DNA from: Blastocatellia bacterium
GTDB lineage: Bacteria; Acidobacteriota; Blastocatellia; UBA7656
Assembly (NCBI GenBank): GCA_963765495.1
Contig: CAVXWP010000008.1
Span: 96,001-160,000 of the forward strand
Length of the DNA stretch: 64,000 nt
Reading direction: 5' to 3'
The translations under genes and the position numbers were made by a program. The notes below the pieces were generated by a model. That model had not been told where the DNA came from, searched no databases, and worked only from the letters and a program-made list of their open reading frames with translations. Below are positions 1-64,000 of the stretch, one piece after another (position 1 is the first letter of the stretch; each line of letters starts with the position of its first letter).

Positions 1-614
1 CGAGCCACTTCGGCCATAAACCTCGTCAGTTTGTCCAGATCTTTGCGGCCCGGTTCGGCTTCGACTCCGCTGCAAACATCAATCGCCATTGGGGCCACCT
101 GTTTGATTGCCTCCGCGACGTTTTCAATTGTGATCCCGCCCGCAAGAATTATCGGAGCATGTCGCTTTGCTTGAAGGGCTGCGCTCCAATCAAATCGCTC
201 TCCGGTCCCGCCGTAAGAGCCTTTTATTTTTGTGTCGAGCAACACCGCGCTGACCGGGTACTCTTTAACCAGATCACAATCAAAGTCATCGCCGACTCTT
301 AGCGCCTTTATGATTTTGATCTCGCCAAGACTCAGGCAAAACTCGGGCGATTCGTCGCCGTGAAGCTGAACCCCGCTCAATCCTACCCGTGATGCGATGT
401 CAATTATCCGCTCGCGGTCCTCATTGACAAAGACGCCTATCGAGGAGACCAGAGGCGGGAGGCCGCAGATAATCTCCCTCGCCTTTTTGGGCGCTATGTA
501 ACGCGAACTGCCCGGCCAGAAATTGAATCCGAGCGCGTCCGCACCGCACGCGAGCGCCGCGTGAGCTTCTTCGACCGTTCGCACGCCGCAAATCTTAACC
601 CGCACTCTTCGCAT
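1..614 (-). CDS. trpF: Phosphoribosylanthranilate isomerase (3' end runs off the window)
   Basis: Manual translation from ATG at 614 gives [17 protein letters not shown]...GADALGFNFW, later VQLHG and LLDT..GSYGGTG motifs; overlaps the trpC stop. Confidence 0.95.
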   Translation of the reverse strand, partial: MRRVRVKICGVRTVEEAHAALACGADALGFNFWPGSSRYIAPKKAREIICGLPPLVSSIGVFVNEDRERIIDIASRVGLSGVQLHGDESPEFCLSLGEIKIIKALRVGDDFDCDLVKEYPVSAVLLDTKIKGSYGGTGERFDWSAALQAKRHAPIILAGGITIENVAEAIKQVAPMAIDVCSGVEAEPGRKDLDKLTRFMAEVA

Positions 615-1446
615 CTTTATCAGCTTCGGCAATCAATTCTGCAAGCGCCTCTCCCGGTCGTGGAGCGCGCATCAGATGCTCTCCTACGAGAAAACCCTGA
701 AACCCTGCCGCTTGCAATCGCTTTATGTCTTCTTGCGTGCGAATACCGCTTTCGCTTACGAGAATCGTTTCGGAAGAGGCCAGCCCGCAAAGCCCTACCG
801 ATGTTTCAAGCTCGACTTTGAAAGTAGTCAAATCGCGATTATTCACGCCAAGGATTCGAGCGCCCGCCCGTGTTGCTCGAAGTAATTCCTGTTTGGTGTG
901 GACTTCGACCAGCGCGTCGAGTCCCAGCTCGCCTGAGACCGCTATCAACCGCCAAAGCAACTCATCATCAAGTATAGCCGTTATCAGCAAAATCGCATCG
1001 GCCCCGGCCTCAACCGCCTCAAATACCTGATATGTATCAAAGATGAAATCTTTTCTGAGCAAGGGCAAACCTATGCGCTTTCTGATGTCGCGGAGATAGT
1101 CGAGCGATCCGCCGAAGAAGTCCTCTTCCGTGAGAATCGAAAGCGCAGCCGCGCCTGCCCGGCTGTACTCTTCTGCGATGGCGACCGGGTCAAAGTCTTC
1201 GCGAATTATTCCCTTCGAAGGAGATCGATATTTGACCTCGGCTATGATATTCGTTCGATCTGTGCGGCTCAAAGCCGCGGCCAGCGAAAGCGGGTGTCGA
1301 AGACTTGCGCGCTCGCGCAGGTCTTCGATTGAGCGCAGGCGCTTCGCCTCTTCCACGCGCACGCGCCTGGCCCTGACTATCTGATCGAGAATGCCTGTGA
1401 CTTTCAGTAAGCCTTCGCCCGCCGTCATCTTAATCTTCTCTTTCAA
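595..1446 (-). CDS. trpC: Indole-3-glycerol phosphate synthase
   Basis: [46 protein letters not shown] motifs; exact start uncertain. Confidence 0.96.
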
Positions 1447-2006
1447 AGTTTCAAGAAATTCTCAAGCAGCAGCTTGCCGTGTTCGCTCATCACCGATTCG
1501 GGATGAAACTGCACTCCTTCGATCTGGTGCTCCCGATGTCTGAGCCCCATAATCACACCATCCGGCGTAGTGGCCGAGACTTCGAGCGCTTCGGGAAGAC
1601 CCTCTTGATCAACTATCAAAGAATGATAGCGGGTAGCGCGGAACCGATACGGCAGCCCTTTGAAAATAGTCTGCGCGTCGTGACAGATTTCCGATGTCTT
1701 GCCGTGCATCAACACAGGCGCGCTTATGACCTTCCCGCCAAATGCCCGCCCTATCGCCTGATGGCCCAGACAGACCCCGAGCATCGGAATCCGCCCGGCA
1801 AATTCGCGTATCGCATCAATAGTAATGCCCGCGTTTTCAGGCACTCCCGGCCCGGGCGAGAATACCAGCCGCTCAGGATTCATCTGCCTTACCTCGTCCA
1901 GCCTTAGCGCGTCGTTACGCGAAACCTTAACCTCTGCGCCCAGTTCTCCAAGATACTGAACCAGGTTGTAAGTGAATGAGTCGTAATTATCTATGACCAG
2001 AATCAT
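1443..2006 (-). CDS. trpG: Anthranilate synthase component II / glutamine amidotransferase (TrpG/PabA)
   Basis: [38 protein letters not shown]; start moved to ATG at 2006. Confidence 0.93.
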
Positions 2007-2176
2007 CGGCCCAATTCTACAGCTTTGTGCCACTGGAAGAAAACCGCCCCAGAGCAATGTTATCCGCCCAACCCGTTGCCGACACCCTCCTCTAACCGAT
2101 TTCTGCTGATGATCCCTGGCCCGATTCTTGCCGTAAATCTTTCTTCTCCGCTTATCTCGTGAGCAATTCTATTTAT

Positions 2177-2206
2177 TTGACATTGGATGGAACCCACCGC
2201 TACTAT
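2177..2206 (+). promoter_or_regulatory. Sigma70-type promoter of the TetR-RND operon
   Basis: TTGACA (2177-2182), 18-bp spacer, TACTAT (2201-2206). Confidence 0.6.
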
Positions 2207-2212
2207 CAACGT

Positions 2213-2230
2213 AGTAAGTGTTTACTTACT
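2213..2230. promoter_or_regulatory. Probable TetR operator
   Basis: Inverted repeat AGTAAGT-gttt-ACTTACT directly downstream of the -10 box, upstream of the TetR gene. Confidence 0.6.
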
Positions 2231-2266
2231 TAGGATAAAAAAGAGGAGGACCGGAAGCGGCCAAAG

Positions 2267-2941
2267 ATGTCGAGAAGCAATTTGAAAACAGTGGTGACGG
2301 GGATAGAAGAAGGGGGGCGGATGTCCTGCGTAGACCGCCGCCAGCAGCTCATACGAGTAGCGATTAAAGTGTTCTCTCAAAAAGGGTTTAGCGGAGCGAC
2401 CACAAAGGAAATAGCCTCTGCGGCAGGCGTGAGCGAAGCTATCATCTTTCGCCATTTTCCCACAAAGGACGATCTTTACGCGGCGATTCTCGATCACAAG
2501 GCAAGCGAATCGAGCGTCGATGTCTGGCTAAAGGAGTTGAGCGAGTATGCCGAGCGCCGCGATGATGAGGGGCTCTTTCAGGTGCTGGCCGCAAGGATTG
2601 TGGAGCATCACCGCAAGGATGTGGATTTCGTGCGCCTGATGTTGTACTCGGCGCTTGAAGGACACGAGCTGGCAAGACAATTCAGAGAGAAACAATTTCT
2701 GCCCATTCACGACTTCCTCCGGGATTATATAGCCGCTCGGCAGAAAGAAGGCGCATTCCGCGACTGCAACCCGAGAATGGCCGTCCGCGCCTTTGTCGGC
2801 ATGCCGTTTTATCACTCTATTATGAACTGGTTGTTCGAGTTTAATGTTGTGGAGATCAGCGATAAAAAGGCCACAGAAGCATTCACCAACCTGATACTGA
2901 GCGGGCTTCGCGCCGAGGCCGCTTCCGCCGCCGAGGAGTAA
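2267..2941 (+). CDS. TetR/AcrR family transcriptional regulator
   Basis: N-terminal HTH FSQKGFSGATTKEIASAAGVSEAIIFRHFPTKDDLY; heads the efflux operon; start may be slightly downstream. Confidence 0.93.
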   Translation: MSRSNLKTVVTGIEEGGRMSCVDRRQQLIRVAIKVFSQKGFSGATTKEIASAAGVSEAIIFRHFPTKDDLYAAILDHKASESSVDVWLKELSEYAERRDDEGLFQVLAARIVEHHRKDVDFVRLMLYSALEGHELARQFREKQFLPIHDFLRDYIAARQKEGAFRDCNPRMAVRAFVGMPFYHSIMNWLFEFNVVEISDKKATEAFTNLILSGLRAEAASAAEE

Positions 2942-2950
2942 TACTTCACT

Positions 2951-4282
2951 ATGACATCACCATTTCGCATTAGGGGAAAATACATATTGGCATGTCTTTG
3001 CGTGGTGCTTGCCGGGGCGCTGTTTTTATCCGCCTGCGGACGATCAAAAGCGACCACGGAAAACAACGATTCAAATGCTTCGACGGCCGAAGCCGCAGAG
3101 CTTCACCCCGTTGAGGTAACGACATCCGAGGCTACTTCGGAAGAAGTCCCGGCCTTTATTCAGGCGACCGGCAGTTTTGACGCCGATGAGACATCGGATG
3201 TGGCCGCGCAAACAAGCGGGCAGGTAGCGCAAACGCCTATAGACGTGGGCGCATTCGTAAAAAAGGGCGCGGTTATTGCAGTGCTTGATGCCAGGGACGC
3301 CCGGTTGAGATTCCAGCAAGCGCTCGCCGCAGAGCGACAAAATGAGGCTGCGCTCAGACAGGCAGAGGCCAAAATAGGGCTTCTCGAAGGAGGGACGTTT
3401 TCCGCCTCGGAAGTGCCCGAAGTTCGAGCCGCCAGCCAGAATTACGAGTCGGCCAGAGCACAGGCGGAACTCGCCGAGACGAATGCCCGCCGCTACGAAA
3501 ATCTGGTTGAAACCGGCGATGTCTCAAGGATGATTTACGACCAGGCGAAGACTCAGGCCGAAACGGCTCGCGCTCAGGCCAATGCGGCCCGCCAGCAGTT
3601 GGAAGTGGTTATAAACGTCGCCAAGCAGAACAATCAGGCCATAGCGCAGGCTCAGGCAAATCTGGATGCCGCGCGTTCGGCAACCGCGCTTGCGAGAAAG
3701 ACCGTCGATGATACAAACATAAGAGCGCCGTTTTCCGGCTATGTCAGCGACCGCCCCGTAGCTCCGGGCGAGTATATAACGCCCGCCTCGAAAGTGGTGA
3801 CCCTGCTCAGGACCGACCCGATAAAGTTGAAGCTCCAACTGCCCGAAGCCGACGCGGGCCGGGCACATCCCGGAATGACCGTAGTCGCTACGGTGACTGC
3901 TTTTCCTGATCGGGAATTTACAGGTAAGGTGACGATAATAAATCCTTCGATTGACCCGGTTTCGCGCACCGTGACGGTAGAGGCATATTTTGACAATCCC
4001 GGTAATGCGCTCAGACCGAATATGTTCGCAAGCGCGCGCATACTGCTCCCGGAAGGCGAGCAGGGAATCTTCATACCGAAATCTGCGATCATCACCGACT
4101 CGACCACGGCATCATCGCGTGTCTATGTGATAGACGGTACGGTCGCCCGGTTGCGCGTAGTGCAGACCGGACCCGAGATGGAGAACCGCGTGCAAGTGTT
4201 ATCGGGAGTAACGACGGGTGAAAAGGTCGCCACAAGCAACCTCGACCAGCTTTTCGACGGCGCGCAGGTGGTGCCTAAATGA
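2951..4282 (+). CDS. RND efflux periplasmic adaptor (MFP) lipoprotein
   Basis: Lipobox FLSAC, lipoyl-like halves, long coiled coil, IRAPFSG, LRPNMF. Confidence 0.93.
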   Translation: MTSPFRIRGKYILACLCVVLAGALFLSACGRSKATTENNDSNASTAEAAELHPVEVTTSEATSEEVPAFIQATGSFDADETSDVAAQTSGQVAQTPIDVGAFVKKGAVIAVLDARDARLRFQQALAAERQNEAALRQAEAKIGLLEGGTFSASEVPEVRAASQNYESARAQAELAETNARRYENLVETGDVSRMIYDQAKTQAETARAQANAARQQLEVVINVAKQNNQAIAQAQANLDAARSATALARKTVDDTNIRAPFSGYVSDRPVAPGEYITPASKVVTLLRTDPIKLKLQLPEADAGRAHPGMTVVATVTAFPDREFTGKVTIINPSIDPVSRTVTVEAYFDNPGNALRPNMFASARILLPEGEQGIFIPKSAIITDSTTASSRVYVIDGTVARLRVVQTGPEMENRVQVLSGVTTGEKVATSNLDQLFDGAQVVPK

Positions 4283-4352
4283 TGAACCCGCTCGGTTGTT
4301 TGCTGTCAGTTGCAACTGACAGCCTGGGACTGACAACGGACAGAGGACAATC

Positions 4353-7300
4353 ATGCAGAAGTTAGCTGAGATATGTGTTCGCCGCCCCGTTTTTGCTACG
4401 GTACTGATACTAGCTCTTACCGTGGTGGGCATCTTTTCTTTCAACTCGCTCGGCGTAGACCTGTTCCCAAAGATTGATCTTCCGACTGTAACCGTCACGG
4501 TGGTCAATCCGGGCGCTTCGCCCCAGGAGATTGAAACCGAAGTCACCGACAAGATCGAAGGCGCTATCAATACCGTCAGCGGGATTGACGAATTGCGCTC
4601 GACTTCGGTCGAAGGCGTATCGCAGGTATTTGTCACATTTATTCTGGAAAAGAACCCCGACGTGGCCACGCAAGAGATTCGCGATAAGGTGAATCTGATC
4701 GTCGGCGACCTGCCGGAAACCGCCGAAGACCCTATCATTCAAAAGCTCAACACCGATGCCACGCCCGTTCTTCAGATAGCCGTTTCAGCGCCCGGCTCGC
4801 TACGCGATGTCACCTATGTTGCAGATAACCAGATCAAGCAGCGAATCGAGAGCATAAACGGCGTAGGCGAGGTGCAGATAGTCGGTCGCCAGCAGCGCGA
4901 GATTCACGTCTTTGTCGATCCAGATAAACTGCGCGCCTATAACGTCACTGTAGCCGAGGTAGCAAACGCCGTCCGCGAGCAGAATATGGAGGTGCCGGGC
5001 GGTCGCGTCGATCAGGGCACGCGTGAACTGACGGTCCGCACTATGGGGAAAGTAATCGACCCCAAACGGTTCAACGACATAGTCGTCGCCGTTCGCGGGT
5101 CGTATCCGGTCAAGGTCAGCGACATCGGCCACGCCGAAGACGGAACCGAAGAGCAGAGAACGGCGGCCCTGCTCAACGGGCAGCCCGCCGTCACGCTGGT
5201 TGTCTCGAAGCAATCGGGGCAAAACACAGTGGCGGTGGCCGAGGCTGTAAAACAACGCCTCGCCGAAATCAAACCGACTCTGCCACCCGACTATCGCGTA
5301 GAGGTGGTTGGCGATCAATCAATATTTATCAAGGCGTCGGTTGATGCGATCAAGACACACCTTGTCGAAGGCGGATTGCTTGCCGCGCTCGTGGTCTTTA
5401 TCTTCCTGTGGAATTTCCGCTCTACGATCATCGCGGCGGTCGCCATTCCTACCTCGATCATCGCGACATTCGGTTTGATGGCGGCGATGGGTTACACGCT
5501 GAATAAGATCACAATGCTCGCGCTCACGCTGATGGTCGGTATAGTTATTGACGACGCGATAGTTGTGCTCGAAAACATCTATCGCTACATCGAAGAAAAA
5601 GGCATGGCTCCGTTTCAGGCAGCCATCGAAGGAACACGCGAAATCGGTCTCGCTGTAATGGCGACTACGCTTTCGCTGCTGGCCGTCTTTATCCCCGTAG
5701 GTTTTATGGGCGGGATTGTAGGCCGTTTCATGTCCTCATTCGGTTTGACATCCGCATTCGCAATCGCGGTATCGCTTCTGGTGTCGTTTACCTTGACCCC
5801 AATGCTTGCGGCAAGGCTCATAAAGCGGCGCGAGACGACGATGGCTATCGCGAGCGGCGAGGCTGATGATGAAGCCCTGTCCGAGCGGGAAGCCGGTCCT
5901 GTGAAGGCGGATGTGGAGTCAAAGGAATCGCGTTTCTACAGACCCATTGATCGCACCTACACGATGTTATTGCACTGGTCGCTCGATCACAGGTGGGCGA
6001 TAGTTGGATTGTGCGGCCTCGTGATTTTGAGCATCGTCCCGCTCTTCATGTTTGTAGGTAAGAACTTTCTACCCGTAGACGATCAGGCGCAGTTCGAGGT
6101 ATCGGTTCGCGCGCCGGAAGGCTCGTCGCTCGCCGCTACATCGAGCATCGTTGAGCGAATCGCCACGGAAATTCGCAAGTTCCCGGGCGTACTTGAAACC
6201 CTGACGACGATTGGAGGCGGGCAGCAGCAACAGGTAAACAGCGCCTCGGTTTACGTCAAGCTCACGCCGATCGAACAACGCCACGTGTCTCAGCAGGAAT
6301 TGATGACGCGCGCGCGCGCGCTGCTCAAGCAATACCCGCAGGAACTGAGAACAAGCGTGCAGGATGTGGCGGCGGTTTCGGGTGGAGGTCAGCGCAACGC
6401 CGACATTCAATATGTGGTGAGCGGCCCCGATCTGCAAAAACTCACGGAGTATTCAGCCGTGCTGCTTGAAAAGATGAAATCAATCCCCGATGTGGTTGAC
6501 GCCGATTCGTCACTGGTTTCGGGTAAGCCGGAATTGCGCATCGTAATCGACCGCGCGCGCGCCGGTGATCTGGGCGTGAAGGTAGCCGATATAGCTCAGG
6601 CGCTCAACACGCTCGTAGCCGGGCAAAAGGTCTCGACCTTCAATGAAGGCAAGGACCAGTATGATGTGGTCGTACGGTCTACGGGGCAGTACCGCGCCAG
6701 CGCCGAGGGGCTTCAAAGGATGATCGTCACGTCGAGCAAAGCGGGATGGGTCAGCCTCGATAATCTCGTCAAGATTGATCCCGGCACAGGCCCGTCGAGC
6801 ATTGATCGCCTGAACCGTCAGCGACAGGTTACGCTTTCGGCAAACGTCAAACCGGGCGGCTCGCAGGCGGCTGTCATCAGCAAGATGAATCAGTTTGTAA
6901 AAGAGATGAAGATTGATCCGGGCTATCAGACGGGAACGGCAGGACGCTCGAAAGAGCTTGCGAAATCGGGCTACTACTTCCTGCTCGCATTCGCGCTGTC
7001 GTTTATCTTCATGTATCTGGTGCTTGCAGCGCAATTCGAATCTTTCATACATCCGGTGACGATTCTGCTCACGCTGCCACTTGCCATCCCATTCGGCATA
7101 CTGTCGCTTTTGCTGACCGGTCAGACCGTGAATATATTTTCCGGCCTCGGACTGCTCTTGCTGTTTGGCGTGGTAAAGAAAAACGCGATCTTGCAGATAG
7201 ATCATACGAACGGATTGCGCGCGCTTGGCATGACGCGCCAGGATGCGATCATTCAGGCAAACCGCGACCGGCTTCGCCCGATACTGATGACAACCATCGC

Positions 7301-7622
7301 GCTCGTTGCAGGCATGATTCCGCTGGTCGTTTCAAGCGGCCCGGGGTCGGGCACGAACAGATCAATCGGCGTGCTCGTAGTCGGCGGCCAATCGCTTTGC
7401 CTGCTGCTCACGCTGCTTGCCGTCCCGGTCTTTTACTCGTTGTTTGAAGACCTGGGCGAGTTGCGGATGTGGGGCTACATAGCCGAGCGGTACAAGATAG
7501 TCGCGGCCTATGCGAGTCGCCGATTTGCGCAAGCCGGATCATTGGCCGCAGGCATCTTCTCTCGCAAAGCAGGAAAGGAGAGTTACAAAGACAGATATGT
7601 TGACCATACATCAGGCGATTAA
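4353..7622 (+). CDS. RND efflux transporter permease (AcrB/HAE1 family)
   Basis: 1089 aa; RRPV, VGIVIDDAIVVLENI, KKNAIL, RLRPILMTT motifs. Confidence 0.96.
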   Translation: MQKLAEICVRRPVFATVLILALTVVGIFSFNSLGVDLFPKIDLPTVTVTVVNPGASPQEIETEVTDKIEGAINTVSGIDELRSTSVEGVSQVFVTFILEKNPDVATQEIRDKVNLIVGDLPETAEDPIIQKLNTDATPVLQIAVSAPGSLRDVTYVADNQIKQRIESINGVGEVQIVGRQQREIHVFVDPDKLRAYNVTVAEVANAVREQNMEVPGGRVDQGTRELTVRTMGKVIDPKRFNDIVVAVRGSYPVKVSDIGHAEDGTEEQRTAALLNGQPAVTLVVSKQSGQNTVAVAEAVKQRLAEIKPTLPPDYRVEVVGDQSIFIKASVDAIKTHLVEGGLLAALVVFIFLWNFRSTIIAAVAIPTSIIATFGLMAAMGYTLNKITMLALTLMVGIVIDDAIVVLENIYRYIEEKGMAPFQAAIEGTREIGLAVMATTLSLLAVFIPVGFMGGIVGRFMSSFGLTSAFAIAVSLLVSFTLTPMLAARLIKRRETTMAIASGEADDEALSEREAGPVKADVESKESRFYRPIDRTYTMLLHWSLDHRWAIVGLCGLVILSIVPLFMFVGKNFLPVDDQAQFEVSVRAPEGSSLAATSSIVERIATEIRKFPGVLETLTTIGGGQQQQVNSASVYVKLTPIEQRHVSQQELMTRARALLKQYPQELRTSVQDVAAVSGGGQRNADIQYVVSGPDLQKLTEYSAVLLEKMKSIPDVVDADSSLVSGKPELRIVIDRARAGDLGVKVADIAQALNTLVAGQKVSTFNEGKDQYDVVVRSTGQYRASAEGLQRMIVTSSKAGWVSLDNLVKIDPGTGPSSIDRLNRQRQVTLSANVKPGGSQAAVISKMNQFVKEMKIDPGYQTGTAGRSKELAKSGYYFLLAFALSFIFMYLVLAAQFESFIHPVTILLTLPLAIPFGILSLLLTGQTVNIFSGLGLLLLFGVVKKNAILQIDHTNGLRALGMTRQDAIIQANRDRLRPILMTTIALVAGMIPLVVSSGPGSGTNRSIGVLVVGGQSLCLLLTLLAVPVFYSLFEDLGELRMWGYIAERYKIVAAYASRRFAQAGSLAAGIFSRKAGKESYKDRYVDHTSGD

Positions 7623-9646
7623 AAAATTGTGGTCGGCCCGCAGCTCGCTTGCGCGACTCTTTGCGATGAGTCTCGTTGCGTCACTCGTAGCGGGAACGCT
7701 GCTGCCTTCAATGGTTGCGGCGCAATCCGGCCAGCAACAGCAACAACCGCAGCAACAGCAGACGCCTCCCACTGGGCAGCCGTCTGATCCTGCTCGGCAG
7801 AGCCCGCAGCCTGCGCCGCAGCCCGCGCCTACCCAGCAACAGACTCAACCGCAGCCGCAGCAGGGTCAGCAGGGTCAGCCATCCCAACAGGGGCAGCCGT
7901 CCGCGCCGGGCGGATTACAGCAGGTGCCCGCTACACCGGGGCAGGGCGTAGGCGATTCCGGCGTGATAATTCCGCCGCAAATGCCAAAGGAGCCGCCTCC
8001 CGTAGCGCCCGATTATCAGGCCCCGCTCCGGTCGCTACCCTCTGCCGAAAGAGTCGGCGTGGAACAAACCGAGCCTGCCTCGCTTACCTTGAGCGAGGCG
8101 ATAGCGCTTGCGCTTGCAAACAATAACGACATCAGCACCTCGCGCATAGATATAGAGATGGCCCGCTTTGACTTGAAAGCGGCTAAAGGCGCTTATGATC
8201 CGCAACTCTCTTCGGAAGCCTATTATGAAAAGCGCGAAACGCCGGTCGCCTCGTTTATCGGCGGCGGCCCAAACGGTAAGGTAACTACGTCCGATCTTAC
8301 CGGAAGCGTGAAACTGGCGGGATTGTCGCCCTGGTTTGGCGGGAATTATCAGGTTGATTACTCTTCGAGCCGCACGACTACGGATAACCTTTTCACTTCG
8401 CTCAATCCGCAATATCCGACCTCGCTGACCTTTACATATTCGCAGCCGCTGCTGCGCAATCTGACGATAGACGACAATCGCCGCCGCATCGAGATTGCCA
8501 AAAAGAACCTGACGCTTTCGGATTCCCAGTTTCGCCAGCGCGCAATCGAAACCATAACCCGCGTTCAGCAGGCTTACTGGGACCTGGCCTTCGCGCTTAG
8601 GAATTTGCAGGTTCAGATTGACGCGGTCAAACAGGCGCGCACTCAGGTAGAGAGCAATCGCCGACAGGTAGAGCAGGGAACCCTTGCGCCCATAGATATA
8701 GTCGCAGCCGAAACTCAGGTATCGACATTCGAGCAAAACGTCTACACCGCGCAGGAAGCCGTCACGCGAGCCGAAAATACGCTGAAGACGCTTATCCTGC
8801 CCACTCGCACCGCGCAACTCTGGAACAAGGCTATTCTGCCCGTAAGCCCTGTGACGCTTGAGCCGCCGGTTGTGCCGCTTGATGAAGCGGTCAATGCGGC
8901 GCTTGCAAACCGGCCTGAGATCGAGCAGGTTGAAACGAGCGCAGAGATCAATAAGATCAACACACGTTTCTTCAACAACCAGACAAAGCCGCAAATTGAT
9001 CTGGTAGGAGTCTTCAGCACGGTCGGGCTTGCGGGGACGATTGCCAATAACGGCGTCAATCCGCTATCAGCCGGAAACGTGGCGCTCACCGCGCGCGTCA
9101 ATGCGCTGTCTGAGTTGGCCGGGCTGCCGCCTCTGCCGCCCACTTCGACCGGGTCATTGCCTGATCTATTGATCGGAGGCCCTAGCCAATCATTCACAAA
9201 CCTTTTTGGATTCAATTATCCGGCAGCGCGCATAGGGCTTCGGTTCTCGTTTCCGGTGGGCAATCGCACGGCCGAAGCAAATCTGGGAAAATCGCTTGCC
9301 GAAGGGCGCCGCATCGGCAACCAGCGCGAGCAATTGAAACAGGTGATCGAATCAGAGGTGCGCAATGATTTACAGGCGGTGAAATCGGCTCAGGCAAGAC
9401 TCGCCGCCGCCGCGTCTGCTCGCTCTTCGGCGGAGCAGCAATACGAAAGCGAGCAGCGTAGATTTCAGGCCGGGCTTTCTACCGTGTTTCTCGTTCTTCA
9501 ACGGCAGACCGAATTGATAGCCGCTCGCGGAAGAGAGCTTCAGGCCCAGACGGATTTGAACAAGGCCATAGCCGAATTTTATCGCGCGACCGGCTCTACA
9601 TTGCAGATCAACAACGTCACGGTTCGCACCGATACAGATAGTAAGA

Positions 9647-9651
<5 letters not shown>
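7597..9651 (+). CDS. TolC family outer membrane efflux protein with Gln/Pro-rich N-terminal linker
   Basis: LTLSEAIALALANN, VQQAYWDL, RRFQAGLSTVFLVLQRQ; operon context; start could be 7597 or 7666. Confidence 0.9.
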
Positions 9652-10548
<897 letters not shown>

Positions 10549-10851
10549 TGCCGAATCACCTCCTGTTTATTGATCCTGGGATAGCCATAGTCTATGTCAA
10601 AGCGCGCTAATATCAAACAAGGTTTGACATTTCGCTCAAAAACCCCGTCGTCATTTCGACAAATGCGGGCAACGCGATTGGGGGCTGTTGCTTTCAAACC
10701 TTACGGATGATAAGTATGGGTAGGTTACGACGCTCTATCAAGTGAGCATGCTTACTTATATGAAAAACCAGGAGGAAAAATAAACCTGCTTGCAACGAGG
10801 TGCGGCGGCTCTCCCCTTAACCAACCGCCGAATCAAACAAGGAGAAAACCG

Positions 10852-11739
10852 ATGAATAGAATAAGATTTGTGGCAGTAATCCTAACGGTGATTTCGCTCA
10901 TGGGGATGGGCGTGGCCGCTCAGGCAGCACAGCGAGGCTACCGCCCTAATGAAAGACAGTTCAGAAGCCTTGTCTCAAGAATCGAGACCGGCGCTGATCG
11001 TTTTCGCTCAAGCCTGGATGCGGCGCTCGACCGCAGCCCTATCGACGGCACGAGAGAGGAAGACAACATAAACCAGTTTGTCAAAGATTTCGAACAGGCA
11101 ACCAATCGTCTCAAGGATCGCTATAATGACAATCGAGCCGTCAACGACGATGCGGAAGAGGTCCTCAGACGCGGGGCGGTCATTGATAGTTTTATGCGTC
11201 GTCACAGGCTTGCGGGGCGGGCCGAAAGCGATTGGGCTTACTTGCGGAGGAACCTCGATAGTCTGGCGAGGCTCTACAGGATTTCGTGGAACTGGGATGA
11301 GCGATATAATCGCCGCAATCGAGATGACAATGGTTCGTATCGCGACAATGATCGGTCGAATGGTTCAAGTCGGCGCGCTTATTATGTAAGCGAAGGGCAG
11401 TTAAGGTCTTTGATAAGCCGCATAGAGAACGAGGCTGACCGTTTTCGCTCAAGCGTGGACTCCTCGCTCGACCGCAGTCGTATCAACGGTTCAAGACGAG
11501 AGGACAACATAAACCAGTTTGTCAAAGATTTCGAACAAGCGACCAACGATCTCAAGAACCACTTCAATGATGGTCGGTCAACAACCGGCGATGCCGAAGA
11601 AGTGCTTAGACGCGGAAAGGCTATTGATAGCTTTATGCGCCGCGCCCGGCTTTCGAGCCGAGCCGAAAATGACTGGCGCTCATTGCGCAGAGACCTCGAT
11701 ACCCTGGCCCGGTATTACAGGGTTTCCTGGCGCTGGTAA
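10852..11739 (+). CDS. Secreted protein with two tandem approx. 105-aa helical domains
   Basis: Signal peptide; two near-identical domains (ADRFRSS.D..LDRS.I.G.R.EDNINQFVKDFEQATN.L...DW..LRR.LD.LAR.Y...W.W); AGGAG RBS. Confidence 0.85.
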   Translation: MNRIRFVAVILTVISLMGMGVAAQAAQRGYRPNERQFRSLVSRIETGADRFRSSLDAALDRSPIDGTREEDNINQFVKDFEQATNRLKDRYNDNRAVNDDAEEVLRRGAVIDSFMRRHRLAGRAESDWAYLRRNLDSLARLYRISWNWDERYNRRNRDDNGSYRDNDRSNGSSRRAYYVSEGQLRSLISRIENEADRFRSSVDSSLDRSRINGSRREDNINQFVKDFEQATNDLKNHFNDGRSTTGDAEEVLRRGKAIDSFMRRARLSSRAENDWRSLRRDLDTLARYYRVSWRW

Positions 11740-11801
11740 CGATCTGAGATTTGAGAAATTTGAAATTTCAGATATGTGCGAGTGAAAAGAATAAGCCCTG
11801 C

Positions 11802-11842
11802 CACAAAGTCACAGAGTTTCGATTAAGCTCTGTGACTTTGTG
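11802..11842 (+). terminator. Hairpin (terminator or REP-like)
   Basis: 15-bp perfect stem CACAAAGTCACAGAG / CTCTGTGACTTTGTG followed by ATTTT. Confidence 0.6.
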
Positions 11843-11958
11843 ATTTTCCAGCCGTCCTGATCCTTACTTGATCTCCTCGATATATGCGAAGCCCGTTTTG
11901 CCGGTTATACTTATTTTTGGGTTTTGAAATCCAGGAATCTCAAATTTCATATGAGTAG

Positions 11959-12630
11959 TTGGGAATGAAGCCTTTCAATATGATTAAATCGCCGGAAATT
12001 CCTTATCTGTTGATGGGGGTCTGCGCTTTGCTGATCTTCTGTTTATTGATTGCGACATCAGCCTGCCGGTCATCGAATGAGAGCGATCAGCCCGCCGATT
12101 TGATGGCAGTCAAATCGCCCGTTACGGGTGAGGTGAGGCGAATTCTTGTAGGTGAGGGATTGCCCGTAAACGAAGGCGCGGCAATCCTTGAAATCGCGGT
12201 CAAAGAAGTGACCGATAATACCGGGCAAGGCCAGGCGGGCGCGGAAGCGAGCGCCCGCTCGGCTCTTGCCGCTGCGCAAAAAGAGATAGCCGATGCCGAA
12301 TCCGACAGCGCGCGGGCAGCGGTCGAAGTCCAGCGAGTGCAATCGCTTGTGGCTACGGGGGCCGCGCCTCAGTCGCAGCTTGATGCGGCAAACGCTCAGT
12401 ACCAGCAGGCGCAGGAGCGTCTGCAACGAGTTCGAGAACGCGCTCAGAGCGCGCAGCGGGTACTGACGACTCGTGAGGGAAGCCCCGCAAATCAACCTCC
12501 CCCGGCTCAGGAAAAAATCATCGAGGTGCGCGTGCCCTCTTCGGGAGTATTGCGAGTGCTAAACGCTCGCGTAGGCCAGCGAGTCACCGCCGGACAGACC
12601 ATTGCCACGCTCTCTAAAAATAACCCTTAA
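11959..12630 (+). CDS. Short HlyD/MFP-like lipoprotein (lipoyl halves plus coiled coil)
   Basis: Lipobox IATSAC; VKSPVTGEV...V.EG, helical hairpin, VRVPSSG...VGQRVTAGQ; start uncertain. Confidence 0.7.
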   Translation: MGMKPFNMIKSPEIPYLLMGVCALLIFCLLIATSACRSSNESDQPADLMAVKSPVTGEVRRILVGEGLPVNEGAAILEIAVKEVTDNTGQGQAGAEASARSALAAAQKEIADAESDSARAAVEVQRVQSLVATGAAPQSQLDAANAQYQQAQERLQRVRERAQSAQRVLTTREGSPANQPPPAQEKIIEVRVPSSGVLRVLNARVGQRVTAGQTIATLSKNNP

Positions 12631-12691
12631 ACGTGAACGCTTGACAGATATCTTCATCATCGGTTCGAACGATGATCAACGGAGAAACTAA

Positions 12692-13723
12692 ATGAAATAC
12701 AATCGTCTTGGAAATACCGGCCTGAAAGTTTCTGAACTATGCCTCGGCACCATGACCTTTGGCTCGAACTTTTACAACATAGGCACGCTGGGGCAAGAAG
12801 ACTCTACCCGCATGGTAGCCCGCGCTCGCGATGCGGGGATAAATTTCTTTGACACGGCGGATATGTATTCGTTCGGCGAGTCGGAGAAGATACTCGGGCA
12901 GGCCGTAAAGGATATTGGCGCGACGAGGGAATCGGTAGTCATCGCGACCAAGGTCCGCTCGCCTATGAGCGAAGCCGCGTGGAAAGGTACGGGCGACTTT
13001 AACAACGTCGGTCTTTCGCGTAAGCATATTTTCGAAGCGTGCGAGGCGAGTCTGAAACGGCTTGACATGGATTACATTGATCTTTATCAGGTGCACGGCT
13101 GGGATGTGGTTACGCCTGTAGAAGAGACCTTACGCGCGCTTGATGATCTTGTGCGGGCGGGCAAGGTGCGCTATCTGGGATGCTCTAACTGGACGGCGCG
13201 CCATCTGGCGAAGGGGCTTGGTCTGGCGGGTGCGCACGATTGGAGCGGGTTCGTCTCTTTGCAGGCATACTATTCGCTGGTGGGTCGTGACCTCGAGCAC
13301 GAGCTTCTCCCGCTTTGCGTAGAGGAGGGGCTTGGAGTGCTGCCGTGGTCGCCGCTTGCCGGGGGCTTTCTTTCGGGCAAATACCGCCGCGACAGTGAGC
13401 CGCCGGAAGGCTCGCGCAGGGTTGATTTCGATTTTCCGCCGATTGACCGCGAGCGCGGCTATGATGCAGTAGAGGCGCTCGATCAGATAGCGAAAGTGAA
13501 GGACGCATCCGTGGCTCAGGTTGCGCTTGCGTGGCTGCTCGCTCAGGAGGGAGTGACATCGGTCATCATCGGCGCGAGCAAGATGTCTCAACTCGAAGAC
13601 AACCTGAAGGCTGTGGATGTGGAATTGACCGATGAGGAAGTGGCGCGAATTTCTGCGACGACAGCGCCTGAAAAGCTCTACCCCGCGTGGATGGTCGAGC
13701 GCCAGAACGAGGGAAGAAGATAA
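12692..13723 (+). CDS. Aldo/keto reductase
   Basis: LGNTGLKVSELCLGTMTFG, FFDTADMY, IATK, IDLYQVH, LPWSPLAGG. Confidence 0.95.
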   Translation: MKYNRLGNTGLKVSELCLGTMTFGSNFYNIGTLGQEDSTRMVARARDAGINFFDTADMYSFGESEKILGQAVKDIGATRESVVIATKVRSPMSEAAWKGTGDFNNVGLSRKHIFEACEASLKRLDMDYIDLYQVHGWDVVTPVEETLRALDDLVRAGKVRYLGCSNWTARHLAKGLGLAGAHDWSGFVSLQAYYSLVGRDLEHELLPLCVEEGLGVLPWSPLAGGFLSGKYRRDSEPPEGSRRVDFDFPPIDRERGYDAVEALDQIAKVKDASVAQVALAWLLAQEGVTSVIIGASKMSQLEDNLKAVDVELTDEEVARISATTAPEKLYPAWMVERQNEGRR

Positions 13724-13728
13724 AAGGT

Positions 13729-14121
13729 ATGAAAGCAGAAAGCGGGACGGCTGATTCGATAGAAATCAGGCAGGCGATCAACATCGGGCCACGGGAACGA
13801 ATAAAGCGGCGCGTACTCGGCATAGTGTCTCTGATGGTCGGGGCCGGGCTGGCATTCGCGCTTGTGGCCTATCACGCGCCGGTGTTTGTGCGCCTGCTTG
13901 TTTTCTTCCCCTTGTGGATGGCCGGACTTGGGCTCTTTCAGGCGCGGGAAAAGACCTGAATCGCAATGGCGGCGCGTGGGACGCGCAATATGGACGCGGG
14001 CGAAGAGCCTGTTGAAGATGAGAAATTACTTGCGCGGCTCAGATTGCAGGCCCGTCGTATCCATCGGCGGGCTCTCATCGTAGCCGTTGTGCTGACGCTT
14101 TTGATCTTACTGATTCCCTGA
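13729..14121 (+). CDS. Small membrane protein with in-frame UGA at codon 77 (candidate selenoprotein, 130 aa)
   Basis: After TGA 13957-13959 the frame continues 53 codons (IAMAARGTRNMDAGEEPVEDEKLLARLRLQARRIHRRALIVAVVLTLLILLIP) to TGA 14119-14121; SECIS-like hairpin follows the UGA. Confidence 0.65.
13960..13990 (+). promoter_or_regulatory. SECIS-like stem-loop
   Basis: Stem GCGCGT (13972-13977) / ACGCGC (13981-13986) with GGG apical loop; 12 nt separate the UGA from the stem and 18 nt from the loop. Confidence 0.55.
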
Positions 14122-14154
14122 TGTGGGTGTAATTGTATGGCAGGAGGTAGAAAA

Positions 14155-14601
14155 ATGTTTAGAGTATCGCGCCGAATACTGGTTCTTGTGATCTGTATAA
14201 TAATCGGCATCATAGCAATTGAGCGCCGCGATAAACCGGCTGTGGCGGCTGATTCACTGGCCGCGCAGGATATATCGAGCCTTGACCGGCGCATCAACTC
14301 TGTCGAGCAACGGATATACTCGATAGAATCGAGCATAAATCAACTTCGCCAGCAAATGATAGATGCCAGGCGTTCGTCATCGTCCCTGTCGTCGGATAAC
14401 CGCGACCCCGAAACAGAACGGCTGCGCCTGGAAGTCGATATGTTGCAGAGGCGTATCGTCGAGATCGAATGCGGACTTGTAAAACTCGACCAGCGGACCC
14501 TGCCTGAGAGCGCCCGTACCGCAAGCAAAGGCGCTGCGGCGGCAAAAGACCCTTGCCGCCAGCAGCCCAATACTCCCGTCCAGCTTTCCAGTAGGCAGTA
14601 A
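14155..14601 (+). CDS. Hypothetical exported coiled-coil protein
   Basis: N-terminal hydrophobic segment, heptad pattern LDRRINSVEQRIYSIESSINQL, two Cys; GGAGG RBS. Confidence 0.75.
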   Translation: MFRVSRRILVLVICIIIGIIAIERRDKPAVAADSLAAQDISSLDRRINSVEQRIYSIESSINQLRQQMIDARRSSSSLSSDNRDPETERLRLEVDMLQRRIVEIECGLVKLDQRTLPESARTASKGAAAAKDPCRQQPNTPVQLSSRQ

Positions 14602-14748
14602 GCAGTAGGCAGTAGGCAGTTATTTTGAAACTGTGATCAGATCCGCGTAAATCCGCCTGCATCCGCGTCATCCGTGGTCTATTTCTACTCTCCCAATTAT
14701 GCAGTGGCCTTTGGACAAATAACCGGCCCTCCTCAACTGCCTACTGCT
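14589..14748. repeat. AGTAGGC heptamer arms enclosing half of the MITE palindrome
   Basis: cagtaggcagtaagcagtaggcagtaggcag, then atccgcgtaaatccgcc...catccgtggtctatttc (about 14641-14685), then actgcctactg. Confidence 0.7.
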
Positions 14749-14836
14749 CTCATTGTATCGCTAACACGCCTCTGATATATTGCTTCGGCTCGCAAGGCGA
14801 TCTTTATTTTCACCACATCGGCGGAGAGGTCGAGCG

Positions 14837-15517
14837 ATGGCCATCAGGCTCACCCTAGTATTAATCGCATACCTGGCAGGCTCGATACCGTTTGGTTATT
14901 TGCTTGTAAAATTCGTATTCACGAGCGGCGAAGATGTCCGGCGGGTTGGATCGGGTGGGACCGGCGCGACCAATGTGACCCGTCGCGCAGGAAAGGCGGC
15001 CGGGCTGCTTACTCTCCTGCTCGATCTGGCAAAGGGGCTGCTGGTCGTCTTGTTGATGAAACAGGTGGCCCCGGATGATTATCTGTGGATAGGCGCTACC
15101 GGCGTTGCCGTGATGATCGGCCATATCTTTCCCCTCTTTCTCCGATTTCGCGGCGGCAAAGGCGTAGCAACAGGGCTAGGCGTCTTTCTCGCCGTTGCGC
15201 CTTATTCCGTGCTCGGCGCGCTCGCAATCTGGGCCATCGTTGTTTTCCTAACCCGTTACGTATCGCTTGGCTCTATAGCCGCAGCGGCCACGCTGCCACT
15301 GTGGACATGGATTTTTTATGGATTGATACAACCTGGCCCTGATGTCTGGAATCGCTTTATCATCACGCTGATTTGTGGCGCGCTCGTCATAGCCAAACAT
15401 CACGAGAATATCAATCGTCTGATTCACGGAAAGGAAAGCAGGTTTGGCTTTGGATCGGGTTCTGCCAAACAGACGGAGTCGAGCAACAGGGCGGTGAGCG
15501 GGGAAACAGGACGATGA
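14837..15517 (+). CDS. plsY: Glycerol-3-phosphate 1-O-acyltransferase
   Basis: YLAGSIPFG, GSGGTGATN, DLAKG, GHIFPLFLRFRGGKGVAT, KHHENINRL. Confidence 0.95.
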   Translation: MAIRLTLVLIAYLAGSIPFGYLLVKFVFTSGEDVRRVGSGGTGATNVTRRAGKAAGLLTLLLDLAKGLLVVLLMKQVAPDDYLWIGATGVAVMIGHIFPLFLRFRGGKGVATGLGVFLAVAPYSVLGALAIWAIVVFLTRYVSLGSIAAAATLPLWTWIFYGLIQPGPDVWNRFIITLICGALVIAKHHENINRLIHGKESRFGFGSGSAKQTESSNRAVSGETGR

Positions 15518-16539
15518 ATGATCGACGGGCTTCACACGGTTCGAAGCGAGTGGCCGTCATCGGCGCGGGAAGCTGGGGCACGGCGCTGGCAATGGCGGCA
15601 AGCCGTAACCGGCACGAAGTCCGCCTCTGGGCGCGTGAACCTGATATCGCGCGGGGAATTGAAATCTCGCATAGGAACCCGTTCTATCTTTCGGATTTCG
15701 AACTCCCGGAAAACATCAGCGCAACCACCTCGCTCGAAGAGGCGCTTGAGGGGGCCGCCGTCGCGTTGATCGTGATTCCGTCACATGCCATGCGCGAGAT
15801 GGTCGGGCGAATCAGTGACCACCTCGCCCCTGAGACAATAATTGTGAGCGCGGCAAAGGGAGTTGAAAACGGCACACTCATGCGGATGTCGGAAGTCATC
15901 GCCGACGCATTCGAAGGAAAGGCTGCGCCCGAACCCGTCATCCTCTCCGGGCCGAGCTTTGCCCGCGAAGTGGCGCAGGGAGACCCGACGGCGATAGTCG
16001 CGGCAAGCAGCAATCCCGCTTTGAGTGAATCGCTGCAACGCGACCTCAGTTCCAATCTCTTCCGCGTATACACAAACGACGACGTGGTAGGGGTGGAGAT
16101 GGGCGGGGCAGTGAAGAATGTTGTAGCCATTGCCTCGGGCGTCGTGCGCGGACTGGGGTTCGGCACAAACTCGGTTGCGGCTATAATCACTCGCGGGCTT
16201 GCCGAGATGACGCGACTGGCCCTGGCCAAAGGCGCGCGGGTCGAGACGATGGCAGGGCTCGCCGGTTTAGGAGACCTGGTCCTCACCTGTACGGGCGAAC
16301 TCTCGCGCAACCGCCACGTCGGATTTGAACTGGGGCGGGGTCGCAGGCTCGCCGATATTCTCTCAGAGATGCGTGAAGTCGCCGAAGGGGTGAAGACGAC
16401 GCGCGCAATCTATGAACTGGGTAGCAGACTGAAGGTAGATATGCCGATCACGTCAAGCATTTACGCTTTGCTCTATGAAGACAAGCCCGCCTTCGAAGCA
16501 GCAAACGAGTTGATGGAACGCCCGCTCAAGCATGAGTGA
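15514..16539 (+). CDS. gpsA: NAD(P)H-dependent glycerol-3-phosphate dehydrogenase
   Basis: GAGSWGTALA, LSGPSFA, GGAVKNV, GLAGLGDLVLTC, SRN; ATGA overlap with plsY. Confidence 0.96.
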   Translation: MNDRRASHGSKRVAVIGAGSWGTALAMAASRNRHEVRLWAREPDIARGIEISHRNPFYLSDFELPENISATTSLEEALEGAAVALIVIPSHAMREMVGRISDHLAPETIIVSAAKGVENGTLMRMSEVIADAFEGKAAPEPVILSGPSFAREVAQGDPTAIVAASSNPALSESLQRDLSSNLFRVYTNDDVVGVEMGGAVKNVVAIASGVVRGLGFGTNSVAAIITRGLAEMTRLALAKGARVETMAGLAGLGDLVLTCTGELSRNRHVGFELGRGRRLADILSEMREVAEGVKTTRAIYELGSRLKVDMPITSSIYALLYEDKPAFEAANELMERPLKHE

Positions 16540-16648
16540 TCTAAGTGAAGAGTGATGCATGATTCGTGATCCGTGATGCGTGACTTTCAGGCGGTCCGCA
16601 GGGTTTCGATAATTTGTATGTCTCACGAATCACGAATCACGCATCACT
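16536..16648. repeat. Heptamer-armed palindromic element, 37-bp core
   Basis: (GTGATnC)n arm, core 16585-16621, (CACGAAT)n arm. Confidence 0.85.
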
Positions 16649-16677
16649 CCACACGCATCTGACTCAGAAATGACCAT

Positions 16678-17961
16678 ATGCCAAGACCAAAAGGTAGAAC
16701 GGCTCCATTATTTTCCCCTCAACCGCCGGAACGAAGGTCGCCGTTCTGGTGGGCTCGCTATGTTCCCGCTGTTATCCTCGCAATCCTGACGCTCGACTTC
16801 ATATACGTAGTCGGTAGCGTGGCGCTAGTGCCCGTTCTTGCATCGTTTGCGCTCGCCTATTTGCTGAATCCGCTCGTCAACAGAGGAGTAAAGCGCGGGA
16901 TGTCGCGCCCTGTGGCAACATTGACCGCAATGTTGAGCGTCCTGCTTATCGGCGTTGCCATCCTTATGTTTATAATCCCGAATCTCTGGACCGAGACCAT
17001 CGAAGCGGGGCAAAAACTTCTCTCCTACCTGACGCCTGATAATGCGCGGAGAGTCCGCTCTGCGCTGCGGCGCATCTCACCGATGCTCGACCGCATCGCG
17101 GGCAAGCCCGTTGAAGCATTCTTCAATGACCCGGCCCAGGCGCTTGGCTCAGGTGAGGTTCTTGCGGGCGGAATGACCGGCTTTTTCTCGACCGCTGCGG
17201 CCTCGCTAGACCTGCTGCTTGTGCCGTTCTTTGTCTATTACATACTGGTAGATTTTACAAAGTGGCGCGATTCGATTGAGGATATTATCCCGCCGCGTTT
17301 TCGCGATACCTTTAGCCGCCTGTTTGATGAGGTGGGCCGTATACTCGAAGCCTATGTTCGCGGTCAGTTGTTGATCGCCGTGGTGATGGGCGTGCTTTAC
17401 GCTCTGGGCTTTGCCGCGCTTGGCGTCCCGGCAGGCCCGGGCATTGCGCTGTTGGCGGGGTTCCTAAACACAATTCCCTACGTAGGAACTCTGCTCGGTC
17501 TGCTTATGGCATCGGCATTCACCCTGAGCGAAGGCGGCGGGCTCTGGCGTGTGGGCGGAATCGTCGGCGTCTTTGCAATAGTTCAGAGTATAGAAGGATA
17601 CATCCTGACTCCTCGCATACTTGGCACGCGCCTGAGCCTGCATCCGATGGCCGTGCTTCTTGGGATTTTGATCGGTGGTAAACTTTTTGGGCTTCTTGGA
17701 ATAGTTCTGGCCGTTCCCACGATAGCCGTGGCAAAAGTGTTCATGAAATTCCTGCGAGAGATATACAGAGGGTCGCATTTCTATCACAACGGAGCGATAA
17801 GCGCCGAAGAGGCGCCAAACGAAATCCTCGAAGAGAGGCTTGCCGATGCCGCAGATTCTGTGCTGGCCGAACAGGTTAGCGAAGAGACGGGCGAGGAACT
17901 TCTCGCGACCGATGAAGCGGAGGATGATCGAATCGCCCAGGTGACGCCGAAAAAGATGTGA
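16678..17961 (+). CDS. AI-2E family transporter (PerM-like)
   Basis: AYLLNPLV, YVRGQL, IPYVG, QSIEGYILTPRILG...LHP. Confidence 0.92.
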   Translation: MPRPKGRTAPLFSPQPPERRSPFWWARYVPAVILAILTLDFIYVVGSVALVPVLASFALAYLLNPLVNRGVKRGMSRPVATLTAMLSVLLIGVAILMFIIPNLWTETIEAGQKLLSYLTPDNARRVRSALRRISPMLDRIAGKPVEAFFNDPAQALGSGEVLAGGMTGFFSTAAASLDLLLVPFFVYYILVDFTKWRDSIEDIIPPRFRDTFSRLFDEVGRILEAYVRGQLLIAVVMGVLYALGFAALGVPAGPGIALLAGFLNTIPYVGTLLGLLMASAFTLSEGGGLWRVGGIVGVFAIVQSIEGYILTPRILGTRLSLHPMAVLLGILIGGKLFGLLGIVLAVPTIAVAKVFMKFLREIYRGSHFYHNGAISAEEAPNEILEERLADAADSVLAEQVSEETGEELLATDEAEDDRIAQVTPKKM

Positions 17962-17994
17962 GCTTTATTCAAGCCAGATTGGAGTAACTGCCCG

Positions 17995-19305
17995 GTGCGA
18001 CATTTTTTTAATAGAATCTTTGAAGCCCTCTTCGGGAACTATCGTGACTATACGCTTGAGCATCGTCTGTTCAACACGATAAGCCTGCTCAACGGAGTCA
18101 CGAATATTTTCGGCGCTGTCTATCTGCCTGCATCTCAAACCCACAATTTTCTTCTGCTTCTGCAAACCGGCACGGGAATATTGTTTTTGATCTTTTACTA
18201 TTTCTCTCGCTTTCGGGGCGTGTACCATTTCCTCTACTGGCCTTTTGTCCTGCTCATCCTTGTCTTCCTGTTTGTCAATGCGCTCTCAAACGGGGCCACC
18301 ATGGGCGGAGCGCATTACTACTTTATCCCTGCGCTCGTGATAGCGGTCATTTTGTCAACGAATGCGCGAACCAGATCGATTGCCTTTGCCGTCTTTATCT
18401 CTGCGACCATCGCGCTGCTCTTGATAGAGCGATTTCGCCCGTCGCTCGTAATGCTGCATTTAACACCGGAAGAGAGGTGGTATGATGTTTCGGCAAATTA
18501 CCTGTTTGTAGAGCTTTTTACCGGAATTCTTGTAGTCATACTGATGCGTAACCTGAATCAGGAGCGCAGAAAGTCTGACCGGCTGCTGCTGAATGTATTG
18601 CCTGAGAGCATCGCCAGAGAGCTACAGAAAAATGATCGGGTCAGACCTCAACAATACGACAGCGCGACTGTGCTGTTTTCGGATTTCGTCGGCTTTACCA
18701 AAATAGCCGAATCCCTGACTCCGCAGGAATTGATCGGAGAGCTTGATACCTGCTTTCGAAATTTCGACCGGATTGCCAGAAAGCATAACCTTGAAAAGAT
18801 CAAGACGATAGGCGATGCATACATGGCCGTGGGCGGCATACCCCGGCCCAATCGGACGCACGCAATTGATGCTGTGCTCGTGGCGCTTAAGATCGAAGAG
18901 TTTATGGATGAATTAAAGAAGAAGAAGATGGCCGAAAGCGGCAGGTACTGGCAATTGCGTCTCGGGATACATACGGGTCGGTTGGTGGCTGGTGTGATCG
19001 GGCAGGAAAAGTTTGCATATGATGTCTGGGGAGACACGGTCAATACCGCGAGCCGTCTGGAATCATCCGGCGCACCCGACCGGATAAATATTTCGTGGGC
19101 CACTTACGAGATAGTAAAAGACTTCTTTGATTGCGAATATCGCGGCAAGATTCCAGCAAAAAACAAAGGCGAAATCGACATGTATTTTGTCAACCGCATT
19201 CGGCCCGAATTGTCTGATGATGAAACGGGTACCACGCCAAATCGAAGGTTTCTTGAAATGTATGAATTGATGCGTGATGCGCGAAGAGTGTTACCTGATT
19301 CGTGA
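17995..19305 (+). CDS. Membrane-bound class III adenylate cyclase
   Basis: About 6 TM helices, then LLLNVLP, VLFSDFVGFT, EKIKTIGDAYM, YDVWGDTVNTASRLES; K/D specificity residues indicate ATP. Confidence 0.9.
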   Translation: MRHFFNRIFEALFGNYRDYTLEHRLFNTISLLNGVTNIFGAVYLPASQTHNFLLLLQTGTGILFLIFYYFSRFRGVYHFLYWPFVLLILVFLFVNALSNGATMGGAHYYFIPALVIAVILSTNARTRSIAFAVFISATIALLLIERFRPSLVMLHLTPEERWYDVSANYLFVELFTGILVVILMRNLNQERRKSDRLLLNVLPESIARELQKNDRVRPQQYDSATVLFSDFVGFTKIAESLTPQELIGELDTCFRNFDRIARKHNLEKIKTIGDAYMAVGGIPRPNRTHAIDAVLVALKIEEFMDELKKKKMAESGRYWQLRLGIHTGRLVAGVIGQEKFAYDVWGDTVNTASRLESSGAPDRINISWATYEIVKDFFDCEYRGKIPAKNKGEIDMYFVNRIRPELSDDETGTTPNRRFLEMYELMRDARRVLPDS

Positions 19306-19385
19306 CTTTCAGGTAAGGTGCAGGTTTAGAGTAACCTGCATGTCTCACGAATCACGAATCACGAATCACGAATTACGAATCACGC
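19268..19385. repeat. Heptamer-armed palindromic element, 37-bp core
   Basis: Degenerate GTGAT arm overlapping the cyclase 3' end, core 19307-19343, (CACGAAT)n arm. Confidence 0.85.
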
Positions 19386-19506
19386 CTCGTTGCTTGCGGT
19401 TGACAAGGCAGAGGCAAAAATAGTATTTCAAGTCTATCCCCTTTGCGCCCGGACAGGACATCCCACAAGTGATGCGGGCAAGAGTTCCACGAAACTGGTT
19501 TTAATT

Positions 19507-20403
19507 ATGAATCACCTCACCCAACGTATGATTTCGCTTTGCGCGGCGTTCGTGCTATTGCTCGTGTGGCCGATCAACACCCGGTCGCAATCGGGATTGC
19601 GGCGCGATGCAAGTTCACGGGTTGTACTTTTTGCCGTAAACTCGCTTGACGAGAAATCCTTCTTCATAGCCCCGATTGTCATTGTGGATAGGGGGCGCTA
19701 CATCCAGCCGCCCCCGGGGACCGACCTGCGCGGGGATCGTGACCCGGCATCGGCTCAGTTTGCCGCCTCTTATTTCAAAACGGGCAGGAAATACCGGCTG
19801 CTTTCGGGCGGGGCCGAAGTGGGAACGGCTACCGTCAAACAGCGAAAAGAGATCGCGTGTGCCTCGCTTGCAAGCATCGTTGAAGTTGAGACCGCAGCCA
19901 AGATAGGCGGCGAAGTGCGGGCGCTGGCTACGGACTCGGCTGCGATCGGGCGCAGACGGCGCTCCCGGCGAATGCCTACGATTGACGAGCGCGCCGCTGT
20001 CTTGAAGCTGGCCGAACAGGCTTACCGTCAAAAGAAGGTTCCCGCTGCGTTGATAAAAGAGATCAAGACTATCAACCTTACGGGGTCTGACCTTGACGGC
20101 AACGGAAAAGCCGAGATGATCGGCAGCTATGTCATAAGAGATAGCGCCATACAATACTCGCTTTTCATCGTAGCCGAGCCGGTCGGAAAAGGCTTCAAGA
20201 CGGCGATGGTCTGGTACAGACGGAGCGCGAAGGAGAGGGACCAGCAGGACCGCCGTCTGGTTGACGTGGTTGACCTCGACCGCGACGGCGTAGCTGAAAT
20301 CATCACCGTGACCGTCTATTTCGAAAGCGCCGACTTCACTATCTACAAAAAGCAAAAAGGGCGATGGCGAAGCGTCTATATAGGGGGCGGATACGGGTGC
20401 TGA
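19507..20403 (+). CDS. Secreted hypothetical protein with DxDGxG (FG-GAP/VCBS-like) motifs
   Basis: Signal peptide; DLDGNGKAEMI and DLDRDGVAEII; ends GGGYGC. Confidence 0.75.
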   Translation: MNHLTQRMISLCAAFVLLLVWPINTRSQSGLRRDASSRVVLFAVNSLDEKSFFIAPIVIVDRGRYIQPPPGTDLRGDRDPASAQFAASYFKTGRKYRLLSGGAEVGTATVKQRKEIACASLASIVEVETAAKIGGEVRALATDSAAIGRRRRSRRMPTIDERAAVLKLAEQAYRQKKVPAALIKEIKTINLTGSDLDGNGKAEMIGSYVIRDSAIQYSLFIVAEPVGKGFKTAMVWYRRSAKERDQQDRRLVDVVDLDRDGVAEIITVTVYFESADFTIYKKQKGRWRSVYIGGGYGC

Positions 20404-20463
20404 TCGCTTGCGGGCACGCAATCGATTCAGACAGGTTTATTGAGAAGCCTGTTGCTAAAAGGC

Positions 20464-21189
20464 TCAATCAAGCCCTTCTCGTTGTCGGGTCAACCTGCGC
20501 ATAGGGTCGTCGTAGCCTTCAGGGCCGCGTACCCGCCCCGCCGCGTTCTGTCGCTTGAGAGTGTAAAGCGCCACGAAGGTAAGACCGGCATTAAATAGCG
20601 CGCCTATCAGCAACACTACAAAACCGGGGACCGGCCCGACTGCCGCGCGCGTCAGTAACTCGCCGCTGCTCTGCAAGGGAAGCGGATGGATGATGATCTT
20701 TGCGATGTAACTTATTCCGAGTACCGCAAAAATCCAGGCGTAGTTTCGCCTGAGTCGCCTTCCCGTTGCCTCAAGATAACCGATGTGAAAATGCAGATGC
20801 GCCAGATCGCGCGCAAGCGTGTCGTTCCACCCATCGTCTGTTGTGATGCCTTTGCCTCTGAGCATAGGAACATAGAATCCCACTTCAAGCAATCTGACCC
20901 GCGTGCGCCAGATGTCGAAATAGCGGTACCGACGCCCTTCGATTATCAGGAAGACCAGCACCAGTAGCTCTATCAGTATCAGTGGCAACGGAGAGTTTTG
21001 CGGATTACTGAAGGTGACCGATAAAGCTATGCCCGTCGTAGCTACGGCCCAGTTTGTCGTCGTGTCGAGCCGTGTGCGCCAGATTTTACTCCGGTACATC
21101 TCTCCACGGTAGAGGTGCGCAAGCACTCCCATCTCAGCGGGGGAGAACTCGATTTGTGAGTTCTTGCTATCCGACCTGCTCATTCTCAA
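20464..21189 (-). CDS. DUF2270 family membrane protein
   Basis: AHLYRGEMYRSKIWRTRLDTTTNWA, EGRRYRYFDIWR, RRLRRNY. Confidence 0.88.
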   Translation of the reverse strand: MRMSRSDSKNSQIEFSPAEMGVLAHLYRGEMYRSKIWRTRLDTTTNWAVATTGIALSVTFSNPQNSPLPLILIELLVLVFLIIEGRRYRYFDIWRTRVRLLEVGFYVPMLRGKGITTDDGWNDTLARDLAHLHFHIGYLEATGRRLRRNYAWIFAVLGISYIAKIIIHPLPLQSSGELLTRAAVGPVPGFVVLLIGALFNAGLTFVALYTLKRQNAAGRVRGPEGYDDPMRRLTRQREGLD

Positions 21190-21265
21190 TCCTCCTATTT
21201 TTCAGGTGTGAATATTTTGCAAAGACAGGGCTGATACTACTCCGGTAATTCGGGGCGTTCAAATC

Positions 21266-21487
21266 CCGGGCCATTCAGTTTTTGAGTTTCGGGCATTAGG
21301 CAATGGCCTTGTTGAAGGTTATCTTGAATTAAAGGCGGATGGGAATAGACCGGGACGGACGCGGATCGGGCGGATTTTCGCGGATCTGACTTATTATGAT
21401 CTAATCCGCGTCGATCCGCCCGATCCGTGTCATCCGTGGTCTATTTCTATTATCCTATTCTAGATTTTGGAAGTCTGTGTGGCTTTG
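21266..21487. mobile_element. Degenerate MITE (CAGGG-end family), inverted orientation
   Basis: ccgggccattcagttttt end, internal gaatagacc...ggtctatttc palindrome, decayed far end; no clean target duplication. Confidence 0.65.
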
Positions 21488-21591
21488 ATTTTAATTGGCT
21501 TTATTGCGCGCAATGTTAACAAGGGCTCGCTTTCGGCAATAATCACAGCTATAGTTTTGAAAGTTGTTGAGCCATCGTAAATGCGCGCAAT

Positions 21592-23850
21592 GTGTGGAAA
21601 GGAGACCTTCCTGTGGGCCTTTGTGAAGTATATCTGGGCCGTCAGACCTGGGGAGACTATCTCAGCAACCGTAATCTGATCGAATACTTCGAAAGAGCGC
21701 TCCCGATTCAAAGCGGCGACCATCTTCAGCTATCGGCCACGGGCTCCATGCAACTCGGATTGTCTGAGAGCGATTACAATCTGGCCAAGGAATCGGGGCT
21801 TGGGGCGCTTGGGGCCGGGATCAGCCACGCGCTTGACGATCTGCAATACAGCATAGAATTTGGCTTCGAACAACTTGGCGGTGGAATAGATCAACTTAAC
21901 GCCGATTTCAACCTGCTGCTGGGCGACATCATCTGGAAACTTGAGATGCACCAGGAAACGCTCAACACCATCCTGCACGAGATAAGGCTGGCCGAATTCG
22001 AAAGGGAGGCTCGCGCCTATCGAAGCCGCGCCGAACGCGCCTATGCCAACGGCTGGTACGAAGAGGCGCTCGACGACTTCATTCAGGCCGAGAAGCGAAA
22101 CTATCCAGACTTTGCGGTACATCGCTCGATTGCAAGCATATGTTTTTATCACCTGATTGATTTGCCAAAAGCGCTAGAGTATTTCCGAAAAGCCGCCAAG
22201 TATTCTCGCCCAAGTGATCGCCGCCAGTCTGCCGAATCCTTTTACTTCGCCGGGATGGTCTGCGCCACTCAACAGAATTTCAAGGAGGGCTTCGATCACC
22301 TTGCCGAGGCGGTCAAGCTCAACCCGGACCTTTACGAAGCCCACTATCAGATGGCCGCAATGGCCGCGATGCTCGGGGATGGCGAGAGCGTGGCAATCAG
22401 CCTGGAAGCCGCAATCAAAGGCGACCCGCGCTACTACGAACGCGCCAGAAAAGATGACGTGTTTGACTCTGTGCGAGATCACGTACAGGTCTTGCTTGAG
22501 AAGTTGCTCGAACCCGTTCAGGAAAAGCTCGTTCAGGTGAGACAGGATGCCGAAATTTTGAAGGGTTACATCATAGCCAGGCCCGACAAACGCCAGCGGG
22601 TTTCAAGCATCTTTCGCAGCATCGAAGAACAGGTGGAAGCAGCCGGTTCTTATCAGGCAGGTTTGCGATTCCTCGATACTCTGGCTCAATTGCAGATCGA
22701 GTTGCGAGGTATTTATGATCTCTTTTACAAACATTACGAAATCGACACGCGCGATTATGCGCGGTGCATAGCCTTCAGCCCTGACGGAAGACTTGTGGCC
22801 TCGGGCTTTTTGAGTGAAGGGATAAAGGTCTGGGAGGCCGACACAGGGCGACGTCTGCAATCGCTGAAGGGGCACAGTTCAAGCGTGAATTCAGTGGCCT
22901 TCTCCCCTAATAGTTTGTGGCTGGCCTCCGGCAGTCGAGATCGGTCAATAAAGCTCTGGGAGATGGCCACGGGTCAGGAGATCAAGACCCTAAACGGTCA
23001 CGACGGGGAAGTCAGGGCGGTTACTTTCAGCCCTGACGGGCGATGGCTCGCGAGCGCAAGTCACGACCAGACCCTGAAGTTGTGGGGTGCGGTAACTGGG
23101 CGCGAAGTTCAATCTATGACCGGGCATCAGAATCAGGTCACATCGGCCGCCTTCAGCCCCGATGGTCGTCTGCTCGCCTCCGGCAGCATGGATAAAACGG
23201 TGAAGCTTTGGGATGTAGAGACCGGGCGAGAGATTCGCACACTCGAAGGTCACTCGAGAGGCGTCTCTTCGGTAGCCTTCAGCCCCGACGGGCGATGGCT
23301 TGCCTCGGGCGGGGACGACAAGATAGTAAAGGTGTGGGAAACCGATACGGGACGGGATGTGCGCACGCTCACAGGCCACTGCAATGATGTGACCTCCGTG
23401 GCCTTCAGCCCCGACGGGGAACTGCTTGCCGCCGGCAGTCTTGGGCAGACCGTCAGACTGTGGCGGATGTCTACCGGGCGAGTCGTAAAGACGCTCTGGT
23501 ACAGAGAGATAAGCTGGAATCAGGTAGCATTTTCCCCGAGAGGACAGTGGCTTGCGCTTGCGAGTCGAGACCTGCAACTATGGTCAAAGGTGATACTGAC
23601 TCAGGAAGAGTACGCGGAGCTGAAGGCTCGTGAAGAGCATGCCCTGCAATTGAAACAGGAGGCCGAATGGCTTGCCGAAGAACGCGCCGCGACCGACAGA
23701 TTGGAAAGAACTATTCTTGCGGGCAATGAATTGAGAGCGTACCGCCGCGCGGCGGGTCAGTGCGAAATATGCGGCAAACGATTGAAATTCTTTTCGAGAG
23801 TGACGCGCCGTCTCTATTGCAAAGCTCACAGAGTCAGGGTTCTAAGATAG
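21592..23850 (+). CDS. TPR + seven-bladed WD40 protein with C-terminal Cys/His motif
   Basis: TPR-like helices; seven AFSPDG-type repeats at a 42-aa period; CEICG...YCKAH tail. Confidence 0.88.
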   Translation: MWKGDLPVGLCEVYLGRQTWGDYLSNRNLIEYFERALPIQSGDHLQLSATGSMQLGLSESDYNLAKESGLGALGAGISHALDDLQYSIEFGFEQLGGGIDQLNADFNLLLGDIIWKLEMHQETLNTILHEIRLAEFEREARAYRSRAERAYANGWYEEALDDFIQAEKRNYPDFAVHRSIASICFYHLIDLPKALEYFRKAAKYSRPSDRRQSAESFYFAGMVCATQQNFKEGFDHLAEAVKLNPDLYEAHYQMAAMAAMLGDGESVAISLEAAIKGDPRYYERARKDDVFDSVRDHVQVLLEKLLEPVQEKLVQVRQDAEILKGYIIARPDKRQRVSSIFRSIEEQVEAAGSYQAGLRFLDTLAQLQIELRGIYDLFYKHYEIDTRDYARCIAFSPDGRLVASGFLSEGIKVWEADTGRRLQSLKGHSSSVNSVAFSPNSLWLASGSRDRSIKLWEMATGQEIKTLNGHDGEVRAVTFSPDGRWLASASHDQTLKLWGAVTGREVQSMTGHQNQVTSAAFSPDGRLLASGSMDKTVKLWDVETGREIRTLEGHSRGVSSVAFSPDGRWLASGGDDKIVKVWETDTGRDVRTLTGHCNDVTSVAFSPDGELLAAGSLGQTVRLWRMSTGRVVKTLWYREISWNQVAFSPRGQWLALASRDLQLWSKVILTQEEYAELKAREEHALQLKQEAEWLAEERAATDRLERTILAGNELRAYRRAAGQCEICGKRLKFFSRVTRRLYCKAHRVRVLR

Positions 23851-24148
23851 CTCACCTTCACCGTGTATGTCCCTCCTCAAATGTCAGCAGCAATGATATA
23901 CGAAATCCAAAACAACCGAAATCCGCAGACCTTCTTTAGTCATTTTGATTGATCGAGCGCGATCTGCTGTCAAAAGAGTCCCAGGATTTCAAAATGTCCG
24001 GTTGGTTAAGGCGTCAATCAAGTCGCCGCCTCAATGTCAATAAACCCGATTAAATTCAATAATAAGAGAATACCGCGACAATCAGAATCTGAGAATTTTT
24101 GGAAAGCTGCCGGCTTATTTAGCCTGTATTTGAAGGCTTCGATTGAGT

Positions 24149-24163
24149 TGGCACGCGTATTGA
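24149..24163 (+). promoter_or_regulatory. Possible sigma54 promoter (imperfect -12)
   Basis: TGGCACG-cgta-TTGA about 50 bp upstream of the 24216 gene. Confidence 0.4.
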
Positions 24164-24215
24164 CTAAGCAAGCGTGGAAGGAAAACATCAAAGTTTTTTA
24201 TAAGGATGGTGACCT

Positions 24216-24992
24216 GTGAAGTATGAGAACTCAAACCGGAACTCCTCGATGCTATTAATGCTGTTGACTCTTGTCCTGACGCTCAACGCTGTGGTTGACC
24301 TCAGCGCTGCTGCGATCTTCCAGGCTTTCTACGCCGGACAGTCGTGGATGCCGATGGTTGTTCTCGTGCTGCTGCTCTCGTCCTTGAAGGCCACACGGTT
24401 GTTGGGAGACAGGACGCGGAGCATGCTTGGCGAAGTGGCCGTCCTGTCCAGCGCCGCCATCTTTGGGCCGGTTGCCGCTGTTATCGCCGCAGCGGCGCAT
24501 CGAGCCAGTCATTATCAGAAAGAGTCAGGCGGATGGAGCAAATACCTCTATAACGTAGCGGCCTGCGTGTCGGCTGCAAACACCGCCGGGTATGCTACGA
24601 AGGCATTAATTCCTTCCTTTGGATTCAGCACCATAGATATTTCTTCATTGGAGATGGTCCTGGCGATGGGAATCTATACCTCCATATATTTCGTTCTTCT
24701 TACGGCGCTGTCTTGCGCTTATGATGCCATTGCAAATCAGGCATCTCTCTTCTCAATGATGAAATCAATATTACTCGGAACCTGGTTGAGATACTTTCTG
24801 GGTGGCGCAAGCGCGCTTGCGGCATTCTTCGTGCTCGCTCAGTTGGACTTTAATTATGCTCTTATGAAAACAATCGAATCCCCCCAGTTTCGTGTAGCAG
24901 CCACGGTAGTGATGATGCTGTTAACCCTCCACCAGATTATCTTCAATAAAGTTCATAGCGCCAATCCTTCCAACCACGCCACGCAACGCTGA
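24216..24992 (+). CDS. Multi-pass membrane protein resembling an isolated MASE-type sensor domain
   Basis: 7-8 hydrophobic segments; E..V...A.FGP..A...AA and K.LYN.A patterns; no cytoplasmic output domain. Confidence 0.6.
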   Translation: MKYENSNRNSSMLLMLLTLVLTLNAVVDLSAAAIFQAFYAGQSWMPMVVLVLLLSSLKATRLLGDRTRSMLGEVAVLSSAAIFGPVAAVIAAAAHRASHYQKESGGWSKYLYNVAACVSAANTAGYATKALIPSFGFSTIDISSLEMVLAMGIYTSIYFVLLTALSCAYDAIANQASLFSMMKSILLGTWLRYFLGGASALAAFFVLAQLDFNYALMKTIESPQFRVAATVVMMLLTLHQIIFNKVHSANPSNHATQR

Positions 24993-25010
24993 TGTGAATC
25001 ATCGCTATCG

Positions 25011-25052
25011 GTAAAAGCCTGAGACACACTCTTGTTTGTCTCAGGCTTTTAC
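25011..25052. terminator. Bidirectional intrinsic terminator
   Basis: 16-bp inverted repeat GTAAAAGCCTGAGACA / TGTCTCAGGCTTTTAC between convergent genes. Confidence 0.8.
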
Positions 25053-25077
25053 ATTTGCCCGTTTATAGCTGAACCCA

Positions 25078-25938
25078 TTAAGCAGTCAGGGGGCGAAGAT
25101 AATAAATCTCAGTCAACTGGTTCAGGCTCGTATAAAAAGTCTTCCACTCGATCTCGGCCCCGGGATTCAATTCAATACTCTTGATCAACTGATTAAGTCG
25201 CTCGGCCAGCGCAAGAATTCGCACAACGCGCGGGCGCGTGTCCTGATACAACCTGGTCTTGTCGAAATCGCTTCGCAACCGATCAAGTTCATCTTCGATA
25301 TCATCCATCAGGTCTTCGAGAGACCCCTCTGTTTTTGTCTCGTCAATCGAGGATTTATCCAGCGCCTTATCGAAAACTTTTTCAAATCTGTCGGAGCTTT
25401 TTTCCAGATTGTGTATCAGGGTATCAACCCTGGCTCTTGTTTCCTCAAAGTAGGATGGCCCCCAGCTTAACAGGCGAAAGTGATAAATATCGGCCAGGCG
25501 ATTGAGGTCTGCGCGGACACCATCCCAGATGTGGTCAGCTTCGGCGCTCAACCTGATACTGCGAAAAGCCCCATCAATTGTTTCGGCCTGCGCCAGCACA
25601 TCTGCTACCTGTGGATCAACATCCTCATACTTCTTAGCAATGTTCAGTTGTTCGCTCAGGTCTTTGAGCGTCTGCTTCAAATTCCTGGCCCTCTCATTGA
25701 GACTGGCCTCCTCAGAAGTACCTCCAACAGGGCTTTTGGCTAAAGCCGGATCAAAGAAGCCAGCAAATCGCTCTACGCTTTGGCGGAGCCTGTCGGCCAA
25801 TTGAGCGACCTCTTGCTTTGTATGTTCGTTATGGGCGTTGTCTTTATCCTGATTACGGCCCATTCCCTGTAAAGCCGAAATGGCGATGAGCCAACACAAA
25901 AGCGGCACAGCTATGATTCGGAGTCTGCGCTTGTTCAT
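25078..25938 (-). CDS. Secreted two-domain helical protein, distant paralog of 10852-11739
   Basis: Signal peptide; two repeats of S.(D/E)RF...FD.AL.KS.(I/V)..T..E..L...W......LN.L..IY. Confidence 0.75.
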   Translation of the reverse strand: MNKRRLRIIAVPLLCWLIAISALQGMGRNQDKDNAHNEHTKQEVAQLADRLRQSVERFAGFFDPALAKSPVGGTSEEASLNERARNLKQTLKDLSEQLNIAKKYEDVDPQVADVLAQAETIDGAFRSIRLSAEADHIWDGVRADLNRLADIYHFRLLSWGPSYFEETRARVDTLIHNLEKSSDRFEKVFDKALDKSSIDETKTEGSLEDLMDDIEDELDRLRSDFDKTRLYQDTRPRVVRILALAERLNQLIKSIELNPGAEIEWKTFYTSLNQLTEIYYLRPLTA

Positions 25939-26050
25939 ATTATTTCCTCTCTTCATGTATCGAATCCTTATACAACAGTACACTTCTACGTGGTTGAACT
26001 GGGAATCCACTCGGATAGCCCCATTCATTCTGATCCTTTTATGATTAAAA

Positions 26051-26065
26051 GCAGACGCCGTGCCA
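26051..26065 (-). promoter_or_regulatory. Sigma54 (-24/-12) promoter
   Basis: Minus strand TGGCACG-GCGT-CTGC, exact GG-N10-GC spacing, about 110 bp upstream of the 25938 start. Confidence 0.55.
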
Positions 26066-26133
26066 TGGTTACTGACGGGAAACTGATGTGAGCAGGTTGT
26101 GCTCTAAACATCTCACCAAATAACGAGTTACTG

Positions 26134-26532
26134 TTATACGCCCTGTCCATAGACGCGGCGGATACTCACACGCACGCTTGCACGATCCTTATTCGGATTT
26201 TCGGCAAGCCATAGGGTGGCGCGCTCTTCGCCTAGATACCTCTTTGCGAGCCGCGAGCGCAATTCGGGGTCTGCCGGTTCCACATTCGCAGACCCGCTCA
26301 AGGTCAGATACCGGGGTCCGGCTTCTACAGTGATGGTAATGGCGGGATTGCGGCGCAGATTGCGCGCTTTGACGCTATTTGCCCCTATGCTGAAACGGAT
26401 TTCGTCGCCGTCGAGCAGAAACCATACGACAGTTTGTTGTATGCTGCCGTCGGAGTTTAGCGTGCCTGCAACGGCATAATGAACTTCATTCAGGAATGCT
26501 CTTTGATGTTCGGTCATGGTCTTTTCTATCAT
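26134..26532 (-). CDS. PPOX-class (putatively F420-dependent) oxidoreductase
   Basis: GTLNSDGSIQQTVVWF, KARNLRRNP, YLTLSG; start uncertain. Confidence 0.85.
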   Translation of the reverse strand: MIEKTMTEHQRAFLNEVHYAVAGTLNSDGSIQQTVVWFLLDGDEIRFSIGANSVKARNLRRNPAITITVEAGPRYLTLSGSANVEPADPELRSRLAKRYLGEERATLWLAENPNKDRASVRVSIRRVYGQGV

Positions 26533-26590
26533 ATTCTTGCCACGCAACCGAATCAAACGAGCAAAGCTTTTTCATAAATCAATCAGTGAT

Positions 26591-26747
26591 CAGGGCCAGG
26601 GCCATTTAATTCTCAGGACAATCTTAGCGAGCTTTGCGTTTTTGCGACTTGCGAAGCCACAGGTAGTTTCAAAGACGCAAAGTCGCAAAGCTCGCTAAGA
26701 GGTTTCATTAAGAAAGTTGCAGTCTTCTTGAGAATTAAATGGCCCTG
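26591..26747. mobile_element. MITE with CAGGG terminal inverted repeats and 9-bp flanking direct repeat
   Basis: 19-bp perfect TIR CAGGGCCATTTAATTCTCA; ATCAGTGAT at 26582-26590 and 26748-26756; internal hairpin tcttagcgagctttgcg/cgcaaagctcgctaaga; extra right end at 26783-26799. Confidence 0.75.
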
Positions 26748-26811
26748 ATCAGTGATTTTTTACCATCTCGGCATGCCTATCCGAGAATTAATGGCCCTGG
26801 TAGGTAAAGCG

Positions 26812-26900
26812 CAAGAGGCCGCCAACGGCAAGAAGCGATAGAGAAACTCGAATCAATTCAAGATATCTTTCTCGCATTCGCGCCTGTAGGCGGCCTCTTG
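26812..26900. repeat. Long imperfect palindrome (REP-like or terminator)
   Basis: CAAGAGGCCGCC ... GGCGGCCTCTTG outer stem. Confidence 0.55.
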
Positions 26901-26964
26901 TTAAGACCTGCTTTCAAACGATATGGCTTCTACAAAATCAGCGGGGGCTGCTCTGATTTGCCAA

Positions 26965-27594
26965 TCACTTCCGGGTGTAGCTGATTTCTGCGGCTTTATA
27001 CTCGTCTGGTGTTCCTACCAGATCATAGATTTCAAAGACGGACTTGTCTTTGCTGATGATCCTGTTGACGAACTTGACCAGTTTATCGTGCTCGCCGGTC
27101 GTAGGTTCGTCCATCTTGCCGTAAAAGGTCAGCACTTTCCCTGTTTGATCGAGTGATCCTTCGCCGGACACAATTGCCGTGCCCATATTGTCTATATGAA
27201 AGACGACGAACTTTTTCTTGAAGTTGTCATACCCTGTGATATTCATGCTGTTGAAGCTCATGCCCATCATCTGTCCGGCAGACTCTTCATACAAAAAACG
27301 CCCTTCCATGACCCATTTGATCTCAGCCGTCCCTTTTGCTTCGGACGAGGGCTTTGAATCTTTTCCAAACCATGCCCGAGTCACCGTATCCCATTTGCCT
27401 ACGAATTGATTTAGAAACTTGTGATGCTCGCCGGGAGTAGCCGCTTCCATCCATTTCTTCATCATCTCGTCGTCCATGGGCATGGACATTTCGCTCTTCG
27501 TCTTGTCCTGAGCGTTCTGCGCCCGAACATCGGCAGTCATCGACGCCGAGACGAGCATCAGCGCAATTGCAAACAACAGGAGCCGCACTTTCAT
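26965..27594 (-). CDS. DUF1579 family exported protein
   Basis: Signal peptide; ATPGEHHK.L..FVGKW, GYDN.KKKFV...IDNMGT. Confidence 0.85.
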   Translation of the reverse strand: MKVRLLLFAIALMLVSASMTADVRAQNAQDKTKSEMSMPMDDEMMKKWMEAATPGEHHKFLNQFVGKWDTVTRAWFGKDSKPSSEAKGTAEIKWVMEGRFLYEESAGQMMGMSFNSMNITGYDNFKKKFVVFHIDNMGTAIVSGEGSLDQTGKVLTFYGKMDEPTTGEHDKLVKFVNRIISKDKSVFEIYDLVGTPDEYKAAEISYTRK

Positions 27595-27651
27595 GGCTTC
27601 CTCCTTTCTCTGAGGGTGTCTTCTTTCACCACTTGAGATGAGCCCGCTACT

Positions 27652-28182
27652 TTACGCTCCAGCCGAAGATTGCCCCTTCTCGGCCATCTTGGCGAAGAAC
27701 TCGTGCGAGGCCGCTATCACTTCCTCGTGCGTCAGGTCTTTGACGTGGGTGGAAAAGCTCCAGTGATGGCCAAACGGATCGGTGACTATGCCCCATCTGT
27801 CGCCCCAGAATTGCTCTGCCACAGGCATTACAGATGTGGCCCCGGCCTTTATAGCTCTGTCGTAGGCGGCATCGGCATCTTCGACATACAGATTCAGCGA
27901 AACGGGGCTGCCGTTGAGGCTCTCAGGCGAGTTGTTGCCCATCTCAGGAAATTCGTCGCTGAGAAATAGCATGCTGTTTCCTATTTTTATCTCGGCGTGC
28001 ACTATCTTCTGACCGTCAGGCGTGGTCATGCTGGCGATCACTTCTGCTCCAAGCGCCTCTTTGTAAAACTCTAAGGCCTTGGCGGCTCCTCTGATTACAA
28101 GCCCCGGTGTTAATGTGTGGAATCCTTCCGGTACTGATTTGACTTCATCTGACATAACGATATTCTCCTTTTTTGCCGACAT
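27652..28182 (-). CDS. VOC/PhnB family protein
   Basis: PEGFHTLTP, ALEFYK.A.GA, HAEIKIG, QFWGDRWG..TDPFGH.W. Confidence 0.92.
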   Translation of the reverse strand: MSAKKENIVMSDEVKSVPEGFHTLTPGLVIRGAAKALEFYKEALGAEVIASMTTPDGQKIVHAEIKIGNSMLFLSDEFPEMGNNSPESLNGSPVSLNLYVEDADAAYDRAIKAGATSVMPVAEQFWGDRWGIVTDPFGHHWSFSTHVKDLTHEEVIAASHEFFAKMAEKGQSSAGA

Positions 28183-28268
28183 AATGTAGCCCGCCGGGTT
28201 TCCCGGCAGTTTGGTTAACCTGCACCTCGGGGGGCGAGGATATGGATGTCATCGATCAACTATACGGA

Positions 28269-28880
28269 TCAATGACTGTATCTGCGTATGAGGCCGATCA
28301 CTATGCCCTGGATGCTTACGCGATCAGGTGGCTTGATGATAATCGGCTGGTACAAGGGGTTGGCCGCTTCAAGGCGAATTTGATTGGTCTCGCGGTAAAA
28401 TCGCTTTACCGTCGTGTCGCTGCCGTCAATCAGGGCAACGACTGTTTGCCCGTTTTCAGCGGTCTCGCGCGATTCGACTATGACGAAATCACCATCCCTT
28501 ATGTGCTCGTCAATCATCGAATCGCCTTTCACCCTCAGGGCGAAGGTGCGAGTGCGGCCCAACAGGTCGGGCGGGATAGTGACGACTTCCTGGCTCAGTA
28601 TAGCTTCGATTGGCCTACCGGCAGCCACTACGCCAAGTAAGGGTATTTCACAGGCATCGGATTCGCCTGCCTGTTTTACGATTTCGATCCCCCGGCTCGC
28701 GTGAGGTATGCGCTTTATCATGCCTTCACGCTCAAGAGCCGACATCAATTGATGAACCGTCGACGGGGAACTCAATCCGAAATGTTTTCGAATCTCGGCA
28801 ATCGTAGGCGCGAAGCCGTTGGCTTCCTGAAAGCGGCACAGATAATCATATATTTGTTTCTGGCGCGGAGTTAATACCAT
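28269..28880 (-). CDS. lexA: SOS repressor LexA
   Basis: LTPRQ, PTIAEI, VAAG cleavage site, GDSM and TVKR Ser-Lys dyad; GGGGAG RBS before ATG 28880. Confidence 0.95.
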   Translation of the reverse strand: MVLTPRQKQIYDYLCRFQEANGFAPTIAEIRKHFGLSSPSTVHQLMSALEREGMIKRIPHASRGIEIVKQAGESDACEIPLLGVVAAGRPIEAILSQEVVTIPPDLLGRTRTFALRVKGDSMIDEHIRDGDFVIVESRETAENGQTVVALIDGSDTTVKRFYRETNQIRLEAANPLYQPIIIKPPDRVSIQGIVIGLIRRYSH

Positions 28881-29109
28881 ATCTCTCCCCTTTTTGCTGT
28901 ATAAGCCAGTCAATGTCATATCCGATCATGCAAGTATTGCCTGTGATAGTGAGAACTTCGGTTCGGTATTTGCCTCGTCTCGTCTGAATTCTTCCTATCT
29001 CTTGCCCGTCGAGCAATACACTGTCGTGACGACACCATCCGCCGAAAGTCCTAACTCTCTGGCCGGGTTTTATTCTGAGCTTTGCCTGTATAGCTTGCTG
29101 AAGAGTCAT
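28846..29109 (-). CDS. Small hypothetical protein upstream of lexA (87 aa)
   Basis: GAGGT RBS; ORF MTLQQAIQAKLRIKPGQRV... fills the promoter-lexA gap and overlaps the lexA start by 35 bp. Confidence 0.45.
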   Translation of the reverse strand: MTLQQAIQAKLRIKPGQRVRTFGGWCRHDSVLLDGQEIGRIQTRRGKYRTEVLTITGNTCMIGYDIDWLIQQKGERYGINSAPETNI

Positions 29110-29167
29110 CTGTTTTAGCACCTCTCATCTCCTAGTGCCTGCCAAAAACGGGGCTCTGAAAATCCAC

Positions 29168-29200
29168 CGAACTTATACGAAATTATACGAAAATTGTCAA
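29168..29200 (-). promoter_or_regulatory. Sigma70 promoter of the lexA unit overlapped by a triple direct repeat (candidate LexA operator)
   Basis: Minus strand TTGACA-17 bp-TATAAG; plus strand CGAAC-TTATA-CGAAA-TTATA-CGAAA. Confidence 0.7.
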
Positions 29201-29266
29201 GTGAAAAGTTTCCACCAAATTCGAAGAATCAAAGAAAAACTTGACTGCTCTCTCTAAGTGTGGAAA

Positions 29267-29389
29267 TGATGAGTGATCCGTGATTCGTGATTCGTGATTC
29301 GTGATTCGTGATCCGTGACTTTGATTGAGCCTGACTGTTAAAGCAATATCTCAAGTCCGGCAAATCACGAATCACGAATCACGAATCAC
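29267..29389. repeat. Heptamer-armed palindromic element, 44-bp core
   Basis: (GTGATTC)n arm, core 29320-29363, (ATCACGA)n arm containing the stop codon of the OCD gene. Confidence 0.88.
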
Positions 29390-30387
29390 TCCAGACGGGT
29401 GCCGCCAAATTCTATTTGAGCGCCTGCGTTTTGCGCTCTGGCTTTCTGGTAGATGTGATGAGCCGAGGCGAGGTCTTCTATTGCGAGCCCCAGAGATTTA
29501 AAAAGTGTTATTTCTTTGTCGGATTGACGGCCTTGGATCTTGCCTGACAGGATATCGCCTATCTCGCCCTGTATATGCGCGCGCGCGACGGCTTCTTCTT
29601 TTTGAGCCAGCAGAAAATCGCCTGCCTCGTTCAGCGTAGACTCCAAGCGGTCTACGAAGAGGCGGGCCCGAGCTACGGCCGGTGTATCGAGTTCCCTTGC
29701 AAAAGGGACGCTCGACCCGACAGCGTTGATATGAGCGCCGGGCGACAACCAGTCCCCCCTCAGGACGGGCTCAAGCGAGGAGGTGACTGTACAGATAATA
29801 TCGGCTCCTGCTACGGCTTCCCGGGCTGTGGCCACAGGCTCGATTAAGATGTTCCATCGTTTTGATTCGCGGACGGAAAAACTCTCGGCGTTTTCAAGAT
29901 TGCGACTCCACACTCGGATCCTTCTTATATTCCGAGTAAGCAACATGGCTTCGAGATGAGTGTGGGCCTGGACGCCTGAGCCAAGTATTGCCAGGTCGCC
30001 TGCTTCGGGTCGGGCAAGCGCGTCGGTGGCAACCGCGCTCACAGCGGCCGTTCGAATTGCCGTGATCGAACTGGCATCCATGATTGCAAGCAAGCTGCCG
30101 TGTTTGGCTTCGAATAACAAGACCGCTCCTTGATGAGAATCGTACCGGGTGCCTTGATTGGATGGATATATTGATATGACCTTCAATCCCATTGCGTCGA
30201 TGTCGCCGGAGTACGCGGGCATGAGACCAAGCCATCCTTTTTCGTCCGGTAATGCCATAACATGTCGAAGCGGGTTGAGGGCCTCGCCCCTGCCCAACGC
30301 CTCAAATGCCTCTCTCATCCGGGTGATGCATTCCTTCATTGGCAACAGCTTTACAACATCGGTTTGATTGACGATGAGAACTTCCAT
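29386..30387 (-). CDS. Ornithine cyclodeaminase / mu-crystallin family protein
   Basis: MPAY, ITAIRTAA.S, ILGSGVQA, GAHINAVG, FKSLGLAIEDL. Confidence 0.93.
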   Translation of the reverse strand: MEVLIVNQTDVVKLLPMKECITRMREAFEALGRGEALNPLRHVMALPDEKGWLGLMPAYSGDIDAMGLKVISIYPSNQGTRYDSHQGAVLLFEAKHGSLLAIMDASSITAIRTAAVSAVATDALARPEAGDLAILGSGVQAHTHLEAMLLTRNIRRIRVWSRNLENAESFSVRESKRWNILIEPVATAREAVAGADIICTVTSSLEPVLRGDWLSPGAHINAVGSSVPFARELDTPAVARARLFVDRLESTLNEAGDFLLAQKEEAVARAHIQGEIGDILSGKIQGRQSDKEITLFKSLGLAIEDLASAHHIYQKARAQNAGAQIEFGGTRLE

Positions 30388-30647
30388 CCGAGTAACCCTC
30401 CACTTGCAATTGTTCGCTTGAGCCAATAGCGAAGTTTGCCCAAGGGGTGGCTCTAATCTTTTCGCGCCAATACGATCTTAGATTGACTCAGAATCTACCA
30501 TTTTAGACCGAGTTTAACCAACAGAGAGGATTCAACCTGTTACTTTTCACGAGCCTTTATGCTCTCTTCTTGCGCTCGTCTATGGTCAATCGGCGGTTGC
30601 TGAAGGGCAAATCTCAGAGTGATAGCGCAGACCATTCAAGGGATGAA

Positions 30648-31019
30648 TCAATTGTGGTGCGATTTTCCTGATTCCGAGACCTGGCTCACGCGCAACCAGT
30701 CATCCAGCTTATCAAGCCAATCAGTATTGGCCTCCTCATCCAGGAGACCCTGGCGCACCTGCGCCGCCTTTGCCGCAATCGCCACAAGCGCTTCATAGTT
30801 GATCTCAACTTTTTGCTGGTTCAACAGGCCCGCGATAATCATGACGCCCGTGACATAGCCTTTGTAAAATGATGGATTCTCATCGTCGGGCACATACATA
30901 TCTGTCGCCCCTCGCAGCATGTCCGGCAGTGTATTGAATTGGGCCGCCAGCCTTCCTATCATGTCCTCATTCAATCTGTTAACCATAATAAAACCCCTCC
31001 GAACCTTTTTGTTTGCCAT
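30648..31019 (-). CDS. Hypothetical protein
   Basis: 123-aa ORF (start may be 30986); no family recognised. Confidence 0.6.
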   Translation of the reverse strand: MANKKVRRGFIMVNRLNEDMIGRLAAQFNTLPDMLRGATDMYVPDDENPSFYKGYVTGVMIIAGLLNQQKVEINYEALVAIAAKAAQVRQGLLDEEANTDWLDKLDDWLRVSQVSESGKSHHN

Positions 31020-31105
31020 TGGTGTTCCACACTCTGCAAACCGTAGGAGTGCAATCGCGGCGCAGACAAAAGGGAAGACATATATCCGTCAAGGCGACTC
31101 AAAAC

Positions 31106-31146
31106 ACAAATCGAGATAGGAATCGGAATTTCCTATCTCGATTTGT
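31106..31146. terminator. Intrinsic terminator downstream of the GH19 gene
   Basis: Stem ACAAATCGAGATAGGAA / TTCCTATCTCGATTTGT. Confidence 0.7.
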
Positions 31147-31163
31147 CCGAGGCGATTGAGGTT

Positions 31164-31769
31164 TCAAGAGGTAAGACTGTCTTTTAATATCTTTTCGAAG
31201 TTGACGGCATAACCTTTGATTTTTGCCGCCTGATCGAGTCCATTAATGATACGGCGAGCATTTGTATAATCGCAGCCCGCGTCGTTGATGTAGTTGCTGA
31301 GTTTCTTTCCCGTGAATGTGCCGTTGCGCATTCCATAAGAAATGATGCGATAAGCGATACCGGGAGTGAGCGCGTTGTCCGGGCTATCAAGCAGGTTGTT
31401 CTCCTCGCTCAAGGCAAGGGCAGCGCTCAATTTTTGATAGTTAGCCCTGCCCGTGATCTGAACATAACCACGTCCGCGATAAAGATACCCATCGCCTTTG
31501 GCGGTATTGCCGAGTCGCTTTCCTATGCTCGTCCCGGCGTTGTACTTGTCGAAGTACGATTTCGGGCCGCGCTCGGTTATAGGCTGATAAGTATCCGCGC
31601 ATTCGTGCTTGATGGTCGCAAGCATATAGGCCACCCATCTGATGTCGGTTACATCGTTATCCTGCTCGATATATCCGAGCAGGTTGTCGAGGCCGGATAC
31701 CTGAGTTTGATTGAGCTTGCCGTAAATGTCTCGATACCCATTGAAGAAGGTAGTGTGATTGAAATCCAT
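31164..31769 (-). CDS. Glycoside hydrolase family 19 (chitinase/lysozyme, endolysin-like)
   Basis: AYMLATIKHEC, LGN...DG..YRGRGYVQITGRANY, ARRIING; AGGAG RBS. Confidence 0.88.
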   Translation of the reverse strand: MDFNHTTFFNGYRDIYGKLNQTQVSGLDNLLGYIEQDNDVTDIRWVAYMLATIKHECADTYQPITERGPKSYFDKYNAGTSIGKRLGNTAKGDGYLYRGRGYVQITGRANYQKLSAALALSEENNLLDSPDNALTPGIAYRIISYGMRNGTFTGKKLSNYINDAGCDYTNARRIINGLDQAAKIKGYAVNFEKILKDSLTS

Positions 31770-31890
31770 GATCGGTGTTGTCTCCTTTAAGAATTTGAGA
31801 ATACTGATTTGGCCGTTACGTAAAATACACCCGACCGAAGTTGATTACAAGAATTTGGGGATGCGACGGAATCTGAAGGGTGTTTGAGGC

Positions 31891-32113
31891 CAGGGCCATT
31901 CAGCTTTCTAAAATGTAGCAAAGGAAAAGGGGAATAGACCGCGGATGACGCGGATTGGGCGGATCTACGCGGATCTGACACTATATGATTTAATCCGCGT
32001 TAATCCGCTGCATCCGCGTCATCCGCGGTCTATTTCAATTCGCCTTGTATTCAATTTAACCTGGCAAAACGCCTGATGCATGTTGTCCGCAATTCAAAAA
32101 CTGAATGACCCTG
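31891..32113. mobile_element. MITE (223 bp) with CAGGG TIRs and decayed 10-bp target duplication
   Basis: TIRs CAGGGCCATTCAGCTTT / CAGGGTCATTCAGTTTT; flanks tgtttgaggc vs tacttggggc (7/10); internal gaatagaccgcggatgacgcggat...atccgcgtcatccgcggtctatt. Confidence 0.8.
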
Positions 32114-32126
32114 TACTTGGGGCGGT

Positions 32127-32855
32127 TTAGCTGCCGGGTACGATCTTTTTCCATTTCTCGGGATGTTCAGCGCCTCGACCATCGCAATTCGGTTTGGCTC
32201 GCAGCTCTTTCAGCACAGGCTTGTCCGCTTCAAAACCATAGACGGCCAGCGTTCCGCAGTCGCCCGGCCCGCGAAATTTATTTAGCACCCGAAGCTCTTT
32301 TGTCTTTGCGTCAAAGGTCGGCAAGCCCCAGACCTCGGTGCTCCTGGTTGGGGTCAGAGACTTCTCGTCCTGAGATTCATAAATATCGAAAGTGAGAAGC
32401 TCGCTCGTGGGCTGATCCTTTGTCTCATCATAAAAATAATAGTGTTGATAGCCCTGATAAGCGCCGCCCGTGCAGACCACTTCGACAAGATATTTCCTGT
32501 CTGCAAGCTCATAAAACTCAAGCCCTCCATAACTCTTATCCGGGTAATCAAACGCCTGTTCGCACTCATCGGGCCATTTGAGTACTTCGCGCCACGCCTT
32601 GCGGTCTTCATAGGTCAACCCGGTCTTCTTCAGGGCAGACGATTTTCCGGCCTCCTGTTTTGACGATGGAGACGGGGCAGGAGCGGCATTTTGATTAGCC
32701 TCTGTGGCCTCGGGAGGCGCTCCATCCTGATGCGCGCAACTACTGGTTGCCGCGAGTATCAGGAGTGCGAGAAATATGACCGCGCGCCCGGTCCCGTATC
32801 GCCGGGGCGCGTCTGATCCTCTTTTCCCCAGACTCGAAATCATAAGTGACAGCAT
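32127..32855 (-). CDS. Lipoprotein, possibly DUF1176-like C-terminus
   Basis: Lipobox ATSSC; C..GAYQ and KFRG.GDCG motifs; start uncertain. Confidence 0.65.
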   Translation of the reverse strand: MLSLMISSLGKRGSDAPRRYGTGRAVIFLALLILAATSSCAHQDGAPPEATEANQNAAPAPSPSSKQEAGKSSALKKTGLTYEDRKAWREVLKWPDECEQAFDYPDKSYGGLEFYELADRKYLVEVVCTGGAYQGYQHYYFYDETKDQPTSELLTFDIYESQDEKSLTPTRSTEVWGLPTFDAKTKELRVLNKFRGPGDCGTLAVYGFEADKPVLKELRAKPNCDGRGAEHPEKWKKIVPGS

Positions 32856-32885
32856 ATCATAACGACCTTGAGTCGTCCGCTGATT

Positions 32886-33872
32886 CTATCTAAGCCTTAT
32901 CATCACCCACATCAGGATCACGTGCGTAGACCAGATTAATAGCGCGTATGGCAACTGAAATTTAATCACGCCGTTCTGGTCGCGCATATTCAGGAGCGCC
33001 GTTGGAACTATATTGAAGTTCGCCGCCATAGGCGTCATCAATGTGCCGCTCGACCCCGCCGTCAGAGTTATTATCGCAACCATAGCCGGGTCCACGTTGA
33101 ACGGAATTACGATCAAAGGTATCAGCACGCCCGTGGCGATTACCGGGAAGGCGGCAAATGAATTTCCCATGACTATGGTGAAGAGCGCCATTCCCAGACA
33201 GTTGGCCAGCACGAGCAGAAAGAGGCTGCCTTCCGGGATGATCCAGTGAATCCCCCCGGCGATCAAATCTCCGATCTTTGCAGCCGTGAATATGACTCCA
33301 AGCGAGGCCAGCAACTGGGGCAGAATGCTGACGGCTCCCATCGAGTCGTTTATTCGGCGGCCTTCGTTCATCATAGTGGTCCAGGTTCCTCCGGTGAGCC
33401 CTTTCCCCCAGAGCATCCCGGCGATGCCGCCGAATCCAAGCCCGACAAGCGCGCCCCGATTTACATCGAGCCCGAACAGACGAAAGACCACCGCAAATCC
33501 GAAAGTCACGAGCGGTATCACAAGCACGGGAAGAAATATTCTGTCTCCGAGCCGCCGCGCTTCGGTCTCCTGCTCGGTCTTTGTCGCTTCGTTATAGCTG
33601 CCGCGATGGACGCGGCCCGCGCCGTCAATTGCGACCATCACCAGAACAAGGATTCCAGTCAGCCAGTTCGGCATCAGGTGCCCTGCTATAAAAATGATCC
33701 CAAGTGTGAGCCAGAAGATGCCCGTACCGATCCTGCGCGGGTTTCCACGGTCGGAAATCGTCATTCCGGCGAAGATCAGCAGGACTATCCCGGTCAGAAC
33801 GTAGACCGTGTTCAGGCTGAAGATATAGTCGGCGACAGTCGTCAAAGATAGGGCCGTAATCTGCATAATCAT
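32886..33872 (-). CDS. DUF979 family membrane protein (putative 5-oxoproline transporter subunit)
   Basis: [43 protein letters not shown]. Confidence 0.9.
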
Positions 33873-34645
33873 GTCCCTGCGCTTTCATTGATCGCCGCCT
33901 GCTCTCCGGCCTCGGACTTTTGGTAATGGCGGTCGAGGAGCTTGAATTGTAGGGCTCCATAAATGACCGAGATAGTCGTTATGGGGATTGCGAAGAGCAC
34001 TAACCGCCAGACGCTCACCTCATAGCCAAGTCCTTTCAGGACGCCGAAGACCAGCAGTATGCCCGGCTGTACGGGCGAGAGGTTCTGGCCATAGAAATTA
34101 CCGTAATTTTCGCTGGCCGAATCCGCCGCCTTTATTAGCTCGATCTTTTCTTCGGGCAAATCGTCAGCGGTTTTGGCTCCCGTCATCGCCTCGGCCGCGC
34201 CCACAGACATTGGAAAGATCAGAGGGCGCACGAAAGAAGGATGGCCGTTTAAGCGTATGCCCAGAATCCCGTGAAGCACACGGAAGAGTTGATAAACGAT
34301 TGCCAGACGACCGACCGTGGCGACGCGGATTCGGCGTATGAGACGAGCCGATTGTTCCTGTAGCCCGTATCGCTCGGCAAGACCTATCGCGGGCAGCGTG
34401 ATGATGAAGAGCGTCATCAGACGGTTTTCAGTGAATGCTCTCCCGAGCGTATTTATGATGCCTTCCTGCCCTGCTTTTGTCAGATAAGACAATCCGGCAA
34501 ATATGCCTTCGCTCGAAAAAAGAGGCAGTCCGGCAAGCAACCCCGTCACGAGCGCGGCTGATACGACGACCAGCGTAGTCCGCAGTTTGAGTGCGAGCCC
34601 TACAACTACGATTGCTATACCGAGCAGCTTGAACCATTCAGGCAT
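33869..34645 (-). CDS. DUF969 family membrane protein (putative 5-oxoproline transporter subunit)
   Basis: [39 protein letters not shown]. Confidence 0.9.
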
Positions 34646-34747
34646 GGCTGGAATTTCTCCCTAAGTAGAGTTTTATTTGAGTCGAATTGTGTTATCGGGG
34701 AAGAGGATCAAATCAATCTTGATGCGAGCAACCCGCAACATCTGAAA

Positions 34748-34828
34748 TTTGAGTTTTGAGATCTGAAATCTCAAAGCCTGAAACTCAAAACCTGAAACTC
34801 AAAACTCAAAAACTCAAAACTCAAAACT
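34748..34828. repeat. (AAACTCA)n heptamer array with short inverted arm
   Basis: tttgagttttgag ... aaactcaaaacctgaaactcaaaactcaaaaactcaaaactcaaaac. Confidence 0.75.
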
Positions 34829-34831
34829 TTT

Positions 34832-35719
34832 TCACACCAACTGTCCGGCGCTGATTGCGGCTCCGACTATTGCTATATCGTCGCTTGTGGTAATAACCTC
34901 GACCGTACTGCCCTGAAGCGGGCTCATTTTGACCATATCGCCCAGGTAAATCTGTACCAGCTTCACATCGGTAAACCTTGCGTTCGGGCCTGAGACATAG
35001 AACTTGCCCGGTCCCTCCAGATGGATACTCGTGGCGGTTGCGGCTGCCAGTGCCCTGTGCCAGAGTTCCACAAAACCGCCACAGCGAGCATCGCCTTCTT
35101 TAGCGTGCTCGAATACTTCTTCCGGCTCAAGATCGAGGAAACGCAAACGCATGGCGCGATGGCCCATGATGCCTTCCAGATGCCCGACCCCACCGCACCG
35201 GCAGAAATTCTCTTTGCTGTCGAGCGTTACTACAGTGTGGCCGCCTTCCCCCACATTATGCGATGTAGGGTAATGGCCGTATCCGATCCCGCTTCCAAGA
35301 AACCATACGCGAATAAGCTTATCGAGGTGGCCGCGAGTGGCCGCAATCCCTGCCGCCATCGCGTCGGCGTCATTGAGTACGAGAACCTGCACTGCACCCT
35401 CTCCGCGGTTGATTGCGGACGCAAGCGCGGCACCGAGATTCTGCCCCTTGGTCTGCGGAAGGTTGGGCGAGTCTTCAACCTTCCCTTCACAGATGATGCC
35501 GGGAAACCCCACTCCTACCGCTGTGATCGGCTCATCCTGACAGCATACGGCGATCTGGTCCGCGATATGCTGAACGATCTCTTCCGTAGGCATCTCTGTC
35601 AGACAGCCCGCGTTGCCTCCCCTTTCGGGAAAGACCCGCACCGGGCCTGCCAGTTGATGGTTCTCCACAAGCCCCACAGCGATATGCTCGGCTGCCAGCA
35701 CGCCGATAGTTCGTCCCAT
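34832..35719 (-). CDS. ROK family protein
   Basis: VGVGFPG, SPNL, NDADA, LGSGIG, EGGH...CRCGGVGHLE. Confidence 0.88.
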   Translation of the reverse strand: MGRTIGVLAAEHIAVGLVENHQLAGPVRVFPERGGNAGCLTEMPTEEIVQHIADQIAVCCQDEPITAVGVGFPGIICEGKVEDSPNLPQTKGQNLGAALASAINRGEGAVQVLVLNDADAMAAGIAATRGHLDKLIRVWFLGSGIGYGHYPTSHNVGEGGHTVVTLDSKENFCRCGGVGHLEGIMGHRAMRLRFLDLEPEEVFEHAKEGDARCGGFVELWHRALAAATATSIHLEGPGKFYVSGPNARFTDVKLVQIYLGDMVKMSPLQGSTVEVITTSDDIAIVGAAISAGQLV

Positions 35720-35798
35720 ACTTTAACCTCTTCAAAAGTGATTCGCTCAATGATCGGTGAAGCTTGATCCGTGATTCGTATCACGGATTGCTTTTCAT

Positions 35799-37196
35799 TC
35801 AAAAAGAACTGAGCCTCGACAGCTTGTTCAACCCGTTAAAGGCGGCGGCTTTGTAGCATTCGGCCAGAGTCGGATAGTTGAACACAGTGTCTATGAAGTA
35901 ATCCATCGTACCTTTGAGGATCATGACCGCCTGACCGATGTGCAAAAGCTCCGAAGCCCCTTCGCCAATTATGTGAATGCCGAGCAGTTGCTTTGTCTCG
36001 CGATGAAAAATGATCTTCAATCTGCCGGTAGTGTCGCCGCGAATCTGCCCGCGCGCTATCTCGCGGTAATAGGCTATACCCACTTCGTAAGGCACGTCTT
36101 CATCCGTCAACTGCTCTTCGGTCTTTCCGACGAATGAAATTTCGGGAATCGTATAGATTCCGTAGGGGTAATTTGCCGGGTCGGATTCGATGCTGATTCC
36201 GAACGCGTTGGCTACGGCCATTCGCCCCTGTTGCATCGAGACCGATGCGAGGCTTGGAAACCCTATAACATCGCCTACGGCGTAGATGTGCGGCTGAGGG
36301 GTGCGATACTGTTCGTCAACCGCGATGCGGCCACGCGAATCGGCTTCCAGTCCGGCTGCCTCCAGATTCAGTTCCTTCACATTGCCCTGACGTCCTACGG
36401 CGTACAAAAGCGCGTCGCCGGAAATCTTCTTTTTGCTTTCAAGGTTGGCAATCACCGTGCCGTCGGGCGCTTCTTCTACGCTTGCGACCTCTTCGTTCAA
36501 TCGCATGGTCATGCGATTGTCGCGCAGATGATAAGAGAGCGCTTCGATTATTTCCGTATCGGCAAACCCGAGTATGCGCGGCTGCTTTTCGATGAGAATG
36601 ACCCGCGAGCCGAGCGCTGAAAACATAGAAGCGTACTCGACACCGATGACACCGCCGCCCACAACAATGAGCGTCTTTGGAATGGCAGGCATGTTAAAGA
36701 CCTGATCGCTGTTGATGATGGTCGTGCCGTTTAGAGCGACGGTCGAAGAGGCGGCGGGCGAAGTCCCTGTGGCAATCACTATGAAATCGGCTTCGTATTC
36801 CGATTGCCCGCGCGAATTCGTCACGCGAATACGATGCGGGTCCAGAAAACTGCCTCCGCCCGTCAGCATCTCTACCTCATTGCGCGAAAGCTGGGCCTGG
36901 GTCACATCTATCTCCGTCTTTATGACGTGCTGCACGCGGAAAGAGAGATCGGCTATAGTGATTCTCTCCTTCACGCGATAGTTCATACCGTAGATACTCT
37001 GGTATTGATAGCCCGACAGATGCATCACGGCTTCGCGCATGGATTTGCTCGGGATAGTGCCGGTGTTTATGCAGGCCCCGCCTATCACCTCGCGCCGCTC
37101 GATGAGTGCCACTTTTTTGCCGAGTTTTGCGCCCTGAATGGCGGCGCGCTGCCCGGCCGGTCCTGAACCAATTACTATGAGATCGTACTTTTGCAT
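35799..37196 (-). CDS. sthA: Soluble pyridine nucleotide transhydrogenase
   Basis: GSGPAGQ, GGACINTGTIPSK (single Cys), GIYTIPEIS, FNYPTLAECYK.AA.NGLN. Confidence 0.92.
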   Translation of the reverse strand: MQKYDLIVIGSGPAGQRAAIQGAKLGKKVALIERREVIGGACINTGTIPSKSMREAVMHLSGYQYQSIYGMNYRVKERITIADLSFRVQHVIKTEIDVTQAQLSRNEVEMLTGGGSFLDPHRIRVTNSRGQSEYEADFIVIATGTSPAASSTVALNGTTIINSDQVFNMPAIPKTLIVVGGGVIGVEYASMFSALGSRVILIEKQPRILGFADTEIIEALSYHLRDNRMTMRLNEEVASVEEAPDGTVIANLESKKKISGDALLYAVGRQGNVKELNLEAAGLEADSRGRIAVDEQYRTPQPHIYAVGDVIGFPSLASVSMQQGRMAVANAFGISIESDPANYPYGIYTIPEISFVGKTEEQLTDEDVPYEVGIAYYREIARGQIRGDTTGRLKIIFHRETKQLLGIHIIGEGASELLHIGQAVMILKGTMDYFIDTVFNYPTLAECYKAAAFNGLNKLSRLSSF

Positions 37197-37250
37197 GGTC
37201 CTTCTTATGTGGAGATCTCAGATGTCAGACCTCAGATTTCAAACCCGAGC

Positions 37251-37988
37251 TCAAAAGGCGCTCCGGTATAATGCGATCATATCGCTCCACGCCAGATCGG
37301 TCGCTTCGGGGTCATAGCGCGGACCTTCATCGCGCATGAAAGCGTGCTCGGCAGGATAAAGCCTTATTGAAAAATTCGTCCCCGTTTCTTCGAGCGCGTC
37401 CCTTATCTTATCACGTCCTTCTTCGGGTACGTGCGGATCGTTTGTGCCAAATACCATAAGCAGGTTGCCTTTAATTTCTCCGGCGCGCTCTAATGACCCG
37501 GCATCTTTATCCTGCCCCAGCCTGCCGTTATGAATGCCTGTTCCGTAAAAACAGACCGTGGCCTCAACATCGGGCTGGAGCGCGGCCCTGAAGGCCAGAT
37601 GTCCGCCGATGCAGAACCCGCCCGCGCCAAGCTTTCCTTCGGCTACCTGCTCGTGTCCTTTCAGATAATCGAGCACCGCGCGGCAATCGGCGTCGAAATG
37701 AGCAACAGGAGTGCGGGCGGCGTCTTCGAGTCCCTGATCACGTCCGGCGTCATCGAAGGCGATGGCTGTGCCGGGTGGTTCGATGCGGTGATAGATTTCC
37801 GGCGCGGCCACGACAAAGCCGTACCCGGCCAGCCGCGTCGTGGCGCGAAGCATAACCCCCGTGAGTTGAAATATATCCGAGTAAAAGATTATCCCCGGAT
37901 ATTTCCCTTCGGCGCGAGGGGCCGCCACAAACATTCGAAGCGGGCTGCCATCAACCTGAATATCCACGTACCGGGTGGTTATGACCAT
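37251..37988 (-). CDS. Dienelactone hydrolase family protein
   Basis: SDIFQ, GFCIGGH nucleophile motif, DPH, HAFMRD. Confidence 0.92.
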   Translation of the reverse strand: MVITTRYVDIQVDGSPLRMFVAAPRAEGKYPGIIFYSDIFQLTGVMLRATTRLAGYGFVVAAPEIYHRIEPPGTAIAFDDAGRDQGLEDAARTPVAHFDADCRAVLDYLKGHEQVAEGKLGAGGFCIGGHLAFRAALQPDVEATVCFYGTGIHNGRLGQDKDAGSLERAGEIKGNLLMVFGTNDPHVPEEGRDKIRDALEETGTNFSIRLYPAEHAFMRDEGPRYDPEATDLAWSDMIALYRSAF

Positions 37989-38076
37989 AATGTGATCTCC
38001 TGAAAACAGGTGCGAAAAACCATGCGTTGTGAGATGGGTGATTGATTATGGAAGCGACTCACAGGTCCCTGATGCT

Positions 38077-38607
38077 CTACTTGTTTTTGCGAAACAGCCT
38101 CCGAAGCAACCCTGAGAACCATCTCAGGGTTGTTCGAAAAAAGCCATGTTTAGGCGGCGGTTCGTGCGCTTCGGTCCGGGCTTCGGCTTCGAGGGCGGTA
38201 AAGAATTGCGCAACCATCATTTTGGCTGCCCCCTGTATCATCCGCTGCCCCACTCCGGCTATCGTACCGCCGATCTTTACATCGCCATCATAGCTGACTA
38301 CGGTTATCCCCTCCCGCTCTTCCAGATTGATGTCTCCGGTTCCTTTCAGAAAACCGGGCTGCCCTTTCCCGTCCACAGCCAGACGCAAATGGCTGGGGGG
38401 GGCCAGATTCTCAAGTTGTACATTCCCTGTGAAGACGCCTTTGATCGAGCCTACGCCCGCGCGCAAGGTAGTCGAATAGCTGTTTTCGCCGGTCTTTTCG
38501 AGCTTTTCGCAACCCGGTATGCACCTCTGCAAAACCTCCGGGTCAATCATAGCCTGAAAGACGCGCTCGCGTGGGGCGTGGACTTCCTGTGAACCCTCTA
38601 TCTTCAT
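38077..38607 (-). CDS. coxG: Carbon monoxide dehydrogenase subunit G (SRPBCC)
   Basis: DPEVLQRCIPGC, GG.IA.VGQRMI; downstream of coxM. Confidence 0.88.
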   Translation of the reverse strand: MKIEGSQEVHAPRERVFQAMIDPEVLQRCIPGCEKLEKTGENSYSTTLRAGVGSIKGVFTGNVQLENLAPPSHLRLAVDGKGQPGFLKGTGDINLEEREGITVVSYDGDVKIGGTIAGVGQRMIQGAAKMMVAQFFTALEAEARTEAHEPPPKHGFFRTTLRWFSGLLRRLFRKNK

Positions 38608-38727
38608 ACGTGATACGTGATACCTGATGCGTGATGAGTGAATCGTGATACGTGATTATTAGAGGGCCTGGTTGATAAAGGCTAATTGCAAACCAGGCAA
38701 ATCACGGATCACGATTCACCCATCACG
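38605..38727. repeat. Heptamer-armed palindromic element, 44-bp core
   Basis: (GTGATAC)n arm, core 38657-38700, (ATCACGG)n arm; lies inside the cox operon. Confidence 0.85.
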
Positions 38728-38733
38728 CTCCCC

Positions 38734-39600
38734 TCATTTCGCGTTTGCCGCCGCTGCTTTGATGGCGCGGCGCGTATAGACCTGTGCCAGATGGCGACGA
38801 TAATCGGACGAAGCAAAGAGGTCGCCGTTTATGTCAACTCCATCAGCCGCGTGCCCGGCGGCCTCGGCCACGGTTTTATCGTCCAGAGCCTTGCCCGTGA
38901 GGGCGCTCTCAACCGCGCTTGCGCGGTAGGCCTTCGATGCGACCCCGGTAATGCTTATGCTCGCCGATTCGCACGCGCCCGTCTGATCCAGAGTCAGATT
39001 TACGGCGACGCCCACGACCGCAAACCCGGAAGCGGGTTGAGGCACTTTCAGATAAGCCTGTCCCGCGCCGTTCTGAGAGGCCGAAATGCGGATTTCGCGA
39101 AGTATCTCGCCCGGCTCAAGCGCGGTCGTGAGCATATCGACAAAGAAATCATCTGCGCTGATGGTGCGCTCGCCGCCTGCGCCCACGGCTACAAGTTCGG
39201 CCTTGAGTGCGATCATCGCGGCTGGCCAGTCGGCTGCCGGATCGGCGTGGGCAAGACTTCCGCCTATGGTCCCTTTGTTGCGGACCTGCACGTCACCGAT
39301 CTGCGAGGCGGTCGCGGGCAAAAGCGGGCATATCTCGGCAAGTCGTGTGGATGCCTCAAGCTGATGATGAGTAGTCATAGCGCCAATCAGAATCTGCCCG
39401 TCTTCCTCGCGAATATAGGCAAGGTCTTTGATGCGCCCGATATCGATCAGCAGTTGCGGCATCGCAAGCCGCAGCTTCATCGCCGGGATAAGGCTGTGCC
39501 CGCCCGCGAGCAATTTGGCATCGTCGGGATGCTCGGCCAGCAACTTCACAGCCTCGTCGAGCGTGGAAGCGATCACGTAATCAAACTGTGCAGGAATCAT
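38734..39600 (-). CDS. coxM: FAD-binding medium subunit, xanthine dehydrogenase/CODH family
   Basis: MIPAQFDY, AGGHSLIP.MKLR, VRNKGTIGGSLAHADPAAD. Confidence 0.9.
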   Translation of the reverse strand: MIPAQFDYVIASTLDEAVKLLAEHPDDAKLLAGGHSLIPAMKLRLAMPQLLIDIGRIKDLAYIREEDGQILIGAMTTHHQLEASTRLAEICPLLPATASQIGDVQVRNKGTIGGSLAHADPAADWPAAMIALKAELVAVGAGGERTISADDFFVDMLTTALEPGEILREIRISASQNGAGQAYLKVPQPASGFAVVGVAVNLTLDQTGACESASISITGVASKAYRASAVESALTGKALDDKTVAEAAGHAADGVDINGDLFASSDYRRHLAQVYTRRAIKAAAANAK

Positions 39601-39609
39601 GGTTTTCTC

Positions 39610-39688
39610 CCGGGGCCGGGGGCCGGGGGCCGGGGGCCGGTGAAAGTTTGCTCTCACTGGCCCCTGACACCTGACCTCCGGCCCCCGA
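39610..39688. repeat. GC-rich heptamer arms (GGGGCCG)n ... (CCCCTGA/CCCCG)n
   Basis: ccggggccgggggccgggggccgggggccgg followed by inverted degenerate units between coxL and coxM. Confidence 0.65.
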
Positions 39689-39689
39689 A

Positions 39690-42089
39690 TCAGCTTTGCT
39701 GATTCACTATTCGCCAGATGTTTTCGGGTCTGACCGGCATATCGAGATGGCGCACGCCAAAAGGCGAGAGCGCGTCAACAACCGCGTTGACTATGGCCGG
39801 AGTAGCGCCTATGGTCCCGGCCTCGCCCACGCCTTTCACTCCCATCGGGTTTACGGGCGAGGGGGTCTCGGTGCGGTCGAGTTCGAGCCACGGAATCATA
39901 GCCGCTTTCGGCACCGCGTAATCCATCAGGGTGCCGGTCACAAGCTGGCCCTGTTCGTCGTAAACTACCTCTTCGTAGAGCGCCTGTCCGAGCGCCTGCA
40001 CGATCCCGCCGTGTATCTGTCCTTCGACCAGCATCGGGTTTATCACCTTGCCGCAATCGTCTACGGCGACATAGCGGAGGAATTTCAAATCTCCCGTATC
40101 GCGGTCTATCTCTACTACGGCGATGTGAGTGCCAAAGGGGAAGGTGAAATTTGCAGGCTCGAAAAAGTATGTTGCCGAAAGCCCCGGTTCCATCCCCGGC
40201 GGAATCTCTCTGGCCAGATGAGCCGCCAAAGCGATGTCTTGCAACGAGAGGCTCTTGCCGTCGGAAGGCTCAGGGATAGCGGCTGCCGGGGCCTGTCCGG
40301 CGGGAACGACGGGCTCGGGCACTTCTTCGGCAGCCGCCGCCTTCGCAGCCGCTTTAGAGTAGCGCCCTTCATTGAACAGGACGCTCGCTTCTTCTGCTCC
40401 AAGCATGTGAGCCGCGATCTTTGAGGCTTTCTCTTTCAACTTTTCGATAGCGATATATACGGCGGTTCCTCCCACGGCCGTTGCACGGCTGCCGAATGTG
40501 CCTATGCCGTATTGAACTATCGAGGTGTCGCCGTGAATGACCGTCACATCTTCGATACTGACGCCAAGTTCATCGGCGGCGATCTGCGCGAATGATGTCT
40601 CCTGGCCCTGCCCGTGCGGAGACGCGCCTGTCAGGATCGTCACTTTGCCTGTAGGCTCGATCCTCACCGTGGCGCTCTCCCACCCACCGGCGGGCATGGC
40701 CTGTGAAGGGCCAAGCGCGCATATCTCGACGTAGGTGGAAACACCTATTCCTATCAATCGCCCCTCATCGCGCGCCTTCTTCTGCTCTTCGCGGAGTTTT
40801 TTGTAATCCGACATCTCAAGCGCCTTGTGGAGTGCGCCTTCATAGTTGCCGCTATCGTAGAAGAGACCAGTCGCGGTCTTGAATGGAAATTCATCGGGGG
40901 CAGGGAAGTTCTTGCGGCGAACCTCGACCGGGTCCATCCCGAGTTCTGCGGCTACGAGATCAAGGGCGCGCTCGACCACGTATGTGGCTTCGGGGCGGCC
41001 TGCTCCTCGATAAGCATCGGTCGCCATCTTGTTTGTAAATACGCCGGTCACATTCATCTGAATGGCCGGAATCTTGTAGCAACCCGAAAGCATCAGCCCG
41101 GTCAGCGTAGGTATAGCCGGTGTGAGTAACTGATGATAAGCGCCGAGGTCTGCGAACACGTCATAGCGAAGTCCCGTGATGGTTCCGTCGTTTTTGCAGC
41201 CGATTTCGATATAGCCCACCTGTCCGCGACCGTGTATGGTCGCCTGCATGTTTTCGCGCCTTGTTTCAATCCATTTCACGGGCTTTCCGAGTTGCATCGA
41301 AATCCAGCCAAGGAGCGCTTCTTCGGCATAGACGTTTAGCTTTGAGCCAAACCCGCCGCCCACTTCCGGTGTAATAACCCGCAGCTTGTTTTCAGGCATG
41401 CCGATCATCAGGGCTAGCTGGGTTCTGAGAAGATGAGGTATCTGCGTGGAAGACCAGATGGTGAGTTCCTGTTCGCCGGGCAAGTACCGGGCAAGCACGC
41501 CGCGCGGCTCCATTGCGATTGGCGCGAGGCGCTGATGCACGACCCTCTGTTTTATTATGTGGTCTGACTGGCCAAGAGCCGCGTCAATATCGCCTTCGCC
41601 CGCCGTGAGTTTATAAGCGATGTTGTCGCCGTATTCTTCATAGATGACGGGGCCGCCTTTTGCCGCCTCTTCCACATCGACGACCGCGTCCAGATCCTCG
41701 TAATCAACCATTATCAAATCAATCGCATCGCGGGCGGCGTAACGGTCGCTGGCGACCACGGCGGCTATGGGATGGCCTACGAAGACTACGTGGTCTGAGG
41801 CGAGCACTCGATAATCGGGGACCTTCAAATCAGGCAGAGCGCCCGCGCAGGGGACGGGGCCGATCTTTTCGGCTACATCCTTGCCGGTGTAGACGGCGAC
41901 CACCCCGGGCGCGTGCGCGGCTTCGCTCGTATCAATGCTTGTTATGCGCGCGTGGGCATACATCGAACGAAGGAATGCGACATAAAGCGTGTCGGGCAGC
42001 TTTATGTCATCAACGTAGTGACCGATGCCCTGAATCAAACGCGGGTCTTCTGTTCGTTTAACCCTCTGTCCAACGTATTTGTTTGCCAT
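39690..42089 (-). CDS. coxL: Molybdopterin large subunit, form II CODH-like
   Basis: GGGFGSK, AYRGAGR active-site loop, HGQG, GTFGSR, KGVGEAG. Confidence 0.9.
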   Translation of the reverse strand: MANKYVGQRVKRTEDPRLIQGIGHYVDDIKLPDTLYVAFLRSMYAHARITSIDTSEAAHAPGVVAVYTGKDVAEKIGPVPCAGALPDLKVPDYRVLASDHVVFVGHPIAAVVASDRYAARDAIDLIMVDYEDLDAVVDVEEAAKGGPVIYEEYGDNIAYKLTAGEGDIDAALGQSDHIIKQRVVHQRLAPIAMEPRGVLARYLPGEQELTIWSSTQIPHLLRTQLALMIGMPENKLRVITPEVGGGFGSKLNVYAEEALLGWISMQLGKPVKWIETRRENMQATIHGRGQVGYIEIGCKNDGTITGLRYDVFADLGAYHQLLTPAIPTLTGLMLSGCYKIPAIQMNVTGVFTNKMATDAYRGAGRPEATYVVERALDLVAAELGMDPVEVRRKNFPAPDEFPFKTATGLFYDSGNYEGALHKALEMSDYKKLREEQKKARDEGRLIGIGVSTYVEICALGPSQAMPAGGWESATVRIEPTGKVTILTGASPHGQGQETSFAQIAADELGVSIEDVTVIHGDTSIVQYGIGTFGSRATAVGGTAVYIAIEKLKEKASKIAAHMLGAEEASVLFNEGRYSKAAAKAAAAEEVPEPVVPAGQAPAAAIPEPSDGKSLSLQDIALAAHLAREIPPGMEPGLSATYFFEPANFTFPFGTHIAVVEIDRDTGDLKFLRYVAVDDCGKVINPMLVEGQIHGGIVQALGQALYEEVVYDEQGQLVTGTLMDYAVPKAAMIPWLELDRTETPSPVNPMGVKGVGEAGTIGATPAIVNAVVDALSPFGVRHLDMPVRPENIWRIVNQQS

Positions 42090-42100
42090 AGTTCTTCTCC

Positions 42101-42234
42101 CTGATTCGTGGAGAGTGATACGTCTAATGATACGCGATGCGCGATGCGTGATTTACCTGATTTACACTTTGTCGTTAAAGAGCGGGCTCACCTGAAGTCA
42201 CGGATCACGGATCACGCATCATTAGACGTATCAC
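42101..42234. repeat. Heptamer-armed palindromic element, 44-bp core
   Basis: Degenerate GTGAT/GCGAT arm, core 42153-42196, (TCACGGA)n arm; between coxS and coxL. Confidence 0.85.
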
Positions 42235-42719
42235 TCTCCTGCGGCAGCCTGACTCTTCATCTTGCGGGCGGCGTATTGGACGGCTTCGACTATGTTTTGA
42301 TAGCCGGTACATCGGCACAGATTGCCTTCGAGGCCGTGTCTGATCTCTTCATCGCCGGGGTCGGGGTTGTGCTCCAGAATTTGCGCCGCCGCTATTATCA
42401 TGCCGGGCGTACAGTAGCCACATTGCAAACCGTGCTGTTCCCAGAATCCTTCCTGAACCGGATGAAGCTGTCCGTCGGTGGCAAGCCCTTCGATAGTCTT
42501 TACGCTTGCGCCGTCGGCCTGTACGGCAAGGATTGTGCACGATTTGACCGCCTGATTATCCAGCATCACCGTACAGGCTCCGCAGATGGATGTTTCGCAG
42601 CCCACGTGCGTTCCGGTGAGGCCGAGCACCTCTCTGAGGTAGTGGACCAGCAACAGGCGCGGCTCGATTTCGTGCCGGTGATCGGCTCCATTCACATTTA
42701 TGGTGATAGCTTTTTTCAT
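42231..42719 (-). CDS. coxS: 2Fe-2S small subunit
   Basis: [30 protein letters not shown]. Confidence 0.93.
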
Positions 42720-42982
42720 CTAAGCCACCTCGCTTGATTTTAACATCCGGCCCGTGGCGTGGCGGCCGGTTTATCGGGTCTGAAAAGTCAATATTGCAGT
42801 AGCTTTAACAAGCCATAAATCGTTTCTCCCCGGTTGGCCGCATACTAGCACTTGGGAAAACGAGATTCAAGCGCGCGCCTTGCGCGGAGAGCTAATTCCT
42901 TCTCAACTTTCAGTGATTTCCTAATCTATCAACAGATCAGGCTGAAGACTATCGGGCGCTGAATTTCTTATAAGCTTTATTG

Positions 42983-43843
42983 TCAAAGCAAGTCCGGTAC
43001 CTTGACCGCCTTCGCCCGGTCCTTTTCTATCTGTTTGGCCTCGTCCCACAGGGCGTCCATCTCCGTGTGATCCGAATCCGATGGCTTGCGCCCCTGCTCT
43101 CTGAGGCGGGCTTCGATATGGCGGAATCGTCGTCGGAACTTTCTGTTGGAACCTTTGAGCGCGCTTTCCGGGTCAACGCCGAGCAGCCGGGCCACGTTCA
43201 CGGCTACAAAGAGCAGGTCTCCGACTTCGCCCGCGATTTCCTGATGATTTGCTTCTTCGCTTGAGACGGCCATCTTTAACTCTTCGACCTCTTCGTCGAG
43301 TTTCTCAAGAACCGAAGCGACATCGGGCCAGTCAAAATCTACGCGGGCAACTTTTGTGGTCATCTGAAAGGCTTCCATCACGGCGGGAAGCCTGGTCGAA
43401 ACACTGTCGAGCATCGAAGTGTTCTCATCCGTCGCTTTGCCTTTGGCTTTTAGCTCGGCCTCCTTTATGGCCTCCCAGTTGCGGAGCACTTCGCCCGACG
43501 TCTCGGCTTTGTCTTCGCCAAAGACGTGGGGGTGACGTCGAATCATCTTAGACGATACGCGATTCGTAACATCCGCGATGGTAAAACGGTCCTCTTCGGC
43601 GGCTATCTGGCTGTGAAAGACTACCTGCAACAAGAGGTCCCCGAGCTCGCCCATAAACTCTTCGTCATTGCCTTCGTCGATGGATTCGATCACCTCGTAG
43701 GCTTCTTCGAGCAGCATAGGTTTCAGGCTTTCGTGTGTCTGTTCGCGGTCCCACGGGCAGCCTCCCGGCGCTCTCAGTCGCGCTATCAACTCCACCAGAT
43801 CGCCGAAGCTCTTGCCCCCATTCTTCTCAGATGAATCATTCAT
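42983..43843 (-). CDS. mazG: Nucleoside triphosphate pyrophosphohydrolase MazG
   Basis: LRAPGGCPWDREQTH, EEAYE, ELGDLLLQVVFH, RRHPHVF, EVGDLLF. Confidence 0.96.
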   Translation of the reverse strand: MNDSSEKNGGKSFGDLVELIARLRAPGGCPWDREQTHESLKPMLLEEAYEVIESIDEGNDEEFMGELGDLLLQVVFHSQIAAEEDRFTIADVTNRVSSKMIRRHPHVFGEDKAETSGEVLRNWEAIKEAELKAKGKATDENTSMLDSVSTRLPAVMEAFQMTTKVARVDFDWPDVASVLEKLDEEVEELKMAVSSEEANHQEIAGEVGDLLFVAVNVARLLGVDPESALKGSNRKFRRRFRHIEARLREQGRKPSDSDHTEMDALWDEAKQIEKDRAKAVKVPDLL

Positions 43844-43957
43844 ACCTCGAATTTACAGGAACCCCTCCGGCCTGAGCAAGGCATCGGTCGGTGAAGAGAC
43901 TTGACACTTTCCCACAAACCAGACTTATTCTTCATGAAGGTCAAAAACTTTAAGCCT

Positions 43958-45055
43958 ATGAAACGACATTCCAGCGACACGAAGAGAACCGAAATTGGCG
44001 AGTATGATCCATTCGTCCGAGGGCGATTCCCCGTTGGCGTGCGTACGATCCAGGCGTTTGACACGGTACGAAACCGACTTTTTCCTTGTGAGATATGGTA
44101 TCCGGCGGCTGCGCAACACGCGGATCAGGATACTGCACCAGACACCCGAGATTTCTTCACCGTTCCGCCAGACGACACACTACGGAGTCAAATGGCTGTG
44201 CGCGATGCCGCAGCCCTGCCCGGAACCTATCCGTTGATCATTTATTCGCATGGCAGCGCGCGAGGTGCGCGACGGATGGCCACGTTTCTTACGACACACC
44301 TGAGCAGCCGGGGGTATGTGGTCGCGGCCCTGGATCATTCTGAGGTTGTGGCCGCTGAACTCGCCCCCGGAAAGAATGAGACAAAGGAAGAAAAGAGGGC
44401 TCGGGCGGAGGCCGTGATTGCCAACCGTGTGCCTGATATACGAGTTCTCCTCGATCATCTGCTTGAGGGCGCAGCGTGGGAGTCGGGAATCAGCATAGAC
44501 CCTGCTCAGATCGCAATTGTGGGATACAGTTTCGGAGGATGGACAGCACTTGCCGCGACTGCCGTCGAGTGGCGCATCCGGGCAGTGGTGGCGCTCGTGC
44601 CTGCCGGTAGCTCCAGGCCGAAACCCGGGATTCTTCCGGTGAAACTGACATTCAATTGGGGCCGTGATGTGCCTGCGCTTTATCTGGTTGCCGAAAACGA
44701 TACTATGACCCCGCTTGTCGGGATGTATGAGCTGTTTGCAAGGACTCCGGCAACAAAACAGATGGTCATCTTGCGCAGCGCCGACCACCTACATTTCCTG
44801 GACAATGCCGAGCAAGAGCACGAGTCAGCGCGGACAATGGAGTGGCCCGAAGAGTTAGCCTGGATTCCAAAGGAGATGCGGCCAATTGCGGAACTCTGCT
44901 CGGGGGAACAGGCTCACATATTCGCGCGTGGACTCACGCTCTCTCACATGGATGCCATATTGAGACGACGCGAAGAAGCGCAGCGCTTTTTGCTTGGGGA
45001 TATTAAAGCCGAACTTGCAATGCGAGGCGTCGATGCGATTGTGTATAAGCCCTGA
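43958..45055 (+). CDS. Alpha/beta hydrolase (PAF-acetylhydrolase/dienelactone hydrolase-like)
   Basis: EIWYPA, YPLIIYSHG, GYVVAALDH, GYSFGG, ADHLHF; start uncertain. Confidence 0.85.
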   Translation: MKRHSSDTKRTEIGEYDPFVRGRFPVGVRTIQAFDTVRNRLFPCEIWYPAAAQHADQDTAPDTRDFFTVPPDDTLRSQMAVRDAAALPGTYPLIIYSHGSARGARRMATFLTTHLSSRGYVVAALDHSEVVAAELAPGKNETKEEKRARAEAVIANRVPDIRVLLDHLLEGAAWESGISIDPAQIAIVGYSFGGWTALAATAVEWRIRAVVALVPAGSSRPKPGILPVKLTFNWGRDVPALYLVAENDTMTPLVGMYELFARTPATKQMVILRSADHLHFLDNAEQEHESARTMEWPEELAWIPKEMRPIAELCSGEQAHIFARGLTLSHMDAILRRREEAQRFLLGDIKAELAMRGVDAIVYKP

Positions 45056-45200
45056 CAAGGCTGACGCGCATTAAGACTCTCTTCACACCTTCAACCACAT
45101 CTGGCCGATGAAAGCGTCAGGGGGCAGGAACTTTTCTGCGCCGACAGTGTCTAAATCTGCGAGTTCTTCTTCTAACTTTATTTTGATGATTGGAGGTGAA

Positions 45201-45650
45201 ATGAAATACGAAACTGCTCAGGGACCAATTCGTAGGATGCTTTCCTTTAAACCTGAACCGAACATTAATGTTACGCCGCTCATTGATGTCCTGCTTGTTC
45301 TTCTGATCATCTTTATGGTGATTCAGCCTCATAGAGAATCAAAGTTTGAGTCACAAATTCCCAAAAAGCCCAGAGAAAACCCCGAGGAGAGACCCACCCC
45401 GCCACCCGATCTCTTAGTGGTTGAGGTGAAGACGGGTGCCGGGCTTGACCAGACAGTCGAGTTGAACTCCACCCCAATGTCCTTGCTGGAATTGGGACCC
45501 GTACTCAAGGAAGTGCTTGAACAACGTCTGACCAGAACTGTTTACATCAAAGCTCCAAAAGAGAAACAGTATGGAGATGTTGTAGATGTTATTGATGTAT
45601 TGAAGGGAGCAGGCGCTCAACCGATAGGATTGCAGATAGATTATCTTTAA
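45201..45650 (+). CDS. exbD: ExbD/TolR family protein
   Basis: INVTPLIDVLLVLLIIFMV, YG.VV.V.D; GGAGG RBS. Confidence 0.88.
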   Translation: MKYETAQGPIRRMLSFKPEPNINVTPLIDVLLVLLIIFMVIQPHRESKFESQIPKKPRENPEERPTPPPDLLVVEVKTGAGLDQTVELNSTPMSLLELGPVLKEVLEQRLTRTVYIKAPKEKQYGDVVDVIDVLKGAGAQPIGLQIDYL

Positions 45651-45655
45651 TCAAA

Positions 45656-47836
45656 TCATCTGATCTTATAAATCACATTGCCAAATTTATCACTGTAGAC
45701 CTGGTCAAGAAACTTGCTGCTGTACAGTTCCAGGATTGCCCAGTTCATTAGCTGTGCCTGATAATCCGGGCCGGCTTTGATCGGGAGACCGGAAATGTTC
45801 GGGTAATTCTCTCGCCCCATCTCTGCTACGAATGTGAATAACCCGTAAGCTACCCAGATGTAATTTACGCCTCGCCCTTTCATATCCTGGTTGAGTTCTT
45901 CTAACGACTTGTTGCGAATAAGCAGCCGCCGCCACTCGGTCGAATCCCAGTTTACATCCGCGATATAGTCGCGCTTGAGGTCGTAGCAGGTCTGGGCTCC
46001 GATCAACATCACACGCGACCCTTCAGGGGTTGAATTGTTTATGAAATAGGAAGGAGGATAGTAGTAAAAATTCCTCATATAATCGGTCCGTGAGATAGCG
46101 CCTGTCGTGAAGTTCAGGTCGTTTGAGTTCTTATATTGGCTGAGGCTCAATAAGATGGTGGGGCCAAGTGTACATGCCAGGGCGATGGTCGAGATCCACT
46201 TCTTTCTTGAATAAGGTGATTGATGCTGTATTGCCCAATCGGTGCGGGCAGTCAGCTCGATGATAGTATAGGCGCTGATCAACGTAAGTGCCGGATAAGT
46301 TGGCAATAGGAGTCGCGCTATCCAGGATGTCTGTATAGCGGCGAGAAAAAAGACCAGGCTGAATATCCCGAGCCATATTAACCATCGGACTCTGCCGACA
46401 AATACAAATAGCGGGGCAAATAAAAAGAGATAATTTGGGTAATGAAAATTTTCGGCCATGTTATAGGTATCCGACTTTGTGAAGTACTCCCAGAATCGAA
46501 GTGGGTGTCGACTTACCCGTCTTGATGCTGCTCTTGCCATCTCTATTTCCCGCTGTCTTACAAGCTCGGGCATCTCGCTGCGCGTCCTCGCATAATGGGC
46601 ATCCAGTTTGGCTTGATCGTCGGCATTAAAGTAGCGTACCTGCCCCGGAGCAAGCTCTGCCACCTCGCCTGTTACAAACGGATAGACAGGGTTTCCAAAC
46701 CAGATGAAATTCTTGATAAACCACGGTGAGGCCAATGCCGCAAGAATGGCTGAGTAGATTATCCCCCTCTTTATTATAGTTAGAGCGCCGTCCTTGCCCC
46801 GCGTGAAACTTTCTACCAGATACATGACGCCGAGCAGGATTATATAGATCCCGGCAGAGTACTTTATCCCAAGACTAAAACCTGAAAGCATCGCCGAGGC
46901 ATAAAGCCATCCCTTTTGGCGGGTCTCGAAATATGTCATCATCGCGTAGGCGGCCAAAAACAACATTCCAGCCAGCGAAACATCTATTCGAGATGTGATC
47001 GCTACTTCGACAACCATACCCGTGGCAAAGAAGCCAAACATCGCAAACAACCCGACGCGACGCGTAAGAAAACGCAGGCTGAATCCATAGAGCGCAAGCG
47101 AGCAAACCACGGCCAGGCACAGGCTGAAAAGTTTAGCCGCGATATCGGATTTGGCAATCAGGCAAATGGCGTAGATCATCTGGATCAGAAAGGGCATGTT
47201 ACCGGCCCAGTTGTCGGTTACAGGGAAGACGCGACCTCGTTCGACAAATAATTTTGTGACCGATAGATGATAAATGGCTTCATCAGGAGTATGCGGAGGC
47301 GTCAGGGTGCGCAAGGCAAGGATGAATATCAAAGTAACGAAGAGTAAAGTAAATAATAGATTAAACCTTGTCGACTTAATGCCTGCAATTCCTCTCTCAA
47401 TTGCCGTCAGCAGTGTTTCACCCTCTCGCCAGGATGGAATGATCAATAAGACGATGACCAGAACAACCGGGAGCGGTGTGAGAAGACCGGCAAGACCTAA
47501 TCCAAGTATCAGAAGGCCGAGTATTCCGACCCCTATCATTATTGAAAATGAAAGTTCTTCGGCAACATTCGCAAACTCAATTGATAAGAGTCTCGCGCTT
47601 TTGCGTCCAATCGCAAAGCATACACCTGTCAATCCGAGGGCCAGAGTTATATCAAATATTCGGTCAAATATTAGTGTCGCTCCCCTATAGTTCTCTCCCA
47701 GTCGTGTAAACTCGATGTGAGCGTAAAACAGCCCAGCTCCAATCAGCGCAGCCAGTATAAAGACCAGATAAGACGATATTCTGCTTCTATCCTTAACCAT
47801 GGGGTTCGCACTAATCATCGTGTTTAATCTATCCAT
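45656..47836 (-). CDS. GT-C membrane glycosyltransferase (family 39/ArnT-like)
   Basis: Many TM helices; PP..DE..YHL...K.F, GIKY, PWFIKN....GNPVYPF, RLLLP. Confidence 0.8.
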   Translation of the reverse strand: MDRLNTMISANPMVKDRSRISSYLVFILAALIGAGLFYAHIEFTRLGENYRGATLIFDRIFDITLALGLTGVCFAIGRKSARLLSIEFANVAEELSFSIMIGVGILGLLILGLGLAGLLTPLPVVLVIVLLIIPSWREGETLLTAIERGIAGIKSTRFNLLFTLLFVTLIFILALRTLTPPHTPDEAIYHLSVTKLFVERGRVFPVTDNWAGNMPFLIQMIYAICLIAKSDIAAKLFSLCLAVVCSLALYGFSLRFLTRRVGLFAMFGFFATGMVVEVAITSRIDVSLAGMLFLAAYAMMTYFETRQKGWLYASAMLSGFSLGIKYSAGIYIILLGVMYLVESFTRGKDGALTIIKRGIIYSAILAALASPWFIKNFIWFGNPVYPFVTGEVAELAPGQVRYFNADDQAKLDAHYARTRSEMPELVRQREIEMARAASRRVSRHPLRFWEYFTKSDTYNMAENFHYPNYLFLFAPLFVFVGRVRWLIWLGIFSLVFFLAAIQTSWIARLLLPTYPALTLISAYTIIELTARTDWAIQHQSPYSRKKWISTIALACTLGPTILLSLSQYKNSNDLNFTTGAISRTDYMRNFYYYPPSYFINNSTPEGSRVMLIGAQTCYDLKRDYIADVNWDSTEWRRLLIRNKSLEELNQDMKGRGVNYIWVAYGLFTFVAEMGRENYPNISGLPIKAGPDYQAQLMNWAILELYSSKFLDQVYSDKFGNVIYKIR

Positions 47837-48003
47837 ATTTTTATTTGAATCCCCGCAGCCAGCCTAAACGCCAAACCGCTAGATGTAAAGTGTTTGATTT
47901 TACTGTCCTGCTTTAGGAGAAAAGCGAGGCCGGGCTGGGAAAGAGTGCGGAATGTAATGACAGGCCGTAATTGGACGGCCTGACCGGAAATTCCAATTCC
48001 GCT

Positions 48004-48954
48004 TTATTGGCTCGTTAGCTGGCTCAGGTAATATTCCATGAATTCATTCCGTCTGGGCTCCAGGCAAACGGTTACGGGCTTGCCGCGTTCCCGGTCTATG
48101 CGTGTGTAGCCTTGATCGTCAACGATAAGCGGCAGCTTTTCCTGCTTCACGAAGAAGCTGCCCGGGCTGGCCGTTTCGGCGACGGCAAGTTGATCGTGCA
48201 GCGTCATGCGCTGTGTCGGGCTGCTGAGCCACAAACGATAGAGACATTCCAGCGCATAGGTGAGCGGTGAATGGTGATCAGCCACGCGCTTGCGTTCTTC
48301 ATCGCTCAACTGCACGTGCGTAGTCGCATCCAGCGGCACAATCGTCAACGGCAAACCGGCGCTATAGACCAGTTGCGCATCCCTGGTGGATTGATAGACG
48401 TTCCATTCCCGCACGGGTTTGTCGGGGCTAAACGACGCGCCGTAAACACACCCGCTCATCAACACGACGCGCTTCACGTACCTGGCTAAATCGGGCTCTT
48501 TACGCAATGCGTCAGCGATGTTCTGCAACGGACCTACGGCGATCAGGGTAACCTGGCCCGGGTAACGTCTAACCGTTTCTACGATAAAGTCAGCGGCGGA
48601 TTTCCTGGCCGGTCGTTTGGCCGTAAAGTCTTCGGCCCATGAGAATTGCGGAGAAACATTATCGTTTGTCTTGCGCCCTACAAAAACGGGTATGTCGTCG
48701 TGGTTAGTAAGGTGTAGTAATTTGCACGCGACCTTTGCGCGTTCCGGAGTGTTGCCGTGTGTTATTGTGACGCCGAGCGGCTCAAAGCCCTGATATGAAA
48801 TCAAGAAGCCAAGAGCCCACGCGTCGTCAATGTCGTCGGCGATATCTGTGTCTAAAATTACCTTGACCCTGCCGCCTTGCGCCGCCCCGCTCGCAGGGCA
48901 TAAAGCAAGGAAAACAGCAGTAAACAGGTATAAAAACATGGTTCGTTTGGTCAC
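48004..48954 (-). CDS. Nucleoside hydrolase (IU-NH family) with signal peptide
   Basis: DTDIADDIDD, AVGPLQN, MSG, EWN, PLD, LHD. Confidence 0.9.
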   Translation of the reverse strand: MTKRTMFLYLFTAVFLALCPASGAAQGGRVKVILDTDIADDIDDAWALGFLISYQGFEPLGVTITHGNTPERAKVACKLLHLTNHDDIPVFVGRKTNDNVSPQFSWAEDFTAKRPARKSAADFIVETVRRYPGQVTLIAVGPLQNIADALRKEPDLARYVKRVVLMSGCVYGASFSPDKPVREWNVYQSTRDAQLVYSAGLPLTIVPLDATTHVQLSDEERKRVADHHSPLTYALECLYRLWLSSPTQRMTLHDQLAVAETASPGSFFVKQEKLPLIVDDQGYTRIDRERGKPVTVCLEPRRNEFMEYYLSQLTSQ

Positions 48955-48955
48955 T

Positions 48956-49912
48956 TTATTTCCTCAAAACAATATCCACGATCAATGGGAAATGGTCCGA
49001 CCCTACATCGGGGCCGACTGACCGATCTTTTATTCCGATCCCTTCCGATATCAGACAGAAATCAATCGGTATTCTATACAGGATTGAGTCTGTTGGCCAT
49101 GTAGAACAAATCCCTCTACCTTTTGAGCTGTCTACAAGGGCGGCCTTTTTTACCAGCTTTCCGAAAGAGTATGACCAGGGAGAGGTGTTCAAATCGCCCA
49201 GTAATAACTTCTGATCCGGTATCTGAGCCAGATATTCTGCAACCGCCTCGATCTGGTCATCTCTAAACCTCGAATAAATCCCGCTTATCGGGGGTGGAGG
49301 GTGTGTTCCAAGCACCGCTAGCCGTTGTTGGCCGACATCGAATTCCGCGCTGATCGAGGGCGCTCCAGTTTCGCCAAAATAGATGATCTCGCATTTATCA
49401 CAGACCAGCTTGCTGTAGAGGGCTATCCCGGAATTATCGTCACGAGGCTCGCACTTTCGATAGGGATATAGGGGATAAAGTTGCTCTAATTCTTCTACCC
49501 ATGCCCGATTGACCTCGGTTAGCAATATGATGTCCGGGTCTCTGGCTTTAATAAGCTCTCTGACGAGATCGTATCTTTGATTCGCGGAATTGACATTAAG
49601 CGATAACACTCTAAGCACCGTCCGATTATCATCGGCAGCCGGGGGGACTGGCAGGTAGTAGGGGAGAATAGAGACGAGATTTACTGCGGCACATAATCCA
49701 AAGAGGATAGATTCTCGAAAGCGCCGCAATAGCAGCAGGCATATTAATATCGGCAAAATTGACAGAAGGTATTGCACCCGAAAGTGTGAAAAGAGATCGA
49801 ATACCCAAAATAAACCTCCGGCGAAACCCAGAATTGTGAGCAGGCAGATGATAGTACCGGGAGCAGTTAATAGCCCATATACTACAATCTGTTTGCCGGG
49901 AAACTTGCGCAT
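48956..49912 (-). CDS. Membrane-anchored endonuclease/exonuclease/phosphatase family protein
   Basis: 3 N-terminal TM segments; SLNV, GDLNTSPWS, TWP, PID, GSDHFP. Confidence 0.88.
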   Translation of the reverse strand: MRKFPGKQIVVYGLLTAPGTIICLLTILGFAGGLFWVFDLFSHFRVQYLLSILPILICLLLLRRFRESILFGLCAAVNLVSILPYYLPVPPAADDNRTVLRVLSLNVNSANQRYDLVRELIKARDPDIILLTEVNRAWVEELEQLYPLYPYRKCEPRDDNSGIALYSKLVCDKCEIIYFGETGAPSISAEFDVGQQRLAVLGTHPPPPISGIYSRFRDDQIEAVAEYLAQIPDQKLLLGDLNTSPWSYSFGKLVKKAALVDSSKGRGICSTWPTDSILYRIPIDFCLISEGIGIKDRSVGPDVGSDHFPLIVDIVLRK

Positions 49913-49974
49913 ATGGCCTATTTCCGATTAGCCTGCCTTGAAACTCCGTTTGTTCCAATCTTCTGCATTTCGAT

Positions 49975-50271
49975 TTAGTGTAGAGACTCCTCACAAAACG
50001 CATCTATGGCAGCCGGTATGTCCGCAGTCGAGGCGGGTATCACCGTGCAATTGGGTATGCTGGAAGCGTAGAGGTCCGAGACTTCAGCCGGATGGATCGG
50101 GTCGTCGCCACGCACAAGCAATGTCGGAACGCGCAGAGAGTTTAAGTCTTGGGCGGAGGCAAAGGGCTGCGCGCCCGAAACGATAAAGTGGCTCGTCGCC
50201 ACTACGCTGGCCGGGTCGAATCCTTCTAACATCGCGAGCGCCTTCTCTCTAACTTCCGGCGGCAGGTTCGA
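49975..50271 (-). pseudogene. C-terminal fragment of an alpha/beta hydrolase
   Basis: NLPPEVREKALAMLEGFDP...VPTLLVRGDDPIHP; nucleophile half absent; frame closed by a stop near 50290. Confidence 0.6.
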
Positions 50272-50699
50272 AATTTTCTTAGCTCCGTTTCAATATACTC
50301 CTGCATTTCAACGTCTATCCTTGCTCCGGCAAGGCTGAGCAAAAACCGCTCTATCGCACTCTCATTATCTTTGTAAAACTTCGCCTCTCGTCCTTCTCCA
50401 TAGGTGACATTACCTTTGTAGAGTCTGATTTGAGTTGTCTCTTTTGACTCCGAATCAGACACCTCAAGAATAAAGCCACGATAGCCCAGTTTATCGGAGA
50501 AAAAAGCATTCCTGGCAGGAGGAAGATTCTTGAGCTTTTCCAGAAGTGTATGTGCCTCCGATTCATCGAGGACCCAGGCAGGGTTAGGTCGCCCGCTGAA
50601 CACATCCAAAGTAACTCTGACATTAGTAACTCTGACATTGGTGCTTGTCTGTGAGGGAACCAATTGGAACAACAAGAGAACGCAGGAAATAACGAGCAT
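50226..50699 (-). CDS. Exported hypothetical protein (LDVFSGRPNP.W / LGYRGF motifs)
   Basis: Signal peptide; 15-bp tandem duplication (TNVRV x2, 50611-50640); 3' end runs into the hydrolase fragment. Confidence 0.65.
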   Translation of the reverse strand: MLVISCVLLLFQLVPSQTSTNVRVTNVRVTLDVFSGRPNPAWVLDESEAHTLLEKLKNLPPARNAFFSDKLGYRGFILEVSDSESKETTQIRLYKGNVTYGEGREAKFYKDNESAIERFLLSLAGARIDVEMQEYIETELRKFRTCRRKLERRRSRC

Positions 50700-50751
50700 A
50701 ATGTCTACTCCTCAGAGCCAACAGTGTTTGATCCGAACCCTTCATCTCAAT

Positions 50752-52923
50752 TCAACGTGAGTTTGTATATTGGTTCCATTTCTTCATATCCTCTTGTGAG
50801 GCGGGCTTCAGGCTGAGGGCCGCCCCTCCCCCGTTTGCCAGGGCTATCTTTAACACTGTCTGATCATTTACAAGAAAATGTTGTATCTGATATGCCATCG
50901 GGTTCTTATCCCAACTGGCATCGGCGGTGTCGCCGTAAATCGTGGCCACATACCATCGCTTTGGAGCGAGATAATTTAACGCTATGCTGGCCGTGCGCCC
51001 GTGCTCGTCCGTTATTGCGCCGATGTACCATTCGTCCTTGTTCTTCGCCTTTCGAGCGATGGTCAGATAATCACCGGGCTCGGCTTCTAAAATCCTGGTA
51101 TCGTCCCAATCCACGGCTACGTCTCTGATAAACTGGAACGCATCCATATGCCGCTCATAGTTTTCGGGCAGATCGGCCGCCATCTGCAAGGGGCTGTACA
51201 TGGTTACGTACAGAGCCAGTTGTTTGGCCAGGGTCGTGCGTACCGTGCTCCGTACCTGCCCTTTCTTTTCGGGCGAATATTCATCGAACCTGATCTGAAA
51301 AATCCCCGGCGTATAATCCATCGGCCCACCCATCAGACGCGTGAAAGGCAGGATCGTTTCGTGTTCAGGAGGGTTGCCCGTGCTTGACCACCCTGAGTTA
51401 AACTCATTGCCTCTGGCCGCTTCACAAGCCAGCCAGTTCGGATATGTGCGTTGCAACCCCGTGGGCCGCACAGGCTCATGCGCATCGAGCATGATCTTAT
51501 ATCGGGCGGTCATTTCAGCCACCCTCACGTAATGATTCACCATCCACTGGCCGTCGTGATGCTCGCCTCGTGGAATGATTCTGCCGACATACCCGGTCTT
51601 TACGGAGTCGTATCCGTGCTCTTTCATGAAGCGATAGGCGTCCTCCATTCGGCGTTCGTAATTTGTGGCCGATCCCGACGTCTCGTGATGCATTATGAGC
51701 TTTACCCCTTTTGAGGCAGCATACTTTTCAAGCTCCGTGACATTGAAGTCGGGGTAGGGAGTTACAAAGTCGAATACATCTTCCTTCCAGTGGCCGAACC
51801 AGTCCTCCCAGCCCACATCCCAGCCTTCCACAAGCACGCCGTCAATGCCGTTCTTTGCGGCAAAATCTATATACCGCTTCGTGTTCTCAGTCGTTGCCCC
51901 GTGTTTACCGTTGGGTTTCAGGCTCGACCAGTCGGTCTCTTCCAGATTTATGTTGCTTGTGTCGGAGTAGTTCCACGTATACTTGCCTATGTGCATCCCC
52001 CACCAGATGCCAATAAATTTTTGCGGCTTGATCCAGCCTGTATCTTTTAGTTTGGAAGGCTCGTTCAAATTCAAAATGAGCTTGGAAGCCAGAATATCGG
52101 CCGCCTTATCGCTCACCACAATCGTGCGCCAGGGAGTCGTGGCCGGCGCTTGCATATATGCCTTGTTGCCTACGGGGTCTGGGACCAGTTGTGAAGTGAG
52201 TCCGAATGTCTGCTTGTTCACTAAAAGATCCATGGCCGGATAATTGATGAGCGCCGCTTCGTGTATGTTTATGTAGAGACCGTCGGCGGTCTTCATCATC
52301 AAGGGGGTCTGCACGGCATTGGGAGCGATGATGGACCTGACGGCGATCTCTGTCGAGGCCTCGCCCCTTGTGGCATCTACCTCGCTGAGCCGGGTCGTTG
52401 AGTAGGCATACTCGTTGGTGTCGTAATCGCCGGGTATCCAGAAGGTCTTATGATCGCCTATAAGATTGAATTCGGTCCTTTCATCAGAAACAATAAAATA
52501 CTTCAGGTTGTCCTGTTCGGGGAATTCATAGCGAAATCCCAGCCCGTCATCAAACAATCGGAATCTTATAATCATCTTTCGGTTGTTGACCGAGGGCTGT
52601 TGAAGCGTGAGCGTAAGTTCCCGATAATGATTTCGAATCCGTTTTACCTCTCCCCATACCGGCTCCCAGGTCTGGTCGAGTTGCGATGTGTCTGTTTTGA
52701 GCAGCGTGAACCCTCTGGTCAAGCCGGGCTGGTCTTTTAATTCGATACCCAGCTTGCTTTTTAGAATAACCGGCCTTCCCGCAAATGAGAGTTGATAGAT
52801 AGGCTCGCCCTCGGGTGTCATCTCGATTGATAGAGATAATTTCCCGCCGGGAGACTCGATCTGCTGGGCGTAGGCGTTAAGACTGAGGAACAAAAAAAAT
52901 AGAAACAACACAGTTTTTCGCAT
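50752..52923 (-). CDS. Glycoside hydrolase family 97 (SusB-like alpha-glucosidase)
   Basis: TPWR, GIWW.MH, YIDFAA, VEGW, HHET, KTGYVG, GPMDYTPG, QMAADLPENY. Confidence 0.94.
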   Translation of the reverse strand: MRKTVLFLFFLFLSLNAYAQQIESPGGKLSLSIEMTPEGEPIYQLSFAGRPVILKSKLGIELKDQPGLTRGFTLLKTDTSQLDQTWEPVWGEVKRIRNHYRELTLTLQQPSVNNRKMIIRFRLFDDGLGFRYEFPEQDNLKYFIVSDERTEFNLIGDHKTFWIPGDYDTNEYAYSTTRLSEVDATRGEASTEIAVRSIIAPNAVQTPLMMKTADGLYINIHEAALINYPAMDLLVNKQTFGLTSQLVPDPVGNKAYMQAPATTPWRTIVVSDKAADILASKLILNLNEPSKLKDTGWIKPQKFIGIWWGMHIGKYTWNYSDTSNINLEETDWSSLKPNGKHGATTENTKRYIDFAAKNGIDGVLVEGWDVGWEDWFGHWKEDVFDFVTPYPDFNVTELEKYAASKGVKLIMHHETSGSATNYERRMEDAYRFMKEHGYDSVKTGYVGRIIPRGEHHDGQWMVNHYVRVAEMTARYKIMLDAHEPVRPTGLQRTYPNWLACEAARGNEFNSGWSSTGNPPEHETILPFTRLMGGPMDYTPGIFQIRFDEYSPEKKGQVRSTVRTTLAKQLALYVTMYSPLQMAADLPENYERHMDAFQFIRDVAVDWDDTRILEAEPGDYLTIARKAKNKDEWYIGAITDEHGRTASIALNYLAPKRWYVATIYGDTADASWDKNPMAYQIQHFLVNDQTVLKIALANGGGAALSLKPASQEDMKKWNQYTNSR

Positions 52924-53073
52924 AGACTCTTAAATCCTTTCCACCCTTTTCAATTAGCCATAAACAGAGGGGCCTTCTGGACCGATTCCAGGACACCTAA
53001 CCTAATACCCACAGGGTTGAAAATCAATAGCAGGACGAAAATATCGAGTCGTTCGCTTTAGCTCCGATAAAGC

Positions 53074-53868
53074 TCACAATGTCTTGCGGGCCGTCACTAT
53101 CAGAACCGGCATTGCAAAGGCTACTTTGCCATCGGCGGTCACAAACGGTTGGAGGGATTCCTCCGCCTCCTTCAGGAGTTTATCGAACTGCTCATTATCA
53201 AGCAGCCCGCCCAGGGTCCATACACACGCCCTTTCTGTAGAGACCAGAGACTTGATCGACGCAAAATTAACCATCCCGTTGTGCCGCGTGACAATTGCGT
53301 CAGGGATGTCTGCATCGGCGCAGAGGGCAAGCAACCGTTCCGGCTCTCCACACACGAAGGGGGCACGAAAAGCCTCTGCCACTTGCTCTCCAAAGAGGCG
53401 ATGCAGCAACTCGGCCAGCACTGCGTAGCCGGGGGAGTGGTCGATTGCATCGCATACGGCTACCGCCAGCCGCCCGCCCGGTCGCAGCACGCGCATCATT
53501 TCGCGCAGGGATGTGCGCTGGTCCTCAAAGAACATGAAACCGAACTGGCTGACCACCGCATCGAAACTGTCGTCGGCAAACGGCAAAGACTCGGCCCGGC
53601 CATCCTGCCACTCTATGCTTGAACTCTTTTGCCGGGCTACCGCGAGCATATCTTGATTAGGATCGACCCCCACGACCGCCCCGTCTTTTCCCACACGCTC
53701 TGCGGCGGCACAAGCCAGCACCCCGGTTCCACAGGCGACATCGAGTACACGCTGTCCCGGTGCTGCTCCTGCAACCTCGGCTACTACGTTCCCCCACTGC
53801 TTAAATAATGCCGGAACGAATAACTTGTCATACACTTCGGCGGGTGTGCGTTCGACCCGATTATCCAT
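53074..53868 (-). CDS. SAM-dependent methyltransferase (UbiE-like)
   Basis: VLDVACGTG, AESLPF.D.SFDAV.SQFG, RVLRPGG. Confidence 0.92.
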   Translation of the reverse strand: MDNRVERTPAEVYDKLFVPALFKQWGNVVAEVAGAAPGQRVLDVACGTGVLACAAAERVGKDGAVVGVDPNQDMLAVARQKSSSIEWQDGRAESLPFADDSFDAVVSQFGFMFFEDQRTSLREMMRVLRPGGRLAVAVCDAIDHSPGYAVLAELLHRLFGEQVAEAFRAPFVCGEPERLLALCADADIPDAIVTRHNGMVNFASIKSLVSTERACVWTLGGLLDNEQFDKLLKEAEESLQPFVTADGKVAFAMPVLIVTARKTL

Positions 53869-53948
53869 CTGTTACCTCCTTTTACTCTCGACCGGTTTGT
53901 ATCGACCTGACTATAAGCCAGAGCGGGTAGTAGATTCCTATAAACAGA

Positions 53949-54077
53949 AAAAGGATCAGGATGGGAAAAGAATTTTTGAGTATCGAATTCATGATCGGCA
54001 CGGGAACCGGGCCACAAAAGATCGCGCATACGAACCCATTCAAAACGGTCTTCCAGACGAATTTGTCTTACCTGCAT
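53949..54077 (-). pseudogene. N-terminal remnant of an AAC(6')-I-like GNAT acetyltransferase
   Basis: MQVRQIRLEDRFEWVRMRDLLWP...DH.....FF; similarity ends after about 43 codons. Confidence 0.55.
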
Positions 54078-54164
54078 GCCTGAACTCTCTATAGCTGACT
54101 GACATAGCAAAGGCCACTGATTCTTAACGGGATGTAGCCTGATCCCGCCGATCTCGGGATGAGT

Positions 54165-54842
54165 TTATTTCATAAGGTATGGACCAATAATTTTTCGCCA
54201 TACCTCGTATCCTTCTCTGTTCATATGTAATCCGTCAGGCCCAAAAATTGAGGCGCGTGGCTTTCCGTCTTCTCCCAGCATCGAACTGAATACATCAATA
54301 AAAATCAAATTCTTATCACCTTTCGAATATTCCCGGATCAAATCGTTTGCCTCTTTCATTTTTTGGAGCAAGGCTATTCGTGCGAGACTTGGCTTTATTG
54401 AAATAAAAGCGATCTTCACCCCGGGAAGCCCCGCTCGCACTATGGCGACGAACTTCTTATAAGCCTCAAAAACTTCTTGAGTCGTTTTCCCGTTTGCCAG
54501 ATCGTTATCCCCAGCGTAGAGAACTATCATGCGGGGTTTATAAGGGAATACGATCCGGTCAGCGAAATATGTCGAATCGGCAATCTCCGACCCGCCAAAC
54601 CCTCTATTGAGCAGCTTGATGCCGGGGAAATCTTCTTGAAGAGTGGTCCACAATCTAATAGAAGAACTGCCGATAAACAGAACAGCACCTTTAGTCGGAG
54701 GGTTTAGCCGATCCGACTCCTCGAATTTTTTGATTTCAGATTCCCAGGTATTTTCCTGCAATCTGTTTGGGTGACATCCGGCCCTGATGCCAGGAACAGC
54801 AAGGAAAAGGGAGGAGACAAAGAGAAGAAAATACTTAATCAT
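54165..54842 (-). CDS. SGNH/GDSL hydrolase, exported
   Basis: FIGSSSIRLW, NRGFGGS, YAGDND, DGLH. Confidence 0.92.
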   Translation of the reverse strand: MIKYFLLFVSSLFLAVPGIRAGCHPNRLQENTWESEIKKFEESDRLNPPTKGAVLFIGSSSIRLWTTLQEDFPGIKLLNRGFGGSEIADSTYFADRIVFPYKPRMIVLYAGDNDLANGKTTQEVFEAYKKFVAIVRAGLPGVKIAFISIKPSLARIALLQKMKEANDLIREYSKGDKNLIFIDVFSSMLGEDGKPRASIFGPDGLHMNREGYEVWRKIIGPYLMK

Positions 54843-54894
54843 TATTCACTCGCCCGTGTTGGATTTTTATTTCGGATGGAAAAGTATAATGAAG

Positions 54895-55110
54895 AAGGGC
54901 CGTCAGATGCCAGGAGGAGTGTAGATAAGTAAAAGGGGAATAGGCCGGGACGGACGCGGATCGGGCGGATTTTCACGGAGCTGATCCTATTGGATTTAAT
55001 CCGTGTAAATCCGCCAAAATCCGTGTCATCCGTGGCCTATTTCAACTCACCTTTGCTTCAAATCAACTTTTACCATTTCTTTCGCCTATTGCTCGCAGAG
55101 CCATCAAGAG
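54895..55110. mobile_element. Degenerate MITE copy (CAGGG-end family)
   Basis: Internal palindrome gaataggccgggacggacgcggat...atccgtgtcatccgtggcctatttc and flanks align with the 55649 copy; ends decayed, limits approximate. Confidence 0.65.
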
Positions 55111-55131
55111 ATGCGATCCGTTTCCGCTCTG

Positions 55132-55536
55132 TTAATTCTGAAACCAGATGGCAAAGACGTGTTGCGTGTCGAGATATTCCTTGACCCCGCTAATCTTGTT
55201 GTCGCGGATCGACACAAGGAAATGATATTGCTGTTCATAGACGCGGCCGTTACGTAACTCGCCGTAGGATTCAACCTCCAAAGCCACCTTGTCACCCTCA
55301 GCAATCAAACTCTTCACCGTCATTTTCAGCCCGTCAGGTAGCTGGTCCATCATGTTTTTTAGAAGGCGAGAAATCCGCTCCTTACTGTATTCTCCGGCTG
55401 CTGGTAGGTCTCCCGGTTTGCCGGAAATCCACCATGTTGCGTCGTCTGCCATCAGGTCCAGCGCACCTGCGACATCGTTGGAGTTAAAACGGTCAAAGAA
55501 CTCGCGCGCCAACTGCTTGTTTTCTTCGATGCTCAT
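55132..55536 (-). CDS. SnoaL/NTF2-like protein
   Basis: MSIEENKQL, ADDATWW..G, IAEGDKVA.E, Y...YHF, KEY.DT. Confidence 0.9.
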   Translation of the reverse strand: MSIEENKQLAREFFDRFNSNDVAGALDLMADDATWWISGKPGDLPAAGEYSKERISRLLKNMMDQLPDGLKMTVKSLIAEGDKVALEVESYGELRNGRVYEQQYHFLVSIRDNKISGVKEYLDTQHVFAIWFQN

Positions 55537-55648
55537 TTACGATTCTCCAGTTTCGTTATGATGTAGGAATGAGGATAGATTCTATGTGGAACAGGAGGGG
55601 AATTCAATTTGAACCGGCCAATCGCAAAGGGGAATAGTATTCCTGTTG

Positions 55649-55851
55649 CAGGGTCATTCAGTTTTCCAACATGTAGAAAGGGATAAGGGAAATAGGCCGC
55701 GGATGACGCGGATGCGACGGATTTTCGCGGATCTGATTTTATATGAGCTAATCCGCGTTATCCGCAGCCTATTTCAACTCGCCTTTGCGTCAACTCAACT
55801 TTTAATATTTTTTCCGCCTATTGCCCTCAACTCAAGAACTGAATGGCCCTG
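55649..55851. mobile_element. MITE (203 bp) with CAGGG TIRs and perfect 10-bp target duplication
   Basis: TIRs CAGGGTCATTCAGTTTT / CAGGGCCATTCAGTTCT; ATTCCTGTTG at 55639-55648 and 55852-55861. Confidence 0.88.
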
Positions 55852-55881
55852 ATTCCTGTTGGATTGTCTGTGCCGATACAG

Positions 55882-56727
55882 CTATCCGGTCGGTTCAGTG
55901 AGAAGCCACTTGATGCGAGTGTAGGCAATACGGAATCCCTGCCGCTCGGCATTTCGCTGTGAGGCGCTGCCCGGTAAAGCACACATCATCGCTATGTCGC
56001 ACCCCTGCTTTGCGGCGTATTGCAGACGGCTCTCCAGAAGCGCCAGTTGTGCGCCGTTCTTACGCGCTTCCGGGACTGTGCTCGCCCCGGCCATCAACGC
56101 CACACCTTCGCAGATACTCATTGCTCCGGTGGCTATGGGGACGCCGTCAAGACTTGCCATAAACGATAGGCCCCCTTCTTTCTTTGCGCCGATCTGAGCC
56201 AGCTCAAGTATTACATCCCTGTACTCGGGAAACTCACTCCATCCTCTCGCCGATGTCTGTGCCCATATCTCTTCTTCACCATCCTGAGCCAATCGCACTT
56301 GAACCCTTCTGTTGTGTGATCCCGTTAGCTGAAGGTCGTGATTGATCGGACGGAACATGACGCTTGTGAACTCAATCGCGTGATACCCTCTTTCATTGAG
56401 CAACGGCAAGAGCGTAGGATCAGCCAGGGGGCTTATCTCATGAAAGACCGGCGCTCCCCTTTCTCGAAAGAATTGCTCGATTGTCTCTAGATCGGTCCGG
56501 GTGACAGCCTGGAAAATGCCTAGCCCAAAGGTCTGGGTTAGCGGCGATTTCACTCCGTCATACATGGCGTAAGCGCCTGCGACTTCCTTCCATCGCGCGC
56601 CGCTATCTGGAAATAATCTGGCTCGGGTTTCGACAAAGGTAAGATTGCCGTGGGCCTCGGTTCTTTCAAGGCGACGCGCCAGAGTTAAGTCGGAAAAGAG
56701 AAATGATTGATTCTCAGCAAGCTCCAT
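55882..56727 (-). CDS. GNAT family N-acetyltransferase
   Basis: GASTVPEARKNGAQ.ALL..RL, GSASQRNAERQGF. Confidence 0.88.
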   Translation of the reverse strand: MELAENQSFLFSDLTLARRLERTEAHGNLTFVETRARLFPDSGARWKEVAGAYAMYDGVKSPLTQTFGLGIFQAVTRTDLETIEQFFRERGAPVFHEISPLADPTLLPLLNERGYHAIEFTSVMFRPINHDLQLTGSHNRRVQVRLAQDGEEEIWAQTSARGWSEFPEYRDVILELAQIGAKKEGGLSFMASLDGVPIATGAMSICEGVALMAGASTVPEARKNGAQLALLESRLQYAAKQGCDIAMMCALPGSASQRNAERQGFRIAYTRIKWLLTEPTG

Positions 56728-56852
56728 AGCTGGGGTCCCAAATATAAAAAGTCAATAAAGCATATAGCAGATTCTTGAGTACCTGCGCCATCTGTCTACA
56801 TCAAAAGATATTGTTATCGGTAGAGATGAAAATGCGCGTGAAGAGACGATTT

Positions 56853-56913
56853 TTTGACAGGATTAACAAGATTGCTGAGAGATAACTGGTAACACCCTGT
56901 TAATCCTGTCAAA
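56853..56913. repeat. REP-like palindrome or terminator downstream of aqpZ
   Basis: TTTGACAGGATTAACA ... TGTTAATCCTGTCAAA (16-bp arms). Confidence 0.65.
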
Positions 56914-56928
56914 CTCTGCGTCTTGTAA

Positions 56929-57657
56929 TCAGGCCTCGGCTGCCAATGCTTTTTCCGCTGCCTCTCGTTCACCTGCAACCTGTGAATAAACCAGCCCGGC
57001 TGTAGCGGCTCCTATGATTGGCGCAACCCAGAATAACCAGAGTTGTGAAAGGGCCCATCCACCCACGAAAATTGCCGGTCCGGTACTGCGGGCCGGGTTT
57101 ACCGATGTATTGGTCACGGGGATGCTGATCAGATGTATCAGAGTCAACCCCAGCCCTATCGCAATCGGGGCCAGCCCGGCTGGTGCCCGTTTATCTGTCG
57201 ATCCAAGAATAATCATCAAAAACATGAAAGTAAGGACCGCCTCCGAGACAAACCCCGCCAGCAGGGTGTAGCCTCCGGGGGAGTGCTCGCCATATCCATT
57301 GGATGCAAACCCGCCGCTCAGACTAAATCCTGCCTTACCGCTGGCAATCAAATAGAGCACCCCCGCGCCCGCAATTGCCCCTAACACCTGAGAAATGATG
57401 TAGGGTAACAAGTCCGATCCCGGGAATCGCTTCCCAACCCATAAACCAATCGATACTGCCGGGTTCAAGTGACACCCGGAGATGTGGCCGATTGCAAATG
57501 CCATGGTTAAAACTGTAAGGCCGAATGCGAAAGCTACTCCAAGCAGGCCTATTCCTAAACCTGGAAAAGCCGCAGCCAGTACAGCGCTTCCACAGCCGCC
57601 AAGAACCAACCAGAAAGTGCCCAGAAACTCTGCTGCCGTCCGTTGCGAAAGTGACAT
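56929..57657 (-). CDS. aqpZ: Aquaporin Z
   Basis: [51 protein letters not shown]. Confidence 0.96.
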
Positions 57658-57904
57658 GATGATCTCCTTTCGGTGTTGTTTTGAAGCGATGAAAGTGAAT
57701 ACATGGAAGAGAGAAGGTCAAAAGCTAATCCGTACGCTTGAGAATTGCGATATAGAGGCAGAGAGATTTCGGCGGCCTGATGTTGAATAAAGGTGATCAT
57801 CGGCAGCATTATCGTCAGTGTGTCAGAGGATTGCAACAGTGAAAGGTAGAAAATAGATCAGCTTCGGGCAAGGCAAATTGGCCAAAACAACCGACGAGTT
57901 ATCC

Positions 57905-58615
57905 TCATCTTATCGAAAGAAGTTCAGACACCTTCTTGAATTCATATCCCTGTTTCTTAAGCCCCTCTATAATTCCTTTTACCGCTTGAAGGGATGGCTC
58001 CCGTCCTCCATACATCGTGTGCAACAGGATTATCGACCCCGGTCGCGTCCTTTCGAGCACATATTCGACTATTCTGTTTGATTCGCCCGCGATCTCGGGG
58101 TAAGAATCCGGCTCTATATCCCACATGATTGTCTTGCGGTTTTGCCTGCTCAAATAGTAAGGAAGGAGCACCAGTTTTTTCCCATACGGTGGTCGAAACA
58201 GTATTGATCCCTCTTGTCCTGTCTCGTGTATAAGCCTGTCGGTCCGTTCGATCTCATCACGAATAAATGAAGGGGATTTTAATACCATACGTTCGTGCGA
58301 ATAAGAGTGATTGCCAAGCTCATGGCCTTCACTAACGATCAGCTTCCCGAGTTCGGGATGTTGCTCCAACTCTGCCCCGATAACAAAGAAGGTTGCCTTA
58401 ACCTGTTCCTGCCCAAGGATCGAGAGAAGTTCGTGTGTCGGGGCAGGAGTCGGGCCATCATCGAATGTGAGAGCCACAACTCTTTCTGATGTTTCGACTC
58501 TGGGAATGATCTCACCAAAAAGCTGATATGACCGGGCGCTGGAAAGTTTCCAGGCAGATATGGCGAGGGTCAGAAAAAGTGCGAGGGATAAAAAGATATA
58601 ATGGCGTTTTTTCAT
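57905..58615 (-). CDS. Polysaccharide deacetylase (CE4)
   Basis: ALTFDDGP, GNHSYSH, FRPPYG, GSIILLH. Confidence 0.93.
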   Translation of the reverse strand: MKKRHYIFLSLALFLTLAISAWKLSSARSYQLFGEIIPRVETSERVVALTFDDGPTPAPTHELLSILGQEQVKATFFVIGAELEQHPELGKLIVSEGHELGNHSYSHERMVLKSPSFIRDEIERTDRLIHETGQEGSILFRPPYGKKLVLLPYYLSRQNRKTIMWDIEPDSYPEIAGESNRIVEYVLERTRPGSIILLHTMYGGREPSLQAVKGIIEGLKKQGYEFKKVSELLSIR

Positions 58616-58659
58616 GGCTCCTTTGTAGCGCGTAGGGTTTCAGGGGTTGCCTGATGGAG

Positions 58660-58746
58660 AAATCCGTCTCTATCCGTCCGACCCGCGTTTATCCGAGACC
58701 CGTTCCCGTTTCCCTTATCTACATTTTGCAAAACTGAATGACCCTG
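58660..58746. mobile_element. Truncated MITE (one intact end)
   Basis: cccttatctacattttgcaaaactgaatgaccctg is the reverse complement of the left end of the 55649 element; half palindrome upstream. Confidence 0.6.
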
Positions 58747-58828
58747 CCACTGGAAACCGCTCGCACTTTGGTGCTAGCATAAGCTTTTTCAAAGGCTGTC
58801 TAAATTCCAGACTATGGATAAGAGGGAT

Positions 58829-59466
58829 ATGGAAGAAGAAAAAGCATCGGAGTTCAAGATAACTGATCATCGGAAATTCAATCCTGACGGTTCTCCGCGA
58901 GAGCAGGGTGAAGCGACAGAGCCAAAAGACACACAGAAGGTCGAAGCTGAAAATAGGCCGGAGGCAGATATACAACAGCCACATTTCGACCTTCGGCTGA
59001 TGTCGAGCCTTCGGCTGATGTCGAGCCTTCGGCTGATGTCGAGCCTTCGGCTGATGCCAATAATGTCGTCTCTTTCCCGGGCGAAGGAGCAAGGAAAAAA
59101 GAGCCGCCCGCGCCTGCTGCTACAACATCTGCCGAACAGGATGAACGAGAGGCGGCGGCCCGCAGCGCTGCCCATCGCTCATACGAGCAGGCAAATGAAG
59201 GCGCAAAATCGCGATTGCCGGAAGCGAGTTTTTTGACATTGCTCAATATGCTTGCCGTCGAGGCGGCCATGCATCTCGGCCTGATCGAAAATCCGATGGG
59301 AGGCGAAACTCCCATCGACATCGAAGCGGCCCGGCACCTGCTTGACCTTCTGGGCATGTTGCAAGAGAAGACACGCGGTAATCTCTCAGCCGAAGAAGAC
59401 CGTTTGCTTGACAACTTACTGGCCGACCTGCGAATGCAATACGTCGTGATTTCAAAGAGGCAATGA
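58829..59466 (+). pseudogene. DUF1844 domain protein, frameshifted by a 1-bp deletion (real or assembly error)
   Basis: N-terminus FKITDHRKFNPDG and C-terminus AAMHLG...ARHLLDLLGMLQEKTRGNL..EE..LL...L.DLRMQY are in different frames; one G missing at 58989/58990. Confidence 0.8.
58988..59058 (+). repeat. 18-bp coding tandem repeat (EPSADV) x4
   Basis: GAGCCTTCGGCTGATGTC; first unit is 17 bp, last unit ends GCC. Confidence 0.92.
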
Positions 59467-60218
59467 GGATCACCTTTCTCGGCACAGGCACGTCGGTTGG
59501 GGTTCCCACCGTGGGCTGTGATTGCGGGACTTGCCTGTCGATTGACCCGCGAGACAATCGCCTGCGCACGTCTGTGCTGATCGAGCACGACGGGCACAAT
59601 ATCATAATCGACGCCTCTACGGATTTTCGTCAGCAGGCATTGCGTGAAAAGCTAACCCGGCTGGATGCAATACTGTTTACTCACGCTCACGCCGATCATT
59701 GCTTTGGCCTCGACGACGCGCGGCCTCTCATGTTTCGTCACGGGGCGATCCCCTGTTTTGCAACTGAAATCACCTGGCAGGGCCTGCGCCGCATTTATGC
59801 TTATGTGTTCGAGCCTTCGCCATACCCCGGCGTCCCCCGCATCATTCCCAATAGAATCGAGGGCTCATTCACCCTCTTCAGGCTTCCGGTAGAGCCCCTG
59901 ACGGTCATACATGGGCGGTTGGCTGTGACTGCCTATCGCATAGGCGGATTCGCCTATGTGACCGATTGCAATCTGATCCCCGACGAGACACTGGCCGGGC
60001 TCAAGGATTTGGACCTCCTCGTCATAGATGCGCTCAGATTCAAACCGCACCCGACGCACATGACTTTGGACCAGTCGCTCGGCTACATTGATATGCTCAA
60101 GCCCCGGCGCGCACTGCTTACGCACATTTCGCACGACATAAAGCACGCGGAGACGAGCGAGAGTTTGCCTTCGGGGGTCGAAATCGCTTACGACGGATTA
60201 AAGGTGGAACTTAATTGA
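59463..60218 (+). CDS. MBL-fold metallo-hydrolase (PhnP-like)
   Basis: FLGTGTS.GVP..GC.C..C, THAHADH, YVTD, THISH. Confidence 0.92.
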   Translation: MRITFLGTGTSVGVPTVGCDCGTCLSIDPRDNRLRTSVLIEHDGHNIIIDASTDFRQQALREKLTRLDAILFTHAHADHCFGLDDARPLMFRHGAIPCFATEITWQGLRRIYAYVFEPSPYPGVPRIIPNRIEGSFTLFRLPVEPLTVIHGRLAVTAYRIGGFAYVTDCNLIPDETLAGLKDLDLLVIDALRFKPHPTHMTLDQSLGYIDMLKPRRALLTHISHDIKHAETSESLPSGVEIAYDGLKVELN

Positions 60219-61174
60219 TGAATGTCTTCCGCGATCTCAAAAATGACGAGATCAAAACACCTTCTATACTGACTTTCGGCGTCTTCGATGGTCTGCATCT
60301 GGCTCATCAGCAGATCATGAACAGGGTGATCGAGCGCGCCCGCGCGACGGGTCTTGCCTCAACCGTAGTCACCTTCGAACCGCACCCGCGAGCCGTCCTG
60401 CGCCCGGAAACGGCCCCGCCTCTGCTTCACACATTCGAGCAAAAGATGGAAGGGATGGAGCGGCTCGGCATAGATCAGGCCGTGGTGCTCAATTTTACAA
60501 AAGAGCTGGCTCAGGTAAGCGCGACCGATTTTCTGACCGGGATTATTTTTGGCAGGCTCGATGCCCGGGAGGTCTATCTGGGTCACGGATTCGCCTTCGG
60601 ACATAATCGAGAAGGTCGCTTTGAATTGCTCAAGCAGGTAGCAGATCGGCTCGGTCGCGTGGCCGAAGAGGTTCCCGAAGTCTCTATCCGAAATCACCGC
60701 GTAAGTTCTACGCTGGTTCGCCGCCTGCTTGTCAGCGGGCGCGTGAATCTTGCGCGCCGATTGCTTGGCAGGCCCTACGGTGTGGAGAGCCGCGTCATTG
60801 AGGGCCGAAAGATTGCCGGATCGCAACTCGATTACGCGACGGCCAACCTCAAGCCCCACAATCGCGTGCTGCCGGCAAACGGCGTTTACGTGACCCTGAC
60901 CCTGATCGAAGGCCAGTGGTGGCGCTCGATCACAAACATAGGCAATAAGCCTACGTTTGGCGGCGACCCCGAAGTCACCGTCGAGACTCACGTGCTCGAT
61001 TTCGACCGCCAGTTGTACGGGGAAAAGATTCGCGTTCGCTTCCTGCACCGGCTGCGCGCCGAAACGAAATTCGAATCCGTCGATGCGCTCCGCTCTCAGA
61101 TCGCCCGCGATTACAGACGTACGCTCAGATACTTCGAGCGGGAATGCGTCGAGAGACATTTCGATTATCGCTAA
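60218..61174 (+). CDS. ribF: Bifunctional riboflavin kinase / FAD synthetase
   Basis: G.FDGLHLAHQ, TFEPHP, F.FG, VSSTLVR, TANL, NIG.KPTF, ETH..DF...LYG. Confidence 0.95.
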   Translation: MNVFRDLKNDEIKTPSILTFGVFDGLHLAHQQIMNRVIERARATGLASTVVTFEPHPRAVLRPETAPPLLHTFEQKMEGMERLGIDQAVVLNFTKELAQVSATDFLTGIIFGRLDAREVYLGHGFAFGHNREGRFELLKQVADRLGRVAEEVPEVSIRNHRVSSTLVRRLLVSGRVNLARRLLGRPYGVESRVIEGRKIAGSQLDYATANLKPHNRVLPANGVYVTLTLIEGQWWRSITNIGNKPTFGGDPEVTVETHVLDFDRQLYGEKIRVRFLHRLRAETKFESVDALRSQIARDYRRTLRYFERECVERHFDYR

Positions 61175-61185
61175 TCAAACGCTCA

Positions 61186-61281
61186 ATGATTCGTGATTCG
61201 TGATCCGTGATCCGTGATTTACCTGATTTGCAATTTGCGCTAAATAAGCAAGCTTCCTTAAAATCACGAATCACGAATCAC
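61186..61281. repeat. Heptamer-armed palindromic element, 44-bp core
   Basis: (GTGATYC)n arm, core 61219-61262, (ATCACGA)n arm containing the oxidoreductase stop codon. Confidence 0.88.
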
Positions 61282-63331
61282 TCTTGCCTATCTGCACGAG
61301 ATTGTCGTAAAAAGTGGCTCCCCCGCTTATATCGGTTAGCGCCTGTGAGACCGTTTGATTGACGTTGCCTAGACCGGGGCTGAGCTTGTTCCACCATATG
61401 GAGAGCGCCACGGCGACACCCGGTTTCACGCGCTCCGATATTCGAGCCACAAGCAGGCACTCGCCTCTATCGTTCCACACCCGCGCCATATCACCATCCG
61501 ACAGATTGCGACTTGCCGCATCAGCCGGATTCAGTTCTATGAAAGGCTGGCGCTCGCTTCTCAGAAAAGTGGTCAGGTGCGAAAAAGAGGTGTTAAGAAA
61601 CGAATTCGCGGGCGGGCTTATTAATTGAATTGGGAAACGCGCTGCAAGCTTGGGCGCGCTTTCGGGCGATTCTCTCGGCGGTATGTAATCGGGTAAGGGG
61701 TCGAGCCCTGCCCATTCCATCGCCTCAGAATAAAACTCGCATTTGCCAGATGGAGTGCTGTAGCCGCCTTCGGCAAACGGCGCGAACGTCAAAGGAAGAT
61801 TGAGCCTTGCCCAGCCGTCGCGCTTCAAGCGTTCGAGCGTAATGCCTTCGAGCACAGGGCTCCCCGACCCAAGCGCCTGCCGAATGATGTCTTCATCCGT
61901 GTCCTTGAAGCAGCCTTCCTCAAATCCCATCCGATCAGCCAGCAACCTGAAGACCTCCGAGTTTGGTTTCGCTTCGCCAAGCGGCGCGATGGCCGGCTCG
62001 TTGTAAACCAGATAATAGTGGCCGTAGGGTTTCACAATATCGCGGTGTTCGAGTTGCGTAGTCGCGGGCAGCAATATGTCGGCATAATCTGCCGTGTCGG
62101 TCTGGAACTGCTCGTGGACCACCGTGAAAAGGTCTTCGCGCTTAAACCCTTCGATTACTTTTGATTGGTCGGGCGCGATTGCGGCCGGGTTTGAATTGTA
62201 TACATAGATTGCCCGAACCGGCGGGTCGAGCCGGGTGAGCGCCTCGCCCAGCCGCGACATGTTTACCGTGCGCGGATTGCCTCGGATCAGATCGGGCCTT
62301 TGAAGTTTTGCATCGTCAAAGGCGAACATCCCGCTGCTCGACAGCAGCACGCCTCCGCCCGCATCGCGCCACGCACCCGTGAGCGCAGGCAGGCAGGCGA
62401 TTGAGCGAACAGCCATGCCCCCGCCCGCGTGACGTTGCAGGCCGTAATTTACCCGTATCACGGCCGGGCGCGTATTCGCGTACTGGCGGGCAAACTCTAT
62501 GATCTCGCCTTCCCGCAGGCCGCAGATGGAAGCCGCGCGCGAGGGTGGGAACTCCGCCACACGCTCGCGCAGCTTATCAAACCCAATCGTATGTTGATCG
62601 ATATACTGACGGTCTTCGAGCCCTTCACTCAAGATCACATTCATAACGGCAAGGGCGAAAGCTGCATCCGTGCCGGGGCTGAGTTGTATCAACTGATGGC
62701 AGTGATCGAGCGTGTGATTGCGGTAAGGATCAATGCCGATCAGGCGAGCGCCGTTTTCCACGGCTTCCTTGATTTCTGGCCACAGATGAATGTTTGATGA
62801 AAGCGTATTCGTTCCCCACAACACGATCAACCGGGCGAGATGGAAGTTCTCCATGTCTGTTCCGATGGTCGCGCCTACGGTAAATCGCATCGCGTCTCCG
62901 CCTGTAGATGAACAGATCGTGCGAGCCAGCAAACTTGCGCCGAGACGGTGAAAGAAACGACGGTCCATGCTCGACCCGTTGACGGTTCCCATTGTTCCGC
63001 CATAGCTGAAAGGGAGGATAGATTCGGGGCCGTCTGCGGAATCGCTTGTCTCTTGAAATCGACGGGCGATAATCTCTAGAGCCTCGTCCCAGGTGATGCG
63101 CTCGAACCGGCCTTCGCCTTTCTTGCCTATGCGGCGCTGCGGGTAGAGCAGGCGGCCCTCGTTGTAAACCCGTTCGAGATAGCGCGTCACTTTCGTGCAG
63201 AGAAAACCTCGGGTAGTCGGATGATCGGGGTCGCCCGACACGCGAGTGGCGCGACCGTCTTCGACTTCGACAAGCATCGCGCAGGTGTCGGGGCAATCGT
63301 GCGGACAGGCGGCATGGATGATACTCTTCAT
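61271..63331 (-). CDS. Molybdopterin oxidoreductase (DMSO reductase superfamily, 4Fe-4S)
   Basis: ACPHDCPDTC...LC.K, RTICS, TDTADYADILLPA, C-terminal double-psi barrel. Confidence 0.92.
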   Translation of the reverse strand: MKSIIHAACPHDCPDTCAMLVEVEDGRATRVSGDPDHPTTRGFLCTKVTRYLERVYNEGRLLYPQRRIGKKGEGRFERITWDEALEIIARRFQETSDSADGPESILPFSYGGTMGTVNGSSMDRRFFHRLGASLLARTICSSTGGDAMRFTVGATIGTDMENFHLARLIVLWGTNTLSSNIHLWPEIKEAVENGARLIGIDPYRNHTLDHCHQLIQLSPGTDAAFALAVMNVILSEGLEDRQYIDQHTIGFDKLRERVAEFPPSRAASICGLREGEIIEFARQYANTRPAVIRVNYGLQRHAGGGMAVRSIACLPALTGAWRDAGGGVLLSSSGMFAFDDAKLQRPDLIRGNPRTVNMSRLGEALTRLDPPVRAIYVYNSNPAAIAPDQSKVIEGFKREDLFTVVHEQFQTDTADYADILLPATTQLEHRDIVKPYGHYYLVYNEPAIAPLGEAKPNSEVFRLLADRMGFEEGCFKDTDEDIIRQALGSGSPVLEGITLERLKRDGWARLNLPLTFAPFAEGGYSTPSGKCEFYSEAMEWAGLDPLPDYIPPRESPESAPKLAARFPIQLISPPANSFLNTSFSHLTTFLRSERQPFIELNPADAASRNLSDGDMARVWNDRGECLLVARISERVKPGVAVALSIWWNKLSPGLGNVNQTVSQALTDISGGATFYDNLVQIGKSDS

Positions 63332-63453
63332 AATTGTCCTCTACGCTTTAGAAGAATACATGTTTGCAAGCACGATTGAAACTACGGATCGGTTGTAAGG
63401 CCCAACCGGGCATAGTATTCTGATGAGCATTCCAGTCCGGGGAGAGATCGCGT

Positions 63454-64000
63454 ATGAAGTTGTGGGGCGGCAGATTTAAGGGGGAAGCCGATGCGGGGTT
63501 CGCTCGTTTCAATGCTTCTTTTGGTTTTGACCGGCGTTTGATCGAAGCCGACATCACGGGGAGTCTGGCTCACGCCGAAGCATTGGCCGCGGCCGGTATC
63601 CTCACCCGAGATGAGGCAAGGCAGATCGAAGCGGGGCTGACGGAGATTTTGAGGCGAGCGCAACAGGAGCCGGATTATCTTGATAGCCGCGATGCGGAAG
63701 ACGTGCACAGCTTTGTCGAGGCCGAGCTTGTTCAGGCTATAGGAGACGCAGGCTATAAACTCCACACGGGCCGCAGCCGCAACGATCAGGTGGCGACCGA
63801 CCTCAGACTCTTTCTGCGGGCCGCGCTCGATGATCTGTCGCATCTCATTCGTGAATTTCAGACCGCGCTCGTAGAGCTTGCCGAAGCAAACCGCGACGCG
63901 GTGCTTCCCGGCTACACTCATCTTCAGCGCGCGCAGCCTGTCTTGTTCGCACATTATCTGCTTGCGTATTTCGAAATGGCGAAGCGCGACCGTGCGAGAC
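63454..64000 (+). CDS. argH: Argininosuccinate lyase (runs off the window)
   Basis: Manual translation MKLWGGRF...FNAS..FDRRL...DI.GS.AHA, EDVH, KLHTGRSRNDQVATD, PGYTHLQRAQP. Confidence 0.96.
   Translation, partial: MKLWGGRFKGEADAGFARFNASFGFDRRLIEADITGSLAHAEALAAAGILTRDEARQIEAGLTEILRRAQQEPDYLDSRDAEDVHSFVEAELVQAIGDAGYKLHTGRSRNDQVATDLRLFLRAALDDLSHLIREFQTALVELAEANRDAVLPGYTHLQRAQPVLFAHYLLAYFEMAKRDRAR

Follow-up and report, generated by a model that had tools for sequence, protein, structure and literature searches.

The window, a whole stretch of 64,000 nucleotides from a Blastocatellia bacterium, carries a set of efflux-pump genes followed by a small gene for a predicted membrane protein, whose reading frame is interrupted by a UGA (Table 1). 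From its start, fixed at ATG 13729 by alignment with homologues, the frame runs to ...FQAREKT, meets the TGA, and then stays open for 53 further codons before a second TGA ends it; if the first TGA is decoded, the product has 130 residues. The original prediction had proposed this course of the frame, and we confirmed each part of it in the sequence. The public gene call at the locus (P0074) halts at the UGA and comprises 76 residues. Candidate starts of the next gene are ATG 14137 and ATG 14155, the latter leaving a gap of 33 bp.

Table 1. Coordinates of the features discussed, as positions in the window, with the basis of each assignment
Feature	Position	Strand	Basis
Full-length periplasmic adaptor (MFP) of RND pump	2951..4282	+	NCBIfam RND_mfp, 241 bits; Pfam HlyD_D23
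RND permease	4353..7622	+	Pfam ACR_tran, E 4.2e-284
TolC-like outer-membrane efflux protein	7510..9651	+	Pfam OEP, E 3.7e-44
Adaptor-like lipoprotein, 223 residues	11959..12630	+	Pfam Biotin_lipoyl, HlyD_3; NCBIfam RND_mfp sub-threshold
Aldo/keto reductase, ending 5 bp upstream of ATG 13729	12692..13723		Pfam Aldo_ket_red, E 2.4e-83
Gene of predicted three-helix inner-membrane protein, putative Sec at codon 77	13729..14121	+	Translation and homologue alignment
In-frame UGA, probably read as selenocysteine (U77), after TM helix 2, predicted cytoplasmic side	13957..13959	+	Cys/TGA column
SECIS-like hairpin, loop GGG, 12 nt past the UGA	13972..13986	+	RNAfold and comparison
Predicted true stop (TGA) of the gene	14119..14121	+	Terminal stops vary among orthologues

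The hairpin consists of a 5' arm GCGCGT (13972-13977), a GGG loop (13978-13980) and a 3' arm ACGCGC (13981-13986), and its loop lies 18 nt from the UGA. These distances to stem and loop are read from the sequence exactly as they had been claimed. Bacterial SECIS elements read by SelB have a short upper stem, an apical G, and a loop roughly 16-37 nt from the UGA. RNAfold predicts the hairpin; the 71 nt around it gave z = -0.87, with 34 of 200 shuffled sequences folding equally well or better. An open extension of 53 codons is by itself unremarkable in G+C-rich DNA. Since hairpin and extension alone do not go beyond chance, their significance can come only from comparison with other genomes.

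The UGA position in related genes

A protein search with the read-through product returned 193 matches at E <= 0.01. Among the 120 matches listed, nearly all were full-length proteins of 117-139 residues (query coverage 58-99%), which came from Blastocatellia and Pyrinomonadaceae assemblies and, with two exceptions, were named hypothetical. Coverage was 86-99% for full-length homologues of 118-133 residues. At the TGA column, Cys was found in 29 of 29 aligned close homologues. A profile search of 1.84 billion representatives extended the family to 1,731 clusters (at 50% identity) at E <= 0.001, including 496 at E <= 1e-10. Among the best 150 of the 1,731 clusters, 140 had Cys at the column, four had another residue, and six ended right after '...REKT' and were marked as miscalled Sec forms on that account. 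One distant member was labelled Gemmatimonadales. Homologues that align across both halves with Cys at the site, which had been named in advance as support for the prediction, were thus found among close and distant relatives alike.

At the nucleotide level, 401 genomes of the phylum and 401 of the class were searched in six frames; together with six extra regions they gave 40 loci in 39 genomes, with TGA at the column in 17, TGC in 20 and TGT in 3. A scan of species-representative genomes gave 80 loci. Of these, 79 were parsed (L106 was left out) and 23 were duplicates of earlier loci, so that 56 were new (23 TGA, 31 TGC, 2 TGT). Over all 96 distinct loci the column held TGA in 40, TGC in 51 and TGT in 5, and TAA or TAG in none; a conserved TGA never exchanged for another stop is what the original prediction had anticipated. 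The terminal stops of the same 96 genes were mixed (TGA 54, TAA 27, TAG 15), and the restriction of the internal codon to TGA differed from this distribution (TGA 54, other 42) with a Fisher p of 2e-8, uncorrected for kinship. Sec and Cys forms occur together within four genera (g10, g267, g284, g285). The best trees imply 9 state changes for the 40 rows and 26 for the 96 rows, of which the well-supported branches force one only. Lys-Thr precedes the site in 40/40 TGA forms versus 28/56 Cys forms, and 45/56 Cys forms, versus 9/40 Sec forms, have a further Cys at +9.

A dead gene, either the decaying remnant of a nonsense mutation in the Cys codon or the product of an assembly error at the TGA, would agree with the public annotation, which takes the TGA as a stop, and with the single base change that separates TGA from TGC or TGT. 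However, the same TGA stands in 40 independent assemblies, and the frame behind it is intact in all 40 Sec forms, open for 52-60 codons. Over codons +1 to +49, median pairwise dN/dS was 0.31 in 17 Sec forms versus 0.28 in 23 Cys forms, computed on the 40-locus set only and with synonymous differences near saturation (pS ~0.61). The part past the TGA is under purifying selection in the 17 tested Sec forms, like that of the Cys forms. This excludes a decaying remnant, and the dead-gene reading as a whole is in our judgement scarcely credible.

The downstream part is clearly translated, and this would also be true if the gene were split, with the UGA as plain stop of a 76-residue two-helix protein and a restart at ATG 13966 yielding a cooperating one-helix partner of about 51 residues. 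In this genome the ATG stands only 6 nt past the UGA. Met at +3 occurs in 19/40 Sec forms versus 1/56 Cys forms, a difference that also fits re-initiation; ATG or TTG occupies +3 in 22/40 Sec forms, and some ATG, GTG or TTG is found within 11 codons past the TGA in 36/40, the first of them at +11 in 12. By contrast, L142 contains no in-frame start after the TGA, and in L027, L141 and L005 the first one comes at +29, +27 and +17, respectively, with the preceding peptide still conserved. Separate initiation cannot explain these four, because their starts are missing or distant. A split would, moreover, remove precisely the residue that the family conserves best, and a plain stop should have drifted to TAA or TAG as the terminal stops did, whereas the column is TGA in 40/40. 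It would also leave unexplained the stronger hairpin of the Sec forms and their GGG loop codon, both described below. The A-U-G of the Met codon at +3 also has a possible reading as RNA structure: in the alignment it can pair, by eye, with C-A-U of codons +10/+11, and it would then form the 5' strand of a lower stem. Separate translation from ATG 13966 had been listed beforehand as an outcome that would speak against selenocysteine; the ATG does exist here, but the general case is excluded by the orthologues that have no start. We consider a split gene very unlikely.

The hairpin and the selenocysteine machinery

Orthologues were folded in a window of 24 nt, from +10 to +33. All 40 Sec forms showed the hairpin at one position, with energies of -6.6 to -11.1 kcal/mol (mean -9.06), whereas the 56 Cys forms gave mixed structures of -1.7 to -11.7 kcal/mol (mean -6.24; Mann-Whitney p 6e-11, uncorrected). 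The core 5 bp were paired in 197/200 cells in the Sec forms versus 230/275 in the Cys forms, many of the latter by G-U. Among synonymous sites, the glycine codon of the loop gives the clearest signal: it is GGG in 33/40 Sec forms versus 8/56 Cys forms, where GGC is dominant; within the four mixed genera the counts are 5/7 and 0/9. Over positions +5 to +9, the 40-locus set had a codon entropy of 0.5-0.8 bits in the 17 Sec forms versus 1.05-3.0 bits in the 23 Cys forms, and flanking codons were equally variable in both.

According to PMC1088965, a SECIS is a stem-loop whose apical loop is small and contains a G. Across the Sec forms, the apical loops are GGG, CGGGA, GGC or GUU. A compensatory change of a stem G-C to A-U was seen in three sequences, the closing pair is U-A in this genome or C-G in eight sequences, and four sequences use a shifted register in which a G-rich three-base loop is retained. 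Formal covariation was weak because the nearly invariant stem hardly varies: both sides changed in 2/6 pairs (4 cells), and 27/500 shuffles reached the score. The original expectation of conserved, covarying hairpins was therefore borne out in its first part, the hairpin being kept in 40/40 TGA forms, and hardly in its second. The conserved peptide Ala-Ala-Arg-Gly-Thr-Arg/Cys prescribes a large part of the stem, and for this reason we count the hairpin as supportive and not as proven by covariation. A kinship-corrected sign test of TGA against hairpin or GGG codon was underpowered, as well-supported branches offered only 3 independent Sec/Cys pairs, of which about 2.7 were concordant (p 0.25). 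An Rfam scan of positions 13850-14150 found no family match, only a meaningless lncRNA at E 1.

The genome encodes SelA (467 bits), SelB (374 bits, above the cut-off), SelD (386 bits) and one tRNA-SeC with anticodon tca, so that the sel genes to which the original prediction had pointed are all there. SelA was also found in 15/15 other Sec-form genomes (16/16 with this one) and in 20/23 Cys-form genomes. Given that 100/101 genomes of the class have SelA, its presence is a necessary condition only, and we dropped co-occurrence with SelA as an argument.

Formate dehydrogenase is the prototype of a coding-region SECIS read by SelB. The alpha subunit gene of this genome (fdhA, G000:C10:124691-127717) contains one in-frame TGA, and its hairpin has a stem 11 nt past the UGA, compared with 12 nt in the membrane-protein gene, and a GGUCU loop whose first base is nucleotide 22 if counting starts with the U of the UGA. 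The GGG loop of the membrane-protein gene also begins at nucleotide 22; the distance from UGA to loop is thus identical. One SelB would have to read both hairpins.

An open, conserved downstream frame with a structure behind the stop would equally be expected if the hairpin helped a near-cognate tRNA (Trp or Cys) or slowed termination, and the full-length protein were made without selenium. The GGG loop does lack the U seen in the fdhA loop GGUCU, which contains G-U. Yet Cys at the column in all intact relatives is the classical Sec/Cys signature, the genome possesses the complete Sec machinery and, in fdhA, a second UGA selenoprotein, and the spacing from UGA to loop equals that of fdhA. According to PMC1088965, the field looks for at least two Cys homologues with TGA/Cys pairs above 50%, and on our reading the alignments of the membrane-protein family appear to display just this. 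Read-through without selenium accordingly strikes us as quite improbable.

Taken together, the Cys column, the restriction to TGA, the hairpin and the Sec machinery support the central proposal of the original prediction, and we regard it as highly probable that UGA 13957-13959 encodes selenocysteine and that the gene is a selenoprotein gene. Positions 13729-14121 would then yield one inner-membrane protein of 130 residues, in which the UGA is decoded by SelB and tRNA-Sec under the direction of the hairpin at 13972-13986, acting within the gene as a bacterial SECIS.

The membrane protein and its neighbours

Structure prediction was performed with AlphaFold. Because Cys stands in place of both TGA codons in the first row of the input alignment, the final residue is an artefact. 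The top-scoring model reached pLDDT 87.8 and pTM 0.76 (the other four models, 63-69) and contains helices at 21-47, 52-74, 78-83 and 98-127 together with a small beta hairpin at 85-94. The three transmembrane helices that had been read from the sequence are those at 21-47, 52-74 and 98-127. Lys and Arg, counted by eye, number seven ahead of helix 1, one in the loop that joins helices 1 and 2, and 11 in the segment from helix 2 to helix 3; this distribution suggests a topology with the N-terminus and the segment of residue 77 facing the cytoplasm. A homodimer prediction (Cys-form alignment, two copies) scored 0.00, which speaks neither for nor against oligomerisation.

Neither the read-through protein nor the Cys homologue P0004 matched any Pfam or NCBIfam model at E <= 1. 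Homologue P0014 gave two unrelated sub-threshold matches in these collections. ESM Atlas look-alikes of P0004 belonged to unnamed clusters only. Foldseek of the AlphaFold model against the PDB gave 0 matches at E <= 0.001, YgaP not being among the matches listed, and PDB sequence searches with narrow and broad family profiles found nothing below E 0.04, the broad one giving no sequence match to YgaP.

A Sec/Cys pair marks a chemically active residue, and residue 77 should therefore be the functional centre of this unnamed family of about 1,700 clusters. At +9, the best 150 distant members have Arg in 77 and Cys in 30. Since the wider family does not keep Cys at +9, residue 77 is taken as the single reactive centre. 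Arg at +9 had also been considered as an adaptation specific to Sec forms; this idea was weakened, since Arg is also the most frequent residue at +9 across the wider family, whose members carry Cys (77/150). Sec77, replaced by Cys in most relatives, would accordingly be the only reactive residue that a large family keeps almost without exception, placed, if the predicted topology holds, where helix 2 exits the membrane on the cytoplasmic side.

The genes around the membrane-protein gene are largely those of a tripartite efflux pump. The 223-residue protein is a cut-down periplasmic adaptor, which comprises lipoyl halves and a coiled-coil hairpin, lacks the barrel domains, and shows by eye a lipobox-like Cys after a signal peptide. 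Such an adaptor-like gene stands directly upstream of the Sec/Cys gene in 33/39 and 76/79 loci. A homologue of the TolC-like ORF, co-oriented with the Sec/Cys gene, precedes it in 71/79 loci, and in 5/5 genomes tested the best RND orthologue was found about 3 kb upstream, also on the same strand. The aldo/keto reductase, by contrast, has no homologue beside the gene in any of 39 related loci and, judged from this comparison, is apparently an insertion in this genome. The membrane redox module at which its proximity had seemed to hint consequently fails, and the conserved neighbours are efflux-pump genes instead.

A metagenome scan gave 80 divergent loci, all of them Cys forms, as the search pattern contained Cys. 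Where at least 1 kb of upstream sequence was available, a HlyD-family adaptor (MFP) was directly upstream in 14 of 36 loci, and where at least 4.5 kb was available, a complete ABC-MacB-adaptor set was upstream in 8 of 18. Other metagenome contexts included arylmalonate decarboxylase and luciferase-like monooxygenase. The gene thus seems to travel with the periplasmic-adaptor genes of tripartite efflux pumps. From this recurrent link to adaptors of two pump classes we infer an accessory role in efflux pumps for the protein, as a membrane component that is redox-active or binds a ligand. That the thiol or selenol at the cytoplasmic mouth is a working part of RND- and MacB-type tripartite efflux machines is a more specific idea, which we offer tentatively and hold to be doubtful. 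It could serve as a redox- or electrophile-sensing gate, or it could capture soft metals, metalloids or reactive sulfur or selenium species and pass them on to the pump. If this idea is true, efflux systems of that kind would here have their first selenoprotein subunit.

Several consequences would follow. The bacterial selenoproteome would gain a membrane-embedded family without a thioredoxin fold. Gene calls would be corrected, as the local call is cut at the UGA, 40 assemblies carry the in-frame TGA, and six of the best 150 distant members are cut there. The placement beside periplasmic-adaptor genes offers a testable efflux role in soil Acidobacteria and their neighbours.

Comparison with known systems

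The original prediction had recognised no Sec family in this protein. Table 1 of a 2026 inventory comprises 119 prokaryotic selenoprotein families or subfamilies, almost every one of them under a Pfam, NCBIfam or CDD identifier, and among its membrane proteins are the mercuric transport protein, YeeE/YedE, SaoP and the SO_0444 Cu/Zn efflux transporter (PMC13188914). No such protein as ours appears in that table, and none of the Pfam and NCBIfam models that it gives for most of the families was matched (PMC13188914). The LULAxC family (TsoA, NF045695), whose motif sounds nearest, gave no match either. Searches of the selenoprotein literature on Acidobacteria, Blastocatellia, Pyrinomonadaceae, SECIS elements, transmembrane and efflux proteins and DUF2892 or YgaP gave no record of the family; the deep-Sep supplements (PMC12013277) might list it. 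We therefore describe a selenoprotein family for which no description was found in this literature, and not a new mechanism. The evidence for it is of the same kind as for most entries of the inventory that are predicted with high confidence (PMC13188914).

The original prediction had mentioned proteins of the form NIG...RRR...LQA...C with Cys near this position. These are real: they are the membrane-protein family itself and, probably, its YgaP-like/DUF2892 relatives. PF11127 was the commonest weak Pfam match among 95 distant members (5/95, best E 0.0012), and no member examined reached its gathering threshold. In profile-profile comparison with 31 PF11127 domains of the phylum, the broad family profile gave 84.5% probability (P 6.9e-6, 72 columns) and the narrow one 27% over 22 columns. 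The two groups share the motif N-[IV]-G-x-x-[DE]-R-x-x-R-x-x-x-G, two transmembrane helices, and Thr-Cys just past helix 2. They differ in that PF11127 members have a Cys-Pro motif, which the membrane-protein family does not, and in that the latter is longer by 50 residues, which form a short helix, a beta hairpin, a long helix and the third transmembrane segment. E. coli YgaP is described in PMC4730233 as a membrane sulfurtransferase that is dimeric and has its rhodanese domain in the cytosol; no rhodanese fusion was seen in the membrane-protein family. The family is thus probably related, at a distance and in extended form, to the two-helix YgaP-like domain (PF11127/DUF2892), and not a member of it.

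With the fdhA type of SECIS gene, the membrane-protein gene has in common a UGA aligned with Cys, a small G-containing loop and a short G+C-rich stem, and with bacterial SECIS selenoprotein genes in general the interchange of Sec and Cys among close relatives. Unlike these selenoproteins, the product is a tiny integral membrane protein that has neither a thioredoxin fold nor a UxxC or CxxU motif, and unlike fdhA-type systems it is a membrane protein with a single reactive residue (U/C77).

AcrZ, which acts with AcrB, is a small accessory membrane protein of a tripartite efflux pump. Compared by description only, the present family resembles AcrZ-type accessories as a small inner-membrane protein encoded with pump genes, of the RND type in Blastocatellia and the MacB-type ABC class in other soil bacteria. 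AcrZ has one helix, whereas the membrane-protein family is predicted to have three, together with a conserved Cys or Sec that is probably reactive.

Codon context and formate dehydrogenase control

Lys-Thr (AAR ACY) stands immediately 5' of the recoded column in all 40 TGA forms of the gene, but in only 28 of the 56 Cys forms (loci L003-L143). This difference at the sequence level suggests that recoding needs a particular upstream context. As an internal control for the hairpin of the Sec gene we used the formate dehydrogenase alpha gene of the source genome, in which a 7-bp hairpin with the loop GGUCU lies 11 nt downstream of the in-frame TGA. The weak formate dehydrogenase/molybdopterin oxidoreductase match within the window contains one in-frame TAG, and would give a frame of 734 residues if this codon were read through. 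In-frame TGA codons were also found in RND permease paralogues of two other genomes; possible readings of these paralogues include broken genes and frame joins.

Features described in this section (G000, source genome; G561 and G685, other genomes)
Feature	Position	Remarks
TolC-like protein, 713 residues	window 7510-9651	OEP repeats from about residue 194
295-residue protein, secreted-looking	window 10852-11739	two near-identical halves, ~140 residues each
Cut-down periplasmic adaptor, 223-residue lipoprotein	window 11959-12630	conserved partner of Sec gene
Aldo/keto reductase	window 12692-13723	between two genes adjoining each other in nearly all relatives
Membrane-anchored coiled-coil protein, 154 residues	window 14137-14601	next after Sec gene
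Weak formate dehydrogenase/molybdopterin oxidoreductase model match	window 62582-63376 (G000:C8:158582-159376)	minus strand
Formate dehydrogenase alpha subunit	G000:C10:124691-127717	outside window; in-frame TGA
RND permease paralogue	G685:C29:124335-125993	one in-frame TGA
RND permease paralogue	G561:C9:246890-248125	two in-frame TGA codons

Variable neighbours of the Sec gene

The aldo/keto reductase was present at none of the 39 related loci, and its gene therefore looks like an insertion peculiar to the source genome. Likewise not conserved (0/39) was the 295-residue protein, whose halves are rich in Arg, Asp and Asn. Most relatives lack the coiled-coil protein at this place: it is conserved downstream at 6 of 39 loci, and forms a 16-locus cluster among 79 loci.

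Efflux-type neighbours

The TolC-like protein is unusually long, and the last 110 or so bases of the RND gene are shared with its longest ORF. We know of no described role for an adaptor reduced to lipoyl halves and a coiled-coil hairpin. The partner of the Sec gene consists of these parts only, and lacks the barrel domains and membrane-proximal domains that normal adaptors have.
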